Assembly: GCA_963716185.1 (NCBI GenBank)
Contig: OY970295.1
Span: forward strand, 1,080,356-1,144,355
Origin: Thermodesulfovibrionales bacterium
Lineage (GTDB): Bacteria; Nitrospirota; Thermodesulfovibrionia; Thermodesulfovibrionales; SM23-35
DNA length: 64,000 nt
Direction: 5' to 3'
Under the pieces are notes generated by a model. The model did no database searches and had not been told where the DNA came from. It worked only from the letters and a program-made list of their open reading frames with translations. Of the stretch, positions 1-64,000 are shown piece by piece (positions within the stretch are counted from its first letter, which is position 1; each line of letters begins with the position of its first letter). Position numbers and translations under genes: made by a program.

Positions 1-184
1 AACCGGTAATTTTTGTTGCCGCGGGATTGACGAAAGTTGTGTTCCCCTCAGAATCGACGCCGTAAACACCCTCTCCCATTACGTCGAGGATCAACTTGAA
101 CTGTCCGGCTTCGCGTTCGAACCTTTTTCCCATCCGTTTGCGGTCGGCCCTTTTCTGTTCGCTCCTTACGGTTTTCTTTTCCAT
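1..184 (-). CDS. PAS-domain signalling protein, N-terminal part (gene runs off the window)
   Basis: ATG at 184..182 (minus) behind GAAAGGA. Translation MEKKTVRSEQKRADRKRMGKRFEREAGQFKLILDVMGEGVYGVDSEGNTTFVNPAATKITG shows the start of a PAS S-box. Absent from the ORF track because it is truncated and short. Confidence 0.6.
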   Translation of the reverse strand, partial: MEKKTVRSEQKRADRKRMGKRFEREAGQFKLILDVMGEGVYGVDSEGNTTFVNPAATKITG

Positions 185-321
185 ATTGTTATCCTTTCTC
201 CCAGGTTCATATTTCAGGTTTCGAATCCCGTCTTTCAAGTCTCAACTTCACTCATGCCCAAACTTTGACTCCACCTTAGACACAGGGTTTCTACTCAATT
301 TTCGACCCCGGTCAAAGTAGA

Positions 322-975
322 CTAAATCTCCTCGCGGACGATCAGTCTCTCGTCCGACAGAAGCTTTTCCCCATCAAGGACCACCGTTCTATCCCCGATA
401 ATCCCCTTTAAATATTCTTCCCTCACACCCGTAAATGTAATCGGAGCGGCCTGTAACTCGCTCGCCGCAATACTCCTCGTGCCAAGGATTGCATCCGCCA
501 GAATACCAAACTCCATCCAATCGGCACTGCTCATGGCGTGTCCCGAGTCAAGGATGATGACCTTGTTTAGATCACCCAGTCCTTTTTCCGGAAGGTCAAA
601 AAATTTCTTAATGTCGATGACCGACAATATCCGGCCGCGCACATTCACTATGCCTGCGACAAATGGCGGTAGGCCAGGAATCGGCGTGATGTCCTTGAGG
701 GAAAAGACCTCTCTCACATACGCCGACTCTATGCCGTATCTCTCCTGTGCAAGGAAGAATTCTATGACATCTAAGGAACCGCCGGTGTCTTCTTCTGTCT
801 TTTCCCCGGCAAGTTCTTTAGCGCGGGTTTTCAGGATTCTTTTCTTCTCTTCCGGCGAAGGCTCCCAGCCCCGTTCGAGAGCGCGGCCCGTTGTTTCGAG
901 GCGCTTGTAAATTTCTTTCCAGTCGACGGCCGACGTCCGTTTTTCACCGGCAAGATGCTTTTTATTCATATTCAT
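322..975 (-). CDS. cheW: CheW-like chemotaxis coupling protein
   Basis: 217 aa. CheW core LDVIEFFLAQERYGIESAYVREVFSLKDITPIPGLPPFVAGIVNVRGRILSVIDIKKFF. Start overlaps the cheR stop. Confidence 0.85.
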   Translation of the reverse strand: MNMNKKHLAGEKRTSAVDWKEIYKRLETTGRALERGWEPSPEEKKRILKTRAKELAGEKTEEDTGGSLDVIEFFLAQERYGIESAYVREVFSLKDITPIPGLPPFVAGIVNVRGRILSVIDIKKFFDLPEKGLGDLNKVIILDSGHAMSSADWMEFGILADAILGTRSIAASELQAAPITFTGVREEYLKGIIGDRTVVLDGEKLLSDERLIVREEI

Positions 976-2500
976 TACTCCTGCCGGAAGTCGAATTTAT
1001 TATCTCGATCAGCCTGCCAGCAGTAAGCCCTTCAGACGCCGCAAGTATTTCTTCCCTCCCGCGTCTGTTCAAAAGAGACAGGGCATTTTTAAAACATTTA
1101 TCCGCTTCCTTGCCTCTGCCCTGCCGCCTCATTAAATTTCCGAGCACAAAATGGGCGAGCGCAAAATCCTGATCAAGATAGAGTGACCGTTTGAGAGAGG
1201 TCACGGCCTCTCCGATTTTCCCCTGCTCCTGGAGTATGGTAGCAAGGAGATAATGCCGGTCGGGATTCGTCTTATCCAGGGACACAGCTTTCTCACTCCA
1301 CTCGAGTGCGCCGGAAAGTCTGCCCTGATTGGCATAGGTCATCGCCAGCAGCGCCATGGACTTTGAGTCGCTTTGATTCTCGGACAACAGCAGTTCAATT
1401 TTGGCAGCCGCTTCATCATAGCAGCCCCGCTCGTAAAAAACCAAAGCTTCTTCATACCTGTCCGTTAGTAATTCCACTTCGCGTTTTTCACCGGTCTCGG
1501 CAGTGACCTCCTGGGCTTTTCCGGAAAAATCAATTTCAGGCTGGAGAGCCCCGGCGTATTCAGGAGGCTCAACCCTTGCATCGAATGCGGCCCGGAACTG
1601 GTCTTCCACCGGAACAAGCGTTTCACGGGCCGGACAGTTTTTCATCTCTTTTCTAAAGAATGTTGCGCCGGGAAAGTTGACAGCCGCAAACTCCGGGAAA
1701 AGAGAACCCGATATTTCGCTCGGACTGACAATCAGCCAGCCGCTGTCGACAAGACACCTGTAAAGATTCTGAATGACCTTCCTCTGCATGCCGGGACTAA
1801 AATACATAAGCACGTTGCGGCAGAGGATGACATCCATTGCGTTTGTATTGCTTACCAGGGAGGGATAGGCATCTTCCGCGAGATTGTGATACTCAAAGGT
1901 TACCATCTCTTTAATATGACGTAATATATCGAAGCGGCTTCCTTTCGTCTTTCTGAAATACCTCTCCCGTACCCATGAAGGTGTGTCCCGGAAAGACCAT
2001 TCGCTGTATACTCCCTTTGCCGCCTTGCCGAGAAACCGCGGATTGATATCCGTGGCTAAGAGAAAGATGTTCCAGTTTTCCGGATCGGGGATCATCTTGC
2101 CGAGCAGTATGGCGATCGAATAGGGCTCCTCACCCGTGGCGCAACCCGCCGACCAGATCCTCAGGTAACGGCCGCTCCCCCGGCGGGAATCGATCAGCCG
2201 CGTCAGGACCTCCCATTCGAGAGTTTCAAAACTTTTCTTGTCGCGGAAGAAGTAGGTTTCCCCTACCGTGAGATGGCCCGCAAGAATCTCAACCTGCTCT
2301 CTTGTCAGAGGGGACGACATAAGCCATCTCGCGCAGGTTTCCTTGCTTTCGAAACCGAACTCCTTTGCCGCCGAGCCGAGCCCTCTCTCCAGGTCATGCA
2401 GACGCTCTTTCGTAAAATAAAGCCCCATCTTCCCGGCGACAAATTCACTCAGGCCGGCAAGAAGTGCATCTGCAATACTATTTGTAATATCGGGGCCCAT
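962..2500 (-). CDS. cheR: CheR-type MCP methyltransferase with C-terminal TPR repeats
   Basis: 512 aa. CheR SAM-binding region (LRIWSAGCATGEEPYSIAILL, DVILCRNVLMYF), then about 170 aa of TPR-like repeats (YEEALVFYERGCYDEAAAKIELLL ... ALAHFVLGNLMRRQGRGKEA). Confidence 0.85.
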   Translation of the reverse strand: MGPDITNSIADALLAGLSEFVAGKMGLYFTKERLHDLERGLGSAAKEFGFESKETCARWLMSSPLTREQVEILAGHLTVGETYFFRDKKSFETLEWEVLTRLIDSRRGSGRYLRIWSAGCATGEEPYSIAILLGKMIPDPENWNIFLLATDINPRFLGKAAKGVYSEWSFRDTPSWVRERYFRKTKGSRFDILRHIKEMVTFEYHNLAEDAYPSLVSNTNAMDVILCRNVLMYFSPGMQRKVIQNLYRCLVDSGWLIVSPSEISGSLFPEFAAVNFPGATFFRKEMKNCPARETLVPVEDQFRAAFDARVEPPEYAGALQPEIDFSGKAQEVTAETGEKREVELLTDRYEEALVFYERGCYDEAAAKIELLLSENQSDSKSMALLAMTYANQGRLSGALEWSEKAVSLDKTNPDRHYLLATILQEQGKIGEAVTSLKRSLYLDQDFALAHFVLGNLMRRQGRGKEADKCFKNALSLLNRRGREEILAASEGLTAGRLIEIINSTSGRSNEYE

Positions 2501-2503
2501 TTT

Positions 2504-2974
2504 CTAATCCCTTCCTGTTGTCTTTCGCATCGCGCGCTCCAATGCCTTCTCCTCTTTCAGCGAGAGGAACCCGTCGAGGTCGTGAATGAGAACCATTCCG
2601 TCATCGAGCTTCAGCACGCCCTCCACATATTCCGTGCCCGGCACAATTTTTTCAGCCCGGACAATTCTGTCTTTAGATTGTTCAGTGACGCCGTTTACGG
2701 AATCCACGATGAGCGCTACCGCCCTCGTGGCTGTATTAGCTATAATCAATTGATCACTCAGACCTATTTCGCACTCTTTCAGACGGAACCGCTTACGAGT
2801 GTCGACCACGGGGATGATGCGTCCGTGCATGTTGATCACGCCAAGAACGATCTCCGGGGCTTTAGGCAGCGGCGTTATTTCGATGACGCGGACCACTCGT
2901 TCGACTGCAGACAGATGAAGCGCATACTTCTGTTCATCCAGGGTAAAAACGAGTAATTGTTCAGCCTCTTCCAT
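2504..2974 (-). CDS. cheW: CheW chemotaxis coupling protein
   Basis: 156 aa. LVFTLDEQKYALHLSAVERVVRVIEITPLPKAPEIVLGVINMHGRIIPVVDTRKRF. Confidence 0.85.
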   Translation of the reverse strand: MEEAEQLLVFTLDEQKYALHLSAVERVVRVIEITPLPKAPEIVLGVINMHGRIIPVVDTRKRFRLKECEIGLSDQLIIANTATRAVALIVDSVNGVTEQSKDRIVRAEKIVPGTEYVEGVLKLDDGMVLIHDLDGFLSLKEEKALERAMRKTTGRD

Positions 2975-3010
2975 TTTTCAAATGATATCCTACAACAAAA
3001 AAAAAGAAAA

Positions 3011-3219
3011 GTTAATCCAAAAACTGCAATTCACTGAATATCCGGGGAGGCATAGTGGCAGAAAAAGCTTGACAGCAGCACCTTTGTGGGCGCTCAGATA
3101 TCAAGGTAGCCCGAATATTTTTATTCAGAAGAAATATATGGTAGAAAACCCAAATTCTGCATCGTCAAGATTTTTGTGTCACTATGCCTGCCTGAATCTG
3201 AGATCAACCGCATTTTTCG
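3011..3219 (+). repeat. Structured intergenic repeat family, full copy 1 (candidate sRNA or MITE)
   Basis: About 85% identical over its flanks to 57175..57392. Promoter-like TTAATC-N17-TGAATA (3011-3039). 5' arm GGCATAGTGGCAGAAAAAGCTTGAC (3048-) pairs with GTCAAGATTTTTGTGTCACTATGCC (-3187), with a G.U pair valid only on the plus strand. Confidence 0.6.
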
Positions 3220-3277
3220 GTCAATAATTTATTTTACTTGGATACTCGAATGATAAACAGGAAATCGGTTTCCCTCA

Positions 3278-4000
3278 TCATTTCCTTCCGCCGTAGACGC
3301 AGAATATCCCGTATTTGTAAAAGCAATCCACATCCCTGAACCCTGTTTCACACAGCGCATTCAGCTGATCCTTCAGGGTATCGGGTTTATTGTCTTTGTT
3401 TTCTTTATATCTGTAAATGATGTCGTCATAAGAACCATTTTCTATCCCCAGAGAGGTTTTCTTTTCATTTATCCATTCTTTCCATAGCGGCATATACCAT
3501 TGATCAAGAGCTTCCGAGGGCGCAAGGACGACATCGATATTCGCGAAACAACCGCCGGGACTGAGATGCGAATAAACCTTCCTGAAAAGAGATCTTTTCT
3601 CAGCCATCATCAGATGGTGTATCGCCAGTGATGAGACGACAAAATCAAAACGCTCTTTTAAAATATCCTTGTACAAAACATCCTGAAAGCTTGCGCGGAC
3701 GTACCGGACATTCTCAAACTTCTTCAACCGCTCCCTGGCACTGTTCAACATATCCTCGGAGCCGTCAAGCAGCGTGGCCGACACCGGACCTTCAACCTTT
3801 AAGATCTCCTGCGTAACAACGCCGTCTCCGCACCCGAGATCAAGCATCGTTCTTTGCTGCCTTTCTTTCATGAAATACCGGTAGAAGGACTGCACAACGG
3901 CAAACAACCTTCTCCGTTCTATTACAAAAACTTCGGCGTTGTCCCTGTATGCCCGGGCAAAATCCGGCTTGGCCCACTGGGAGTTATTGAAGTCTGTCAT
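3278..4000 (-). CDS. class I SAM-dependent methyltransferase
   Basis: 240 aa. Motif I MLDLGCGDGVVTQEIL and post-I/II spacing typical of Methyltransf_11/25 proteins. Confidence 0.75.
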   Translation of the reverse strand: MTDFNNSQWAKPDFARAYRDNAEVFVIERRRLFAVVQSFYRYFMKERQQRTMLDLGCGDGVVTQEILKVEGPVSATLLDGSEDMLNSARERLKKFENVRYVRASFQDVLYKDILKERFDFVVSSLAIHHLMMAEKRSLFRKVYSHLSPGGCFANIDVVLAPSEALDQWYMPLWKEWINEKKTSLGIENGSYDDIIYRYKENKDNKPDTLKDQLNALCETGFRDVDCFYKYGIFCVYGGRK

Positions 4001-4016
4001 AATTTATTCACTCCTT

Positions 4017-4790
4017 TCATAATTTCTCCGCAAAGGCGAAGAGTCTCCTGAAGTCGAATTCAATCCCCTTTTCCGTCCTGTTGTTCTCATCGCTCATCGA
4101 AACGGCATATTTGAAATATTCCTGCTCTTTGGGAGGCAGCATCTCAAGGAATGGCCTCAGACCCGCCGATGTCCACCAGTCAAGGACTCCATTAATAGAA
4201 TCGAATATGATCCTGTAATCCTTGCAGAAGACGTCGGTCTTCCCGAACCCCGCTTCTTTCAGAATAGTCTCATATTCCTCTTTGTCCGGCAGATACCATG
4301 GCGACCGCCATTCTTCAAAGTATCTCTCAAAGCCGAGCATCGATATTGCCTCACCGGTATAATCGAAAAATTCCTTGCAGAAATTTTTTGCAGGAAGCTG
4401 AAAAGCGATCCACCCACCCGTCTTCAGCGACCGATGAATTAATCCGATTGCCTTCTTTTGGTTTTCCACCCACTGCAATGCCGAATTCGAAAATGCGAGG
4501 TCGAATTCTCCGGCAAAATCCATCGACTCCGCAGCAACTTGCACAAAGTTTATATTTCCGGTTTCTGCGGAAACATTTTTTGCTTTTTCAAGCATGTCCT
4601 GAGATGGATCAATTCCTGTTACAAAGCCATTTGACGCGAGACGGGCGAGTTCAATTGTAAGTTTTCCAGTGCCGCAGCCGATGTCGAGCACCGAATCGGT
4701 CTCCCGTACCTCTGCCATCGCGACAAGCTCTCTGCCCGCATCGACCTGAGGAGCTTTCACCGAGTCATATTTTTCAGCGTCCCATCTCAT
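4017..4790 (-). CDS. SAM-dependent methyltransferase (trans-aconitate-MTase-like)
   Basis: MRWDAEKYDSVKAPQVDAGRELV...VLDIGCGTGKLTIELA. Start placed at ATG 4790, directly behind GGAGGTG, rather than the track start at 4817. Confidence 0.75.
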   Translation of the reverse strand: MRWDAEKYDSVKAPQVDAGRELVAMAEVRETDSVLDIGCGTGKLTIELARLASNGFVTGIDPSQDMLEKAKNVSAETGNINFVQVAAESMDFAGEFDLAFSNSALQWVENQKKAIGLIHRSLKTGGWIAFQLPAKNFCKEFFDYTGEAISMLGFERYFEEWRSPWYLPDKEEYETILKEAGFGKTDVFCKDYRIIFDSINGVLDWWTSAGLRPFLEMLPPKEQEYFKYAVSMSDENNRTEKGIEFDFRRLFAFAEKL

Positions 4791-4810
4791 GCTGCACCTC
4801 CAAAATAAAA

Positions 4811-4835
4811 AGGCCACGGGTTAATTCCGTGGCCT
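4811..4835 (-). terminator. Hairpin terminator downstream of the RND operon (bidirectional shape)
   Basis: AGGCCACGG-N7-CCGTGGCCT, 9-bp GC-rich stem. On the minus strand it is followed by TTTTATTTTG, on the plus strand by TTAAGTTTTTT. Confidence 0.55.
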
Positions 4836-4989
4836 TTAAGTTTTTTCTATTTATCCGACTAACAGCTAATAGAAGCCCCCTTCGGCCACGGCATTAAAAT
4901 GCCATGGATTTCTGAGAAGTCTTTTTGCTATCAGTCGATTGCAACACATGATTTAAAATATACCCGCTTCAATTTTATGTCAAGAAAAA

Positions 4990-5019
4990 TTGATCCAAAA
5001 CTGCAATTCACTCAAATAT
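4990..5019 (+). promoter_or_regulatory. Partial copy of the conserved promoter-like module (site B)
   Basis: TTGATC-CAAAACTGCAATTCAC-TCAAATAT. The spacer is identical to sites at 3017, 57181 and 58980 (minus) apart from one missing A. It points antisense into the 3' end of the RND pump gene. Confidence 0.4.
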
Positions 5020-5034
5020 CCGCCATCGCTTTTT

Positions 5035-8000
5035 TTACGAGATATCGCCGCTCTTGGCACCTGGAGGCCCGGTTTCTGAAGACGGTTTTTTGCGATTTCT
5101 CAGCCGTTCGCTCAGGCTCTCCATGACCACGTAAAAAACGGGCACAAACGGGATGGCCAGAAGAGTGGAAGCGAGCATGCCGCCGAACACAACAGTACCG
5201 ATGGCTCGTTGGCCGGCTGATCCCGCCCCGAAGGCGATTACGAGCGGCGCCACGCCCAAAATAAAGGCAAATGAAGTCATTACTATTGGACGGAACCGCC
5301 TGCGTGTTGCCTCAATGGCTGCCTCGGCTATGGACATTCCTCCATGGTGCAGGTCGCGTGCAAATTCTACGATGAGAATTGCGTTTTTGCTTGCCAGGGC
5401 GATCATCAGCACCAAGCCAACCTGCGTGTAAAGGTTGTTGTCGTAACCCCGGGTGATAAGGGCCAGAAGGACCCCGACCAGCGCCATTGGTACAACCAGG
5501 ATGACCGCTGCCGGCGAAGTCCAGCTTTCGTATAGGGCGGCAAGCACCATGTATACAAGGATAATAGACAATGCATAAATAAAGTAAGCCTGGGAGCCTA
5601 CCTTTTTCTCCTGGTAGCTCGTGGACGTCCATTCATAGGCCATGCCCTCAGGCAGCGTTTTGTCGGCCTCCTGCTCCATCAGGCTGAGGGCCTGGCCGGA
5701 GCTGAATCCGGGAGCGGCTGAGCCGAAAATGGTTGCCGCCGGGTAGAGGTTGTAACGAGTGATCAGCTCGGACCCCTGGACACGCTTGACATCTATGAGT
5801 GATCCCATGGGTACCATCTCCCCCACCTGGTTGCGGACGTAGAGATTTCTTATGTCCTCGGACCGCAGGCGATAACGGTTGTCGGCTTGGATGTAGACCT
5901 GGAACACCTGGTTGTATTTATTGAACAGGTTGACAAACGAGGAGCCGAGATAAGACTGAAGGGTGTCGAACACATCCGACAGGGGGACTTGCAGGGACTC
6001 CGCCTTGGTGCGGTTGATATTCAGATAGATCTGGGGGCTGCCGACGCTTAAGGTAGTGGCAAGGCCCCCGAGACTCGATTGAGAATTTCCCGCCTGGACG
6101 AGCTCGTCCGTTGCGCGCTTGAGTTCAGCCAGACCGAGGCTGCCGCGGTCTTCAACCATCATCTGGAAACCGCCTGTCTGGCCCAGCCCCCTGATCGGCG
6201 GCGGTATCACTATAAAAGCCTGCGCGTCCTGCAGCCGGAAAAGTTCACGGTTGATGCTCGAGATAATCCTGTCCTGGCTCAGCGCGGTGCTGCGATCTTG
6301 CCAGTCTTTATAAACAACAAAAGTCGTAGAAACGTTAGAGACGTTGGCGCCGTCCAGTATCGACAGTCCCCCTATGGTCACCCAAAAATCGACTCCGGCT
6401 GTCTTCTTGAGGATGTCGTTGATCTGCTCTGCCAACTCCTGCAACCTCGGCTGTGATGCGCCTTCGGGCAAACGCGCTACCAGGACGCCGTAACCCTGGT
6501 CCTCAGTCGGCAGGAAACCTGTGGGGCGTGTGAGAAACAACATGAATGATAGGGTGATGATGATTAAAAAGACAATGACAGACAGCGCCGGATGCCTGAC
6601 CATCCGACTTACGGCTCCTATATAGACATTAGTCATGGACTGAAAGACCCTGTTGAACCCCCGGTAAAACCAATTCACAGGTTTCTCCCCACGGGGCTTC
6701 AACCAGAAAGCGCATTGCACCGGTTTCAAAGTAAGAGCGTTAATGGCGCTGATAACGGCAATAGAAGCGATGACCAACGCAAACTGGCGGAAAATCTGTC
6801 CTGTGATGCCCGGCAGGAAAGCCGCGGGCAGGAAGACTGAAACAAGGGCAAGCGTTATCCCCATCACCGGTCCGGTCAGTTCCTGCATGGCCTTGATAGT
6901 GGCCTCCTTGGGAGGCAACCCCCTTTCTATATAGTAGGAGCTGTTCTCCACGATTACGATAGCGTCGTCCACTACGATGCCGATGGCCAGAACCAGCGCG
7001 AACAAGGTCATGAGGTTTATAGTGAAACCGAGAGCGGCTATGGCTATGAACGTGCCGATGAGGGTGACGGGGACTGTAGTTGCCGGTACCAGCATCGCCC
7101 GGAAGTTCTGCAAAAAGAGAAGGATTACGATAAGCACAAGCGCCGCTGCTATGAACAGCGTCTCATACACCTTGGTGATCGCTTCCCGGACAAATCTGGT
7201 GGTGTCGTAGCGGATCGCATATTTCAGGCCGTCTGGAAATTTTTTGCTCATCTCTGCCATGGCTTTGTAAACACTATCGGCGACCTGGATGGCGTTTGCA
7301 TCAGGCAGGGAGAAGATCACAATCTGGGCCGACTTGTGACCGGTGAATTTCGAAAAATTGCTGAAGCTTTGCTGGCTCAGGTCGACCCGGGCTATGTCGC
7401 GCAGCCGCACGATCTGCGCTGCAGATCCGGTCGCTGTTTTGACGATGATATCTTCAAACTGACTCGCATCGGACAGGCGGCCAAGAGCGGTAATGGTCAA
7501 TTGAAAAAGTTGATCTTTCGGGACCGGCGGAGCGCCGAGCTGCCCGGCGGCAACCTCCACGTTCTGGCCCTTTATGGCCGTTAGAACATCGGCTGTCGTA
7601 AGCCCGAAGGACTGAAGTCTCTTGGGGTCCAGCCAAACCCGCATACTGTAAGGGCCGGCGCCAAAGACCCTCACCTGGCCGATGCCCGGAAGCCGGGCCA
7701 GAGGATTTTGCAGGCTGATGACGCCGTAGTTGGAAAGAAAAATCTCTTTGAACCGTTCGTCATCCGAATAGAGGCTGACCACCAGTAAAATGTTTGGCGA
7801 GACCTTTCTGACCGTGACTCCCTGCTGCTGGGCTCCTCCGGGTAACTGTGACAGGGAACCGTTAACAAGGTTTTGCACCAAAGTGAGAGATCTGTCGAGG
7901 TCCGTCCCGACGTCGAAGGTAATCGTCAACGCGTATGAGCCGTCGCTGCCGCTCGTGGAAGACATATAGATAGACCCCTCGACGCCGTTGACCGCCTGTT

Positions 8001-8199
8001 CGATTGGGACGCCGATGGTAGCCGCTACTACATCTGCGCTGGCTCCGGGATAACGGGATGTCACCTGAATAGTAGGCGGAACGATCTGGGGATACTGGGC
8101 CACAGGCAGACGGTTGAGAAAAACAAGCCCGATGATGACCGTCACAAGCGCTATAACGTTCGCCAGTATGGGCCGCTCAATAAAAAATTTGGAGATCAC
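5035..8199 (-). CDS. RND efflux transporter permease (AcrB/HAE1 type)
   Basis: 1054 aa. N-terminus MISKFFIERPILANVIALV, two large periplasmic loops and 12 predicted TM segments. Operon with adaptor and outer-membrane factor. Confidence 0.9.
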   Translation of the reverse strand: MISKFFIERPILANVIALVTVIIGLVFLNRLPVAQYPQIVPPTIQVTSRYPGASADVVAATIGVPIEQAVNGVEGSIYMSSTSGSDGSYALTITFDVGTDLDRSLTLVQNLVNGSLSQLPGGAQQQGVTVRKVSPNILLVVSLYSDDERFKEIFLSNYGVISLQNPLARLPGIGQVRVFGAGPYSMRVWLDPKRLQSFGLTTADVLTAIKGQNVEVAAGQLGAPPVPKDQLFQLTITALGRLSDASQFEDIIVKTATGSAAQIVRLRDIARVDLSQQSFSNFSKFTGHKSAQIVIFSLPDANAIQVADSVYKAMAEMSKKFPDGLKYAIRYDTTRFVREAITKVYETLFIAAALVLIVILLFLQNFRAMLVPATTVPVTLIGTFIAIAALGFTINLMTLFALVLAIGIVVDDAIVIVENSSYYIERGLPPKEATIKAMQELTGPVMGITLALVSVFLPAAFLPGITGQIFRQFALVIASIAVISAINALTLKPVQCAFWLKPRGEKPVNWFYRGFNRVFQSMTNVYIGAVSRMVRHPALSVIVFLIIITLSFMLFLTRPTGFLPTEDQGYGVLVARLPEGASQPRLQELAEQINDILKKTAGVDFWVTIGGLSILDGANVSNVSTTFVVYKDWQDRSTALSQDRIISSINRELFRLQDAQAFIVIPPPIRGLGQTGGFQMMVEDRGSLGLAELKRATDELVQAGNSQSSLGGLATTLSVGSPQIYLNINRTKAESLQVPLSDVFDTLQSYLGSSFVNLFNKYNQVFQVYIQADNRYRLRSEDIRNLYVRNQVGEMVPMGSLIDVKRVQGSELITRYNLYPAATIFGSAAPGFSSGQALSLMEQEADKTLPEGMAYEWTSTSYQEKKVGSQAYFIYALSIILVYMVLAALYESWTSPAAVILVVPMALVGVLLALITRGYDNNLYTQVGLVLMIALASKNAILIVEFARDLHHGGMSIAEAAIEATRRRFRPIVMTSFAFILGVAPLVIAFGAGSAGQRAIGTVVFGGMLASTLLAIPFVPVFYVVMESLSERLRNRKKPSSETGPPGAKSGDIS

Positions 8200-9566
8200 T
8201 TTGCCCTTGTTTCTCCGGAGGACGCGGAGTTTTTTCCGGAAGGAACATTTTCTCGCTCCGGTGAGACCCGCCGTCCGGGGGCGGCTTTCAGCAAGCCTTT
8301 AACTATGACCCATTCCTTTCCGGTGAGGCCTTCTTCGATGACACGCATCTGTTCCACAAGGGGGCCGGACTTCACGCCTCGGCGCTCTACCAGACTCTTG
8401 TCGTTGACAATGAGGACATATGATCCCTGCTGGTCGCTGCCGAGAGCCGCATCAGGCACCAGCAGTGCAATCTGCTTCTCAAGAGGCACACGCACGCGGG
8501 CGTACAAACCGGGCAGAATCTTCCCTGCAGGATTTCGAAAGACCCCCCGCATCAACAGGGTACCGGTAGTGGAGGTGAGGCTGGTAGCGGCAAAATCGAG
8601 ACGGCCCCTGTGCGGATAGTCATCTTCTTTGACCAGGCCGATAAATACAGGCCATTTTTTTGCGTTTGCCAGTCCCGGTATCCCGTGCGTACTTTTCATC
8701 AGGCGGGCCAGGTCGACGTCACTGATTGTGAAATAGACATAGATGGGGTCGATCTGGCTAAGCTGGGCCAGCACCGTATTGTTTGCCGCGGATCCGACCA
8801 GATTGCCCGGGTCCTGCAATCTTCGGTCTATCCTGCCGTCAAAAGGAGATGTGACCCGGGTATAATCCAGGTTAAGTCTGGCCAGGTCCCTGGCAGCTTC
8901 TGCCGCCTTCAGGTTGGCTCTGGCGGAATCCCGCTGATACCGCCAATTGTCAACGTCCGTTTGTGCGGCAGCCTTCTCAGGCAATAGATTGGTGTAACGG
9001 TCAAATTGGCTCTGGGCGTACGCCATCTGGGCTTTTAGAGCGGATACCTGGCCCTCAGCCTGCTCAAGTCCTGCTATATAAGTATTCTGCTGGATGAGAA
9101 AAAGCAATTCGCCTTTTTTGACCATTTGTCCGTCTTGAAAGAAAACTTTGTCGAGATACCCCGGGACGCGGGCTACCAACTGCGCCGTATTAACCGCCTG
9201 CGTATTGCCGGTCAACTCCAAATAATCCGTTACTTCACGCTGCACGGGCTGGGAGACGGTGACTTCCGGCGGAGGGGGGGGCGCCTGAGTCTTCTTTCCA
9301 CAGCCGGCCGGTAGGAGAAGGAAAAACAATAATATGGCGCAGGTCGTGATGACGTGAAACGGATAGCGAGCGCATTCCCCATTGCTTGTGCTTGATAAGG
9401 GGTTAGTGAGCGAATATGATAAAGAAGGATTCCTTACGTTAAGATACCCTGTGGTCTTGCAGGGTTCTTCATTCTGCTGTAAGGTCCTTTTTTTTCCGCA
9501 AGCCATTATTTTACCTCCGTGCTTACTTCGCTCACGCTGCTCCGATCTATCATTCACCGTTACCAA
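8196..9566 (-). CDS. RND efflux periplasmic adaptor (membrane fusion protein)
   Basis: Lipobox LLLPAGCG followed by an HlyD/AcrA-type coiled-coil and barrel region (VARVPGYLDKVFFQDGQMVKKGELLFLIQ). Stop overlaps the pump start. The track start is a TTG overlapping the OMF stop, so the true start is uncertain. Confidence 0.8.
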   Translation of the reverse strand: MVTVNDRSEQRERSKHGGKIMACGKKRTLQQNEEPCKTTGYLNVRNPSLSYSLTNPLSSTSNGECARYPFHVITTCAILLFFLLLPAGCGKKTQAPPPPPEVTVSQPVQREVTDYLELTGNTQAVNTAQLVARVPGYLDKVFFQDGQMVKKGELLFLIQQNTYIAGLEQAEGQVSALKAQMAYAQSQFDRYTNLLPEKAAAQTDVDNWRYQRDSARANLKAAEAARDLARLNLDYTRVTSPFDGRIDRRLQDPGNLVGSAANNTVLAQLSQIDPIYVYFTISDVDLARLMKSTHGIPGLANAKKWPVFIGLVKEDDYPHRGRLDFAATSLTSTTGTLLMRGVFRNPAGKILPGLYARVRVPLEKQIALLVPDAALGSDQQGSYVLIVNDKSLVERRGVKSGPLVEQMRVIEEGLTGKEWVIVKGLLKAAPGRRVSPERENVPSGKNSASSGETRAK

Positions 9567-11161
9567 TCCGGAAGCCGTGCCGGGGATTTCGGCTTCTCGA
9601 AGACAGGAGGATTATATGATTCGGGAGCGAGCAGGTCTCCCCAGTTAGTGCGTTTTGCCATTTCCTTCCTGATGTCGGGGGGCACCAAATCTTTTCCTTC
9701 CCGGATCTCCCAGCCTCCGCCCAGTGCCCTGTAAACTCCGACCAGACTGCTTGAGATGCTGCCCAGCGTAGCGGCCAGATTATCTTGTTCGTTCAGTAGA
9801 GACTGCTGCGCAGTCAAGACAGTGGTAAAATCCCTGACCCCTTCCCGATATTGCTTGACCGCAAGATCGAGAGCGTTCCTGGCAGCCGTTGTACTCCGGG
9901 CCAAAAACCGGGCCCGTTCCTGCGCCCTCAGGAAAGCGACCAGATTGTCCTCTACCTCCTGTTGGGCCTTGAGAACAGCGTTCTGATAAGTGATGAGCAG
10001 CTCCTGCAGCCGTGCGTCCTGAAGCCGGACATTGTTTGTGATCCGGCCATAATTAAAGATGCTCCACTGGAATAAGGGACCGGCCTGGATATCGCGACTG
10101 CTCCATTTGAACATATCGATAAGCCTGGATTTCCCTATATCAGTCGAGAGAAAACTGAAACTTCCGGCAAGTGAGAAAGCAGGATACAGGTCGGCTTTGG
10201 CAACACCGATTTGTGCACTTTGGGCTGCTGCCTGGTATTCGGCGCTCCTGATATCAGGGCGGCGCCGGAGGAGATCAGCGGGGATGCCGACTGCAACCTG
10301 GGGCGGGGAAACAGGAATCTCTGAAGGACCTTTCAGATAATCCGACAGGTCGCCCGGTGCTAAACCCAGCAAGACACTGAGGGCATGACCGGCCTGACGG
10401 AGTTGCGCTTCGAGAGATGGTATTGCTGCAAGCGTATTATCGAGCACTGTTTTCGCCTGCTCCACATCCAATTGTGTGACAGTACCATATTTAAAACGGG
10501 CCTCGGCGATCTTCAAACTCTCTCTCTGGGTCTCCGCATTCTCACGGGCAATTCTGATCCGCTTTTCGAGAGTCCTGATCGTGATATAGGAATTTGCAAC
10601 ATCCGCCGTAAGGCTCACCAATGCGTTGTCATAGTCGGCAACTGTTGCATGCCAGCCCGCATCCGCTGATTCGATCGCCCGCCTGAACCTCCCCCAAAAG
10701 TCGAGCTCCCATGCGGCATTTGCGCCTATCTGAGACTCGTGGTACTCAGGGAAGGGGAAGGCCCCTCCCGCACTCGGCCTGTTATACTGTAAGGAACCGG
10801 AGGCCTGCTGGGTCTGCGGGTAGAATTCCCCAACCGCGATGCCTAGCTGCGCCCTCGCCTCCAGCACACGGACGCCGGCAATCCGGATGGAGAGGTTCTC
10901 CCTGTACGCCTTGTCGATAAGACGGTCCAGGACAGGGTCTTTGAATGTCTTCCACCAGTTGCGGTAGTCCGCTGACTCACTTTTTACCCTTTCATCCCCC
11001 GCCTCCATCCAATTCCGGGAAATCGAAACCTCGGGCCGCTGAAAGTTCGGCCCCACCTTCATGCAGCCTGGGAGGGAAAAAACAAAAATGAGCAGCGCGT
11101 ACCAAAAATGTTTTTCAGGCGAACGCGTAAATTCCGCGGCGCGAAGAATACATTTTCTCAC
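9560..11161 (-). CDS. Efflux outer-membrane factor lipoprotein (NodT family)
   Basis: 533 aa. Lipobox FSLPGCMKVGPNFQRPE and two OEP repeats. Confidence 0.85.
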   Translation of the reverse strand: MRKCILRAAEFTRSPEKHFWYALLIFVFSLPGCMKVGPNFQRPEVSISRNWMEAGDERVKSESADYRNWWKTFKDPVLDRLIDKAYRENLSIRIAGVRVLEARAQLGIAVGEFYPQTQQASGSLQYNRPSAGGAFPFPEYHESQIGANAAWELDFWGRFRRAIESADAGWHATVADYDNALVSLTADVANSYITIRTLEKRIRIARENAETQRESLKIAEARFKYGTVTQLDVEQAKTVLDNTLAAIPSLEAQLRQAGHALSVLLGLAPGDLSDYLKGPSEIPVSPPQVAVGIPADLLRRRPDIRSAEYQAAAQSAQIGVAKADLYPAFSLAGSFSFLSTDIGKSRLIDMFKWSSRDIQAGPLFQWSIFNYGRITNNVRLQDARLQELLITYQNAVLKAQQEVEDNLVAFLRAQERARFLARSTTAARNALDLAVKQYREGVRDFTTVLTAQQSLLNEQDNLAATLGSISSSLVGVYRALGGGWEIREGKDLVPPDIRKEMAKRTNWGDLLAPESYNPPVFEKPKSPARLPDW

Positions 11162-11281
11162 AACAATCTCCTGTTTTTAACTATAAGAACAATTATGACT
11201 TCAAGCCGCGCTTTGTCAAGTAACGGCACCGGGCAGAACGCATTTCCCTCACGATCCGGCGCGACCTGACGAGTGAAAAAA

Positions 11282-11310
11282 TTGACATGGCTCATATCCC
11301 GTGCTATAAG
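11282..11310 (+). promoter_or_regulatory. sigma70-type promoter candidate for yceI
   Basis: TTGACA (11282-87), 17-nt spacer, TATAAG (11305-10), about 60 nt upstream of the ATG. Confidence 0.45.
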
Positions 11311-11371
11311 GGATATATATTTGAAAAACTAATTTCTTGTCGTCTGATATCGCGGTAGCTAGGAGGCAAAA

Positions 11372-11905
11372 ATGGCAAAATGGGTCATCGATCCTGATCA
11401 TACCGTAGCGGCTTTTGTTGTCAGACATATGATGATTTCGGATGTGCACGGGCAGTTTAACAGAATATCCGGCTTAATTCAGCTCGATACATCCGATATT
11501 GCCCATTCATCCGTTGAAGCGGAAATCGATGTCTCGGGGGTCTATACCGGCATTCCAAAGCGCGATGAACACCTGCGCAGTCCGGACTTTTTTGATGTCG
11601 CAAGATATCCGAAGATTACATTCAGGAGCGACAAGGTGGAAAGCCTGGGGGGCAGCCGTCTTAAGGTCACCGGCGGTCTGACCATCCGGGGGATTACGAA
11701 ACCGGTCTCTTTGGATGCCGAATATTCCGGCCCGGTAAAAGATCCGTTTGAAGAAGGCGGAATGAGTATCGGCTTTACCGCCTCTGCGAATATCAATCGT
11801 GAAGACTATGGTATTATGTGGAACGCCGATATGGATGGCGGGGTCATAGTCGGAAGAGATGTACGGATTATCCTGAACATCGAGGCTGACCGGACCGCAG
11901 ATTGA
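11372..11905 (+). CDS. yceI: YceI family polyisoprenoid-binding protein
   Basis: 177 aa. WVIDPDHTVAAFVVRHMMISDVHGQFN...YPKITFRS...L.VTGGLTIRGITKPV, typical YceI motifs. Confidence 0.8.
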   Translation: MAKWVIDPDHTVAAFVVRHMMISDVHGQFNRISGLIQLDTSDIAHSSVEAEIDVSGVYTGIPKRDEHLRSPDFFDVARYPKITFRSDKVESLGGSRLKVTGGLTIRGITKPVSLDAEYSGPVKDPFEEGGMSIGFTASANINREDYGIMWNADMDGGVIVGRDVRIILNIEADRTAD

Positions 11906-11924
11906 AGACTGTCGGATTATCCTT

Positions 11925-12062
11925 ATGAGTGAAACTCTCTCCAAAAGGCAGATGGAAATGATGAACGCTTACTGCGCACTTATCGACCATAAGGAGTACA
12001 TTGCCAGGTATGGTCAGGACATGCCGGAGATCAGGGGATGGACATGGAAGGGGAACGGATAG
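11925..12062 (+). pseudogene. xfp: Relic of the 3' end of a phosphoketolase (xfp) gene
   Basis: 45-codon ORF MSETLSKRQMEMMNAYCALIDHKEYIARYGQDMPEIRGWTWKGNG*. It matches the conserved extreme C-terminus of phosphoketolases (..HKEYI..YG.DMPEIR.W.W), sits where xfp precedes ackA in intact operons, and overlaps the ackA start. Confidence 0.65.
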
Positions 12063-13228
12063 AAGGCGTCACCCACCCCATTCTCTGCCTCAACAGCGGG
12101 TCCTCTTCCCTCAAATTTGCACTGTACGAATTAGGGAATAAAAAAGAAGAACTTTTCGTCGAGGGGGCCGCCGAATCTATAGGTCTGCAAGGCGGAAGGC
12201 TGTGGGTCTGCGATGTGACAAAAAAAATTATAGCGGACAAGCGCCGCGATTTCAGCGGACATAAGGCGGCTGTCAGAGCGGTTTTCGATGTAATAGAGGA
12301 GCTGAGCCTTCCGTTGCCTTACGGCGTGGGTCACCGGATCGTCCACGGAGGCCCGAACTACAGCAGTCCCGTCAAAGTTGACGAAGATGTCATTAAGGCG
12401 CTCCGGAAATTGATACCTTTTGCGCCCCTCCATCTGCCTGATGAGATATTAGGCATTGAGGCCGTGTCCGGCCACTTTCCCGAGTTGCCGCAGGTCGCCT
12501 GCTTCGACACGGCCTTCCACAGGAGCATGCCGGAGATATCCCAGCGTTTCCCGCTCCCCCGCTATTTCTGGGACGAAGGTGTGCGGCATTATGGGTTTCA
12601 CGGGCTTTCTTATGAATACATCCTGAGTGTGCTAGGGACAGAAGCTTCAGGCCGGGTTATAATCGCTCACCTCGGCAACGGCGCGAGCATGGCAGCTGTA
12701 AAGAACGGCCGGCCTATGGACACGACCATGGGGTTTTCACCTACAGGAGGTTTTATGATGAGTACGCGCAGCGGGGACCTGGACCCCGGTATCCTTCTAT
12801 ACCTGATGAAGGAGAAAGGGTACGATGCCGGCAAAATAGAGCATCTTGTAAACCACGAGTCAGGGCTTCTCGGGGTTTCATCGATCAGCCCGGACATGAA
12901 GACATTGCTCGATAACAGGAAAGACCCTAAAGCATATCAGGCCGTAAAGATGTTTTGTTATCAGCTTCGTAAATATATCGGGTCTCTGGCTGCAGCGCTT
13001 GAAGGTGTCGACGTCCTCGTCTTTACAGGCGGCATCGGGGAGAAGGCGGCGCCGGTACGCCGGAACGTCTGTCAGGGTCTCAGGCACTTAGGCGTTCATC
13101 TTGACGATGGACTAAACGAAATCCATGCCGGAACTATCACGACACCACAGAGTCCCTGCACTGTCAGGGTCATACCGACCAACGAGGACCTTGTTATCGC
13201 CCGACATACTCATAAGTTACTGCTGTAA
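12038..13228 (+). CDS. ackA: acetate kinase
   Basis: 396 aa. ILCLNSGSSSLKFALY, VGHRIVHGG, FDTAFH, IIAHLGNGASM, VFTGGIGE motifs. Confidence 0.9.
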   Translation: MDMEGERIEGVTHPILCLNSGSSSLKFALYELGNKKEELFVEGAAESIGLQGGRLWVCDVTKKIIADKRRDFSGHKAAVRAVFDVIEELSLPLPYGVGHRIVHGGPNYSSPVKVDEDVIKALRKLIPFAPLHLPDEILGIEAVSGHFPELPQVACFDTAFHRSMPEISQRFPLPRYFWDEGVRHYGFHGLSYEYILSVLGTEASGRVIIAHLGNGASMAAVKNGRPMDTTMGFSPTGGFMMSTRSGDLDPGILLYLMKEKGYDAGKIEHLVNHESGLLGVSSISPDMKTLLDNRKDPKAYQAVKMFCYQLRKYIGSLAAALEGVDVLVFTGGIGEKAAPVRRNVCQGLRHLGVHLDDGLNEIHAGTITTPQSPCTVRVIPTNEDLVIARHTHKLLL

Positions 13229-13239
13229 ACATCAGCCCT

Positions 13240-13458
13240 TCACTTCGCCGGGGTATTCATACTGAGGATTGGAATCCCGGCCCGTTTTGTCCCGGGTGTT
13301 AAATCAATACTTTTTGAGGCATTAAGCTCAAAAATAGGACAGAGGAAATTTTCTTTCAAACAGTAACGCTCCATCTCGGCTATGCCGGGTACATGATTTG
13401 ATTCAGAAGCGGTGCATACTCCGAAATATCCCTTTTTGAAATAGCGACAAAAGCCCAT
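13240..13458 (-). CDS. small Cys-containing hypothetical protein
   Basis: 72 aa, MGFCRYFKKGYFGVCTASESNHVPGIAEMERYCLKENFLCP. Strong RBS AAAGGAGG 8 nt upstream of the ATG. Family not recognised. Confidence 0.5.
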   Translation of the reverse strand: MGFCRYFKKGYFGVCTASESNHVPGIAEMERYCLKENFLCPIFELNASKSIDLTPGTKRAGIPILSMNTPAK

Positions 13459-14373
13459 AAGAAGTTCCTCCTTTGAATAAAGATGCTAAAGACAGATAGA
13501 AACGCGCCTGTGATACGACTTGCGATTTTATCGTTGCGACCATGCAGTGAGTCGTTTTCATAAAAGTATGAATTCGCAAAATGGATGCCAGGATTTAACG
13601 CATTGATTTCTTAAGGGTTAAAGATTTGAGAGTGAAAATTCTCTCTGGAAAATTGCCTTGCAAGCGGGAATAATGCCCGAAGTGGATTATCAAGCCGGAT
13701 ACATCTGCATCATGGCCCCAGTACCAGCGAAGCTGTAAACCATCCGCAACGTAGCTGTAACCCCACGATAGTTAAAGACGTTTTTGAGGTTAATTTCAGC
13801 CAAATGCGCAATTTACCGATATCTGATTGCATTTGGTCGCAGAGAAGTCGGAATAAACAGCACGATGAGGCCATAAAAAGCTGTCATAATGGCCCGGAAT
13901 TTCTTCTCAGATGATTTTTCTTAATAGAGACGGATCGAACGGATAAAGTTCGGATAAGATTTTGTGACTTTTTTCTGGTAATGTTGCGGAGAAATGTTTA
14001 CGTTAGCCACGAACATAAACATAGTAGTCCTCAATTTCAAAAGCTTCTATCCCTGTTGATTACTGCTTATACTCATAGCCCGATGTTCAGCGACCGGTGT
14101 CGAAGCGTTTCAAGCACTCGACACCTCTGGAACCTGTTATAATGTGCTAATTATAAAAGATAATCGATAACATAGTTTGTAACTGTTCTCTTATTAAAAA
14201 TAACTTTTAACAAAGGGAGAAATGACAGTCGATCAACTGTTTCATACTCTCTAACATAATGTTTTTTTAAGAAATTATTAAAGAAGCAGCGGTGACGATG
14301 AATTCTTATAAATTTTTAAGAAACAGTTTTATCCGTTGCCACGGATCAAGGCTTTTTAAAATTTGAAGCTATT

Positions 14374-15401
14374 GTGAAGGAACAAGGATATCTGCAAACA
14401 GGCCAAATAACGTGTCATGATGTGTCAGGCAACGAGATTCCTTGCCAGGGAAGCGGACAGGATGCAGAGTTCAAAAAGGGCATACCATGGCCGTCACCTC
14501 GATTTGAGCCAAAGGGCGAGACTGTTTTAGATAACCTGACCGGGTTGACATGGCCGCAAAATGCTAACCTTGCAGAGTTTCCCTTGACATGGCAAGAGGC
14601 GTTAGATTATGTCTCCTCTATGAATCGTGAGAAAGCCTTTGGCTACTTTGATTGGCACCTTCCTAACCGTCGTGAACTCCGCAGTCTCATGAGCCATCAG
14701 ACAGGAAAACCTGCCCTGCCGGAGAGCCACCCTTTTAGTAATGTTTTCCTTGGATGGTATTGGACGTCCACGACTGCTGCTATAAATACTGCTTACGCCT
14801 GGTATATACATATGGAAGGTGCCCGCACATTTTATGGTGGTAAAAAACAGTTCTTTTTATTATGGCCATGCCGTGGTGAAGGATACAAAATTTTTGCCCT
14901 CCACCGGACAGACGCAGTGTTATGACGCAAGCGGACGTATTATCCCTTGCATCGGCACTGGTCAAGACGGAGAGTTCCATTTCGGACAGGAGTGGCCTAA
15001 ACCGCGTTTCAAAGTCTTTGATGAGTTCGTTATTGATCGCCTTACAGATTTGTGCTGGTTCAAAAAAGCAGACCTGACAGGTGGGCTGGTGACATGGAGC
15101 GAAGCCTTTGAAGCTGTAGCAACATTAAATCTAAATTCAAAGGAAGAGGTTTTGTGGCGGCTTCCCAATATCAATGAGCTGGAGTCTTTAGTAGACTGCA
15201 ATGTGCGTAGTCCTGCACTCCCTTGCCGGGCATCCATTCAAGGACGTTCAAGAGGGCTACTGGTCGTCGACCACAAGCATGTTCGAACCTGACTGGGCAT
15301 GGGCATTATACCTCACTAAGGGAGCCATAGGAGTTGGACAGAAATGGGGTGCTCATTTCTCTGTATGGACGATGTGCGATGCTCATAAGATTAAGGTTTA
15401 A
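14374..15401 (+). pseudogene. Two-domain DUF1566 (Lcl C-terminal-like) protein gene disrupted by two frameshifts
   Basis: Three consecutive ORFs in different frames (14374-14925, 14819-15292, 15201-15401) together encode two tandem DUF1566-like units (TGQ..C.D..G..I.C.G.GQD.EF ... L.WRLPN..EL.SL ... GYWSSTT ... W). Frame changes near 14885 and 15225. Confidence 0.7.
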
Positions 15402-15444
15402 AAATGTCCGGGGTGAAGTTAGTTAGTATGGGGGCTAAGGGAGT

Positions 15445-15893
15445 ATGAAGAAAAAGGTTGCAGAAGTCATATTGGTTTTTCTATTTATTTTTGCAATTTC
15501 ATTTTTGCTCAATTTTGTTTGGGAATCATTTCATTCAGCTTTCCTTTACGAGGGGATGGATTTTGCAGCAAAAAAATATGTTTTAATGGTCAGCTATGTC
15601 TCTGCCGTGGATGGTTCCCTCATTTTAGGGGTCTATCTGTTCATATCTCTTCTATGGAAGGACATATTTTGGCTTCGAAAAATGAACAGGAAACAGGTTA
15701 TACTGCATTTGCGGCAGGGCTGGTAATAGCAGCGATAACAGAGTATAGAAGAGTCTTTATATCAATGACATGGAGTTACAATCAGCTTATGCCTACTATA
15801 TTCGGAATTGGACTATCACCACTGCTTCAATTAAGTATTACAGGGTTAATAGCTTTTTGGTTAACACGAAGAATTTTTTGTATGGAAGAATAA
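15445..15893 (+). pseudogene. small polytopic membrane protein gene with a frameshift
   Basis: ORF 15445-15726 (MKKKVAEVILVFLFIFAISFLL...) continues sensibly only in the frame of ORF 15519-15893 (...GYTAFAAGLVIAAITEY...GLSPLLQLSITGLIAFWL). Frames join near 15700. Confidence 0.5.
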
Positions 15894-16137
15894 CCTGGTC
15901 AGGCAAATTGCCTAATTGCGGAGCGTATGTCACCAAAAAATTATTATATATTAAACTTTTATTTGCTGTTGGAGTGGATGGGGTATACGGCGTTGTTGCA
16001 AAGCATAATGAGGCCGTCCTTCAAAAAGAGGTATCCAATGTAATACATCAAGGCAATATACTTTAATAACAAGGCATATTGCCTGCTGGATCCACCTTTT
16101 TACCCCAGAATATCATTAAAATCAATAAGTTTCATTC

Positions 16138-16153
16138 TGGCATTTCTCTTGCT
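16138..16153 (+). promoter_or_regulatory. sigma54 (-24/-12) promoter candidate
   Basis: TGGCATTTCTCTTGCT matches TGGCAC-N5-TTGCW with correct GG/GC spacing, about 190 nt upstream of the cytochrome ATG. Confidence 0.6.
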
Positions 16154-16342
16154 TCCCTTTAAATAGTAATTAGACATTGGAATCTTTGAAGAAGGCAGAT
16201 ATATTTGACTGAATGTAAAGGCGCTGCCTTGCTTGTGACAACCCGGCTTTTTTATTTTACGGCGTATGGAAGATCCTTCCTTGACGGGTTAGCTGGCTCC
16301 ATCTATACTTGATACGCAACTCGTATTAAGGAAAACATTCAG

Positions 16343-17833
16343 ATGAGAATCCATACTTCCCGGAACATGATATTAATACTTTCAGCAATCTTTTTTGTTT
16401 TATTTAGTCCCGCTATCTTATCTGCCCAGCCTTCAGAGAGTGAATATGTCGGGGCTGAAGTATGCATGGGATGCCACCAAAAAGAATACGATCAATGGAA
16501 AACATCCGGCCATGCACAAATTCTTCATAAGCCAACTGAACAAAGAATTGAAGCTATCCCTTTTCCTGACGGCTTTAACAGGCAGAATACTTCGTATGTA
16601 ATCGGAGGTTACAGATGGAAGGCGCTATTCCTTAACAAGGATGGATATTTGATTACCTCAACGGCTGCAGAGCAAGGGAAAAACCAGTACAACCTGAAAA
16701 GTAAAATATGGGTTGATTATTTTCCAGGGCAAAAGATCCCTTATAATTGCGGCAGATGTCATACTACCGGCTTTTCATCCGAGGCCCATCAAAATGCACT
16801 TGAAGGTATTGAAGGAACCTGGAAGTTTGAAGACGTACAATGTGAAGTATGTCATGGTCCGGGTGCCCTCCATACTCAGTCGTCTCTTAAAACAGATATA
16901 AAGATAGACAGAAATATCTGTTCACAATGTCACGGCACAAAACCTTTGGATGTGATCCCACTTCAGGGTGTTTTCCTTGCACCATATACAGAGGCCAATC
17001 AATTGATGAAAAGCAGCATGAGAACATTCACGTGTATTGTCTGTCATAACCCCCACCTTCCCGCTGACAAGTCCATTAAACAATCATGTGAGTCATGCCA
17101 TCAGAAAACAGCGGCAGAATATAAAGGTAGCTACATGTATAAGCTTGGCGTTAAGTGCACGGATTGTCATATGCCCTCTGCCGGTATTATTGCTGAAGGA
17201 GACGCAAAAACGTTTAATGGTGATTTTAAAAGTCACTTATTCAAAATCGACCACCGAAAAGAATTCCCGGTTATAACAAAAAACGGCCAGAGGATAAATC
17301 CCGGGTATCTAAGTGTTGATTATGCCTGTATGAGATGCCACAGCCTTTATCACAACAGACAATGGGCTGAAAGTACAGCTATGTTTGCTCATAAAATAAG
17401 GATTACGACTGACATTAAAATAATGCGCCTTCAAATGATATTTGCCTATATTGGATTTATTTTTTCTGTTATAGCACTTGTATCTGCACTGTCTTTGAAG
17501 AACTGGCTCTTTCCAAAAGCAAATAAGAAAAAAATGCTGATTATTCATAGATTCGCCGCATGGATTAGCTTCGCAGTATACATATTTATTTCGACCATAT
17601 GTATCTATTTTCATACCCCTCTCGATAATCTTTCTGAAATGCTCAATCTTGGTTGGTTTCTTATACACCCTATTAACGGTATGATCGGGTTGATTATTTA
17701 TGGAGGCAAAATCATAACGGTGAGAAAATATAAATCGGGATGGAAAACCCACGGACTTTTGTGGGGAGTGGGAATATTTATTTTTTGGCTGATACAGATT
17801 AGCACCGTACTTGTTCATTTTCAGATATTTTGA
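16343..17833 (+). CDS. octahaem c-type cytochrome fused to a C-terminal 4-TM domain
   Basis: Signal peptide and eight CxxCH motifs (CMGCH, CGRCH, CEVCH, CSQCH, CIVCH, CESCH, CTDCH, CMRCH). From about aa 365, four hydrophobic helices with His in TM2/TM3 (IIHRFAAW, LIHPING). Confidence 0.8.
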   Translation: MRIHTSRNMILILSAIFFVLFSPAILSAQPSESEYVGAEVCMGCHQKEYDQWKTSGHAQILHKPTEQRIEAIPFPDGFNRQNTSYVIGGYRWKALFLNKDGYLITSTAAEQGKNQYNLKSKIWVDYFPGQKIPYNCGRCHTTGFSSEAHQNALEGIEGTWKFEDVQCEVCHGPGALHTQSSLKTDIKIDRNICSQCHGTKPLDVIPLQGVFLAPYTEANQLMKSSMRTFTCIVCHNPHLPADKSIKQSCESCHQKTAAEYKGSYMYKLGVKCTDCHMPSAGIIAEGDAKTFNGDFKSHLFKIDHRKEFPVITKNGQRINPGYLSVDYACMRCHSLYHNRQWAESTAMFAHKIRITTDIKIMRLQMIFAYIGFIFSVIALVSALSLKNWLFPKANKKKMLIIHRFAAWISFAVYIFISTICIYFHTPLDNLSEMLNLGWFLIHPINGMIGLIIYGGKIITVRKYKSGWKTHGLLWGVGIFIFWLIQISTVLVHFQIF

Positions 17834-17879
17834 TAAAAAAGGGACGGGTTGTTGAAAGAATTACACCAAAGGAGGTTAT

Positions 17880-18116
17880 ATGCATTGGGGAAACTATGGC
17901 TGGGGGATGGGATTCGGATTCGGGTGGCTTTTTATGATTGTTTTCTGGGTACTGCTTATTTTAGGAATTGTTTATCTTGTCAAAATGATTGCAGGAGGTG
18001 CAAAGAAAGAGGAGCCAACTGAGAACGCCCTTGACATTCTCAAGAACAGATATGCAAAAGGAGAGATAAGTAAAGAGGAATTCGAGAAGATCAAGGATGA
18101 TTTAATGAAAACCTGA
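17880..18116 (+). CDS. SHOCT-domain small membrane protein
   Basis: 78 aa. One TM helix, then [23 protein letters not shown] (SHOCT motif). Confidence 0.75.
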
Positions 18117-18206
18117 TTACTGCAATTGCGGCCTTCTCTACTAAAAAGCTTCTCATAATTATCATTAATAAATTAGAATGAAGTCGTTCTATAAAAAGAT
18201 TTCCCG

Positions 18207-19295
18207 ATGTCACAAAAATACACCAAATCAAAAATAGGCGTTGTAACATTGCTGGTGGTTGCTATCAGTTTCCTTCATTATTTCACCAGTATGCAGCATA
18301 TCTATTACCATATTTTCTACAGGGAACTTTATTTCCTTCCTTTGATCCTCGCCGGATTCTGGTTTGGCCTGAAAGGAGGGATAATCGCATCTCTCAGTGT
18401 GACCGTCCTCTATTTACCTTTTGTGATGATGCATTGGCAGAGTTTTTCTCCGGATGATTTTGATAAGATATTGGAAATTCTGCTTTTCAATATAGTGGCA
18501 GCGGGCTTGGGATTCATCTCAGATCGTGAAAAGTCTCATGAAAATGCCAGGATTGAGGCGGAGCATAAGGCAAGGGAGCAGGCAGAAAGCGCCGATCGAG
18601 TCAAAACAGATATCTTGTCAATAATGTCCCACGAACTTCGGACACCTCTCATCAGCATTATCGGCTATAACGATCTTCTACTTGATGGAGTTGCAGGCGT
18701 CATGAAAGAAGAACAGATTGACGCCTTGGAAAAAATAGACAGAAACTCAAAAAAATTACTGGAACTCATTAATGCGATGCTTGAGGTAAGCAGTCTTGAA
18801 GCTAAGGCTTTAGAGATGAAAGAAGTAACCCTCGATGTGCTATTAAAAGAATTAAGAGAGGAGACCAGAGAACTACAGGACAACTCAGGGCTCAATTTTA
18901 TATGGAAAATAGAGCCCTATCTCCATCTGCTGACAGATCCGGCAAAGTTAAAAGTGATCATCAAGAATATGATCAGTAATGCCGCGAAGTTCACAGAAAG
19001 AGGAAGTGTGACCATAGACGCGCATAAGAGTAGCCAAGGAATCGAGTTCGTAGTGATGGATACCGGTGTCGGCATTTCACAGGAGAATCTGCCCGTCATT
19101 TTCGAGCCATTTCGTCAGGTGGAAAGTCCCCTCACACGTCAGCATGGAGGAGCGGGTCTGGGTCTCTATATTGTCAAAAAACTGCTTGAACTTATGGACG
19201 GAAAGATCACGGTCGAGAGCACAGTTGGACGCGGCTCGGTCTTCCGTGTATGGATTCCGGTGGATAAAGGAATCAATTACGAAAGAAAAACCTGA
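18207..19295 (+). CDS. membrane sensor histidine kinase
   Basis: N-terminal TM helices, H-box ILSIMSHELRTPL, N and G boxes (NAAKFT, DTGVGI, GGAGLGL). No cognate response regulator adjacent. Confidence 0.85.
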   Translation: MSQKYTKSKIGVVTLLVVAISFLHYFTSMQHIYYHIFYRELYFLPLILAGFWFGLKGGIIASLSVTVLYLPFVMMHWQSFSPDDFDKILEILLFNIVAAGLGFISDREKSHENARIEAEHKAREQAESADRVKTDILSIMSHELRTPLISIIGYNDLLLDGVAGVMKEEQIDALEKIDRNSKKLLELINAMLEVSSLEAKALEMKEVTLDVLLKELREETRELQDNSGLNFIWKIEPYLHLLTDPAKLKVIIKNMISNAAKFTERGSVTIDAHKSSQGIEFVVMDTGVGISQENLPVIFEPFRQVESPLTRQHGGAGLGLYIVKKLLELMDGKITVESTVGRGSVFRVWIPVDKGINYERKT

Positions 19296-19319
19296 GGTTT
19301 ACGACAAAAAGGAGAAAAG

Positions 19320-20678
19320 ATGTCAGATAAAATAATGAGAGCACTTCTGGTCATCACGATCGGATTTCTATTTCTTATTTATTGTTCGGATGTCTTTGCG
19401 TTGCCGAGCTTTGCGCGACAGACGGGGATGGAGTGTACGGCATGTCATACTGTCTGGCCGGAGTTGACACCTTTCGGGCGTTTATTCAAGCTGAACGGTT
19501 ATGTACTCAGCAAGAGCACTAAGTCTTATGAATTCCCGCCGCCGATAACCGGAGGAACACAACTTTCATTCACTCATCTTGATAAGGCGCTGCCTCACGA
19601 TTTTGTTAATCGAAATTGGGCAACCCACACCCTTTCTTCAGGAAATGACTTCATGAACTTTCCGCAGATATTGACTGTCTATTATGGAGGCCGCATTTAC
19701 GACAAGATTGGGGCTTTTATACAGGGCACTTACGACGGCGCGGGTAATTCACTTATGCTCGACATGACGGATATTCGGTATGCGAACAGCACCAGTCTGT
19801 TCGGGAAGAATCTTGTTTATGGAGTCACGGTTAACAACAGCCCGACGCTTCAGGACGTATGGAACAGCACTCCTGCGTTCAGTTTTCCCTACGCAGTGTC
19901 GAGCGTCGCTCCCACACCTGCAGCTACACCGATTATAGCAGGGACTTTGAACCAGCAGGTGGGTGGGCTGGGACTCTACGGTTTATGGAACAATTTGGTA
20001 TACGGAGGGGTGGCTGTTTACCAAACGACAAAACATGGCATTGCGATACCTTTAGGAGTCGGCACTACGACCGATATGGTTGTACATGGCGCCGCACCAT
20101 ATTGGCGGTTAGTATTGCAGCATCAGTGGGGCGAACATTATCTGTCAGCCGGCACTTATGGGATGACCGCCGAAATCTATCCAGAAGGAAGGAGCAGCGG
20201 ACAGACAGACAGGTTCACCGATGCGGGCTTCGATGCCCAATATCAGTACTTTGGCCCCAAGCATAGTATTTCGGTACATACCACATGGATTCATGAGAAC
20301 CAAGACAGAGAAGCAAGTTTTGTCATGGGGGATGCTACTAACCAATCGGACTACCTCGATCAATTTATGATACACGGGCATTACTATTACAAAAGCAGTT
20401 TCGGAACTTTAGCCGGAACCGTTGGATTCTTTTCCACGACGGGAAGCAAAGACAAATTTCTCTACTCCCCGGGACAAATTGATGGGAGCAGGACGGGTAA
20501 TCCCGACAGTAATGGCTTTATACTCGAAGCCGATTATTTACCGATGAAACAGGTTAAGTTTTCCCTGCAATACACCATCTATAACAAATTCAACGGTGCG
20601 GGTTCAAACTATGACGGATTTGGCAGGGACGCCTCTGATAACAACACACTTTATGCGCTTATTTGGATTATGTTTTAA
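19320..20678 (+). CDS. outer-membrane beta-barrel protein with one N-terminal haem c site (Cyt572-like by recollection)
   Basis: Signal peptide and a single CTACH at about aa 38. The rest is rich in alternating aromatic/Gly beta-strand patterns and ends in ...IWIMF (terminal Phe typical of OMPs). Confidence 0.55.
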   Translation: MSDKIMRALLVITIGFLFLIYCSDVFALPSFARQTGMECTACHTVWPELTPFGRLFKLNGYVLSKSTKSYEFPPPITGGTQLSFTHLDKALPHDFVNRNWATHTLSSGNDFMNFPQILTVYYGGRIYDKIGAFIQGTYDGAGNSLMLDMTDIRYANSTSLFGKNLVYGVTVNNSPTLQDVWNSTPAFSFPYAVSSVAPTPAATPIIAGTLNQQVGGLGLYGLWNNLVYGGVAVYQTTKHGIAIPLGVGTTTDMVVHGAAPYWRLVLQHQWGEHYLSAGTYGMTAEIYPEGRSSGQTDRFTDAGFDAQYQYFGPKHSISVHTTWIHENQDREASFVMGDATNQSDYLDQFMIHGHYYYKSSFGTLAGTVGFFSTTGSKDKFLYSPGQIDGSRTGNPDSNGFILEADYLPMKQVKFSLQYTIYNKFNGAGSNYDGFGRDASDNNTLYALIWIMF

Positions 20679-21009
20679 GGTTGTATTTTTTTTGCGGCAA
20701 GATAATTTTTGATAGCGAGATACATGTCCTATGCAATTGAATTCGCTACTCCTTTTTTATAGATGTTTCGACCGGAATTCCTCATATTTCTGGTCGGTGC
20801 TATTCTACCGCTTGAACGTAAAATTGCAAACTTGATCTAATCTTGAAGATTGCGTATTTCAAAGTCCACTCCTCACTTGATGAAAAGTAGCTGACACGCG
20901 AATTAGATGAAGGAAATGATAAGAAGGTTACCCCTCTTAATTCTGCACATTTGTACCCGAATTCTGTTATTCGAGCACAAATAAAGAATAGAACCAAGGT
21001 CAAAAGAGA

Positions 21010-21270
21010 TCAATTTCCAAGTACTTCTTTGTGTGTACCCACAGCGGTGATAACGATTCCTTTTTCTGTCAGGAGATATGTCGCCCTGTAATTCATGGTT
21101 ATGCTGAATGCCCATTGCTCAGTACCTGACAGTTTTTCGTTTCTCAGGCTTGGATGAGCTGGATTTCCTACAAGATGTTCCAATTGATTCCAAAATTTTA
21201 GACGCACTTCTTTCGGCAGGTCATTTAGCAATTTAAGGACGGCCTCGGGAAGGATGATATCAGTCGCCAA
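21010..21270 (-). CDS. RelE/ParE-superfamily toxin
   Basis: FWNQLEHLVGNPAHPSLRNEKLSGTEQWAFSITMNYRATYLLTEKGIVITAVGTHKEV. Start set to TTG 21270, overlapping the antitoxin stop. The track ATG at 21333 would overlap by 74 nt. Confidence 0.6.
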   Translation of the reverse strand: MATDIILPEAVLKLLNDLPKEVRLKFWNQLEHLVGNPAHPSLRNEKLSGTEQWAFSITMNYRATYLLTEKGIVITAVGTHKEVLGN

Positions 21271-21535
21271 AATGCTTCTTTGCCGCTTTGACGGACTTGA
21301 ACACCTTAAATTTACCGGCCTTAATGTCTTCAATGGAATCAGAAACCGTTTTTTGCCATTCTTTTTCCCAAAACCATGCCTGTGTCCGGGGAACCTCTAC
21401 AACCGGGCGAATCACAATCTCGCCGTCTCTAACAACGACCTCTACTCGCTCGCCAATTTTCAGAGGTACCTTTTCTCTTACATCCTCCGGAATAGTAACC
21501 TGATATTTTTCTCTAATCTTTACAGTGCTGCTCAT
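21260..21535 (-). CDS. AbrB/MazE/SpoVT-type antitoxin
   Basis: 91 aa. VKIREKYQVTIPEDVREKVPLKIGERVEVVVRDGEIVIRP is a SpoVT-AbrB swapped-hairpin motif. Confidence 0.75.
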   Translation of the reverse strand: MSSTVKIREKYQVTIPEDVREKVPLKIGERVEVVVRDGEIVIRPVVEVPRTQAWFWEKEWQKTVSDSIEDIKAGKFKVFKSVKAAKKHFGD

Positions 21536-21635
21536 GATGAATTACTCCTTTAATACAGTATTACTTACTTACTATTATATTATCCTATAGTATTAAATAA
21601 ATACAATATCGCAGCCAGATTGCCTCGCAGAAACG

Positions 21636-22055
21636 TTAGACGTCGCACTTTATCAGGGGGAGAGTGATTATGAACTCCGTTGCATCGCCGCTCAAAACGG
21701 AAATCTTCCCGCCGTGTCTCATGATAATGGAATGAACATTTGCCAACCCCAGTCCGCTTCCGTCTATCTCGGACGTCCCGAATGGAGAAAATATGTCTTT
21801 TATTATATGCGGGTGAATCTGTTTGCCGTTATTAATGACCGATATCACAATCTCTTTCTGTTTCGGTTTCAGTTTGGTCTTTATCAGGGTCCTCGTAGCC
21901 GAAGCTTCGGCAGCATAACGAACAAGGTCTGCCAGGCATATTGAAAGCATATTTTTATCGAAAGCCGCATTTACTCCGTTCAGCCGTTTACTCAATTTCA
22001 GTATCGGTCTCGGGCTGGCCAAGACCATCCGGGCATCGGGATCATCTCCATGCAT
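21636..22055 (-). pseudogene. C-terminal HATPase_c fragment of a histidine kinase
   Basis: Only N/G1/G2 boxes are present (VISVINNGKQI, IFSPFGTSEIDGSGLGLANV, GGKISV). No HisKA or sensor part. Abuts the GH57 relic. Confidence 0.6.
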
Positions 22056-22485
22056 AAACCCATTTCAGGAGGCCAGAAGCCCTGAAGCTGATCCCGTCCA
22101 AGGAGATGCCTTCCAAGGCCGGTCCACCAGGATGTCTGGGCGTCCCAGTCGCTGTCAGGGATCAAGGGATAAACAGGATGATAAAGGCCGCTTCCGACAA
22201 ATTCGATGTTGGACCGCCTGTAACGATTAAGAAAGTCCTCTATATATCCACCACATCATGAAAGGTTTCCCTTATGGCAGGGTCTTCGAACTGCTTCAGC
22301 AGCGTGCCTGAAAAGCCCATATGGAGCCTTGCTATGTCTTCATAGCCTTCCAGCATCCGGGCCGGTCGGTCGTAACACCACAGAATCTGTCTTGCCTCCC
22401 ACCTTTCGTCGGAATTATGCAGGGCCAGAAGATTTCCGAGCGGCTGATGCATATTCAGTCCAAGTGCGTGATAGACTTCAGCCAT
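22001..22485 (-). pseudogene. N-terminal relic of a GH57 glycoside hydrolase gene (frameshifted and truncated)
   Basis: MAEVYHALGLNMHQPLGNL...GFSGTLLKQFEDP, then after a frame change at about 22243 ...NIEFVGSGLYHPVYPLIPDSDWDAQ...GFWPPEMG. These are GH57 N-terminal motifs. Reading ends at the junction with the kinase fragment. Confidence 0.6.
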
Positions 22486-22596
22486 CAGTATTCACCTCCA
22501 TATACTTTTACAAGGTATCACAAATCAGAGTTCGCCGCAACAAAAAGAAGAGATCTTCCGGTAGCCCTTCAGTGGAGCGTATGACGCGGCGAAGCA

Positions 22597-22677
22597 AGAA
22601 AGATTTCCGACGCGCTTGCGCTTGCGGGAATGACAACCGGAGTGAATTGTCATTCCGGCTTGTCCGGAATCTTTCTT
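22597..22677. repeat. REP-like composite hairpin repeat (units B then A)
   Basis: GATTTCCGACGCGCTTGCGCTTGCGGGAATGACA ... TGTCATTCCGGCTTGTCCGGAATCTTTC. Both units recur at 28190-28268. Confidence 0.8.
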
Positions 22678-22758
22678 AAATGCCACGATTGACTGAAGGG
22701 TTACGGTCTTCCGCTCTGATGCATGGACATAAGCCCTGATAGAAGATAAAATTATAGA

Positions 22759-25700
22759 ATGGCGTACAGCGAAACGATCACCACGGAAAGTGGTATTACA
22801 ATCAGGATAGAAAAAAGCGTTTTTGACAATGCTGCGGAAGTAGTTTTTCGAATTGAAGGCCATATGGATTGCCTGCTTCATTGGGGACTTCGTCGCAACC
22901 CGTATATGCCCTGGCAGGTCCCCCCGGAGCACGCCTGGCCCGAGGGCAGCAGGCCATTCGACCATACAGCGCTACAAAGCCCCTTTATCCGAAAAAACGG
23001 CTCCGGAGAAATCATTATCAGATTGGACCTTGCCACGGGTTTCAGGCTGCTTGATTTTGTCCTTTTTTTACCGGTACAAGGCCGCTGGGACAATAACCAT
23101 GGCAGGAACTACCGCGTCGAAATTCCATCTGCCGGGAAAGAAGCATCTCATGAACCGTCCCTTGGTAATCCGGACCTCGATCATATCGCGGGTGAAATCA
23201 TTGAGAAGGAAATGAGCCGGAACTCATGGACATTGATGCACCGTTTCAATCTCTGTCACGTCCTGCTGGATAAAATCAGGAGCACTGATCTTGACGGGAT
23301 GGCGCTTATCTTCGTGTGGCTGCGATTTTCGGCCATCAGGCAGCTGGACTGGCAGCGAAATTACAATACCAAGCCGAGGGAACTGGGACACGCCATGGAC
23401 CGGCTGACTCTTAAACTCGCGGACCGTTATGTAAAAGAGAAGGGCGAGCGTGAAATAATCAGGCTGATAATGACCACCCTCGGACGGGGAAGTAATGCGC
23501 AGCGTGTCCGGGACGAGGTCTTGAATATCATGCACCGCCATCATATCCATGAAGTAGCCGGCCACTTCATGGAGGAGTGGCATCAGAAACTGCACAACAA
23601 CACTACACCGGACGACATCGTTATTTGTGAAGCCTACCTCGAGTTTTTAAGAAGCAACGGGAACCTCAATCGGTTCTATCAAAGGCTCGGGGAAGGGGGC
23701 GTGACAAAGGAAAGGCTGGAAAGCTACGAACGCCCGATAAAATCCGATCCTGATTTTATTCCGTATCTGAAAGACGCGCTGACCGGTGATTTCGAACATT
23801 TCCTGGGGATCCTGAGGGAGGTGCATGCCGGCAGCGATCTCGGTGTGGCAATTCAGGCATCGCGGTACCTTTTCGATGCTGAAATGCACAGCCTCATGGA
23901 TTTTATCTGGTCACACCAGAATGACAGTGATATAAGCCTGATCTTGAAAAAGATCACGGAATCGCGCCTGCGTATGGCGACGCACGGGATCGAAGAGCCT
24001 TCATACAAAGTGCGTGACCTTCTCTTCCTCGACATCGCATTGGAAGATTTCCTGCGCGTTGTGGTAGAACGAAACCTCGGTCCTCAAATGAGCAGCGATC
24101 AACTTGTGGAGATGATTACGGAAGTTCTCGAAAACCTCTGTATCTCGAATAAAGATCCCGAGCTTCAAAACTGTCTGGACCAGTGGAAGCGTCTCAAAAA
24201 ACTTCCGCGTTCCGGAAAGGAGTGGCCGCTCCATGCACAAGCGGTCCTCGAACGCATAGGGCGCGCTCTTGGCTCCTTCAGCGACCGCTATAGCAGACTA
24301 CTGCAGCCTAAGGCGGAGTTCCTCGGCGGTGCCTTTCATGCAGATCCATGGACGATCGACCTTTTCAGCGAAGAAGTCCTGCGCGGTCGTCCCGCATTTG
24401 TTCTTTCGATGATTTTGCGCTACCTTGATCCTATCTTGCGAAAGAGCGCCGACCTTGGCAACTGGCAGGTGGTCAGCAGGGGGCGCGGTACAGGAGAAGT
24501 AAAAGTTGTAGATACTTTAAAAGATGTTCAGGGAGAAAGTTTTGCTCATCCTGTTGTCCTGATCACCGGGAAAATAACCGGGGATGAAGAAATACCACAG
24601 GGAGTTGCTGCAATTGTCACACCTTCGCTGATCGATAGTCTGTCCCATCTCGCTATCCGTGCGAGAAATGCCGGAGTGCTGTTTGCGATCTGTTATGATC
24701 CTGAGACCATCAGCAGATTAAAATCTCTTGGCGGCCGTGTGCTCAGGCTCAGCATCAGGAATTCCAACGACATCAGTTTTGAAGAAAGCCATGAGGAGAT
24801 AGGCGGTCTGCCGACCCGTCCAGTCGAAGTTCATGCGATTACAGCCCGGAGAGGTTTCACAGTTTATGCCCTGCCCATGGGTGATTTCAATGAGAGCAAC
24901 GTCGGATATAAATCAAACAAGCTCAGAAATATCCAGGGGAAGTTGCCGGCATGGATAGGTATTCCGGCTTCGGCAGCCCTGCCCTTCGGGGTTCTTGAAA
25001 AGGTACTTGCTGAAGAGAATAATAAAGATATTGCAGAGAAATATGCGGAACTGACAAGACAAATCGAGAACGCGCAGGGGAAAGAGAGGCTGGAGGCGCT
25101 TGCCGAACTGCGCAAGGTTATGCTGGCCATTAAGGCCCCGGAAGAACTTGTCACTTCTCTTCGAAGGGTTATGGAGGAAACAGGACTTGGATGGCCTTCC
25201 GAATGGGATGAGGCGTGGATGCGCATCAAACGCGTATGGAGTTCAAAATGGAACGAGAGGGCTTATCTGAGCCGGAAGGCCAACGGGATTCCCCACGATG
25301 CTCTCGCAATGTCAGTGCTCATTCAGCGAGTGGTCGAATCCGATTACAGTTTCGTAGTCCACACTGTCAACCCTCTTACAGGGGCAAAAGATGAGATTTA
25401 TGCGGAAGTAGTATCCGGTCTCGGTGAAACGCTCGCTGCAAACTATCCCGGAAGGGCGCTTGCCTTCACATGTAAAAAAGCAGGGAAAGAGCCCCATCTC
25501 CTGTCTTTCCCGAGCAAGAGTACGGGCCTGTACGGAGGCGGCCTTATTTTCCGTTCAGACTCAAATGGAGAAGATCTTGCGGGTTATGCAGGAGCGGGGC
25601 TATATGACAGTTTCATGCTTCCGCAGCCGCGCAGTGTTTCTCCGGACTATGCACGCGACAACCTTGTCTGGGATGAAAGTTTCCGCAAGGACCTCCTTAC

Positions 25701-25830
25701 TGCCATAGCAGACATCGGCAGGATTGTTGAAGATGTGATGAAATTTCCCCAGGACATCGAGGGAGCATACTCAAGAGGTCAATATTCCGTTGTACAGACT
25801 CGTCCGCAGGTGGGGATAGAGAATGATTGA
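22759..25830 (+). CDS. alpha-glucan,water dikinase (GWD)-like protein with CBM45-like N-terminus
   Basis: 1023 aa. Phosphohistidine loop GDEEIPQGVAAIVTPSLIDSLSHLAIRARNAGVLFAICYD. ATP-grasp part VWSSKWNERAYLSRKANGIPHDALAMSVLIQRVVESDYSFVVHTVNPLTG..EIYAEVVSGLGETLAANYPGRALAF...IFRSDSNGEDLAGYAGAGLYDS. N-terminus LLHWGL....PWQVPP..WPEGS...RWDNNHGRNYRVEI. Confidence 0.75.
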   Translation: MAYSETITTESGITIRIEKSVFDNAAEVVFRIEGHMDCLLHWGLRRNPYMPWQVPPEHAWPEGSRPFDHTALQSPFIRKNGSGEIIIRLDLATGFRLLDFVLFLPVQGRWDNNHGRNYRVEIPSAGKEASHEPSLGNPDLDHIAGEIIEKEMSRNSWTLMHRFNLCHVLLDKIRSTDLDGMALIFVWLRFSAIRQLDWQRNYNTKPRELGHAMDRLTLKLADRYVKEKGEREIIRLIMTTLGRGSNAQRVRDEVLNIMHRHHIHEVAGHFMEEWHQKLHNNTTPDDIVICEAYLEFLRSNGNLNRFYQRLGEGGVTKERLESYERPIKSDPDFIPYLKDALTGDFEHFLGILREVHAGSDLGVAIQASRYLFDAEMHSLMDFIWSHQNDSDISLILKKITESRLRMATHGIEEPSYKVRDLLFLDIALEDFLRVVVERNLGPQMSSDQLVEMITEVLENLCISNKDPELQNCLDQWKRLKKLPRSGKEWPLHAQAVLERIGRALGSFSDRYSRLLQPKAEFLGGAFHADPWTIDLFSEEVLRGRPAFVLSMILRYLDPILRKSADLGNWQVVSRGRGTGEVKVVDTLKDVQGESFAHPVVLITGKITGDEEIPQGVAAIVTPSLIDSLSHLAIRARNAGVLFAICYDPETISRLKSLGGRVLRLSIRNSNDISFEESHEEIGGLPTRPVEVHAITARRGFTVYALPMGDFNESNVGYKSNKLRNIQGKLPAWIGIPASAALPFGVLEKVLAEENNKDIAEKYAELTRQIENAQGKERLEALAELRKVMLAIKAPEELVTSLRRVMEETGLGWPSEWDEAWMRIKRVWSSKWNERAYLSRKANGIPHDALAMSVLIQRVVESDYSFVVHTVNPLTGAKDEIYAEVVSGLGETLAANYPGRALAFTCKKAGKEPHLLSFPSKSTGLYGGGLIFRSDSNGEDLAGYAGAGLYDSFMLPQPRSVSPDYARDNLVWDESFRKDLLTAIADIGRIVEDVMKFPQDIEGAYSRGQYSVVQTRPQVGIEND

Positions 25831-28009
25831 AACAAAGCAGGTCCGCATCGGCAGTCAGAGCTCTTTCTCCGCGCATCCATTATTGCAGCCGTTTGAATAT
25901 GCCGTGGCTCATGGTTTCGACGCCTTTGAGTGGCTCCCTGACAAAAAAGAGTCCGGAGAAGGCTGGACCGAAGAGGACATGTCGAAGGAAACGCGGGTCG
26001 TCGTCAGGGAAACCGCACGCGCAAGAGACATCGACCTTTCAGTTCATGCTTCTCTTCAGACAAACGCCGGGAAACAAGGGGCAGGCGGATTATTCGAAAA
26101 AAGTGTTGAGTTTGCCCTGGATATCGGCGCAAAACTTTTCAATATTCATTTTCATCCGGGTGAAGGGATCGAGGCTTACGTCGAATCAATCACGCCGTTA
26201 ATGGAGATCTTATCACAGGCAGGCATCAGGCTTTCTGTTGAGAATACCCCGGACACGGCCCCCCAGGATTTCAACAGACTGTTCAGATATCTCATCAATC
26301 TGCGTCCTCCTTATCTTTCTTCCATCGGGATGTGCCTGGACATCGGCCATGCCAACCTCTGCGAACAGACCCGGAACGACTATCTCAAATACATTGACCT
26401 GCTCGATCCCATTGTACCGGTCACTCACATTCATATGCATGAAAACTACGGGGATTATGACAGCCACCTCACGATTTTTACCGGCCCGGCGGGGAGGGAC
26501 CCATCAGGAATAAGGGGCCTCATAGAACGCATGAAGAAGCGGGGGTTTTCGGGCTCTGTCATCCTTGAGCAATGGCCTGAGCCTCCTGACTTGCTCGACA
26601 ATGCCCGAAACAGACTTCTTGATATGATCGCCGGTTCTCCTGAGTTTTTCAGGACACATACTCATGGGTTCTTATATCGGCAGCGTGCCGGTGAAAAAGA
26701 GGGCACGAAAAAGGGCAAGGGGATGATCATCTATAATTTATTCCCTCTCCTCGCCGGCAAATTTACTGGATGGGAAAGTCATTTATCGAGGGCGTCAGAG
26801 ATGGGCTTTACCTGGGTCTTTGTTAATCCCATTCAGCTTCCCGGGTCTTCCGGAAGCATCTATTCTATAAAAGATTATTTCAGTTTCAACCCCCTTTTGA
26901 TCGATTCAAAAAGTGCGGAAACTCCTCAGAAACAGATAGAGGAGACGATAAAGACCGCTGAAAAGCTGGGTCTCAAGATGATGGTAGACCTTGTGATAAA
27001 CCACTGTGCAGCCGATTCGGATCTGATCAGATCACATCCCGAATGGTTCCTCCGTGATGGAAAGGGCCGTATCGCTCATCCCTTTGCAAGCGAGGACGGG
27101 AAGAAGGTGGTATGGAAAGACCTCGCGCAGTTCGACCATAGAAATACGAGGGACAAAGAGGGTATCTTCCTTTTTTCCCTCGGTGTAGTGAAGTTTCTTG
27201 CCGAGCTCGGTTTTAAGGGGTTCAGGTGTGATGCCGCGTATCAAATTCCTGCGAGTCTGTGGGAAAGGCTCATTAGGGAAGCGAAGAAGACATACCCTGA
27301 CCTTATCTTTTTTGCCGAGACGCTCGGGTCCACTCCCGACTTGACAAGAAAAACTGCCGCATCCGGTTTTGATTATATATTCAATAGTTCAAAGTGGTGG
27401 GATTTCAACAGCCAATGGCTGATGCAGCAATATGATCTTACGCGCGGAATCGCCCTTTCCATCAGCTTCCCTGAAAGCCACGATACGGCGAGACTCAGCG
27501 AGGAATTGAACGGGAACACGGACGGGCTTAAACAGCGGTACCTTTTTTCCGCCTTGTTTTCGGCAGGAGTGATGATGCCTGTTGGGTTCGAATTCGGTTT
27601 TCGGAAGAGACTGCACGTCGTGAAAACAAGGCCCGAAGATTGGGAAGAAACAGGCATTGACCTGACCTCTTATATAACCGAAGTGAACAAGATTAAGGCG
27701 GAGCACGCGATCTTTCAGGAAGATGCCCCGACACAGATACTTCGTCACAGGAACGCGGGAGTCTTGCTCATGTGGAAGGCATCCACTCACATACAGGAAG
27801 AATCCCTGCTTATTCTCAATAAGGACATTTACAACAAGCAACATTTTTACGAAGAAAACCTTCAAAAATATTTACAGGCTAGGGCCCCCCTCATTGACGT
27901 CTCTCCCGAATATCCACTGGACTATATCCCTGTGCCTTTTTCCTACGAACTGCAGCCGGGACAGGGCATCGTGATGATAACTTCAAGAGACAACGTATCC
28001 GAAGATTGA
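25823..28009 (+). CDS. fusion of a xylose-isomerase-like TIM-barrel domain and a GH13 alpha-amylase-family (GlgE-like) catalytic domain
   Basis: ATGATTGA overlap with the upstream stop. aa 1-290: LDIGHANL, THIHMHENYGDYDSHL, ILEQWP (AP_endonuc_2/sugar-phosphate isomerase fold). aa 300-728: IIYNLFPLLAG...MGFTWVFVNPIQ, VDLVINHCA, GFRCDAAYQIP, FFAETLG, ESHDTARL (GH13 regions I-IV). Confidence 0.7.
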   Translation: MIETKQVRIGSQSSFSAHPLLQPFEYAVAHGFDAFEWLPDKKESGEGWTEEDMSKETRVVVRETARARDIDLSVHASLQTNAGKQGAGGLFEKSVEFALDIGAKLFNIHFHPGEGIEAYVESITPLMEILSQAGIRLSVENTPDTAPQDFNRLFRYLINLRPPYLSSIGMCLDIGHANLCEQTRNDYLKYIDLLDPIVPVTHIHMHENYGDYDSHLTIFTGPAGRDPSGIRGLIERMKKRGFSGSVILEQWPEPPDLLDNARNRLLDMIAGSPEFFRTHTHGFLYRQRAGEKEGTKKGKGMIIYNLFPLLAGKFTGWESHLSRASEMGFTWVFVNPIQLPGSSGSIYSIKDYFSFNPLLIDSKSAETPQKQIEETIKTAEKLGLKMMVDLVINHCAADSDLIRSHPEWFLRDGKGRIAHPFASEDGKKVVWKDLAQFDHRNTRDKEGIFLFSLGVVKFLAELGFKGFRCDAAYQIPASLWERLIREAKKTYPDLIFFAETLGSTPDLTRKTAASGFDYIFNSSKWWDFNSQWLMQQYDLTRGIALSISFPESHDTARLSEELNGNTDGLKQRYLFSALFSAGVMMPVGFEFGFRKRLHVVKTRPEDWEETGIDLTSYITEVNKIKAEHAIFQEDAPTQILRHRNAGVLLMWKASTHIQEESLLILNKDIYNKQHFYEENLQKYLQARAPLIDVSPEYPLDYIPVPFSYELQPGQGIVMITSRDNVSED

Positions 28010-28189
28010 AACAATTTGTTACATCCGGAATGTTGTATCGGCACCTCACTTTTAATCGGGCACGGTACGGGCTTAACTCACATCACCTAAATGCAAATAA
28101 ATCGGGACAGGTGCTGCAAGTCCATACCCACATTAGTACAGCGCGACGAAATAGTGTCTATTTATAAACTCGATTAGTTACCATTTATC

Positions 28190-28268
28190 TGTCATTCCGG
28201 CTTGTCCGGAATCTTTCCGATGGCGTCTAAGAAGGATTCCCGACGCGCTTCACTTGCGGGAATGACAG
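28190..28268. repeat. REP-like composite hairpin repeat (units A then B)
   Basis: TGTCATTCCGGCTTGTCCGGAATCTTTC-N17-GATTCCCGACGCGCTTCACTTGCGGGAATGACA. Same units and orientation as 22597-22677 but in swapped order. Confidence 0.8.
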
Positions 28269-28339
28269 TTTTCTGAGTTTCTGGGTACCTTATGAACAGA
28301 GACTAAATATTCAGCTTTGTCGGAGGAAATATACCTATT

Positions 28340-28513
28340 TCAGCGCGCCCCCAATTTCTCTAATATTGCTTTTAATGTAGCCTCTTCAACCTTCAGTTCC
28401 TCTTTAAACTCGTGTTTGCCGCCCGAAGCAATCTCACCCCTAAGCTCGGGTATATAGTCCTTAAGCACTGATACAAGAGCATCCTTTTCTTTGTCCGTCA
28501 GATCTAAGTTCAT
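28340..28513 (-). CDS. small hypothetical protein (57 aa)
   Basis: MNLDLTDKEKDALVSVLKDYIPELRGEIASGGKHEFKEELKVEEATLKAILEKLGAR. ATG at 28513 behind AAGAGGAGG. The longer track ORF start was rejected. Confidence 0.5.
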   Translation of the reverse strand: MNLDLTDKEKDALVSVLKDYIPELRGEIASGGKHEFKEELKVEEATLKAILEKLGAR

Positions 28514-28666
28514 GTCTAAACCTCCTCTTAAAAAATTTAAATTCAGACCACGTGGGCTCATTTATCATATTGCCTGAACCCTTAATTACACTTCTATCAT
28601 GAAAATTAAGGCAAGTCAAGGTCATGAACTTTGATTGGGATATTCATGTATCATTTGAGCGGAATA

Positions 28667-29335
28667 TTATTCAGAAAACATGCTCAATTTATCCGGGTCG
28701 GGAATGATTATCGTATTGTCCTTCTCGCTGATAAGCCCTCTCTGCTTCAGGAATGCCAATGCCCTCGATAAGGTCTCAGGGATTGTCCCGAGCAACGATG
28801 AGAGTTCCTTTTTTGAATACTTTAACCTGCAAAGCGTGATGCCGTTTTCGACTGTGCTGTTTTTTAATAAATACCCGGCGAGTCTCGCCTTAATGTCCTT
28901 TAGGGATAATTCCTCGATCCTGGAAACAAACTGCCTGAGCCTCTTCGAATAACCGCTCATCATCTTCAAGGCCAGTTCGGGATGTTCTTTTATGAGGTTG
29001 ATTATTCCCTCTCTTGAAACGCGCACCAGGACCGAATCCTCAAGAGCTGCACAGGATGCAGGATAAACCATGGAGTCGAATATCGCCGCTTCTGCCACAA
29101 GGTCTCCGGGATCATGGATATGCAGAGTATGTTCTTTGCCGTCCGCAGAAATTTTATAAATCTTGACCTTTCCCGAGACAACGATAAAGAAACCGGAGGC
29201 ATCAAGTCCTTCGGCGAATATCTCCTCTCCTTTCCCGACTTTTTTCAGAGAGGTAGATGTCAACAATAGATCTATTTCTTTTCCGGTGAAGGAACTGAAT
29301 AAGAAAGTGTTTAAGAGGAATCTCCGTACATCCAT
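28667..29335 (-). CDS. Crp/Fnr family transcriptional regulator
   Basis: 222 aa. cNMP-binding beta-roll (GEEIFAEGLDASGFFIVVSGKVKIYK) and C-terminal HTH (ELSSLLGTIPETLSRALAFLKQRGLI). Confidence 0.85.
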   Translation of the reverse strand: MDVRRFLLNTFLFSSFTGKEIDLLLTSTSLKKVGKGEEIFAEGLDASGFFIVVSGKVKIYKISADGKEHTLHIHDPGDLVAEAAIFDSMVYPASCAALEDSVLVRVSREGIINLIKEHPELALKMMSGYSKRLRQFVSRIEELSLKDIKARLAGYLLKNSTVENGITLCRLKYSKKELSSLLGTIPETLSRALAFLKQRGLISEKDNTIIIPDPDKLSMFSE

Positions 29336-29499
29336 ACCTTTAGATTCATTTTATATGATTTCATCTCATATCAAAAGCAGAATCCGGTGGACTATCGGGG
29401 CATCCGACCAATTTCTGCGACCCGGCCTAAAATCTGTGTTTGCTTTTTCCTGAGGTAATTTTTTATGCTAAATTATTAAACTTTTGGAGGTATTTAGGA

Positions 29500-29856
29500 A
29501 TGACTATAACGGATAAGGCTGCGGAAAAGGCAAAGGCCATACTGGCCGGCGAAGGTAAAAATAACTGGGGCATCAAGATATACGTTGCCGGAGAAGGCTG
29601 CTGCGGGCCGTCGTACGGGCTCAATTTACAGGAAGAGAAAACTCCTGAGGACGAGGTAATTGAGAAAAATGGTTTAAAGGTATATATGGATAAGCAGACC
29701 CTGCAATCTCTTACGGACAAAGAACTCGACTATTATGCCGGGACAGAGGGAGAGGGTTTTATATTCACAGGCGGCGCATCAACCTGCGGTTCTTCATCTT
29801 GCGGTTCAGGCGGTTCTTCCTCATCCTGCGGCTCAGGCTGCGGCTCGTGCGGATAG
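29500..29856 (+). CDS. HesB/IscA-like Fe-S assembly protein with Cys/Gly/Ser-rich tail
   Basis: ATG 29500 behind GGAGG. MTITDKAAEKAKAIL...IKIYVAGEGCCGPSYGL...GLKVYMDKQ (IscA fold), then GGASTCGSSSCGSGGSSSSCGSGCGSCG in place of the usual C-terminal CxC motif. Confidence 0.7.
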   Translation: MTITDKAAEKAKAILAGEGKNNWGIKIYVAGEGCCGPSYGLNLQEEKTPEDEVIEKNGLKVYMDKQTLQSLTDKELDYYAGTEGEGFIFTGGASTCGSSSCGSGGSSSSCGSGCGSCG

Positions 29857-29874
29857 AAAATATTTGTTAGATCA

Positions 29875-30846
29875 ATGTTTCCAATCCACAGACCGAGAAG
29901 ACTAAGGAAAAACGAAGTTATCAGGAGAATGGTGAGGGAGACCCGTCTTTCTCCTGATAATCTTATCTGTCCCCTTTTTGTCACATTCGGCATGGGAGTA
30001 AGAAAAGAGATTTCATCAATGCCCGGATGTTTTCAGGAATCCGTCGATGAGATAGTCAAACATGCCAAAGAGGTCTATTCCCTCAGCATACCATCCATAC
30101 TTCTCTTCGGCATCCCGGAGCATAAAGACGAAATCGGTTCATCCGCCTATGATGAGCACGGGGTGGTTCAGGAGGCTGTCCGGGCCATTAAGGACAAGTT
30201 ACCTGACTTGTTCGTGATTACAGACGTCTGCATGTGTGAGTATACGAGCCACGGCCACTGCGGGGTCATAAAAAATGGCGAAGTCCTGAACGACGAAACA
30301 CTCGAACTTTTATCTAAGGAGTCTGTTTCACATGCCAGGGCAGGGGCTGATATGGTTGCGCCTTCTGATATGATGGACGGCAGGGTCGAGGCAGTGCGGA
30401 TTGCCCTTGATGAAGAAGGATTCCCGGAAGTTCCGATCATGTCCTATGCTGCGAAATACGCCTCCGCTTTTTACGGCCCATTCAGGGAGGCGGCAGAATC
30501 CACTCCTCAATTCGGCGACAGGCGCTCATACCAGATGGACCCGGCAAACAGGAGGGAGGCATTGAAAGAGGTCGCCCTCGATATAGAGGAAGGCGCCGAT
30601 ATCGTTATGGTAAAACCGGCCCTCGCATATCTCGATATTATCTCTGATGTGAGAGATTCCTTTGATGTCCCTGTCGCTGCTTATAATGTAAGCGGAGAAT
30701 ATTCTCTGATAAAAGCTGCGGGGAAGCTGGGCTGGATTGATGAACAGCGTGTCATGATGGAGATACTCACATCGATAAAGCGTGCCGGCGCCGATTTGAT
30801 CCTCACCTATTTTGCGGAGGACGCAGCGAGGGTTCTGGGGAAATAA
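29875..30846 (+). CDS. hemB: porphobilinogen synthase (delta-aminolevulinate dehydratase)
   Basis: 323 aa. [45 protein letters not shown] (Cys-rich Zn site), [18 protein letters not shown]. Confidence 0.9.
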
Positions 30847-30871
30847 GCCGGCAGTAAACCGACTGCATCTG

Positions 30872-31915
30872 TTATTCTACGAATATCCTCTTATTGTCTT
30901 TCATGCTGCCCGAAAGTACATCACCGATATGAGCTGAGAGAATACCTTCTTTTTGCAGGGCGCTGACGAGCCTGTCCTTGTTCTCACCCGGGACAAAGAC
31001 AAGGAGCCCGCCGGATGTCTGCGCGTCGTTCAATAGAAATTTTTCCGTATCCGACATCCCACTGGACCAGGACACATACGGCTCGAAATTCTTGAAGTTG
31101 GCAATTGAACCGCCCGGCACTTTTTTCATTTCCGCCAGCCTTACCGCTTCCACGAAAAACGGCACCCGGTTCGAGTAGATGTGAGCGCTCAGGTTGCTGG
31201 CGGAAAGCACTTCGTACAAATGTCCTAGGAGACCAAAACCCGTTATATCTGTCGCCGTACTAATACCGATCCCGACCATAATCTCACTGGTCCTCCTGTT
31301 TAAAGCCGCCATGGATTTTGTAAATTCTTCTATGGTGGCTTCACTGCAAAGGTTTGCTTTGACACCCGTAGAAATTATGCCTGTTCCAATCTTTTTGGTA
31401 AGAATCAGGGCATCTCCCGGTCTGGCCTTTGAATTATCAAGGATTTTATCAGGGTGAATAATCCCGAGAACAGCAAACCCGAATTTCGGCTCTTTATCTT
31501 TAATAGTATGGCCCCCGATGATCGACACTCCCGCTTCGGCCATTTTATCGATGCCGCCCTGCATGATTTTCTTCAGATATGGAAAAAATTCCGGCTGACT
31601 GGGGAACATTGCGATATTCAACGCGGCCAACGGTTTCCCGCCCATTGCATATATATCCGAGAGCGAATTCGCAGCGGCAATGGCGCCGAACCAGTACGGA
31701 TCATCGACGATCGGTGTAAAGAAATCCGTGGTCAAGACAACTGCGACATCATCCGTGATGCGATATACACCCGCATCATCAGCGTTGGATGAATCAACCA
31801 GTACGTTCTTATCTGTTATCTTAGGCAGCTGCCCCAGCACCTGGAGCAGGTCCGAAGGACTGAATTTCGAAGCTCAGCCGGAGCAAGTTGCAAGACTTGT
31901 GAGTTTGATGTCCAT
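30872..31915 (-). CDS. selD: selenide,water dikinase, selenocysteine-containing
   Basis: The track ORF (30872-31840) extends in frame upstream through TGA at 31876..31874 to ATG 31915: MDIKLTSLATCSG-U-ASKFSPSDLLQVLGQLP. U aligns with the catalytic Cys/Sec of SelD (GxG[CU]xxK). Downstream core DDAGVY, TTDFFTP, AANSLSDIYAMGG. Confidence 0.85.
31847..31862 (-). promoter_or_regulatory. candidate bacterial SECIS hairpin for selD
   Basis: CAGUCCUUCGGACCUG, a 6-bp stem with one bulged C, starting 12 nt 3' of the UGA. Confidence 0.45.
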
Positions 31916-32020
31916 TTCGCCTCCTAAAATTAATACCCTACCATATTCTATCAGAGTTGAAAGGCGTGATGTTAGTTCTCAGAAAAGGGATATCATAAAC
32001 GTATCAAGTCCGTTTAATGC

Positions 32021-32821
32021 TTAATGTCCCGTCAGCACCTGATACCACATCCTTATGCCGGTGATAGCAATGATGACCGCTATCAGGAACCGCAGGTTTC
32101 TGGTATTGGTCTTCTTGCTCACCCTCCCGCCTATCTGGGCGCCCGGGATGGTGCCGATAACCAGAGCAATCGCATACGGCCAGATTATCTGGCCTGTCAC
32201 CATCTTTCCGATTGTGCCGGTGACTGCTCCCAGCAGGACAATACCGAGGGTGCTGCCGATCACGATTCGTGTCGGGATATTCAGGAGATATATCATCGCC
32301 GGTATGTAAATAAAAGCACCGGGCGCGCCCACCATTCCGCCAAAGCTCCCGATCAGCAGGCTCACTCCTACCGCAAGCGGCTTGTTATAGTGAAGCTCGT
32401 AGGGCGAAATGTTTTCCCCCTGTTCACGCTTGGGAATAAACATGACAACAGCGGCAATAACGGCCATTGACGCGAATATCGCCAGCAAAAAAGCGCTTTT
32501 TGTCTGTTTGGAAAATAGGGACCCCCCTAAATTTCCGGCTGCATTGGCTATCCCCATGTAAAGCAGGAGAGATTTACTGACAAAGCGGTTCCTGTGATGA
32601 ACTATGAGCCCTGAGAGGGAAGCGGAAAGGACCTGGACCATGCTGACTGCTGCCACCTGCTTCATGTCAAGATGTCCGACCCCCAGCAGAGGAGGCACAT
32701 AAAGAAGAAGAGGTATCATGAAAATTGCTCCGCCGAGTCCAAGGAGACCTGAGAGGAAACCTCCTCCTAATCCGAGGAACAAGAGTGTTGTGAGAAACAA
32801 AACATCCATACTACACCTCAA
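32021..32821 (-). CDS. TauE/SafE (DUF81) family anion exporter/permease
   Basis: 266 aa, about 8 TM. GLGGGFLSGLLGLGGAIFMIPLL and a repeated Gly-rich half. Confidence 0.75.
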   Translation of the reverse strand: MRCSMDVLFLTTLLFLGLGGGFLSGLLGLGGAIFMIPLLLYVPPLLGVGHLDMKQVAAVSMVQVLSASLSGLIVHHRNRFVSKSLLLYMGIANAAGNLGGSLFSKQTKSAFLLAIFASMAVIAAVVMFIPKREQGENISPYELHYNKPLAVGVSLLIGSFGGMVGAPGAFIYIPAMIYLLNIPTRIVIGSTLGIVLLGAVTGTIGKMVTGQIIWPYAIALVIGTIPGAQIGGRVSKKTNTRNLRFLIAVIIAITGIRMWYQVLTGH

Positions 32822-33144
32822 AAACAGACAAGCTTGTCGCTAGTCATGACCATTTCATACAGGTCTTTCTGGCTGCCCTTATGACAGACTTCATTTTCTT
32901 CCAGTCCCCTGAAGCCGAGGCACTTGCCGCACGCCAGCAGTTTGCCTTCGCTCAGAACAAAGGCTTTAGCCAGTTCTTTGATGTTGAATTTTTCAGTCTC
33001 GAAGCTCTCATAAGCCACTGCTTTTGAATTCAGAAAGATCGAGACTTCATTTGTAACATCAGCGTTCAAACAGAGGTTTGCAAAACGAAAAGCATTCCAG
33101 AGAGTCTCAGGATCGTTTGTCGATATAAGTATTCCTATTTTCAC
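32818..33144 (-). CDS. DsrE/DsrF-like family protein
   Basis: 108 aa. MKIGILISTNDPETLWNAFRFANLCL...LLACGKCLGFRG, a DsrE-fold pattern. Stop overlaps the tauE start. Confidence 0.55.
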   Translation of the reverse strand: MKIGILISTNDPETLWNAFRFANLCLNADVTNEVSIFLNSKAVAYESFETEKFNIKELAKAFVLSEGKLLACGKCLGFRGLEENEVCHKGSQKDLYEMVMTSDKLVCF

Positions 33145-33177
33145 ACTTTCCTCCTCCTATGAATGAAATATATTAAT

Positions 33178-33519
33178 TTATCTTCTCCTTTCGCCGGGAT
33201 ATGTCCCTTTCTTTGTTATGGGACAACACTCGGGTCCGGGGAGCGATTCAGGGTAATCCTTTTTCAGTATAGCGAGGAGATCGGGGATTATCGAGTCAAT
33301 AAGGAAATAACATCTTAATCTTCCGTCGATATAGTAATCGATGATGCGGTGATTTTTTAGTAATGAGAGGTGCTGTGAAATATTCGGCTGACTTATCTCT
33401 AAGAAATCCTCAAAATCACTGACACACTTAACGCCTTTCGACAGTTCTTCAAGTATCCTTATCCTTACAGGATGGGCGATGACCCTGAGCAATTCTATTC
33501 TCTGACCGAGTGTTTTCAT
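33178..33519 (-). CDS. ArsR/SmtB family transcriptional regulator
   Basis: 113 aa. HPVRIRILEELSKGVKCVSDFEDFLEISQPNISQHLSLLKNHRII, a winged HTH. Confidence 0.85.
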   Translation of the reverse strand: MKTLGQRIELLRVIAHPVRIRILEELSKGVKCVSDFEDFLEISQPNISQHLSLLKNHRIIDYYIDGRLRCYFLIDSIIPDLLAILKKDYPESLPGPECCPITKKGTYPGERRR

Positions 33520-33651
33520 ATAATCCTCATTTCACGTTTAAACATATGCTAATATTATTATATTTTTATGTATAAGTCAAGAGTCAGTACAAGCAGGCCA
33601 AGGATATCAGCGTACCACCGTATAAAGGAATTCAACTCTATTTTTATGTGA

Positions 33652-33704
33652 TTGACAAAACACGTTTACCGCCTTACGATGTAAGTAAGGATAATATTCC
33701 TTAC
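33652..33704 (+). promoter_or_regulatory. vapBC promoter with palindromic operator candidate
   Basis: TTGACA (33652-57), 17 nt, TACGAT (33675-80). Perfect palindrome GTAAGGA-N6-TCCTTAC at 33685-33704 just before the RBS. Confidence 0.5.
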
Positions 33705-33715
33705 AGGAGGTAGGC

Positions 33716-33943
33716 ATGCTGATGGCAAAGGTAACATCCAAGGGACAGGTTACTATACCAAAACAAGTGAGGGATAAACTCGGAGTGCAACCAGGCGAAG
33801 GCATAGGTTTCGAGGAAAAAGACGGCATTTTTATTATCAAAAAAGCCGTGAAGAAATCCCCTTTCGATAAATGGATTGGAAAACTTAAAAAGCTCAAGGG
33901 CGAGAAATCCGATGCAGTAATAGACGAGCTGAGAGGGAAATGA
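33716..33943 (+). CDS. vapB: AbrB/SpoVT-type antitoxin
   Basis: 75 aa. AKVTSKGQVTIPKQVRDKLGVQPGEGIGFEEKDGIFIIKK. ATGA overlap with the toxin gene. Confidence 0.8.
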   Translation: MLMAKVTSKGQVTIPKQVRDKLGVQPGEGIGFEEKDGIFIIKKAVKKSPFDKWIGKLKKLKGEKSDAVIDELRGK

Positions 33944-34407
33944 TAACAGCGGTAGATACGAATATCCTACTTGATATCCTTATCCCTGATGAAGCTTTTT
34001 TAAAATCCTCGAAAGAATTACTCGACCGGCATATTTCCAAGGGTCAGCTGATCATTTGTGAACTTGTATATGCCGAACTATCTTCTCAGTTTTTGGATGA
34101 AGAGGAATTGCGTTCTTTCATTGCGGGCACCGGTATACGACTCGTGCCGTCTGACCAACGTGTTTTGAATCTTGCGGGAAGAACGTGGAGAGAATATATA
34201 CGAAATAAGAAAGCTCTATTACAGTGCCCCTCCTGCGGGAAATCCGTACCCATTGCCTGTCCATCATGCAATTCCGCGCTTAAAATAAGGCAGCACATCA
34301 TTAGTGATTTTATGATAGGCGCCCATGCTCTTCACACTGCAGAAATTCTCCTCTCCAGAGATCATGGTTTCTACAAGACATACTTCAAAGGGTTGAGAAT
34401 TGAATAA
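33940..34407 (+). CDS. vapC: PIN-domain toxin with an inserted 4-Cys zinc-ribbon-like segment
   Basis: 155 aa. MITAVDTNILLDIL (first acidic PIN residue), ICELVYAEL, ISDFMIGAHAL. Insert CPSCGKSVPIACPSCNS at aa 96-112. Confidence 0.75.
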   Translation: MITAVDTNILLDILIPDEAFLKSSKELLDRHISKGQLIICELVYAELSSQFLDEEELRSFIAGTGIRLVPSDQRVLNLAGRTWREYIRNKKALLQCPSCGKSVPIACPSCNSALKIRQHIISDFMIGAHALHTAEILLSRDHGFYKTYFKGLRIE

Positions 34408-34494
34408 TTACCTCTGGAGCGAATTTTCGACGTACCGATGAGAATAAAATCTGAATTAATGACGATAAATATCTCTGACATCACAAACAGCCTC

Positions 34495-35082
34495 TTAATG
34501 AAAAAATGGCACGCGGAATATTAGTAAATAACCATTAAGCATAAGTAAGCTTCCCAATCCCGCAGGTATTAAAGCAAAATAGAACATGTATCTGGAAACT
34601 GCGAGAATAGAGATTGAAGCCATAACAATAGAAATTTGGAGTAGAACCTCTGCATAGTCGAAGTAAGGATCTTTGCTCCGATTTATATCACGCTCACGTT
34701 CAAGATCTTTAGCATCCTGTTCGATCTTTTTCTTCTCGACATTATAGCGCAGTTCTTCGTCGCTTATTGTTCTCAGCATTGTTTCATATTTTTCTCTGAC
34801 TTCTGGTTTCATTGAAGCTCCCCATTGGTGAAGGTCTGCTTCTATGCGCATCTTCTCGATTTTATAGAAATGTTCCCGGATCACCTTAGACTGGTAAAAT
34901 GCCCACTGGTCAGAAGATTGCTGTTGTGCAAGTAGCATCTCCTTCATCGCATTATTGCCGCCCAATGACGTGATAGCAAGAATAACAGCAAAAATAGCCG
35001 TAGTAAGTGCGACTCGTTTAGTAAACCGTTTACCCCTTACTTCTTCGAGTTCTTCAGTATTCGGAAGTTCAACTTCGGGCAT
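34495..35082 (-). CDS. DUF4337-like membrane protein
   Basis: Start at ATG 35082 behind GGAG. RVALTTAIFAVILAITSLGGNNAMKEMLLAQQQSSDQWAFYQSKVIRE and a C-terminal TM helix. Confidence 0.55.
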   Translation of the reverse strand: MPEVELPNTEELEEVRGKRFTKRVALTTAIFAVILAITSLGGNNAMKEMLLAQQQSSDQWAFYQSKVIREHFYKIEKMRIEADLHQWGASMKPEVREKYETMLRTISDEELRYNVEKKKIEQDAKDLERERDINRSKDPYFDYAEVLLQISIVMASISILAVSRYMFYFALIPAGLGSLLMLNGYLLIFRVPFFH

Positions 35083-35198
35083 TAAATTTACTCCTTCCCC
35101 AAGACATTTATTAAACATTATATGACTTTATTCCAAAAATTTACATTGAAGTGATAGGCAAAACCGAATATATGATGAATATTGAACGCTAACAACTG

Positions 35199-35246
35199 CG
35201 AATAAGTGTCATTCCGCAACTGGCGCAGCGGAATGACGCTTATTCG
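35199..35246. repeat. REP-like hairpin (19-bp stem)
   Basis: CGAATAAGTGTCATTCCGC-N10-GCGGAATGACGCTTATTCG. Shares the GTCATTCC/GGAATGAC core with the repeats at 22.6 and 28.2 kb. Confidence 0.7.
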
Positions 35247-35291
35247 AAATAAATAGGCCCAAATTCTTGGAGAGTGCGGATTTTCCTTGAG

Positions 35292-35707
35292 TCAGGTAGC
35301 ATTAAAGCCGAAGGATATTGCCACAAACTTTTCCAAATCGAGGGGCTTTATCAGATAGCAATCTGCCCCCAGTTCTTTTGCCTTTTCAATGTCCTCAATT
35401 GATTCTGATGTGGTGAGGATACACACCGGGATGGTTTTTATAGCTTCGGTACTCTTTTAATCAGAGCAAGCAAATCGAACCCATGCATCCTGGGAAGATT
35501 AAGGTCGAGTAAGATAAGATCGGGTTGAGGGGATTGCTCGTAGCCATTTATCCCTTGCAGGAATGACAGAGCATCGAGGCCATCGTTTACGGTAGAGATT
35601 TTGTAAAAGTTTTTTTCGTTGTCCGAGAGTATCTCTCTGGTGAGAAAAGCATCAATTGCGTTATCCTCGACCATCAGAATATTAATAGTCTTTCTTTCCT
35701 CAATCAC
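35292..35707 (-). pseudogene. CheY-like response regulator receiver with a frameshift
   Basis: ORF 35438-35707 (ILMVEDNAIDAFL...DLILLDLNLPRMHGFDLLALIK) stops at CTATAAAAACC. The remainder (KTIPVCILTTSESIEDIEKAKELGADCYLIKPLDLEKF) continues in another frame to the stop at 35292. Confidence 0.7.
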
Positions 35708-36017
35708 TTTTGCCCTTGCCTATTTCAGTATCAGCAATAGGGAGGATACCTTGAGATTTCACCGGCTTTTGATTTGGTTAGCACGAGCCTTGACTAATAT
35801 TTTTCAGTCTATCATGAAAAAAGGTGATACACAAATTAGCCATTCAGCAGATCGTTATAACCACGGGCGGCAATGATGGCACAATAGGGCAACGCTCCTT
35901 TCTGAAATACGCGCATTGTTATGCCCTACTCAGGTAGGATTGACTCCCTGGTCAGGAAGGATAGACTCAGAATGTGGCCGCTATTTATACCTCAAAATCA
36001 TAAAAGGGGAATCACAA

Positions 36018-37886
36018 ATGCCTTACAGTGTTGAAGTGAGGGGGAAAATCGGCATTGTTTCTGCCGAACCGGGTGAACCTATTAAGGAAGGCACCGAAGG
36101 ACCAAGAAACATCAACGAATTATTACAATCTAAAATTGCAGAGCACGAGAGAACGGAAGAAGCGCTGCGGGCGTCAGAGGCAGAACTCCATGACAACTAC
36201 TTTACCCAGTCCGCGATTAATATGATACTAAGCGAGTCACTTGAAGACATACCTTTGGAAGAAATTTTACAGAAGGCATTGAACATGATACTCTCAATTC
36301 CCTGGATTTCCTTCGAATCAATCGGAAGCATACACCTTGTTGAAGATGAGCCGGGAATCCTGGCGATGAAGGCCCAAAACAGTCTTCCCGAGGCGCTAAT
36401 AAAATCATGCGCTAAAATTCCTTTTGGAATATGCCTTTGCGGACGAGCGGCGTTGACTCAGGGAATAGAGTTTTCCGGCCATGTCGATGAGCGGCATGAA
36501 ATCTGCTATGAAGGGATGACTCCTCACGGTCATTATGCTGCGCCTATTCTGTTTGGCGGCAGGACACTGGGTGTGCTGAACATCTATCTGAAAGAAGGAC
36601 ACATCAGAAACAAGAAAGAGGAAGAATTCCTGCTCGCTGTTGTTAATACGCTGGCCGGAATCATTGTGCGCAAACAGGTAGAAAATGAGAAGGAGAAGCT
36701 GCACCACCAACTTCTGCAGGCTCAGAAAATGGAGGCGGTCGGTCAACTTGCGGGAGGTATCGCCCATGATTTCAATAATATACTTACAGCAATAATATCA
36801 TACGGTTCTCTTTTAAAGATGAAGATGAAAGAGGATGACCCTTTAAGCAGTTATGCGGACCACATTCTTTCGTCTTCAGAGAAGGCTGCGAATCTGACCC
36901 AAAGCCTACTGGCCTTCAGCAGGAAACAGATAGTAAATAAAAAATCAGTAGATATTAATGGAATTATAAGGAAATCGGAGAATCTACTGGTAAGGATTAT
37001 CAGCGAGGACATTGAGCTGAAGACTGTGCTTACTGAAGGAGATTTGACCGCAATGGCAGACCCCTTACAGATAGAGCAAATATTTATGAATCTTGCAACA
37101 AATGCAAGGGATGCTATGCCTCACGGTGGGAAATTAGAGATCGAGACAAAGATTGTAGACCTCGATGAAACCTTTGTGAAGACACATGGATACGGAAAGA
37201 TAGGGAGGTACGCCCTTATTTCAGTTAGTGATACCGGCATAGGAATGGATGAACGGATAAGGGATAAGATATTTGAGCCCTTCTTTACAACAAAGGAAGT
37301 AGGCAAGGGGACGGGACTTGGGCTCTCCATAGTATACGGGATAATCAAGCAGCATGGTGGATATATTGGTGTTTATGGTGAACCTGAGAAAGGAACGACA
37401 TTCAATATTTATTTGCCACTGATACGCACAGAAGCAGAAGAGGCACAGCCTAAAGTTGTCGATATAATTAAGAGGGGCATAGAGACAATACTTTTAGCAG
37501 ATGATAATAGTGAAGTGAGAGCAGGCGCCAAAGCGATGCTTGAGGAATTCGGATATAAAATTATCGAGGCAACTGACGGAGAAGACGCAATAGTCAAATT
37601 CAAGAGATATAAAGATAGAATTAAGCTTGTAATACTCGACGTGATAATGCCAAAGAAAAATGGCAAAGAGGCATATAAGGAGATAAGAAGGATAAGTCCT
37701 GACATAAAAGTGATCTTTACAAGTGGGTATACCGCTGACATTATTCAACAGAAGGGAATTCTCTCTGAGGGTTCCGGGTTTGTTCACAAGCCGATCACAC
37801 CTCAGGTTCTTTTGAATAAGGTGAGAGAGATTCTTGATAGAGTAGCAGTTCATACTTCCGACCAGATTTCAAGGCTGCCTATATAG
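36018..37886 (+). CDS. hybrid sensor histidine kinase (GAF-HisKA-HATPase-receiver)
   Basis: ATG 36018 behind AAAGGGGA. GAF region (ILFGGRTLGVLNIYL), H-box GGIAHDFNNILT, G boxes DTGIGM/GTGLGLS, C-terminal receiver (ILLADDNSEV...VILDVIMPKKNG...KP). Confidence 0.85.
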   Translation: MPYSVEVRGKIGIVSAEPGEPIKEGTEGPRNINELLQSKIAEHERTEEALRASEAELHDNYFTQSAINMILSESLEDIPLEEILQKALNMILSIPWISFESIGSIHLVEDEPGILAMKAQNSLPEALIKSCAKIPFGICLCGRAALTQGIEFSGHVDERHEICYEGMTPHGHYAAPILFGGRTLGVLNIYLKEGHIRNKKEEEFLLAVVNTLAGIIVRKQVENEKEKLHHQLLQAQKMEAVGQLAGGIAHDFNNILTAIISYGSLLKMKMKEDDPLSSYADHILSSSEKAANLTQSLLAFSRKQIVNKKSVDINGIIRKSENLLVRIISEDIELKTVLTEGDLTAMADPLQIEQIFMNLATNARDAMPHGGKLEIETKIVDLDETFVKTHGYGKIGRYALISVSDTGIGMDERIRDKIFEPFFTTKEVGKGTGLGLSIVYGIIKQHGGYIGVYGEPEKGTTFNIYLPLIRTEAEEAQPKVVDIIKRGIETILLADDNSEVRAGAKAMLEEFGYKIIEATDGEDAIVKFKRYKDRIKLVILDVIMPKKNGKEAYKEIRRISPDIKVIFTSGYTADIIQQKGILSEGSGFVHKPITPQVLLNKVREILDRVAVHTSDQISRLPI

Positions 37887-38095
37887 AATTGTAATCCGCA
37901 TTTTATGGAAAGTATCCGGAGTGCGACTTTGATGAGGAAATTTTGAATCGTCAAGCTTTTCCGACTTTAACACGTTGTAGGTGATACAAACAGAATTATC
38001 CTATTACCTGCCGAGCATCTTTGATGAAGTACTGTTGTAGGGGCAGACGCAGAGGCCGGGCAACAATGGAAATCGTAAAAAAACTGAGGTAGACT

Positions 38096-38126
38096 AAAGA
38101 AAGATTCCGGATGAGACTGAATGACA
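38096..38126. repeat. degenerate REP-like unit
   Basis: AAAGAAAGATTCCGGATGAGACTGAATGACA resembles the reverse complement of unit A (AAGAAAGATTCCGGACAAGCCGGAATGACA) but has lost one stem arm. Confidence 0.4.
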
Positions 38127-38188
38127 GGCGCGACAACCTGCAACTCTGCTGAAGGTAGTTTGTCACATAAGATCTGAGAGCATATAAT

Positions 38189-38644
38189 GTGAAAGTATTA
38201 ATTTTAGGCATGGGAAATTTGCTCCGCTCCGACGACGGGGTAGGTCTGCACATAATCGAGGCGCTCAGGGAAGAGAATTTAGGAGGCGATGTAGATTTAA
38301 GAGAAGGGTTGTCCGGTCTCGATATCCTCGATGCAGTAAAGGGATACGACAGGATTGTCCTCGTTGATGCGATAAAGAGCGGAGGCAGGCCCGGAAGAGT
38401 CTATAAGCTTTTACCTGAAGATTTTCTAAACATGCATACCGTTCATTCATTCTCGACACATCTCAATATGGATTTCCACTCGATGCTTGAACTGGGCAAG
38501 ACTCTTTTCCCAGGAAAAATGCCGGACGATATAATCATTGTCGCCATAGAGGCGGAAGACATAACAACAATTTCGGACAAGTGTACGCCGGAAGTTGAAA
38601 AGGGAATGAAGCAGGCTGTTGAGTTAATCAAGAGGCTGGTCTAA
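38189..38644 (+). CDS. hydrogenase maturation endopeptidase (HyaD/FrhD family)
   Basis: 151 aa, GTG start. ILGMGNLLRSDDGVGLHI, VLVDAIKSGGRPG, HSFSTHL. Confidence 0.8.
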   Translation: MKVLILGMGNLLRSDDGVGLHIIEALREENLGGDVDLREGLSGLDILDAVKGYDRIVLVDAIKSGGRPGRVYKLLPEDFLNMHTVHSFSTHLNMDFHSMLELGKTLFPGKMPDDIIIVAIEAEDITTISDKCTPEVEKGMKQAVELIKRLV

Positions 38645-38671
38645 TAGCCGGGATCAAAAGAAAATATCCTA

Positions 38672-39103
38672 CTAAAGCCGTTTTCCGGATGGGCCGTTCA
38701 CGAGCATTTTCCCCCGCAAAGCCTCGAGAAACCTTGTAGCGGAATATTTGGCGTGATCATACGTATAAGCGGATTTTATCTTCTTTTTCCATTTTTGAAA
38801 TGTTCTCATGTCGTTGGAAGCGACCGTTCCGCCGTTTTTGTATAAAAAAACAATGGCCCTTTCAATGCTCTTCAAAGTGAAATCTATCGGCAGTTCAACA
38901 ACTAAAGTCACTATGGACTCTTCTTCCCTGTAAATATCGAACTCATAATAGACGGACTTCAAAACACTCGAAATCTGAACACACCGGCTGACGCCGTAAT
39001 TAATCAAATCTCCGAGCATATATGAAGCCTTGTTGCTAAGCGGCAGCTCATCGGCTTCCCAGAAAAACTTTCTTATCTGCCTGTCCGTTATTCTCTTTTT
39101 CAT
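38672..39103 (-). CDS. hypothetical protein
   Basis: 143 aa, 4 nt downstream of the MurU::AmgK-like gene. No recognisable motif. Confidence 0.45.
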   Translation of the reverse strand: MKKRITDRQIRKFFWEADELPLSNKASYMLGDLINYGVSRCVQISSVLKSVYYEFDIYREEESIVTLVVELPIDFTLKSIERAIVFLYKNGGTVASNDMRTFQKWKKKIKSAYTYDHAKYSATRFLEALRGKMLVNGPSGKRL

Positions 39104-39107
39104 AAAA

Positions 39108-41087
39108 TTATTTTACAACATTTGCCCATGAAAAATGACCAGGCAAGATTTTATTTGTTTCCGCGTGAAGTCCTTCCACAATTCTTTTAACGAGACCGGC
39201 CAGGACGGGATATTCACCGTTTGTAATATCCAGGTCCTCTTTGAGTAGTCTCAACCCCTCAGGGATATATTTCCTGAAATATTTTTTCCCTTTGACCGCA
39301 GACAGAAAGCCATAAGCGCCGAGGGCCTGCATATGACGCTGAAGACGGCAGGAGAGCAGGGTTTCCATGAATTCATTCTCTTCGAAAGATTTCACGGCGA
39401 CCCTGATTTTGCGGATGAAATAGTCTAACAGCCGCGCCCTTAGATCATCTTCAAGGCGGTAATAGGGGTCCCAGAGTATCGATGCGACGTCATAGGCGGG
39501 CGGGCCCATTCTCGCACCCTGGTAATCCAGAAGCCTCGGTATCCCGCCTTTCGTAATCATGATATTCTGCGACTGGAAATCACGGTGGATTATTGTCCTG
39601 GGAAAAGTATCCACCTTCACGGCTAAACGGTGGAACTCCTCATTCAGTAAATCGACATTTCCGACCAGTATATTAACGACGCCGGACACGAATCTATCCA
39701 GGAAATAACCCGTCTCCCACCTGAGATGTCCATAATCGAAAACTCTTTCCAGAAGGAGAGGACATTCCGAGACATGCTCGGTCGCTCCTCCGTGCATCAG
39801 GATCAAAATATCGAGCACTCTTTTATACGTTTCTTCCATCTCTTCATGTTTACGCCGGCAGCTGAGCCAGCTGTAGAGAGACAGATCGCCGAGATCTTCA
39901 AAAACAGCGCGCATCCTTTCAGGTTCTGCTTCTATAAGTTCCGGAACAGGGACGGAGTGTTTACGGAAAAAAAGTGTATATTCAATGTGACGAAGGAAAT
40001 CAGGATCGTTGTCCGCGCACTGCATAAGGACCGCAGAACGGCCGTTTCTTTTCACCCGATAGTAGGTCCTGTCGGACCCCCCCGTGCCGATGACTACAGT
40101 ACCCGCCTCGACGGATAAGCCAAGCATCCCGGTTGGAGTGAGGTCTAATTTGAAACCGGGGCCGAGGATGCAATCCTCATAATGACGGCCGTTCTCGATC
40201 TCGCTACCCGGGAGCATGATGCAATTCCTGACGGCAATACCATTCTTTATTGTTGCATTTTTTGAAACGACCGTTTCTTTTTCTATAACAATGTATCCGT
40301 CCAGCTCAATATTCTCACACAGACTTTCGGAGGGGTCTATATAGACGGTTTCTCCATTTTCTCTCAGGTTATGAATGACGGTCCTTGCATAGGAAACAGG
40401 CGTCCCGATATCACTCCAGAAGCAGCCGGTAAAATCCAGGGTCCCGATTCTGTGACCCGCTGCGACAGCCCTGAACCAGGCATCAACAACGCTTGACACT
40501 CCGCCGGGCAGAAAATTCAAGAACTCCGGCTGATACACCGCTATGCCGGTAAAAGCCACATGTTTTGATGTTTCGTGACCACCTCGCCCGTGCCCCTTCC
40601 CCGATGACGGGGCGGCATGGACGTGATTAATAATCCCTTCAAGAAAGCCCTTGCCATCTACCGCAAGCTTGTTGAACTCTGCATAGTCGTGCACGGCAAG
40701 AGTTGCAATATTATTGGATGAAAGATGGCAGTCAACCAGTTTTTTTAATTCCATGTCGCTGACTATGTCCGAATTGTGGACAAGAAAAATATCGTCTTTC
40801 AGAAAAGCCCCGGCATTTTTCAGTGCCCCTCCGGTACCGAGGATAGGTTCTTCGGGGAAAAGCCGGACCCTTTTGTTGAATGATGACCGGCTTAACCAGT
40901 CTCCGATTTCATCTTTTTTGTAGTGAAGATTTATTCCTGTTTTGCCCGCCACGGCCGATACCTTTTCGAGAAGCGATTCCAAAACGGGCTTGCCGAGGAC
41001 CGGGAGAAGAGGTTTGGGAATATGGTCGGTGATCGGGCGCAACCTTTCACCCCGTCCGGCAGCTAAAATAAATACCGAGAGGTTCAC
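39108..41087 (-). CDS. bifunctional sugar-1-phosphate nucleotidyltransferase / sugar kinase (MurU::AmgK-like fusion)
   Basis: 659 aa. N-terminal NTP-transferase (FILAAGRGERLRPITDHIPKPLLPV), a short left-handed beta-helix segment, and a C-terminal APH-type kinase (IIHRDFQSQNIM..., LDYQGARMGPPAYDVASIL). Confidence 0.65.
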   Translation of the reverse strand: MNLSVFILAAGRGERLRPITDHIPKPLLPVLGKPVLESLLEKVSAVAGKTGINLHYKKDEIGDWLSRSSFNKRVRLFPEEPILGTGGALKNAGAFLKDDIFLVHNSDIVSDMELKKLVDCHLSSNNIATLAVHDYAEFNKLAVDGKGFLEGIINHVHAAPSSGKGHGRGGHETSKHVAFTGIAVYQPEFLNFLPGGVSSVVDAWFRAVAAGHRIGTLDFTGCFWSDIGTPVSYARTVIHNLRENGETVYIDPSESLCENIELDGYIVIEKETVVSKNATIKNGIAVRNCIMLPGSEIENGRHYEDCILGPGFKLDLTPTGMLGLSVEAGTVVIGTGGSDRTYYRVKRNGRSAVLMQCADNDPDFLRHIEYTLFFRKHSVPVPELIEAEPERMRAVFEDLGDLSLYSWLSCRRKHEEMEETYKRVLDILILMHGGATEHVSECPLLLERVFDYGHLRWETGYFLDRFVSGVVNILVGNVDLLNEEFHRLAVKVDTFPRTIIHRDFQSQNIMITKGGIPRLLDYQGARMGPPAYDVASILWDPYYRLEDDLRARLLDYFIRKIRVAVKSFEENEFMETLLSCRLQRHMQALGAYGFLSAVKGKKYFRKYIPEGLRLLKEDLDITNGEYPVLAGLVKRIVEGLHAETNKILPGHFSWANVVK

Positions 41088-41129
41088 TTATGTAGTTTAC
41101 CAAAACGTTGGGAAAAACAATTTCTCATT

Positions 41130-41293
41130 ACAAGGGCAGATAGGTTGAAAAAAGCCTGTAGCAGCACCTTATGGCCGCATAAACCGGCCTGCCAGCCTTT
41201 GATATAATGCACGGACTATGAGATTTGCATTCATGTGTATAATAAATAAAATCTTGTTGCATTACAGGGGTTTTTCAACCTGTCTGCCCTTGT
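41130..41293 (+). repeat. Structured intergenic repeat family, copy 3 (covarying arms)
   Basis: 23-nt arms ACAAGGGCAGATAGGTTGAAAAA / TTTTTCAACCTGTCTGCCCTTGT (one U.G pair, valid on the plus strand only). Core AAAAAGCCTGTAGCAGCACCTTATGGCCGC resembles AAAAAGCTTGACAGCAGCACCTTTGTGGGCGC of copies 1 and 2. Confidence 0.55.
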
Positions 41294-41311
41294 TTTATGC
41301 ACCGGATGGCC

Positions 41312-42505
41312 TCATTTATAAATCAAATACCTTTTCCTAAACCGCTTATCAAATTTGTCACACTGCCCTTGCCACCATTCCTCCATCCTGTCGAGAGTCT
41401 TCCCGTCTTCGATATCCGTCCTCAGCCGGTCTGTCCCGGCAAGGATATCAATAGGCATTTTCTCAGTCTCATATTCATAGGGGGGCTTTTTCCATTCAAA
41501 AAATTCCGGGTAGATATCATGGATTATCTTAAGGACCGCAACCCCTGTTTTGAAAGACCTGAATCTTTCCCTGTTGATCACATGGAACTGTGCGCCTCCG
41601 CACAGTTTTCCCGCATATTTCTGGAAGGTCGGCTGAAAGTACAAAGGCCTGAAAACAGCGCCCGGAAGTTTCAACGTCTTAATGTGATGAATCACCCTTT
41701 CCGGTTCTATGAAAGGAGCTCCGAATATCTCGAACGGACGCGTCGTGCCCCGTCCTTCGCTGATGTTTGTGGCCTCAAGGAGACACATGCCGGGGTATAC
41801 CGTGGCCGTATCCAGGGCCGGCATATTCGGGGAAGGCATGACCCATGGGAAGCCGGTTTCATCGAACCATAACTTCCTCCTCCAGCCGTCCATGGGGACA
41901 ACATGATAATCCAGGGAGGGATAGAATTCATTCCGGAGATAACAGCCTATTTCACCTATTGTCATTGCGTGCCGGACCGGCAGCGGACGCTGCCCGACAA
42001 AGGAGGCATAATCCTGGCCCAGTACGGGGCCTTCGACGATACGGCCCCCTATCGGATTAGGCCTGTCAAGTATTACCATGGACTTGCCGGTTTCCGTGCA
42101 TACCTGCATGCAAAGTTCCATTGTCCATATGAACGTGTAATAGCGGGAGCCGACATCCTGAACGTCTATTGCCAGCACATCAATATCTTTTAACATCCAC
42201 GGTTCGGGTTTTCTGGTATGTCCGTAAAGACTGAAAACAGGAAGGCCTGTAATGGGATCGATAAAGCCCTCCCATTCAACCATGTTATCCTGAGTTTCTC
42301 CCCGGATTCCATGCTGCGGACCGAAGAGAGCTTTCAAAACAAACTTTTTTGATCTGACGAAAAGACTGACGGAATGCTCCAGTTTTCTATTTACAGACGC
42401 CGGATGTACAAGGAGGCCTACGCGGGAGCCTCTTAGCCTTTTCGGCCATTTCTCCGCCAACAGATCAAGTCCAACCCGGACCGGGCCGTCAGACATTTTC
42501 CTCAA
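41312..42505 (-). CDS. DUF1343 family protein (exo-beta-N-acetylmuramidase NamZ-like)
   Basis: 397 aa. RVGLLVHPASVN, LFGPQHGIRGE.QDNM, DIDVLAIDVQDVGSRYYT, ILDRPNP. Confidence 0.7.
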   Translation of the reverse strand: MRKMSDGPVRVGLDLLAEKWPKRLRGSRVGLLVHPASVNRKLEHSVSLFVRSKKFVLKALFGPQHGIRGETQDNMVEWEGFIDPITGLPVFSLYGHTRKPEPWMLKDIDVLAIDVQDVGSRYYTFIWTMELCMQVCTETGKSMVILDRPNPIGGRIVEGPVLGQDYASFVGQRPLPVRHAMTIGEIGCYLRNEFYPSLDYHVVPMDGWRRKLWFDETGFPWVMPSPNMPALDTATVYPGMCLLEATNISEGRGTTRPFEIFGAPFIEPERVIHHIKTLKLPGAVFRPLYFQPTFQKYAGKLCGGAQFHVINRERFRSFKTGVAVLKIIHDIYPEFFEWKKPPYEYETEKMPIDILAGTDRLRTDIEDGKTLDRMEEWWQGQCDKFDKRFRKRYLIYK

Positions 42506-42974
42506 TTGTATAAGTCACCCTGATGTCCATATCTTTTCTCAGCGAGTGATATACGGAACAATATTTTTCCCGGGAAAGCGAGATCGCCCTGTCAAGCTTT
42601 TTGGGAGTGACGCCCTTGCCGGCTATATGGATTTCCATATGCACGGCCTTGAAATACTTTGGCGGGACAGGGTTTCTTTCGCCTACGGTCTCTATCTCGA
42701 ATCTGTTGATCTCAGCCTTCATCTTCTTTAAGAATAATACGATATCTATAGCCATACAACCCGGCAGGCTCATCAAAAGACTGTCGGTCGGGATGCACCC
42801 CTCCTTCGCTTCAGCGTCAAAATCAATTGCATATCCGCGGATCCTCGCGGTAAAGACCAGGTCCTTTTCCCAGGTCAAAATCCCTCTGCTCATATTGGCA
42901 ACATTTTCTTTATACCCTTCGGAAGAGAATGATGTTCCCAACCCGGCGGCGGGTTCGGTTTCTTTTGCCTCCAT
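42489..42974 (-). CDS. OsmC/Ohr family protein
   Basis: 161 aa. GCIPTDSLLMSLPGCMAID and SLSREKYCSVYHSL, typical OsmC Cys pair context. Confidence 0.7.
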   Translation of the reverse strand: MEAKETEPAAGLGTSFSSEGYKENVANMSRGILTWEKDLVFTARIRGYAIDFDAEAKEGCIPTDSLLMSLPGCMAIDIVLFLKKMKAEINRFEIETVGERNPVPPKYFKAVHMEIHIAGKGVTPKKLDRAISLSREKYCSVYHSLRKDMDIRVTYTIEENV

Positions 42975-43106
42975 TCAGCTGTTCTCCTTTTATATGATTT
43001 GGATTTTCGCAACGAATATTATAAAAAAGATTTCAAGCCCGGATATAGTCCGGACATAGTATAGAAATTTAGGTCAAGATCAAACAAGAAGCAAGGAGAC
43101 CGTCGA

Positions 43107-43862
43107 TCACGGAATTGTATCAACCGAGGCGAACTTAGGCTCATGGAGCGGTATCAATATGTCCGCCATATCCCTCACTTTCATCACAATGTCATACGCC
43201 TCATAAACATTCACATGAGTTCCGGGGGGTATGACTTCCATTTCCATCGCCTTTACCCTCGGAGGCGGATCGAAATTCTCCATAATGAGACAGAATCCAG
43301 TTATTACGGCCTTCCCCTGAGCGGTTTCAATGATTACACTCAATCCCCCCTCCGTGTGAGCAGGCGTGTGCATAACTCTTATGCCGGGAAGAATTTCGGC
43401 ATCTCCGGTAACCTTTTTAATCTGACCGTTTTTTTCCACATCCAGGATGAAGTCTTCATTATAACGAAAATCCAGCGGATGGGGGTTGTGGATCCTTTCC
43501 AATTCCTTCTCATGTATGAAGAACGTTGCGTTGGCGCATTTGTAATCATTTTCACAATGGTCGTTGTGTAAATGGGTATGAATCACGATGTCGATGTCTT
43601 CAGGCTTTAATCCCCAGCGGGCCAGACCTTCCTCGAACTTATAGATCTTGCCACCAATCGCACTTTCTCTCTCCTTCGACTGGAGCGGGGCCAATTCTCC
43701 CGTATCCACCAGTATCTTTTTATCGCCGCCTTCCAAATACCAGCTACAAATGGGAATAGTATAGGGTTTTCCATAGTCGTGCTGGTACGTCATCATGCCC
43801 TTATCAAATGCCTTTGTACCCACTACAATGGGATGTATTTTGTACTGACCCGAATTACCCAT
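43107..43862 (-). CDS. MBL-fold metallo-hydrolase (N-acyl-homoserine-lactonase-like)
   Basis: 251 aa. VIHTHLHNDHCEN (HxHxDH), later TPAHTEG and conserved Asp/His. Confidence 0.7.
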   Translation of the reverse strand: MGNSGQYKIHPIVVGTKAFDKGMMTYQHDYGKPYTIPICSWYLEGGDKKILVDTGELAPLQSKERESAIGGKIYKFEEGLARWGLKPEDIDIVIHTHLHNDHCENDYKCANATFFIHEKELERIHNPHPLDFRYNEDFILDVEKNGQIKKVTGDAEILPGIRVMHTPAHTEGGLSVIIETAQGKAVITGFCLIMENFDPPPRVKAMEMEVIPPGTHVNVYEAYDIVMKVRDMADILIPLHEPKFASVDTIP

Positions 43863-43964
43863 GTTTTTCCTCCATGATAATATATTATTTTCTTATTATA
43901 GTATTTTAATTAGTAAAAAAAATTAATAGAAAAATGGAATGTTTCTCAGCCTCTTCACTGCAAA

Positions 43965-44009
43965 GGTTCATAAGTTTTGCCTTGACAGGTTCATAAGTTT
44001 TGCTTGACG
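43965..44009 (+). repeat. tandem duplication of a 22-23-nt unit containing a -35-like TTGAC box
   Basis: GGTTCATAAGTTTTGCCTTGACA followed directly by GGTTCATAAGTTTTGCTTGACG. Confidence 0.7.
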
Positions 44010-44158
44010 TATTCCTGTTTTCAAAGTTAAAATTCTCTCAAACATAAATTTATAATTATTATATCATTTAATAATAGGGAGGGGATTAAATATGAAAAAA
44101 AGTAAGGGGCAATTAAATAAACTTGCTCAGCCCAGGCAATAGAAAGGGAGAAAATAAA

Positions 44159-44404
44159 GTGCCTATCTATGAATATCTTTGTGACGGTTGCGGAAGACGA
44201 TTCGATATAAGTCAGTCAATGCATGATCTTCCGATCAGTGTTTGTCCCGAGTGCAAAGGGAATGTGCGGAGAATCATTTCAGGGGGAAGCGGCTTTGTTG
44301 TAAAGAACGCAGGCTCCGGGTCCTCCTCTCAGCCCCGCTGCGGTAAATCCCAGACATGCTGCGGCAGCAAGACGCCTTGTGCAACTCCTTCCTGCGAATC
44401 CTGA
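44159..44404 (+). CDS. FmdB-family zinc-ribbon protein
   Basis: GTG 44159, 8 nt behind AGGGAG. (M)PIYEYLCDGCGRRFDISQSMHDLPISVCPECKGNVRRIISG, with a Cys/Ser/Gly-rich tail. Confidence 0.7.
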   Translation: MPIYEYLCDGCGRRFDISQSMHDLPISVCPECKGNVRRIISGGSGFVVKNAGSGSSSQPRCGKSQTCCGSKTPCATPSCES

Positions 44405-44412
44405 GAAGGTTA

Positions 44413-44607
44413 TCAAAATCTTCTATACTTCTGCGCCTTCGCCCTTGTCTTGCGTGCCTCTGCGCGTTTTCGTTTTTCCTTTACTGAAGGCTTTTCATGG
44501 AAACTTCTTCTCCTGACTTCTTTGAGGAGACCTTCAGTCTGAACTTTGCGCTTCAGAATTTTGATGGCTTTTTCTATATCATTATCGACTACTCTTATCT
44601 CTATGAT
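44413..44607 (-). CDS. rpsU: 30S ribosomal protein S21, no canonical start codon
   Basis: Reading frame ...TAA ATT ATC ATA GAG... gives (I)IEIRVVDNDIEKAIKILKRKVQTEGLLKEVRRRSFHEKPSVKEKRKRAEARKTRAKAQKYRRF*, a clear S21. There is no in-frame ATG/GTG/TTG anywhere in the ORF. ATC 44607 lies 7 nt behind the GGAG core of AGGAGA. In frame with rbp, separated by one TAA. Confidence 0.75.
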   Translation of the reverse strand: MIEIRVVDNDIEKAIKILKRKVQTEGLLKEVRRRSFHEKPSVKEKRKRAEARKTRAKAQKYRRF

Positions 44608-44610
44608 AAT

Positions 44611-44943
44611 TTATCTCCTGTCCCTTCCGTAACCTGATCCTCTTCCCTGGCCGTACCCTCCTCTGCCTCCGCCGAATCCTCGCCCATCCCTTGGCTGCTG
44701 CGGTCTTGCCTCATTAACGGTCAAAGAACGCTCCATAAATTTTGTGCCGTTTAATTGTTCTATGGCTTTTTTAGCGTCCTCCGCGGATGACATTTCAACA
44801 AAGCCAAAGCCTTTGGAACGCCCGGTGTCCGCATCGGTAATTATTTTTACCGACTCCACCTCTCCAATACTTGTGAAAAGATCTCGGAGCGATTCTTCTG
44901 TTGCATTGAACGGGATACTTCCTACATACAGTTTTTTGCCCAT
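44611..44943 (-). CDS. rbp: RRM-type RNA-binding protein with RGG tail
   Basis: 110 aa. KLYVGSIPFNATEESLRDLF (RNP2), KGFGFVEM (RNP1), C-terminal GRGFGGGRGGYGQGRGSGYGRDRR. Confidence 0.9.
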   Translation of the reverse strand: MGKKLYVGSIPFNATEESLRDLFTSIGEVESVKIITDADTGRSKGFGFVEMSSAEDAKKAIEQLNGTKFMERSLTVNEARPQQPRDGRGFGGGRGGYGQGRGSGYGRDRR

Positions 44944-45343
44944 AATTTAACACCTCTTGATAGAATAAAATTCCCTAACTCCTTAAAGCTTTGAGGCTTC
45001 TCTGACTTCAAAGGCAGGATGCTATACAATACCACTTCACGGCGTTAAAAAACAGAAGAAAATAAACATGCCTAATCCAACGCTTTCGTTCTTTTGGTAT
45101 TTGAAAAACTCGATAAGACTATAGAACTCCTGAAATCGTATAGCATGAAATCTTCAACATCCAATTTGTGCCTAACAAATAGAGCAAATAGAGGGTCGAA
45201 TCTTCATTATTCACACAAACGGAGGCGATAAGAACGGAAGGGTTTATAAACAGTTGCCGGCGTGCTGAGCCCGCATCGCGTCACCAACGTTTTTCGAACG
45301 AACCCGGTATCCCGCAGGGCCGCGTACTGCGATGAGGAAGAAT

Positions 45344-45715
45344 CTATGTATATTGTATGGCAACTTCGTAGACAATAGTCGAGTGGTTGGCAGAAGGAGA
45401 ATCACCTTCACAGCTGAGCTCTCCTTTGGCGGCCTCTTTGCGGTTTCTGATCATCCCGGTGATAACCTGACTGAGATCAAACCCGCCATCGACACATTCC
45501 TTGTTCAAGCAGTCTATCCTGAACAACGCATAACTGTCGGGAAAGAAATTGACAACCCGCGGCAATGGTTTCTGCACGCCCCTCTGATTGTACATCATGC
45601 TGATGGCAATGCCTGCAACCTCTGGAAATTGGGCATTCACGAAGCCCGCGTCGAGCTTCCGCTGCTGATTTTCTATCCTTGCTGCATTCCTTCTGCTGTT
45701 CATGGTGTTGTTCAC
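45344..45715 (-). CDS. hypothetical protein
   Basis: 123 aa. No recognised motif. An antisense ORF of similar size overlaps it, so coding status is uncertain. Confidence 0.35.
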   Translation of the reverse strand: MNNTMNSRRNAARIENQQRKLDAGFVNAQFPEVAGIAISMMYNQRGVQKPLPRVVNFFPDSYALFRIDCLNKECVDGGFDLSQVITGMIRNRKEAAKGELSCEGDSPSANHSTIVYEVAIQYT

Positions 45716-45770
45716 CTTCCCTCTCTAATGAGGAGGCCCCTCCACCAGGAAGAGGCCTTCTTCCTCTTAA

Positions 45771-45971
45771 TTACAGTTTAACGACATTGATCGCCCTGGG
45801 GCCTTTCGGGCCTTTTTCGGTATCAAAGCTGACCTTGTCACCCTCAGCAAGACTCTTAAAGCCATTACCCTGGATGGAAGTATGATGGACAAAAGCTTCA
45901 CTTCCGTCATCACTCGTGATGAATCCAAAACCTTTGCTGTCATTAAACCATTTCACAGTTCCTTGTTCCAT
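45771..45971 (-). CDS. cold-shock protein (CspA family)
   Basis: 66 aa. [15 protein letters not shown] (RNP1), FVHHTSI (RNP2). Confidence 0.95.
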
Positions 45972-46019
45972 TTCCTTTTCCCTCCTTATCTACAGACTCA
46001 AATCTCAGAAAGTCTCAAT

Positions 46020-46052
46020 AAAAAAAGCCACAAAGTCAAAAGTCTTTGTGGC
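46020..46052 (-). terminator. rho-independent terminator after infC
   Basis: Minus strand: GCCACAAAG-N8-CTTTGTGGC followed by TTTTTTT. Confidence 0.7.
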
Positions 46053-46131
46053 CTCATAAACTGCAAAAACTTCTAAAATTCTATGTATAGAATAGCACGG
46101 CCCTGTGTATTAAATCAAGGAAGAAATGGTG

Positions 46132-46677
46132 TCACGAAGCCCTGAGAATCATCACCATCTGGCGTCCGTCCATCTTTGGCTGCATTTCTACTTTTGCAAT
46201 ATCCTGCAGATCCAAGGCCAACCTGTTCAGAATAATAGTCCCCAGATCCTGACGACTGAATTCCCGTCCCCTGAACCGAATGGTCACTTTAACCTTGTCC
46301 CCATTATCTATGAACTTCCGCGCATTACGCTTTTTGAACTCATAATCGTGGGTATTGATCATCGGCCGCATCCTGATTTCTTTGAGGTTGAGAGTCGTTT
46401 GTTGTTTTTTGGCCTTCCGCTGTTTCTTGCCTTGCTCGAATTTGAACTTTTTGTAATCCATGATCTTACATACCGGTGGCTCAGCGTCCGGGCTGATTTC
46501 AACGAGATCCAAATCCCTCTCTTCGGCCATCTTCAACGCTGAATCGATATCCATTATGCCGATTTGCCCCTCATCGGCGACAACCCGTATCTCTTTTGCC
46601 TTGATCAGATGGATCTGGTTGTTTACTCGGGTCTTGTCGACAACCCTCCCTGGCGGTACTCGTCTTTGATTAACTAT
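46132..46677 (-). CDS. infC: translation initiation factor IF-3, non-canonical (AUA/AUC) start
   Basis: The track ORF (140 aa) is only the C-terminal part. The frame stays open upstream to TAA at 46701..46699 with no ATG/GTG/TTG. (M)VNQRRVPPGRVVDKTRVNNQIHLIKAKEIRVVADEGQIGIM... is the IF-3 N-domain. ATA 46677 lies 7 nt behind GGAGG. Confidence 0.85.
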   Translation of the reverse strand: MVNQRRVPPGRVVDKTRVNNQIHLIKAKEIRVVADEGQIGIMDIDSALKMAEERDLDLVEISPDAEPPVCKIMDYKKFKFEQGKKQRKAKKQQTTLNLKEIRMRPMINTHDYEFKKRNARKFIDNGDKVKVTIRFRGREFSRQDLGTIILNRLALDLQDIAKVEMQPKMDGRQMVMILRAS

Positions 46678-46991
46678 GATGTGTCCTCCTTTTTTCTCGG
46701 TGAGTTTTGCTTACGGCTTGCACGTCCAGTACGCACAATCACCATTTATTATAGTGTAGCACATTTAGACAATAAGACTATATTATTATAGAGAATAGTC
46801 TCTTTGAAAGAGGCCCGAAACCGGGATGGAAAAAACGGAAGGCAATTCTTCAAAAATCCTTAAACCCTCAATAGAAAAAAAGTGGAATATCGGGGAAGCT
46901 AACTCCGATAGACAACTTACACCACCAAATGCCTGCGACAAATTTCTCAGCGTACGAATTGCGCTTTCCGGGTCAAACCGAAACTGGAAAG

Positions 46992-47067
46992 ATGGTGGAG
47001 CTGACCGGGATCGAACCGGCGACCCCAACGTTGCGAACGTTGTGCTCTCCCAGCTGAGCTACAGCCC
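46992..47067 (-). tRNA. tRNA-Ala (anticodon CGC), CCA encoded
   Basis: GGGGCTGTAGCTCAGCTGGGAGAGCACAACGTTCGCAACGTTGGGGTCGCCGGTTCGATCCCGGTCAGCTCCACCA. Folds as a cloverleaf by hand. G3:U70 identity pair, anticodon loop TTCGCAA. Confidence 0.9.
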
Positions 47068-47185
47068 CCCTTTTTAGCTCCAAGGATTCCGAAGCAATTA
47101 AAAATTATATCATAGCGAAGCTGCAACCCGCCAGCACCACCGCTAAATCACCCTGCAGGAACTTCAGTTTATCCATTATATTTTA

Positions 47186-47216
47186 TTGACATTTTGGCGG
47201 GCATTGATACTATAAT
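47186..47216 (+). promoter_or_regulatory. sigma70-type promoter candidate for the hdrA-mvh operon
   Basis: TTGACA (47186-91) and TATAAT (47211-16). The spacer is 19 nt (long). An alternative TACTAT sits at 16 nt. Confidence 0.4.
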
Positions 47217-47293
47217 TATCTGAGAATTCCGTAAAAAAAACAGTAAGGATCAAAGAGGCATGGTCACCTGATGGGAGGAAACAAGCGGGATTT

Positions 47294-49321
47294 ATGAAGC
47301 TGAGAGTCGGTGTCTATATCTGCAGTTGCGGGACGAATATCTCAGAAAATTTAGATATCGACGAACTTGTTAAATTTTCCTCCGGTCTGGAGACCGTTGC
47401 ATATGCAAAATCTCACGGTCTTCTCTGTTCCGAAGAAGGCAAAAGTTTTCTCGCCGAAGATATAATCAGGCAAAAACCTGACCGTGTGGTTATAGCAGCC
47501 TGCACGCCGAAGGAACACGAAAAGACCTTCAGAAATGTCCTCCAGAAGGCCGGCGTCAACCCATACCTTTTTCAGATGGTGAACATCAGGGAACAGGTCG
47601 CGTGGGTCACTGCAGACAAGGTTGCAGCCACTGAGAAAGCAAAGGCGTACGTCCGCGCCGCGGTGAGGCGCGTCGCGCTGCAAGAGTCTTTCGATAAAAA
47701 GGAGATCGACTGCAATACCGATGTGCTTGTTATCGGCGCCGGTCCCGCCGGCATTGAGGCCGCACTCGTGCTCGCCAGGTCGGGAAGGAAAGTCTGCCTT
47801 GTCGAGAAAACTTCTTTCATCGGGGGCAGGGTCGCCAGGTATGAGGATGTGTTCCCAAAGATGGAGTGTGCTTCCTGCATGCTTGAACCGAAGATGGATG
47901 AGGTCCTGCATGATGAGAATATCGAACTGCTGACCAGCAGCGAAGTGCAGGAAGTTCTCGGTTTTCTGGGGAATTTCGTGGTAAAGATCCGCAAAAAAGC
48001 TACTTTTGTCGATAGAGAAAAATGCATCGGCTGCGGCGCATGTTACGAGCAATGTCCTGTTAAAACAAAGAACGAATTCGACTATAACCTCAGCGAGCGC
48101 AAGGCAATCTACACCCCCTATGCGGGAGCGCTGCCTAACGTCCCGGTCATCGACACAAAAACCTGCCTCCGGTTTGGAGGACGGGTGGAACTCTATAAGG
48201 AAGCGTTTGAGGCCGGCCTGATCAATAAAGAAGAATTCGAGATGTTCAAGGGGCAGGATTGCCGGATCTGTAAACAGGCGTGCGCTTTCGACGCGGTCGA
48301 CTATGAAGATTCAGACAATGTCCTTGAAAGAAGTGTCGGCGGGATTATCGTTGCAACGGGGTTTGATCTCTTCGATACATCGGTCCTTCCGCAATACGGA
48401 TATGGCAATCTCCCCGAGGTTTACACGGGCCTCGAATTCGAGCGTGTCCTCTCCCAGACAGGGTCCACTGCCGGAAAGCTCCTTATGAAGAACGGGGGAG
48501 AACCCGAATCGGTCGCGATCATTCATTGCATCGGGAGCAGGGACAAGGATTTCAACGATTACTGTTCCGGCGTCTGCTGTCTTTATGCGCTCAAATTCAG
48601 CCACTTGATCAGGAAGCATTCGCCCGCAGTGAAGGTCTACGACATCTATGCCGACTGGTGCGTTCCCGGAAAGGACAATCAGGCTTTTCTGGATTCGATT
48701 AAAGACTGGGAAAATATTCAATTTATTCATACGGGCCTTCCCATGAATGTGGTACTGAAACACAGAGGCGGGAAAATCGATCTTTCCTGCAATGATGTCT
48801 CTGAGAAGACGCGGCAGATTTCAGCGGATATGGTTGTGCTATGCCCTGCGATAATCCCTTCGAAAGACTCGCCGAAACTGTCTGAACTTCTCTTGATATC
48901 ACGCGACAAAACCGGGTTTTTCGCCGAAGGACACACTAAGCTCGCGCCGGTGTCCACGAACATCGAAGGCATATTCATCGCAGGCTGCTCACAAGGACCA
49001 AAGGACATCCAGAGTTCGGTCGCCCAGGCCGCTGCCGCAGCCGGGCAGGTCCTTTCCCTGCTTGTTCCCGGAAGAAAACTGGAGCTCGATGTTATAACAG
49101 CCGAGATCGATGAGAAGGCCTGCGCGGAATGCAAGATATGCATCGGTCTCTGTCCTTACAAGGCGATCGTTCTTGACAGGGAAAAGAATGTCGCAGTGGT
49201 GAATACGGTCCTGTGCAAAGGGTGTGGGACCTGTGTGGCCGCCTGCCCGAGCGGTTCTGCAAAGAGCAGGCATTTCACGACCGAACAGATATACGCCGAG
49301 ATCGAGGAGGTATTGAAATAA
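47294..49321 (+). CDS. hdrA: heterodisulfide reductase subunit A-like flavoprotein
   Basis: 675 aa. FAD motif VLVIGAGPAGIEAALVLARSGRKVCLVEK, ECASCMLEPK, several CxxCxxCxxxCP ferredoxin motifs, HCIGSRD. Confidence 0.85.
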   Translation: MKLRVGVYICSCGTNISENLDIDELVKFSSGLETVAYAKSHGLLCSEEGKSFLAEDIIRQKPDRVVIAACTPKEHEKTFRNVLQKAGVNPYLFQMVNIREQVAWVTADKVAATEKAKAYVRAAVRRVALQESFDKKEIDCNTDVLVIGAGPAGIEAALVLARSGRKVCLVEKTSFIGGRVARYEDVFPKMECASCMLEPKMDEVLHDENIELLTSSEVQEVLGFLGNFVVKIRKKATFVDREKCIGCGACYEQCPVKTKNEFDYNLSERKAIYTPYAGALPNVPVIDTKTCLRFGGRVELYKEAFEAGLINKEEFEMFKGQDCRICKQACAFDAVDYEDSDNVLERSVGGIIVATGFDLFDTSVLPQYGYGNLPEVYTGLEFERVLSQTGSTAGKLLMKNGGEPESVAIIHCIGSRDKDFNDYCSGVCCLYALKFSHLIRKHSPAVKVYDIYADWCVPGKDNQAFLDSIKDWENIQFIHTGLPMNVVLKHRGGKIDLSCNDVSEKTRQISADMVVLCPAIIPSKDSPKLSELLLISRDKTGFFAEGHTKLAPVSTNIEGIFIAGCSQGPKDIQSSVAQAAAAAGQVLSLLVPGRKLELDVITAEIDEKACAECKICIGLCPYKAIVLDREKNVAVVNTVLCKGCGTCVAACPSGSAKSRHFTTEQIYAEIEEVLK

Positions 49322-49785
49322 AGGAGTTCGAACCGAAGATAGTCGGTTTCTTGTGCAACTGGTGCTCCTACGCAGGAGCCGATGCTGCGGGCAGCGCACG
49401 GAAAACATATCCGCCCAATGTTAGGGTTATCCGGGTCATGTGCACGGGCAGGATAGATCCGCAATTTGTTCTCAAGGCTTTTCAATCCGGCGCCGACGGT
49501 GTCATGATACTCGGCTGTCATCCGGGCGACTGCCATTACAAGGAAGGAAATTACAAGGCCCTCCGGAGGTTCCATCTTTTAAGGCGGGTGTTGGGCCAAT
49601 TCGGGATTGAAGAAGACAGATTCCGTCTCGATTGGGTCTCTGCAAGCGAGGCCGACAAATTTGTCGACGTCATAAAGGACATGGTAAAAAAGATTAAGGC
49701 GCTCGGGCCGGTGAAAACAATCCCAGTTCACTCCTCTTTGGAAAAAGGGGGAAGCGTTGTATTCCCGGAGGAGGCGCATGGCTAA
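49318..49785 (+). CDS. mvhD: methyl-viologen-reducing hydrogenase delta subunit (MvhD); start unresolved
   Basis: Core EFEPKIVGFLCNWCSYAGADAAG...VIRVMCTGRIDP...GADGVMILGCHPGDCHY. No ATG/GTG/TTG between the hdrA stop and the conserved core. ATA 49318 overlaps the hdrA TAA (ATAA). The only canonical start is ATG 49213, 109 nt inside hdrA. Confidence 0.7.
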   Translation: MKEFEPKIVGFLCNWCSYAGADAAGSARKTYPPNVRVIRVMCTGRIDPQFVLKAFQSGADGVMILGCHPGDCHYKEGNYKALRRFHLLRRVLGQFGIEEDRFRLDWVSASEADKFVDVIKDMVKKIKALGPVKTIPVHSSLEKGGSVVFPEEAHG

Positions 49786-50752
49786 ACCGAAGGTGGCGTT
49801 TTACTGGTGCGCCTCCTGCGGCGGATGCGAAGAGTCGATCGTCGATCTGGCCGAAAACATCCTGAAGGTGGCCGAAGCGGTAGAGTTTGTTTTGTTTCCC
49901 GTGGCGATGGACTTCAAGGTGAAGGATGTCGAGGCTTTGCGGGATGGAGAAATCGCGGTCAGTTTCATCAACGGCGGGATACGGACCGGGGAGCAGGAAC
50001 ATATGGCGAAACTGCTCAGGAAAAAATCCGGTCTTGTCGTCGCATACGGGGCGTGTGCGCATTTGGGGGGCACTCCCGGTCTGGCAAATTTCTTCAACAG
50101 GGACATGATCTTTGATTATGTATATCATAAATCCCCGTCAGTCGAAAACCCTCACGGAACAACTCCCCAGCTGAAAACAACGGTTCACCAGGGAGAATTG
50201 ACATTACCGAAATTTTACGATACCGTCTATACCTTAGACCAGGTGATCGATGTAGACTATTATCTGCCGGGATGTGCGCCTCCGCCCGACCTGATCATGA
50301 AGGCGATTGAAGCCATTCTGTCCGGTAATCTCCCTCCGAAAGGCTCTGTGCTTGCCCCCGATAAGTCGTTATGCGATACATGCAAACGGAAACCGACGAA
50401 ACCTGAAAAAGCGGTCTTAAAAGAGATCAAAAGGGTCCACGAAGTCATGCTCGATCCCGAACGCTGTTTTTTAGACCAGGGCATTATCTGCCTGGGCCCC
50501 GCTACCCGTGACGGCTGCGGCGAGCGGTGCATCAATGCTAATATGCCGTGCCGGGGCTGCTTCGGGTCTACAAGCAGAGTTGAGGACCAGGGCGCGAAAT
50601 TCCTCTCCGCCCTCGCATCGATCATTGATGCTGAAGATGAAGATGAAATAAAGAAGATAACCGATTCGATCGTGGATCCCGCTGGCATCTTTTACTTTTA
50701 TTCATTGGCGGCGTCGATGCTGAGAAGGAGAATAGACATAGCGAATGAGTAA
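49778..50752 (+). CDS. mvhG: [NiFe] hydrogenase small subunit (MvhG type)
   Basis: ATG 49778 behind GGAGGAGG. MAKPKVAFYWCASCGGCEESIVDL plus distal Cys clusters. ATGGCTAA overlap with mvhD. Confidence 0.85.
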   Translation: MAKPKVAFYWCASCGGCEESIVDLAENILKVAEAVEFVLFPVAMDFKVKDVEALRDGEIAVSFINGGIRTGEQEHMAKLLRKKSGLVVAYGACAHLGGTPGLANFFNRDMIFDYVYHKSPSVENPHGTTPQLKTTVHQGELTLPKFYDTVYTLDQVIDVDYYLPGCAPPPDLIMKAIEAILSGNLPPKGSVLAPDKSLCDTCKRKPTKPEKAVLKEIKRVHEVMLDPERCFLDQGIICLGPATRDGCGERCINANMPCRGCFGSTSRVEDQGAKFLSALASIIDAEDEDEIKKITDSIVDPAGIFYFYSLAASMLRRRIDIANE

Positions 50753-52205
50753 ACGTATCACTATAGACCCCATCACGAGGCTTGAAGGCCACGGAAAGAT
50801 CGAAATTTTCCTTGACGATAAAGGAGACGTCGAGAAGACCTATTTCCAGGTACCCGAACTGAGGGGTTTTGAGGTCTTCTCTGTCGGTCGTCCTGCAGAG
50901 GAAATGCCGAGGATCACGCCGAAAATATGCGGGGTCTGCCCGACGACCCATCACATCTGCTCAACAAAGGCGCTTGATGATCTGTATAAAATCGAGCCCC
51001 CGCCTGCGGCCAAGAAATTGCGTGAACTGATGTATTCCGCTTTTATGCTTGAGGACCATACGCTCCACTTCTTCTTCCTCGGAGGGCCTGACTTTGTCGT
51101 GGGTCCGGCTGCGCCGCCGGCTGAACGGAACATCCTCGGCGTCATTTCCAAAGTGGGATTGGAGATCGCGGGGAAAGTGATCAGACTGAGGAGAGAGTGC
51201 CGCGAGGTCATCATACACTTCGGCGGCAGGGTCATCCACCCTGTCTGCGGGCTTCCGGGCGGGATATCCAAGCCACTCAAGGAAGAGGACAGACTTAAGA
51301 TCGAGGACGTTGCAAAGAACGGTGTGGAATTCGCACAGTTCGCGCTGAAGATATTTGAAGACGTTGTGCTCAGGAACAAAGAGTATGTCGATCTCGTGAC
51401 AGGCGATGTATATAAACATGTCACGTATTACATGGGCATGGTGGACAAAAATAATAAGGTAAACTTTTACGACGGAGATGTCCGCATCGTGACGCCCGAA
51501 GGCAAGGAATTTGCGAGGTTTAAACCGCACGAGTATCTCAGTCATATCGCTGAACGGGTCGAACCATGGAGTTACATCAAATTCCCCTATCTGAAGAACG
51601 TCGGATGGAAAGGGTTTGTCGATGGGACAGACAGCGGCGTTTATCGTGTTGCGCCGCTGGCGAGATTGAATGTTTCGGACGGCATGGCGACTCCGCTCGC
51701 ACAGGCCGAATATGAAAAGATGTATGCAACCCTCGGAGGGAAACCGGTCCATAATACGCTGGCATTTCACTGGGCACGCCTGATAGAAGCTCTGTATGCC
51801 GCCGAACGCATGCTCGAACTTGCACGGGACAAGGAAATTACGGACCCGCATGTGAGGAACATTCCGACCGCAGTACCCGAGGAGGGCATCGGCGTTGTGG
51901 AAGCGCCGCGCGGCACCCTCATCCATCATTATAAAACTGACAAAAACGGCATCATAACTGAAGCCAACCTGATTGTGGCAACAGTGAACAATGCAGCGGC
52001 AATCTGCATGTCTATCGAGAAAGCCGCGAGAAGTCTTATAAAAGGCGGCGAGGTGTCGGATGGCCTCCTCAATATGGTGGAAATGGCATTCCGTGCTTAT
52101 GACCCATGTCTTGCCTGCGCCACGCACACCCTGCCGGGGGAAATGTCTTTATTCATCAATATCCGGAATAAGCACGGCGACATAATTCGGACTCTGAAAA
52201 AATAA
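50745..52205 (+). CDS. mvhA: [NiFe] hydrogenase large subunit (MvhA type)
   Basis: 486 aa. RLEGHGKI, N-terminal RxCGVCPTTH, C-terminal DPCLACATH (all Cys, so NiFe not NiFeSe). Confidence 0.9.
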   Translation: MSKRITIDPITRLEGHGKIEIFLDDKGDVEKTYFQVPELRGFEVFSVGRPAEEMPRITPKICGVCPTTHHICSTKALDDLYKIEPPPAAKKLRELMYSAFMLEDHTLHFFFLGGPDFVVGPAAPPAERNILGVISKVGLEIAGKVIRLRRECREVIIHFGGRVIHPVCGLPGGISKPLKEEDRLKIEDVAKNGVEFAQFALKIFEDVVLRNKEYVDLVTGDVYKHVTYYMGMVDKNNKVNFYDGDVRIVTPEGKEFARFKPHEYLSHIAERVEPWSYIKFPYLKNVGWKGFVDGTDSGVYRVAPLARLNVSDGMATPLAQAEYEKMYATLGGKPVHNTLAFHWARLIEALYAAERMLELARDKEITDPHVRNIPTAVPEEGIGVVEAPRGTLIHHYKTDKNGIITEANLIVATVNNAAAICMSIEKAARSLIKGGEVSDGLLNMVEMAFRAYDPCLACATHTLPGEMSLFINIRNKHGDIIRTLKK

Positions 52206-52269
52206 TAGAATTATATTGATTGCAGCACGGATTTCTTGTAAAAATATTCCGAAAAGGAGGTGAAGTTCT

Positions 52270-52494
52270 ATGGCAACAAGTAACCTGGATTGCCTTGGGC
52301 TCAGGTGTCCGCAGCCCATATTGAAAATTGCCGCAAAATCGGCCGAGCTGAGACCGGGTGACACCCTGGAAGTGATAGCCGACTGCCCCACATTTGAAAA
52401 AGATGTCCGCCAGTGGTGTGAGAGAACGAAAAAAACGCTCATGTGGGTGAAAGATGAAGGAGGCAATAAAAGACGCTGTCAGATACAATTTTAA
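52270..52494 (+). CDS. tusA: TusA/SirA family sulfur carrier
   Basis: 74 aa. LDCLGLRCPQPILK (CPxP motif). Confidence 0.8.
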   Translation: MATSNLDCLGLRCPQPILKIAAKSAELRPGDTLEVIADCPTFEKDVRQWCERTKKTLMWVKDEGGNKRRCQIQF

Positions 52495-52518
52495 TGTTAA
52501 ATGCCATTAGAAGGATGA

Positions 52519-54690
52519 ATGATGAACCCCATTAAGAACCTGTCGGTAGGTAAGAAGCTGTCTTTGAGCTTTGGTTTTACACTTGTTGTGATACTGATCC
52601 TGGGAATTCTATGGCAAAAAGGGATAGTATCTCTGAAGGACATCGAGGGGAAGAAGAATAATTTAATTGAACTCAAAGAAAAACTTCGTGAGATGCAGGT
52701 GGCCCATTACAAGTGGGTGGACAATTTGAGAGATGCCGCAAGAGGAAAGGTTAAATTTGAAGGCGAACTCGATCCGGACAAATGTGTTTTCGGCCAATGG
52801 TATCACTCCTATAAATTGCCTTATCCCGAACTGGAGTCTCTGTTCAAAGCACTGGATGAACCGCACCGCAGGCTTCATCAATCGGCCGTACCGGTCATAA
52901 AGGCGATAGAAAAAGGAAATTACGCAGAGGCGCAAAAGCTCTCGCTTTATACCCGGGAGGTGGCGCTCACCAACCTCATGAAGGCATACGACCCGTTCAT
53001 TGCAGCTATCGGTGAAGTCTACGAAAAATATAAAGAGGATTCGGAAAAATCTGTTCAAAGACAAGGAATAATTTCGAAGAGCATCATAAGTCTTTCCTTG
53101 ATATTTGTTATTGCGTTGGCGGTTTTATTAACAAGAGGAATTGTGGGTCCCCTGAAGAAGGTGAAGGATATCGCCGATAAGATTGCAGAAGGTGAAATCC
53201 CGGATATAACTCGTGAAGAGTTCAGGAAAGAGAGCAATAATGAGATAGCCCAGATGGAAGACGCTTTTATCAGGATGGCGGCGTCATTGAATGAGTTGAC
53301 TGCGGCGGCGGACAAGATAGCCTCCGGAGATCTGGATGCCGCCGTAAAGATAAGGTCGGAGAAAGACATTCTCGCCAACGCCATCTCGAAAATGGTCGAG
53401 AAACTCAAAAACAGCCTCGAAGAATTGCACACGAATTCGATGAACCTTGCCCTGGGCATGAGTGATTATTTCAATGTTATCTCTGAACTGGCCCTCGGCA
53501 ATCTGGATGTCAGGGCTTCTGAAGATACAGGTGATGATCTGCTGAACCAGCTCGGCAAGATAACAAACGGTATGATTGCCGAATTCAAGAAACTGGCTGA
53601 ATGTATAGAAGAAGTGAAAAAGGGCAACCTCGACGTGGAAGTCCACATTCGCTCGGACAAGGACTACCTCGGTATAGGGTTTGAACATATGATCGAGCAT
53701 CTCAGGGAAACATCGGAACAACTGCACACAACCTCGATGAATCTTGCCATGGGACTCACAGATTACTTCATGATCCTCCAGCAGGTTGCCGCCGGTGACT
53801 TGACTGTCTGCGCCAGTGAGGATACCGGTGATGATCTGTTGAATCAGTTAGGCAAGGCAACAAATTCGATGATCTCTTCCCTGAAGGAACTGACGGTAAG
53901 GATCCGGGAGCAGGCGGACCTTCTGGCAAGCTCCTCAAACTCGATGGCTACCGTTACAAAGCAGTCGACAAGGGCACTGTCCGAGCTTTCATCCGCCATT
54001 TCTCTTATATCGTCGGCGGCATCCTCGGTTGCAGAAAATTCTCAGGCTGCATCAGCGGCGTCGCAAGCTGCGAATGATTCGACGCAGGAAGGAAATGACC
54101 TGATGTCGAAACTCTCGGACAAGACAAAGATGCTCCAGGTTGCGAGCATAAGGTCGGTTGATGCGATGAAAGGTCTTACGGCCCGCTCGTCAGAGATCGG
54201 CCAGATCGTCAGTGTCATAACAAAGATAGCTTTCCAGACAAACCTCTTGTCGTTAAACGCCGCTATCGAAGCTGCAAGGGCCGGAGAATCGGGACACGGT
54301 TTTGCCGTAGTGGCCGACGAAGTCCGAAAACTAGCGGAGAGTTCTGCAAATTCCGCCCGCGAGATATCCAAAATAATCAAAGAAGTTCAAAACGAAACGG
54401 AAGAGGCTATGGCTTCAGTGCAGGAGGGAGAAAAAGAGATGGAGTCGGGCGCGGTCCTGATCCGTAAGATCAGCGACCAGTTCACGGAGATCGCCTCCCA
54501 GGTGGGAAATATCGTTAAGCAGATAGGGAATATAGTCGCTTCTGCAGCAGATACCGCGTCTTCTGCCGAAGAGGCAACCGCTTCATCGGAAGAACAGACA
54601 GCGGCTATGGAAGAGCTTTCGGCTTCGGCTGTCCAGCTTTCGAGCACGGCACAGATCCTGCAAGACACCATGGCCCGGTTTAAAGTATAG
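52519..54690 (+). CDS. methyl-accepting chemotaxis protein with CZB-like sensor segment and repeated HAMP-like units
   Basis: 723 aa. TM1, then HYKWVDNL...[10 protein letters not shown]...HRRLH between TM1 and TM2. Two ~99-aa repeats (53.3-53.9 kb). C-terminal signalling hairpin [37 protein letters not shown]. Confidence 0.85.
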
Positions 54691-54697
54691 CCATATC

Positions 54698-55906
54698 ATG
54701 CAGGCATTGATCAAAAACTTAATACAGAATAACAACACAAAAATTCTCCTCATTGTCCTTGACGGACTGGGCGGTCTTCCTTTGGAAGGGAAGACAGAGA
54801 TGGACGCTGCGGTCAAGCCGCATCTTGATGACCTTGCGCTGAAGTCTGCGTGCGGCCTCCATATACCTGTCGGCATGGGGATAACTCCCGGAAGCGGTCC
54901 GGGTCATTTGTCTCTCTTCGGTTACGATCCTGTCGAGTGGCAGATAGGCAGGGGCGCGCTCGAAGCGCTCGGCCTCGGCATAGAACTGAGAAAGACCGAT
55001 GTAGCTGTCCGTATCAATTACGCCACTGTCGAGAACGGTGTCATTAAAGACAGGCGTGCCGGAAGAATCCCCACGGATGTCAGCAGAAAGATTACGGAAA
55101 GGCTTCAGGACAAGATTCGGAAGATAGATGACGCCGAGGTGATATTCAGCCCAGGCATGGAACACCGTTTCGCTGCCGTAATAAGATTCCCCGGGCCTCT
55201 TCCCCAGGGCTCGGCCTCAATAAAAGACACGGACCCGCAAAAGGAAGGAGAGGCTCCTGTCCCCGTTATTCCTGAAACACCCCAGGCCGGAAAAGTTGCG
55301 GCGGTTGTTGAGAAATTGATATCTTCTATTACCGGTATCATAAAAAATGAACAAAGGGCAAACTTCGTCCTCCTTCGCGGGTTTTCTCAGGCGCCTGACA
55401 TTCCGCATTTCGGAGAAGTCTATGGACTGAAATCTCTCTGCATCGCTGTTTATCCCATGTACCGGGGCCTTGCACGGCTGCTCGGGATGGAGGCGCCTGT
55501 ATTAAAGGGAGACATAAAAGAGGAACTAGACTTTCTGAAGATGAATTATAATGATTATGATTTTTTCTTTATGCACGTGAAGAAAGTCGATTCCTATGGT
55601 GAAGATGGAAACTTTGAAGGCAAGGCGTCAAAGATAGGGGAGTTCGATAAAGCTTTGCCCGAGATACTGGGTCTTAACCCGGATGTCTTAATTATAACCG
55701 GAGACCATTCTACACCTTCTGTTCTTAAAGGCCACAGCTGGCACCCGGTACCCGTCCTTTTAAGATCGCCCTATGTGCTCGGCAACACCTGCAAAGGTTT
55801 CTCTGAAAGGGAGTGTATAAAAGGCGAACTGGGGATCTTCCCCACAGTCAACCTCATGCCTTTGGCCCTCGCCAACGCAGGCAGACTCAAGAAATTCGGG
55901 GCGTAG
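54698..55906 (+). CDS. apgM: cofactor-independent phosphoglycerate mutase, archaeal type
   Basis: 402 aa. ILLIVLDGLGGLP...GKTEMDAA.KPHLDDLA, PGSGPGHLSLFGYDP, ITGDHSTP. Confidence 0.8.
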   Translation: MQALIKNLIQNNNTKILLIVLDGLGGLPLEGKTEMDAAVKPHLDDLALKSACGLHIPVGMGITPGSGPGHLSLFGYDPVEWQIGRGALEALGLGIELRKTDVAVRINYATVENGVIKDRRAGRIPTDVSRKITERLQDKIRKIDDAEVIFSPGMEHRFAAVIRFPGPLPQGSASIKDTDPQKEGEAPVPVIPETPQAGKVAAVVEKLISSITGIIKNEQRANFVLLRGFSQAPDIPHFGEVYGLKSLCIAVYPMYRGLARLLGMEAPVLKGDIKEELDFLKMNYNDYDFFFMHVKKVDSYGEDGNFEGKASKIGEFDKALPEILGLNPDVLIITGDHSTPSVLKGHSWHPVPVLLRSPYVLGNTCKGFSERECIKGELGIFPTVNLMPLALANAGRLKKFGA

Positions 55907-55960
55907 TCCCCTGCTTGTTCTGAAACAATTTGCATCGGGCTAGTACCGGGAATAACAGAA

Positions 55961-56305
55961 ATGAAAAAAGCGATCCTTTCCTTATGCCTTGGAGCAGCTA
56001 TAGCATCTTCAACCGGCTGTCCTGTAATTACCGCGCCCTATCATGTTGCCAGGGATGTGGTGCGGGGAGGGGTATGGGTAGTAAAAACGACATGTGAGGT
56101 CACCGCTGGAACTACAAAAATAATCTACAAGATTGGTGGATTCACATACGAGGTTGTAAAGGCGCCCATTGAATGGACATTGACACACGAGGAAATTGAG
56201 AGCATCGACGGTCTTCCGGTAAAAGAGGCTATACGCCAGGGAAGGGTAAAAACCGCGCCCTATTCGGTCGAAGGAAGACAGTACATTCCTATGTCGCCCG
56301 CGTGA
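55961..56305 (+). CDS. small lipoprotein, function unknown
   Basis: 114 aa. Signal peptide and lipobox LGAAIASSTGC. Confidence 0.55.
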   Translation: MKKAILSLCLGAAIASSTGCPVITAPYHVARDVVRGGVWVVKTTCEVTAGTTKIIYKIGGFTYEVVKAPIEWTLTHEEIESIDGLPVKEAIRQGRVKTAPYSVEGRQYIPMSPA

Positions 56306-56571
56306 GGGTAGAGGCAATAGATGTGAAAGAAGAGTGGTCTATCCGGGACAGGTGTGTCGGGTTTGATATTGATAATTCTTCCCATTTCATCCCAACTATA
56401 ATGTTCCAGCAGTTGAGTAAGAATCATTTCCAAAGTGATGCTCGTGAAGAGTATCGTTGGATTGTTGGTCAAACATTTCTCAGCCCGCTTAATAGATTAT
56501 TTCTGCCTTTAGTGCTGATTCATTCGGCTACTGAAAACACAACGCTTTTTATTGGATTCATCATATGAGTA

Positions 56572-56856
56572 TTAGCTAAGGTGTTTATTGACTAATTTGG
56601 TCATTTCGAACATCGAGACTTGGTTCTTACCGTCGAATACAGCCAAGAGGTTCTCATCTGCATTGATATTTCTCCTATTCTTTGCATCTTGGAGATTATT
56701 TTTCTTTATATATTCCCATAGCTTCTTGGTCATTTCTGACCTTGGAAGAGGTTCATTCCCCACTATCTTAGCCAGCGCCTCACTGGGTTTCATAGCCTTC
56801 ATAAATGCTGAGTTGGGGGTTCTCTCCTTTGCAACTTTTTTCTTCTTCTCTGCCAT
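56572..56856 (-). CDS. SWIB/MDM2 domain protein
   Basis: 94 aa. Lys-rich N-terminus, then ALAKIVGNEPLPRSEMTKKLWEYIKKNNLQD..NRRNINADENLLAVF, the SWIB fold signature. Confidence 0.75.
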   Translation of the reverse strand: MAEKKKKVAKERTPNSAFMKAMKPSEALAKIVGNEPLPRSEMTKKLWEYIKKNNLQDAKNRRNINADENLLAVFDGKNQVSMFEMTKLVNKHLS

Positions 56857-57174
56857 CGTTCTCCTCCTTATTTTTGCGGTTTTAGAGCCTTAAAGCTTCT
56901 ATTTCAGAACGCGCGTCTCTAAAGTATACACTAATTCGGCTTTAAATCCAGATATTCTTTCACTAAGCGCGGGCATCCATTTTACATATATTACCATTGT
57001 TAATCCTAACATTTGTCAATATGCTGAAACGCTCTAGTTGTACCCATATAGAGGGCAGGTGTCTTCAGGAAAACTTCCATCTTTGTTACAGTACATACTC
57101 AGCAGGTTCCTTTATTTGCGCACGATAGGCAAGCTTTCGTACGGATATCCACACAATTTTTAGATAATTTTGCA

Positions 57175-57392
57175 TTCATCCAAAAACTGCAATTCACTAA
57201 ATATGCGGGGAGGCATAGTGGCAGAAAAAACTTGACAGCAGCACCTTTGTGGGCGGTCAGATATCAAGACCGCGCGGATATTTTTAATCAGAAAAATATC
57301 TGGCGTAGAAAAACCCAAATTCTGTCCCGAAGGCTTTCGGGATTTTTATGTCACTATACCTGCCTGAATCTGAGATCAATCGCATTTTTCGG
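57175..57392 (+). repeat. Structured intergenic repeat family, full copy 2
   Basis: TTCATC-N17-TAAATA promoter-like module. 5' arm GGCATAGTGGCAGAAAAA (57212-), 3' arm TTTTTATGTCACTATACC (-57360). Internal terminator-like CCCGAAGGCTTTCGGGATTTTT (57326-47). Shared 3' tail TGCCTGAATCTGAGATCAA.CGCATTTTTCGG. Confidence 0.6.
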
Positions 57393-57479
57393 GTTCATAA
57401 TTCTTTCATATTTCCTTCGACATTTCTTCATATTTTCAATGTAAACTTAAATGTAGAAAATAACTTTCTTCATTTTTAG

Positions 57480-57508
57480 GGCAGCCAGTACCCCTCCTAC
57501 TGGCTGCC
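57480..57508 (+). other. perfect 11-bp hairpin with CCCCTCC loop
   Basis: GGCAGCCAGTA-CCCCTCC-TACTGGCTGCC. No flanking T-run on either strand. Confidence 0.6.
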
Positions 57509-57646
57509 AACCTCCAAACCAAAAAAATGAAATGTTCTTACTAAAGCAGACAATTGAATTAACTTCAAAATAAATGTATGTTTTAGCCTATAATTATGTT
57601 CAGTACATGGAAGAAGAGAATACACAAAAGCAAAGGTCGAAGTGAA

Positions 57647-58000
57647 ATGAAAACTTTCAAAGTTTTTAAGCATCCTACTCTTGGTTATCGAGCCGTGAAG
57701 GTTGGATTCTCATGGCCGGGGTTCTTATTTTCTCTCATTTGGCTCCTAATAAAGAAGCTTTGGGGGCATGCACTTATCTTTATATCCAGCATCATTCTGC
57801 TCGCTTTAATCGAAATGTTTTTTGATAACACACAAACCTCTGTGATGGTGATTCTATTAGAGTTTGGCGTTTATATTTTTGTTGGAATCAATTGTAACGA
57901 ATGGTGTGTGACCAATTTGCAGGAACGTGGTTTCGAGCTTACAAATACATTGCAGGCGAAGACACCTGATGCGGCAATCGGGAAAATAGCTAAAGCGTGA
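57647..58000 (+). CDS. DUF2628-like small membrane protein
   Basis: ATG 57647. MKTFKVFKHPTLGYRAVKVGFSWPGFLFSLIWLLIKKLW plus two more TM helices. Confidence 0.5.
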   Translation: MKTFKVFKHPTLGYRAVKVGFSWPGFLFSLIWLLIKKLWGHALIFISSIILLALIEMFFDNTQTSVMVILLEFGVYIFVGINCNEWCVTNLQERGFELTNTLQAKTPDAAIGKIAKA

Positions 58001-58833
58001 GTTTTAGAGATACGCAAATGCCTTTTGTATCAGCTTTTTTGCCGACAGAGGAACAGTCCGCCTCAGACTGGTGGTTTGTCTTTCGCGGAGATGAACTATT
58101 AGTCAAAGCGACAGCGGCCGGCGCTATCATGCCGTGTTACTCGGATGTGGCTGATATAAAACAAAACCTCTTGAAGACTCACTATCTTGGGAAATTCAAA
58201 GGAATCCCCTGCTACGTAGGCGAAGTAGACGAACATCTTCACAATATTGAGAGAATGACCTTTATGGGACTAAGACCACTCCTTGGATTTCTCGATGAGG
58301 ATATTTTTTCGGTCGCCGGCAGGGCTTTTCAAATCCTTTACTGGGACCGATCTCACCAGTTTTGCGGCAGGTGTGGAAGACGTTTTGAACCAAAAGGTGA
58401 TGAACGTGCGAAAAAGTGTACGCAGTGCGGTCTCATCAGTTATCCTGCAGTATCTCCGGCAATAATAGTAGCGGCCATAAAGGATTCCGAGATACTTCTT
58501 GCCCGGTCTCCCAGGTTCCAGGCTGTCTTTTATAGTGTACTGGCAGGATTTGTAGAACCCGGCGAAACTTTCGAGCAATGTGTCAGGAGAGAGGTCAAAG
58601 AAGAAGTGGGGATAGATGTTGAGAATATACGCTACTTCGCAAGCCAGCCCTGGCCATTTCCGCATACAATAATGGTCGGATTTACAGCCGACTATGCCGG
58701 CGGTGTAATCACTATCGATAATGTGGAGATTACTGATGCTCAGTGGTTTAAAGCAGACGATCTTCCGGTGATCCCCCGTGCAGGTACAATTGCGCATCGC
58801 CTCATCGATTGGTTCGCTGAGAAATATAAGTAA
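57997..58833 (+). CDS. nudC: NAD+ diphosphatase (NADH pyrophosphatase)
   Basis: 278 aa. Zn ribbon CGRCGRRFEP...CTQCG, Nudix box GFVEPGETFEQCVRREVKEEVGI, SQPWPFP. Start may be ATG 58018. Confidence 0.8.
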   Translation: MSFRDTQMPFVSAFLPTEEQSASDWWFVFRGDELLVKATAAGAIMPCYSDVADIKQNLLKTHYLGKFKGIPCYVGEVDEHLHNIERMTFMGLRPLLGFLDEDIFSVAGRAFQILYWDRSHQFCGRCGRRFEPKGDERAKKCTQCGLISYPAVSPAIIVAAIKDSEILLARSPRFQAVFYSVLAGFVEPGETFEQCVRREVKEEVGIDVENIRYFASQPWPFPHTIMVGFTADYAGGVITIDNVEITDAQWFKADDLPVIPRAGTIAHRLIDWFAEKYK

Positions 58834-58942
58834 CCGGAGCACAGACTTTAAAGCGGAATAATCTCAGAGGAGTTATCGAACTGCGAATTATGGAAGAAAT
58901 GAGGAAACTTTGCGGCGAACTCAAATCGTAGTGCTTATTCTT

Positions 58943-58986
58943 CTATACCTCCCCGTATATTTAGTGAATTGCAGTTTTTGGGTCAA
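58943..58986 (-). promoter_or_regulatory. orphan copy of the conserved promoter-like module (site D)
   Basis: Minus strand: TTGACC-CAAAAACTGCAATTCAC-TAAATA-TACGGGGAGGTATAG. Best sigma70 match of the four sites (17-nt spacer). Shares the first ~15 transcribed nt with copies 1 and 2. Confidence 0.5.
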
Positions 58987-59007
58987 TCTATTATGTAAAA
59001 TATAGGC

Positions 59008-60159
59008 ATGCGATATTTTCTTTCCGGAGACGCGGTCCTCAAGCGGCTTGAAACTCCGTCTGTTTATCATGTTAAGAGGGACGAGCTTTATGAACTCGAT
59101 GATGATTCCTTTGAATTTTTGAAGGGCTGTGCATCTGAAACAGGGTCTGAAGCTGGGAGCAGCGATTTTATTGATTATTGTCTGAAGGAGGGGATATTAG
59201 CAGAGGGAACGACTTCATCGAAACGGCCTCTTATGATCAAATCCCCTGAGCCTTCATTGAGATATATCGAGTTGCAAATCACGAATAACTGCAACCTCAA
59301 ATGCAAACATTGTTACATAAATAAAAGATCTCATTCTGAACTTTCGGTAAATCAGGTGAGAAAAATTTTAAAAGAATTTGAAGAGATGCAGGGACTAAGA
59401 GTCATGGTTACCGGTGGGGAGCCTCTCACTCACGGAAAATTTGGAGAGATAAATGAAATGCTTCCCGAATTCGCTCTGAGGAAAGTTCTCTTTACCAACG
59501 GTTTATTGCTGAATAAAAGAGTCCTGAAAAAAATGAACGTGGACGAGATCCAGGTCAGTATAGACGGGCTTGAAGACTCCCATGACTCACTGAGAGGCGG
59601 GGGCACTTTCAGAAGGGCAATGGGTTCGATCAAGAAGGCCCTCGATTCGGGTTTCGAAGTTTCAGTGGCAACCATGATTCATCCCATGAACCTTGATGAT
59701 TTTGACGAGATGGAAAGATTGTTTAAACAGATGGAGATAAAGGACTGGACTGTGGATGTTCCGTGCATAACCGGGAGATTGACGGAAAATGTCGGATTTC
59801 AGATAATTCCCGAACAGGCGGGAAAATATCTCAGGTACGGCTACGGTAACGGGTTGCATTCCAGCTCGCCGGATTTTGCATGCGGTCTGCACCTTATGGC
59901 TGTCATGGCCGATGGGACGATTTCAAAGTGCACCTTTTATGCCGATAGTCCCGCCGGCCGGGTTGAAGACGGTCTAAGAGAATGCTGGGAAAGAATAAGG
60001 CCCGTCAGACTTGACGAATTAGCGTGCGACTGCCGGGATATCGAGTCCTGCAGAGGGGGCTGCAGGTACAGGGCGCAGCTTCTCGGCAATCCGGTGGGGA
60101 AAGATTATTACAGATGCGGGTTATATGCTATACTTAATTCAGAGTCAGGAAAGGCGTGA
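59008..60159 (+). CDS. radical SAM/SPASM enzyme with RRE(PqqD)-like N-terminal domain
   Basis: 383 aa. aa 1-90 LKRLETPSVYHVKRDELYELDDDSFEFLKGC...FIDYCLKEGIL. Cluster CNLKCKHCY. C-terminal Cys-rich SPASM region (CGLHLMAVMADGTISKC...CDCRDIESCRGGCRYRA). Confidence 0.75.
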   Translation: MRYFLSGDAVLKRLETPSVYHVKRDELYELDDDSFEFLKGCASETGSEAGSSDFIDYCLKEGILAEGTTSSKRPLMIKSPEPSLRYIELQITNNCNLKCKHCYINKRSHSELSVNQVRKILKEFEEMQGLRVMVTGGEPLTHGKFGEINEMLPEFALRKVLFTNGLLLNKRVLKKMNVDEIQVSIDGLEDSHDSLRGGGTFRRAMGSIKKALDSGFEVSVATMIHPMNLDDFDEMERLFKQMEIKDWTVDVPCITGRLTENVGFQIIPEQAGKYLRYGYGNGLHSSSPDFACGLHLMAVMADGTISKCTFYADSPAGRVEDGLRECWERIRPVRLDELACDCRDIESCRGGCRYRAQLLGNPVGKDYYRCGLYAILNSESGKA

Positions 60160-60191
60160 CTCCAGATTCCTCTAAGAAAGGGGGGATATAA

Positions 60192-60254
60192 TTGACAATC
60201 AGAAAGGTTTCAAAAAGGACATCAACAACCTGCAAATGCAAAAGTTCCTGCTGA
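60192..60254 (+). CDS. candidate 20-aa Cys-rich peptide (possible RiPP precursor)
   Basis: AAAGGGGGG, 6 nt, then TTG ACA ATC ... = MTIRKVSKRTSTTCKCKSSC*. 33 nt downstream of the rSAM stop and upstream of the shared terminator hairpin. Short, with a TTG start, so speculative. Confidence 0.25.
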   Translation: MTIRKVSKRTSTTCKCKSSC

Positions 60255-60311
60255 TAGAAATCCGGCTGTTTTTAAAGAGCATCTTTTAGAATCGGGGAAA
60301 AGCTGGAAACA

Positions 60312-60339
60312 GGAAAGGCTGATCTTCATCAGCCTTTCC
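60312..60339. terminator. hairpin between convergent transcription units
   Basis: GGAAAGGCTGA-N6-TCAGCCTTTCC, 11-bp stem. Weak U-tracts. Confidence 0.5.
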
Positions 60340-60353
60340 ATTCGAACCAGATA

Positions 60354-60539
60354 TTATTCTATGGTTATAGCCTGAACAGGACATGTATCGGCAGCTTCCT
60401 GACAATCGCAGGTATTGCATTTATCAACTCCTATAACATGTGCCTTACCGTCATCCTGCACTTTGAAGACCTCGGGACAGATCTCCTCGCACGTGGCGCA
60501 TCCTTCACATAAATCCTCATTAACTACCGGCTTTGGCAT
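60354..60539 (-). CDS. small [4Fe-4S]/[3Fe-4S] ferredoxin
   Basis: 61 aa. CEGCATCEEICP ... CNTCDCQEAADTCP. RBS AAGGAGG. Confidence 0.85.
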   Translation of the reverse strand: MPKPVVNEDLCEGCATCEEICPEVFKVQDDGKAHVIGVDKCNTCDCQEAADTCPVQAITIE

Positions 60540-60630
60540 ACCTATACCTCCTTACCATTAAATTTTTTAAAAGATATCCTCAATCTTCCGACTCATGAAT
60601 GGAGAGAATGAGGATTACTATATAATTTTT

Positions 60631-60966
60631 TCACTTTATCTCATATCCTGTCAACGTTGCAAGTTTCGGCAGCCCGGCAATCTTGGCCGCTATTACAGGA
60701 TCATGGAACTCCACGTATTCGCAATTCTTCGGCTGATGAACATTTCTGCACACGGCACGCACGATCGGCATAGACTGATACTTTTCATAATACTGCCGGA
60801 TAAATTTCAGGATATCCACCTGATGTTCATCGATCGGGCACTTTTTGCTGACCCCCTCTCTCCCGGCCAGAGCGCAGGCGACCTTCTCGTTCCAGGCGTT
60901 ATAATTGACAAGATAACCTTCTTCATCCACTTCGATTTTCATTCCTTCATGCTCAATGACAGGCAT
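60631..60966 (-). CDS. DsrC/TusE-family protein lacking the C-terminal cysteines
   Basis: ATG 60966 behind AAGGAGG. IEVDEEGYLVNYNAWNEKVA..LAGREGV....DEHQVDILKFIRQYY....MPIVRAV...AAKIAGLPKLATLTGYEIK*. The canonical family ends ...AGLPKPTGC[VI]. Confidence 0.7.
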   Translation of the reverse strand: MPVIEHEGMKIEVDEEGYLVNYNAWNEKVACALAGREGVSKKCPIDEHQVDILKFIRQYYEKYQSMPIVRAVCRNVHQPKNCEYVEFHDPVIAAKIAGLPKLATLTGYEIK

Positions 60967-60994
60967 AACAGAAACCTCCTTTGAAAGCCGCACC

Positions 60995-61249
60995 TTATTT
61001 TCTTATTTCGAAATTTTTAATGAATTGCCCGACCTGCACACCCAGGTAAACGCACTTTATATTATTCATACAATCATCGGCATCTTTTTTTTCAAGATGC
61101 GTAGTAAGCTCCTGCTTGTCCTTCTTGAGTTTCACGATATAGGCGTTCTTCCCTTCGTCAAAGTCGAGACTTATTGATAAGCCATGGCCCGCAATTTCCG
61201 GATACATCTCAAGAATTTTATTTTCTAAGGCGACCTTTGTATACCCCAA
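60995..61249 (-). CDS. small hypothetical protein (84 aa)
   Basis: MGYTKVALENKILEMYPEIAGHG...DADDCMNNIKCVYLGVQVGQFIKNF. RBS AAAGGAGGG. Family not recognised. Confidence 0.55.
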   Translation of the reverse strand: MGYTKVALENKILEMYPEIAGHGLSISLDFDEGKNAYIVKLKKDKQELTTHLEKKDADDCMNNIKCVYLGVQVGQFIKNFEIRK

Positions 61250-61340
61250 TGTTCCCTCCTTTCAATGACAAAGTTGATATTTATCTGCCCGCACTTGCGT
61301 CAAAGCCGCTACTCATTAAATCCTGTGTCGACATCACATA

Positions 61341-61841
61341 TCAGGCCCAGGGAGTACCTCCGTCAACAATGCTGTGCTCTTCCCACATGAACCAGCTTCC
61401 GGTATCGGAAAGAAAAAAATACGTATTTGAAAAAATACCGTAATGCTGATCTTCTTCTTTGATGAGCCTCTCAAAGAGGGCCTTCTCTTTTTCTTTTTGC
61501 GCCCCGGCCGCAGCCTTTTTATAAAACTCTATCCCTTCCTTTTCCATTTGCATCGCTATCTTGAAGACTTCAAGTTCGTCCTCAGTCGCCTGTATTTTCT
61601 TCATCATCATGTCTTTCATGGATTCAAAGATCGTCTTTACATTTTTCATCGGACTGACGTCGGCCATCTTTATGTCGACTTCCCTGAAAATCTGGGAAAG
61701 CGCCTGGAGATGCCTCTTTTCATCTTCCCTTACCGAAAGGAACATCTTTTTACCGACAGGATTTCTTGTCTTCTCCGCAGCCTCTGTATAAAAATCTATT
61801 GCGTCCTTCTCCATTTTTATAGCTATTTCGATAGCGTTCAT
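61341..61841 (-). CDS. ferritin-like/rubrerythrin-family diiron protein
   Basis: 166 aa. Two ExxH-type helices pairs: AIKMEKDAIDFY...REDEKRHLQAL and AMQMEKEGIEFY...IKEEDQHYGIF. Confidence 0.7.
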   Translation of the reverse strand: MNAIEIAIKMEKDAIDFYTEAAEKTRNPVGKKMFLSVREDEKRHLQALSQIFREVDIKMADVSPMKNVKTIFESMKDMMMKKIQATEDELEVFKIAMQMEKEGIEFYKKAAAGAQKEKEKALFERLIKEEDQHYGIFSNTYFFLSDTGSWFMWEEHSIVDGGTPWA

Positions 61842-61898
61842 ATCCTCCTCCAGGGCGTAATATTCGCCGGTTTAATCCTTTTTTGAAAGATAACATGT

Positions 61899-61913
61899 AA
61901 AATATTATCATTT
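61899..61913. promoter_or_regulatory. Fur/PerR-box-like 7-1-7 element in the divergent promoter region
   Basis: AAAATAT-T-ATCATTT (5/7 inverted match). Contains the ATTATCA half-site. Confidence 0.3.
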
Positions 61914-61941
61914 CCAGGAATAAAGTCAAGGGTGATTATAA

Positions 61942-62940
61942 TTGAACCAGCCGGCCTATCCCTCTTTTGTACAACTATATCCGACCCTCAGATGCAATCA
62001 AGACTGCCTGTTCTGTTTTAATCGGAGTTTCGCAGGTTCAGCCTCATATAAAGACATGAATGTCCGGGATGCATATGCTCTGAGCAGTCTGCTCACGGGA
62101 ATCGGCATTAGCGAGATCGATGTCCTCGGAGGAGAACCCATGTTAATCTCCTGGATGGAGGATTTTATGAGACACGTTGTCGATTCGGGTATCGCTTTAA
62201 ATATAAGTACAAACGGCAGCCTGCCCGATGCCCTCGATCGCATTTCTGAAATCCGGACGGATTTAATGAATATCGGGGTCTCCCTCCACGGTTTTTCCCG
62301 GACTCATAATGCCTTAACACGGGCGGATAATTTTTCGAAAACTGTTACGGGGATCAAGAAAATAATCGCGAAGGGCAAGGCCCCGATTGTGAAGAGTGTA
62401 CTGACAAGGGATAATATGGATGAAATCTCTGGTCTTATTCATTATCTCGCTGATCTCGGCGTAAAAAACTATTTTCTCTTGCATGAGGACATTATCGGAA
62501 CAAAAAAATTACTGTCATATTTTTCTTATCCCGAATTCCGGGAATTCTATGTAAAGTTAAGAGAGGAGTCGGCGGGGATTATGGACATCGGTTTTGTGGC
62601 TGCGTCGGGATTTTACAAGTACGGGACCCGGTCACCGGGACGATGTGACGCCGGTACAAGAAAATTTGCGGTGATGCCCGATGGTTCGGTGTTCCCGTGC
62701 AATTTATTTTCAGGCTTTAAAGAATTTTGCCTCGGCAATATATTCCGGGACGTTGTGGACAAAATATTGAAAAACCCGGTATTGGATTATTTCAGACAAT
62801 ACACGGGCAACAACAGATGCGAACTCTGCGGCTGCGAATATTATCCCGGGTGCACAGGCGGATGTCCGGCCCATAGTTATTTCTTTCATGGGACCCTCGA
62901 CACCGTTGACCCCCGCTGCGCACGCACAAAAAATATTTGA
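61942..62940 (+). CDS. radical SAM/SPASM enzyme
   Basis: 332 aa, TTG start behind AGGGTGA. CNQDCLFCF cluster. C-terminal CDAGTRKFAVMPDGSVFPC...CELCGCEYYPGCTGGCPAHS. Confidence 0.75.
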   Translation: MNQPAYPSFVQLYPTLRCNQDCLFCFNRSFAGSASYKDMNVRDAYALSSLLTGIGISEIDVLGGEPMLISWMEDFMRHVVDSGIALNISTNGSLPDALDRISEIRTDLMNIGVSLHGFSRTHNALTRADNFSKTVTGIKKIIAKGKAPIVKSVLTRDNMDEISGLIHYLADLGVKNYFLLHEDIIGTKKLLSYFSYPEFREFYVKLREESAGIMDIGFVAASGFYKYGTRSPGRCDAGTRKFAVMPDGSVFPCNLFSGFKEFCLGNIFRDVVDKILKNPVLDYFRQYTGNNRCELCGCEYYPGCTGGCPAHSYFFHGTLDTVDPRCARTKNI

Positions 62941-62974
62941 CAAGAAGATTTTTCCGTTTATAATTTTTTTAATC

Positions 62975-62989
62975 AAAGAATAATTCTAA
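62975..62989. promoter_or_regulatory. Fur/PerR-box-like palindrome upstream of the regulator gene
   Basis: AAAGAAT-A-ATTCTAA (core AGAAT-A-ATTCT perfect), 25 nt upstream of the ATG. Confidence 0.35.
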
Positions 62990-63013
62990 ATTGAAAACTG
63001 CGAAAAGAAATTT

Positions 63014-63397
63014 ATGAACAATTTTAAGCTGACCCCTCAAAGGCTTGCAATACTCGATCATCTTAAGGGGAATATCGAACACCCTTCTGTAGAAGATATT
63101 TATAATGCTGTTCTGAACAAGTTCCCATCAATGTCCCTTGCAACAGTATACAACACACTGGAGGCCCTGAAGAAAAGGGACAGGATATCGGAGCTGACCA
63201 TTGACCCTTATAAGAAACGTTTTGACCCGAACATTGTACCGCACCATCACCTCATCTGTGTCAAATGCAAGAAGATTGTCGATATCCATGCAAATTACGA
63301 TCTGCAAATCCCGCGGGCAATGAAAACGGGGTTCGAAATTAAGGGCAATCACATAGAATTTTACGGGATCTGTCCGCATTGTAGGAACAAAAACTGA
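63014..63397 (+). CDS. Fur family transcriptional regulator (PerR-like by context)
   Basis: 127 aa. LTPQRLAILDHL, SLATVYNTLEAL, HHHLICVKCKKI and CPHC (structural Zn CxxC pairs). Confidence 0.8.
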   Translation: MNNFKLTPQRLAILDHLKGNIEHPSVEDIYNAVLNKFPSMSLATVYNTLEALKKRDRISELTIDPYKKRFDPNIVPHHHLICVKCKKIVDIHANYDLQIPRAMKTGFEIKGNHIEFYGICPHCRNKN

Positions 63398-63529
63398 CCG
63401 GAAAAGATAGAGGAGGAGAATATGCAAGAACCAAAAGATTCGTGTGTAAAACCGGCTCGTGGACCTATTCTGCAACCAGAGGAAGGACCATTGACAGAGC
63501 AGGTTAAAGATGAAAAGGAGGTATTTAAA

Positions 63530-64000
63530 ATGATTGCTAAGGTGGGAAAAGCTGCGCCCGATTTTGAGGCGAGCGCATTCATCGACGGTGGCTTCAAAAA
63601 TATCAAACTGTCCGATTATAAGGGACAGTGGGTAGTGCTCTGTTTCTATCCCGGCGACTTTACTTTTGTCTGACCGACCGAACTGTCGGCAGTTGCTGTC
63701 AAATATGAGGAACTCAAGACACTCGGTGTTCAGATGCTGGCGATGAGCGCGGACAGCAGGTTCGTCCACAAGATATGGCAGGAGGATGAACTCTCCAAGA
63801 TGGTTTCCGGGGGCATCCCCTTTCCCATGCTCACAGACGCGGGGGGCAGGATCGGGAGTATTTACGGAATATACGATGAAGATGCGGGAGTGGATATCAG
63901 AGGTAGGTTCATCATCGACCCCGACGGGACCATTCAGGCAATGGAAGTATTGACACCGCCGGTGGGTCGCAACGTTGCTGAATTGATCCGACAGGTTAAA
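63530..64000 (+). CDS. 2-Cys peroxiredoxin (AhpC/Prx1 type) with selenocysteine at the peroxidatic position; 3' end outside the window
   Basis: ATG 63530 behind AAAGGAGG. ...[45 protein letters not shown]... The universally conserved FTFVCPTE has TGA (63671-73) in place of Cys, and the frame continues cleanly to the window end. Confidence 0.85.
63674..63689 (+). promoter_or_regulatory. candidate SECIS hairpin for the peroxiredoxin UGA
   Basis: CCGAC-CGAACT-GTCGG immediately 3' of the UGA. Extendable to CUGACCGAC/GUCGGCAG with one bulge. Confidence 0.4.

What the first reader, a model, noticed from the sequence alone, without database searches (positions are those of the whole stretch)
44413..44943. 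rpsU (S21) has no canonical start codon and lies in frame with the upstream RRM gene, separated by a single UAA
Minus-strand reading: ...GGY GRD RR TAA ATT ATC ATA GAG ATA AGA GTA... An unmistakable S21 ORF follows the rbp stop codon directly and in the same frame. It contains no in-frame ATG, GTG or TTG along its 65 codons.

Two explanations are possible:
- S21 initiates at AUU/AUC/AUA. The GGAG core of AGGAGA lies 4, 7 and 10 nt upstream of these three codons respectively.
- It is made by stop-codon read-through or re-initiation, giving an Rbp-S21 fusion or a tightly coupled product.

An rbp-rpsU pairing is known from cyanobacterial cold-shock operons, but this arrangement is not.
Basis: seen in the sequence. 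Interest (0 to 1): 0.65.

Follow-up and report, generated by a model that had tools for sequence, protein, structure and literature searches.

The report
S21 gene with near-cognate start
A ribosomal protein S21 gene in this Nitrospirota genome really has no normal start codon and most likely starts at AUC or AUA, a trait conserved in about 70 related sequences, which suggests regulated rather than erroneous translation.

Summary
On the minus strand the RRM gene (44943-44611) ends in TAA. ATT ATC ATA GAG follows in the same frame and opens a genuine S21 ORF (Pfam 2e-18) with no in-frame ATG, GTG or TTG.

It is not an error. Three independent metagenome assemblies reproduce the junction. Seventy related loci, 17 of them species genomes of Thermodesulfovibrionales, keep 'AGGAGAT-AA-nnn-ATY-ATA-GAG'. 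The gene is under purifying selection (median dN/dS 0.11).

More distant relatives have TTG where the window has ATA.

A read-through fusion is not supported:
- One relative has the two genes out of frame, and another has two stop codons.
- Several relatives have lost rbp but keep the AUH start.
- TTG-type relatives use all three frames.

The best reading is Shine-Dalgarno-directed initiation at AUC (44607-05) and/or AUA (44604-02). Comparative data constrain both codons as AUN and do not say which is used.

This S21 is a paralogue: at least five genomes also carry a TTG-started rpsU. In most relatives an IF3 gene that itself starts at AUA lies directly downstream. The window's own infC also starts at AUA. 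IF3-sensitive expression is a plausible inference but is untested.

I rate it a new member of a known kind, of moderate interest.

The parts
44611..44943 (-). rbp: 110-aa RRM protein with a Gly/Arg-rich tail, ATG start, TAA stop at 44613-44611
   Evidence: ORF list; Pfam RRM_1 1.6e-25; 56-96% identical homologues directly upstream of rpsU in most relatives
44614..44619 (-). Shine-Dalgarno AGGAGA for rpsU, formed by the last two rbp codons (AGG AGA)
   Evidence: Nearly invariant in 48 distinct junction sequences (positions -18..-13). Predicted pairing with a generic anti-SD is about -10.5 kcal/mol, the same as in TTG-type relatives
44608..44610 (-). ATT: spacer, not the start codon
   Evidence: This codon position is ATT, GCT, GTT, ACT, ACC, TCT, AGC or TAA in relatives, with 11/9/4 parsimony changes at its three bases
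44605..44607 (-). ATC: candidate start codon, 7 nt after GGAG
   Evidence: The first two bases are invariant (0 changes in 67 loci). The third base is C48/T17/G1/A1. L083 has ATG here. L102 keeps an intact gene with ACA at the next codon
44602..44604 (-). ATA: candidate start codon, 10 nt after GGAG; positional homologue of the TTG start of paralogues and outgroups
   Evidence: TTG, ATG or GTG occupies this position in all 64 distinct canonical-type junctions. ATA is found in 64 of 67 ATH-type loci, with only 0/1/1 changes. It is the same codon as the infC start in the same genomes
44413..44607 (-). rpsU (bS21 paralogue), 63-64 codons plus TGA
   Evidence: Pfam S21 2e-18; median dN/dS 0.106 over 2060 pairs; forms one clade in the S21 tree
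44944..45030 (-). Conserved rbp leader: -10-like TATAGC, two copies of a CTTTRAAG motif, and a decayed hairpin with a T-run
   Evidence: Alignment of 73 leaders. The hairpin is strong in TTG-type loci (median -15.5 kcal/mol) and weak in the window's subclade (-4.8). No Rfam match
46132..46690 (-). infC (IF3) with SD AGGAGG (46690-46685) and a near-cognate ATA start (46677-46675); no canonical start before the N-domain
   Evidence: The open frame is closed by TAA at 46713-46711 and has no ATG, GTG or TTG until an internal Met. Pfam IF3_N and IF3_C both match. Orthologues read ACC ATA GTT with the same SD spacing
45344..45971 (-). csp (45971-45771, cold-shock domain) and a conserved 123-aa ORF (45715-45344), lying between infC and rbp
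   Evidence: Pfam CSD 5.7e-28. The csp/orfX pair also flanks TTG-type rbp-rpsU loci. A terminator-like hairpin at 46055-46024 separates infC from csp

Best explanation
The rpsU gene encodes a bS21 paralogue. It is translated by ordinary Shine-Dalgarno-directed initiation with initiator tRNA at a near-cognate codon. That codon is AUC (44607-05), the adjacent AUA (44604-02), or both. It lies 7 or 10 nt downstream of an AGGAGA formed by the last two codons of rbp.

rbp and rpsU are probably co-transcribed from a promoter and leader upstream of rbp. The rbp stop codon lies 3-6 nt before the start, so terminating ribosomes may add some re-initiation. This is not required.

Shown:
- the sequence itself;
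- its conservation;
- purifying selection on the gene;
- loss of the in-frame relation in one relative and of rbp itself in others;
- the paralogy of this S21.

Inferred:
- Because AUU, AUC and AUA are the codon class that IF3 rejects, synthesis of this S21 is kept low and should vary inversely with IF3 activity, as with infC.
- This fits the AUA start of infC in the window.
- It also fits the AUA-started IF3 gene directly downstream of this rpsU in most relatives.
For: - The junction is confirmed in the window and in three independent assemblies.
- 70 ATH-type loci (48 distinct junctions), including 17 GTDB species genomes, keep AGGAGAT-AA-NNN-ATY-ATA-GAG.
- Parsimony changes on 67 loci are 11/9/4 at -9..-7, 0/0/9 at -6..-4 and 0/1/1 at -3..-1. 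Constraint therefore starts at the ATY codon, and both codons stay AUN.
- TTG sits at the ATA position in 55 of 64 distinct canonical-type junctions, behind the same GGAGATAA.
- Median dN/dS is 0.106, with dS up to saturation, so the gene has been expressed as protein for a long time.
- rbp-less loci (L008/L115, L011/L122/L123, L012, L117, L125) keep the SD, the AUH codons and an intact S21. L012 and L125 have no ORF ending at the junction and no canonical start in the open frame.
- L124 is out of frame with rbp, and L100 has TGA TAA.
- The TIR is unstructured (z = -0.26).
- An RNA contig from a relative spans the junction with the same letters.
- infC of the window and its relatives starts at ATA.
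- An ATA start for infC was shown experimentally in F. johnsoniae, and AUU-based IF3 autoregulation is established in E. coli (PMC7797042).
- AUA performed like AUG and UUG in E. coli extracts, whereas AUU was poorer (PMC5499595).
Against: - There is no direct evidence of the protein N-terminus, of translation, or of any IF3 response.
- The data do not decide between AUC and AUA.
  - For AUC: the invariant A and U with a free third base, ATG in L083, and ACA at the next codon in the intact L102.
  - For AUA: homology to the TTG start, identity with the infC start codon, and an unusually fixed third base.
  - Also for AUA: it changes to ACA in L102 together with the ATA of the linked infC.
- The SD is no stronger than in TTG-type relatives, so there is no visible compensation for a weak codon (p = 0.27).
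- A weak start could simply set a low Rbp:S21 ratio without any IF3 sensing.
- The window itself lacks the downstream IF3 gene seen in relatives.
Confidence: 0.8

Rival explanations
1. Termination-reinitiation. S21 is made mainly by ribosomes that have just finished rbp at UAA. They stay on the mRNA through the SD and restart at the nearby AUC or AUA. De novo initiation at these weak codons would be negligible.
For: - The rbp stop lies 3-6 nt before the candidate start codons, and the SD lies inside the last rbp codons.
- This apposition (stop 8-13 nt before the Glu codon) is kept in nearly all rbp-linked loci of both types, whatever the frame.
- Re-initiation in E. coli uses initiator tRNA and is sensitive to IF3 (PMC2268962).
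Against: - At least five lineages have lost the RRM gene but keep the AUH start, the SD and an S21 under purifying selection (WIN vs L008, L011 and L012: dN/dS 0.05-0.11). L012 and L125 have no ORF ending at the junction.
- Some rbp-less loci keep short remnant ORFs (L011, 35 codons), so residual coupling cannot be excluded there.
Confidence: 0.12
2. Programmed read-through of the single UAA produces an Rbp-S21 fusion protein, from which S21 may or may not be released.
For: The two ORFs are in frame and separated by one stop codon, both in the window and in 56 of 63 distinct ATH-type junctions.
Against: - L124 has a 1-nt deletion that puts rbp in frame +1 relative to S21, with both ORFs intact.
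- L100 has two consecutive stops, TGA TAA.
- The rbp-less loci argue against it.
- TTG-type relatives place the rbp stop in frames 0, 1 or 2.
- No read-through signal or structure is present, and there is no Rfam match.
- The predominance of frame 0 inside the clade is explained by shared descent.
Confidence: 0.03
3. The gene is a decaying, no longer translated copy of rpsU, or the missing start is an assembly error.
For: A second, TTG-started rpsU exists in at least five genomes of the clade, so this copy could be dispensable. One relative, L140, has a disrupted S21 ORF.
Against: - Median dN/dS is 0.106 across 67 loci, with dS up to more than 1.
- ORFs are intact in all but L140.
- Three independent assemblies and 70 loci agree.
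- Metatranscriptome contigs cover the gene in relatives.
Confidence: 0.03

Closest known systems
infC (IF3) near-cognate start codon and IF3 autoregulation (E. coli AUU; Flavobacterium johnsoniae AUA, PMC7797042)
   Same: A conserved AUH start codon behind a good Shine-Dalgarno sequence, with no canonical alternative, in a gene of the initiation machinery. The same AUA codon starts infC in this very window and in its relatives.
   Different: The gene here is a ribosomal protein paralogue, not IF3. No response to IF3 has been measured. Two adjacent AUN codons are conserved rather than one.
Streptomyces sigR GTC start codon repressed by IF3 (PMC5472188)
   Same: A non-infC gene whose non-canonical start codon places it under IF3 control. 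This is precedent for an IF3 'regulon' defined by start codons.
   Different: Different codon class, gene function and phylum. That case was shown experimentally; this one is only inferred.
Cold-regulated rbpA-rpsU operon of Anabaena variabilis and cspA-rpsU of Sinorhizobium meliloti (Sato 1994 and 1997, as cited in PMC4424878)
   Same: An RRM-protein gene directly upstream of rpsU on the same strand, with cold-shock genes beside it (csp is 0.8 kb upstream here).
   Different: A different phylum (Nitrospirota). The SD is embedded in the rbp stop region, the start codons are TTG or AUH, and the module is duplicated. Cold induction was not tested here.
bS21 autoregulation through the rpsU Shine-Dalgarno in Flavobacteriia (PMC9976891, PMC7797042) and bS21 paralogues in Francisella (PMC9578407, PMC13374519)
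   Same: rpsU is a gene with special translational control, and bS21 paralogues act as a source of ribosome heterogeneity.
   Different: Those systems work through anti-SD sequestration or mRNA leader and stability, with normal start codons. Here the distinguishing feature is the start codon.

Membership tests
Ribosomal protein bS21 (Pfam PF01165) | Sequence matches the family profile above the curated threshold over its full length | tested here: met
   66.3 bits against a cut-off of 27, E 2e-18, profile positions 1-54 of 55. The EKPSVKEKRKR core is invariant in the alignment with named S21 proteins.
Ribosomal protein bS21 (Pfam PF01165) | The protein is incorporated into the 30S subunit | not testable with these tools
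   Only purifying selection (dN/dS 0.106) speaks for a functional protein.
Genes initiated at IF3-discriminated near-cognate codons (infC type) | AUU, AUC or AUA at the position of the start, behind an SD, with no canonical start codon available | tested here: met
   In L012 the whole open frame upstream also lacks ATG, GTG and TTG.
Genes initiated at IF3-discriminated near-cognate codons (infC type) | The near-cognate codon is conserved among relatives rather than being a sporadic mutation | tested here: met
   70 loci, forming one clade. A and U are invariant at both candidate codons.
Genes initiated at IF3-discriminated near-cognate codons (infC type) | Expression falls when IF3 rises and increases in IF3 fidelity mutants | not testable with these tools
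   Only circumstantial: infC with an AUA start lies in the same window, and an AUA-started IF3 gene lies directly downstream of this rpsU in 53 relatives.
Programmed stop-codon read-through fusion | The downstream ORF is kept in frame with the upstream ORF across relatives | tested here: not met
   L124 is in frame +1. TTG-type loci use frames 0, 1 and 2. L100 has two stops.
Programmed stop-codon read-through fusion | The downstream product depends on the presence of the upstream ORF | tested here: not met
   rbp is lost in L008/L115, L011/L122/L123, L012, L117 and L125, while S21 stays intact.
Translationally coupled gene pair (termination-reinitiation) | The upstream stop lies within a few nucleotides of the downstream start, with the SD inside the upstream coding region | tested here: met
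   UAA lies 3 nt before AUC and 6 nt before AUA. AGGAGA is formed by the last two rbp codons.
Translationally coupled gene pair (termination-reinitiation) | Downstream translation requires upstream translation | tested here: inconclusive
   The rbp-less loci show coupling is not obligatory in those lineages. Nothing can be said for the window itself.
Cold-regulated rbp-rpsU operon (cyanobacterial type) | An RRM gene and rpsU are adjacent, on the same strand and co-transcribed | tested here: inconclusive
   Adjacency is met. No promoter or terminator fits in the 0-6 nt gap. One RNA contig from a relative spans 44591-44804. There are no reads from this organism.
Cold-regulated rbp-rpsU operon (cyanobacterial type) | Induction at low temperature | not testable with these tools
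   Only the neighbouring csp gene and a weak cspA-thermoregulator-like match, 37 bits against a gathering score of 78.

The most novel reading that the evidence does not exclude
A subclade of Thermodesulfovibrionales carries a duplicated 'alternative initiation module': an RRM protein, a bS21 paralogue and an IF3 paralogue.

Both the bS21 and the IF3 copies are gated by IF3-rejected near-cognate start codons, AUY/AUA and AUA. [quoted passage not shown]

This would be a start-codon-defined IF3 regulon that remodels ribosomes, for instance in the cold.
Probability: 0.2. Interest if true: 0.75.

Novelty: new member of a known kind. Interest (0 to 1): 0.5.

Why it matters
Conserved AUU, AUC or AUA start codons are rare in bacteria. 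Outside infC they are almost never tied to a function.

Here a ribosomal protein paralogue has kept one across a whole clade, genomically linked to IF3 genes that use AUA. This gives a concrete, testable candidate for IF3 control extending beyond infC to ribosome composition.

There is also a practical consequence. Standard gene callers miss or truncate this gene: P0004, P0005, P0009, P0010, P0013, P0022, P0029 and P0037 are truncated calls. NCBI annotations disagree on the start (MIEI... versus MEI...). S21 can therefore appear absent or wrong in genome annotations of this lineage.

Tried and rejected
- **Exact-protein look-up of Rbp.** It is not on record.
- **Rfam.** There is no family at the junction or in the rbp leader. 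The only hit is a sub-threshold cspA-thermoregulator match upstream of csp.
- **RNA structure hiding the start.** The 121-nt fold is no better than shuffles (z = -0.26). The small hairpin -7..-2/+19..+24 shows no compensation: 5 CA against 1 CG at the only informative pair, and A:C mismatches are tolerated. I rejected it.
- **Stronger SD as compensation for a weak start.** There is no difference from TTG-type loci.
- **ATT as the start.** I rejected it because that codon position is unconstrained and is TAA in L100.
- **Both IF3 types in one assembly.** Seven look-ups gave six assemblies, none shared with my rpsU loci. IF3 paralogy therefore rests on tree incongruence only.
- **Metatranscriptome runs.** They held only contigs of relatives. 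They are useful for presence but not for 5' ends or expression.
- **Sato 1997 (PMC179648).** It could not be opened. The cyanobacterial operon is cited second-hand from PMC4424878.

Full report
**1.

Read on the minus strand, the window has an ATG-started ORF of 110 codons, 44943-44614, ending ...GGY GRD RR. It stops at TAA (44613-44611). ATT ATC ATA GAG ATA AGA GTA follows in the same frame and runs to TGA at 44415-44413.

The first ORF is an RRM protein (PF00076, 1.6e-25). The second is an unmistakable S21 (PF01165, 2e-18, 66 bits against a cut-off of 27). The start of the profile aligns to the Glu codon that follows the three Ile codons.

None of the 65 codons is ATG, GTG or TTG.

Contigs assembled independently from three metagenomes (X1-X3) cover 44597-44623 without any difference at 44602-44613. 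The nearest variant, 44596, is a synonymous ATA>ATT change in the next Ile codon. X3 and X4 also support the window's sequence downstream of rpsU.

**2. Who carries it.**

The closest S21 proteins are from Thermodesulfovibrionales (Nitrospirota) MAGs. Many database entries are truncated at internal GTG or TTG codons (P0004, P0005, P0009, P0010, P0013, P0022, P0029, P0037). NCBI entries begin either MIEI... or MEI.... Annotators have therefore already had to choose a non-canonical start, and they chose inconsistently.

I fetched 80 loci from species-representative genomes and 62 from metagenomes, then aligned every junction on the Glu codon.

**3. The junction is a conserved feature of one clade.**

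Seventy loci, comprising 48 distinct 60-mers and including 17 species genomes, read aGGAGAT-AA-NNN-ATY-ATA-GAG. They form a single clade in an S21 tree.

In the remaining 68 loci (Nitrospirota, plus some Desulfobacterota and Poribacteria), the codon before the Glu/Asp codon is a canonical start. It is TTG in 55 of 64 distinct sequences and otherwise ATG or GTG. The same GGAGATAA lies upstream of it.

The window's ATA therefore sits exactly where relatives have their TTG start.

The AUH-type genes are under strong purifying selection. Median dN/dS is 0.106 over 2060 pairs, with dS ranging up to saturation. This is an old, maintained state of an expressed gene. It is neither an error nor a pseudogene.

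**4. It is not a read-through fusion.**

- The in-frame relation is common (56 of 63 distinct junctions) but not required.
- L124 has a 1-nt deletion that places the rbp stop in another frame, with both genes intact. L100 has TGA TAA.
- TTG-type loci have the rbp stop in frames 0, 1 or 2.
- Several lineages have lost rbp altogether.
  - In L011/L122/L123 the rbp leader is fused to the last few rbp codons.
  - In L012 the TAA has become TAT. The frame is open upstream without any ATG, GTG or TTG, and no ORF ends at the junction.
  - L125 and L008/L115 are similar.
- All of these keep the SD, the two AUN codons and an intact S21, with dN/dS of 0.05-0.11 against the window where it could be computed.

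S21 can therefore be made without Rbp being translated in front of it. In the rbp-linked loci, the stop lies 3-6 nt before the start and the SD lies in the last rbp codons. Some re-initiation is therefore plausible, but it is not the essential mechanism.

**5. Which codon is the start?**

Parsimony counts on 67 loci are 11/9/4 changes at the three bases of the ATT codon, 0/0/9 at the ATC codon and 0/1/1 at the ATA codon. ATT is excluded: that position is also GCT, GTT, ACC, TCT or TAA in relatives.

For ATC:
- Constraint begins exactly there, and the third base takes all four letters (C48, T17, A1, G1), as expected of an AUN start.
- One contig nested among ATC sequences has ATG (L083 = P0001).
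- The intact gene of L102 has ACA at the next codon.
- The spacing of 7 nt is classical.

For ATA:
- It is the positional homologue of the TTG start, with the same 10-nt spacing that the TTG genes use.
- It is the codon that starts infC in these same genomes.
- Its third base is far more fixed (1 change) than in the other Ile codons of the gene (4-8 changes).
- In L102, the only intact locus where it has become ACA, the ATA of the neighbouring infC has also become ACA. That infC has acquired a new AGGAGA and a TTG seven codons downstream.
- In E. coli extracts an AUA mRNA behaved like AUG and UUG mRNAs, whereas AUU was poorer (PMC5499595).

Both codons look selected as AUN. I regard a tandem pair of near-cognate starts as the most economical description, and I cannot say which one is used more.

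No local RNA structure explains the conservation. The fold is no better than shuffles. The one small hairpin involving AUCAUA shows no compensatory change.

**6. Context: a paralogue, and a link to IF3.**

Five assemblies hold both an AUH-type and a TTG-type rpsU:
- CAVRZG01: L001 and L049
- VGWX01: L004 and L075
- PEUB01: L006 and L063
- JBFMDL01: L014 and L032
- CAYFQB01: L015 and L022

The two proteins are 61-68% identical. The AUH-type gene is thus a second bS21, usually with its own rbp.

In 53 of the AUH-type loci, a full-length IF3 gene lies about 100-160 nt downstream on the same strand (12 nt in three loci). No terminator-like site separates it in L004. Its start is ATA, preceded by AAAAGGAGG and often by an in-frame TAA two codons earlier.

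The window is arranged differently. The order on the minus strand is tRNA-Ala, infC, a terminator, csp, a conserved 123-aa ORF, rbp and rpsU. A convergent zinc-ribbon gene lies after rpsU.

The window's infC also lacks a canonical start. The frame is closed by TAA ten codons upstream, and AGGAGG-ACACATC-ATA leads into the conserved N-terminus. Orthologues read ACC ATA with the same spacing.

In an IF3 tree, the window's IF3 falls in a broad clade. Members of that clade are 81-95% identical to it and include a Dissulfurispiraceae protein at 86%. The rpsU-linked IF3s form a separate clade, 70-79% identical to the window's IF3. Yet the rbp and S21 genes of those same loci are 85-96% identical to the window's.

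That incongruence suggests the rpsU-linked IF3 is a paralogue. I could not find both IF3 types in one assembly, so this remains an inference. L134 is an exception that I cannot explain.

**7. How it most likely works.**

- **Shown:** an SD-preceded, unstructured initiation region with only near-cognate AUN codons, conserved and translated into a constrained protein.
- **From established knowledge:** AUU, AUC and AUA form the class of codons that IF3 discriminates against, and this is the basis of infC autoregulation (PMC7797042, PMC5499595). IF3 also represses the non-canonical start of Streptomyces sigR (PMC5472188).
- **Inferred:** synthesis of this bS21 paralogue is throttled by IF3 and rises when IF3 is limiting or fidelity is relaxed. 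It would therefore track infC, to which it is genomically linked.

A plainer alternative is that the weak start only sets a low S21:Rbp ratio from a shared mRNA. The rbp/csp neighbourhood recalls the cold-regulated rbpA-rpsU operon of Anabaena and cspA-rpsU of Sinorhizobium (cited in PMC4424878). Temperature control was not testable here.

**8. Novelty.**

Full-text searches found work on the following, but nothing on a non-canonical start codon of rpsU:
- bS21 autoregulation through the SD in Flavobacteriia;
- bS21 paralogues in Francisella;
- near-cognate starts of infC and a few other genes.

The kind of feature is known. This gene, its clade-wide conservation, the tandem AUN arrangement and the linkage to AUA-started IF3 genes are new instances. 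I rate it a new member of a known kind, with moderate interest.

Noticed in passing
window 46132-46690 (minus strand): infC has no canonical start codon. AGGAGG (46690-85) is followed 7 nt later by ATA (46677-75), which opens the conserved IF3 N-terminus. Gene callers either start at the internal Met (46554) or, in orthologues, at an unrelated upstream ATG.
   Followed up: yes
L001-L015 and L081-L133, about 100-160 nt after the rpsU stop (e.g. L004 2815-3354): In 53 relatives a full-length IF3 gene with an ATA start follows the AUH-type rpsU. It forms its own clade, 70-79% identical to the window's IF3, so it is probably an IF3 paralogue. The window lacks it at this position. L134 is an exception, carrying a window-type IF3 behind a paralogue-type leader.
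   Followed up: partly
window 44944-45030 (minus strand); the same region in about 70 loci: A conserved leader lies upstream of rbp in both paralogous modules. It has a -10-like TATAGT, two copies of the palindromic motif CTTTAAAG, and a GC-rich hairpin followed by a T-run. The hairpin looks like an intrinsic terminator or attenuator, and its stems covary (CAGAGAC/GTCTCTG, CACAGC/GCTGTG, CCGGAGAC/GTCTCCGG). It is strong in TTG-type loci (median -15.5 kcal/mol) but decayed in the window's subclade (-4.8). There is no Rfam family for it.
   Followed up: partly
L016-L080 (TTG-type loci): rpsU of Nitrospirota and neighbouring phyla almost always starts with TTG (55 of 64 distinct junctions), behind a GGAG embedded in the end of rbp. 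This is a lineage-wide preference for a weak start on this gene.
   Followed up: partly
L102 1490-1500 and 1806-1835: In this one relative, the ATA before the S21 Glu codon and the ATA start of the linked infC have both become ACA. The infC has gained AGGAGA and TTG seven codons downstream, and the rpsU SD has become AGGAGG.
   Followed up: partly
window 45344-45715 (minus strand): A 123-aa ORF without any Pfam match lies between csp and rbp. Homologues (37-48% identical) sit next to csp beside many TTG-type rbp-rpsU loci, so it is a conserved unknown member of this neighbourhood.
   Followed up: no
L011, L122, L123 (upstream of rpsU): rbp has been removed by an internal deletion that joins its leader to its last few codons. 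This leaves rpsU as the first gene behind the leader.
   Followed up: yes
window 45729-46096 (minus strand): There is a sub-threshold match to the cspA thermoregulator model (37 bits, gathering score 78) over the csp 5' region and gene. A terminator-like hairpin at 46055-46024 lies between infC and csp.
   Followed up: no
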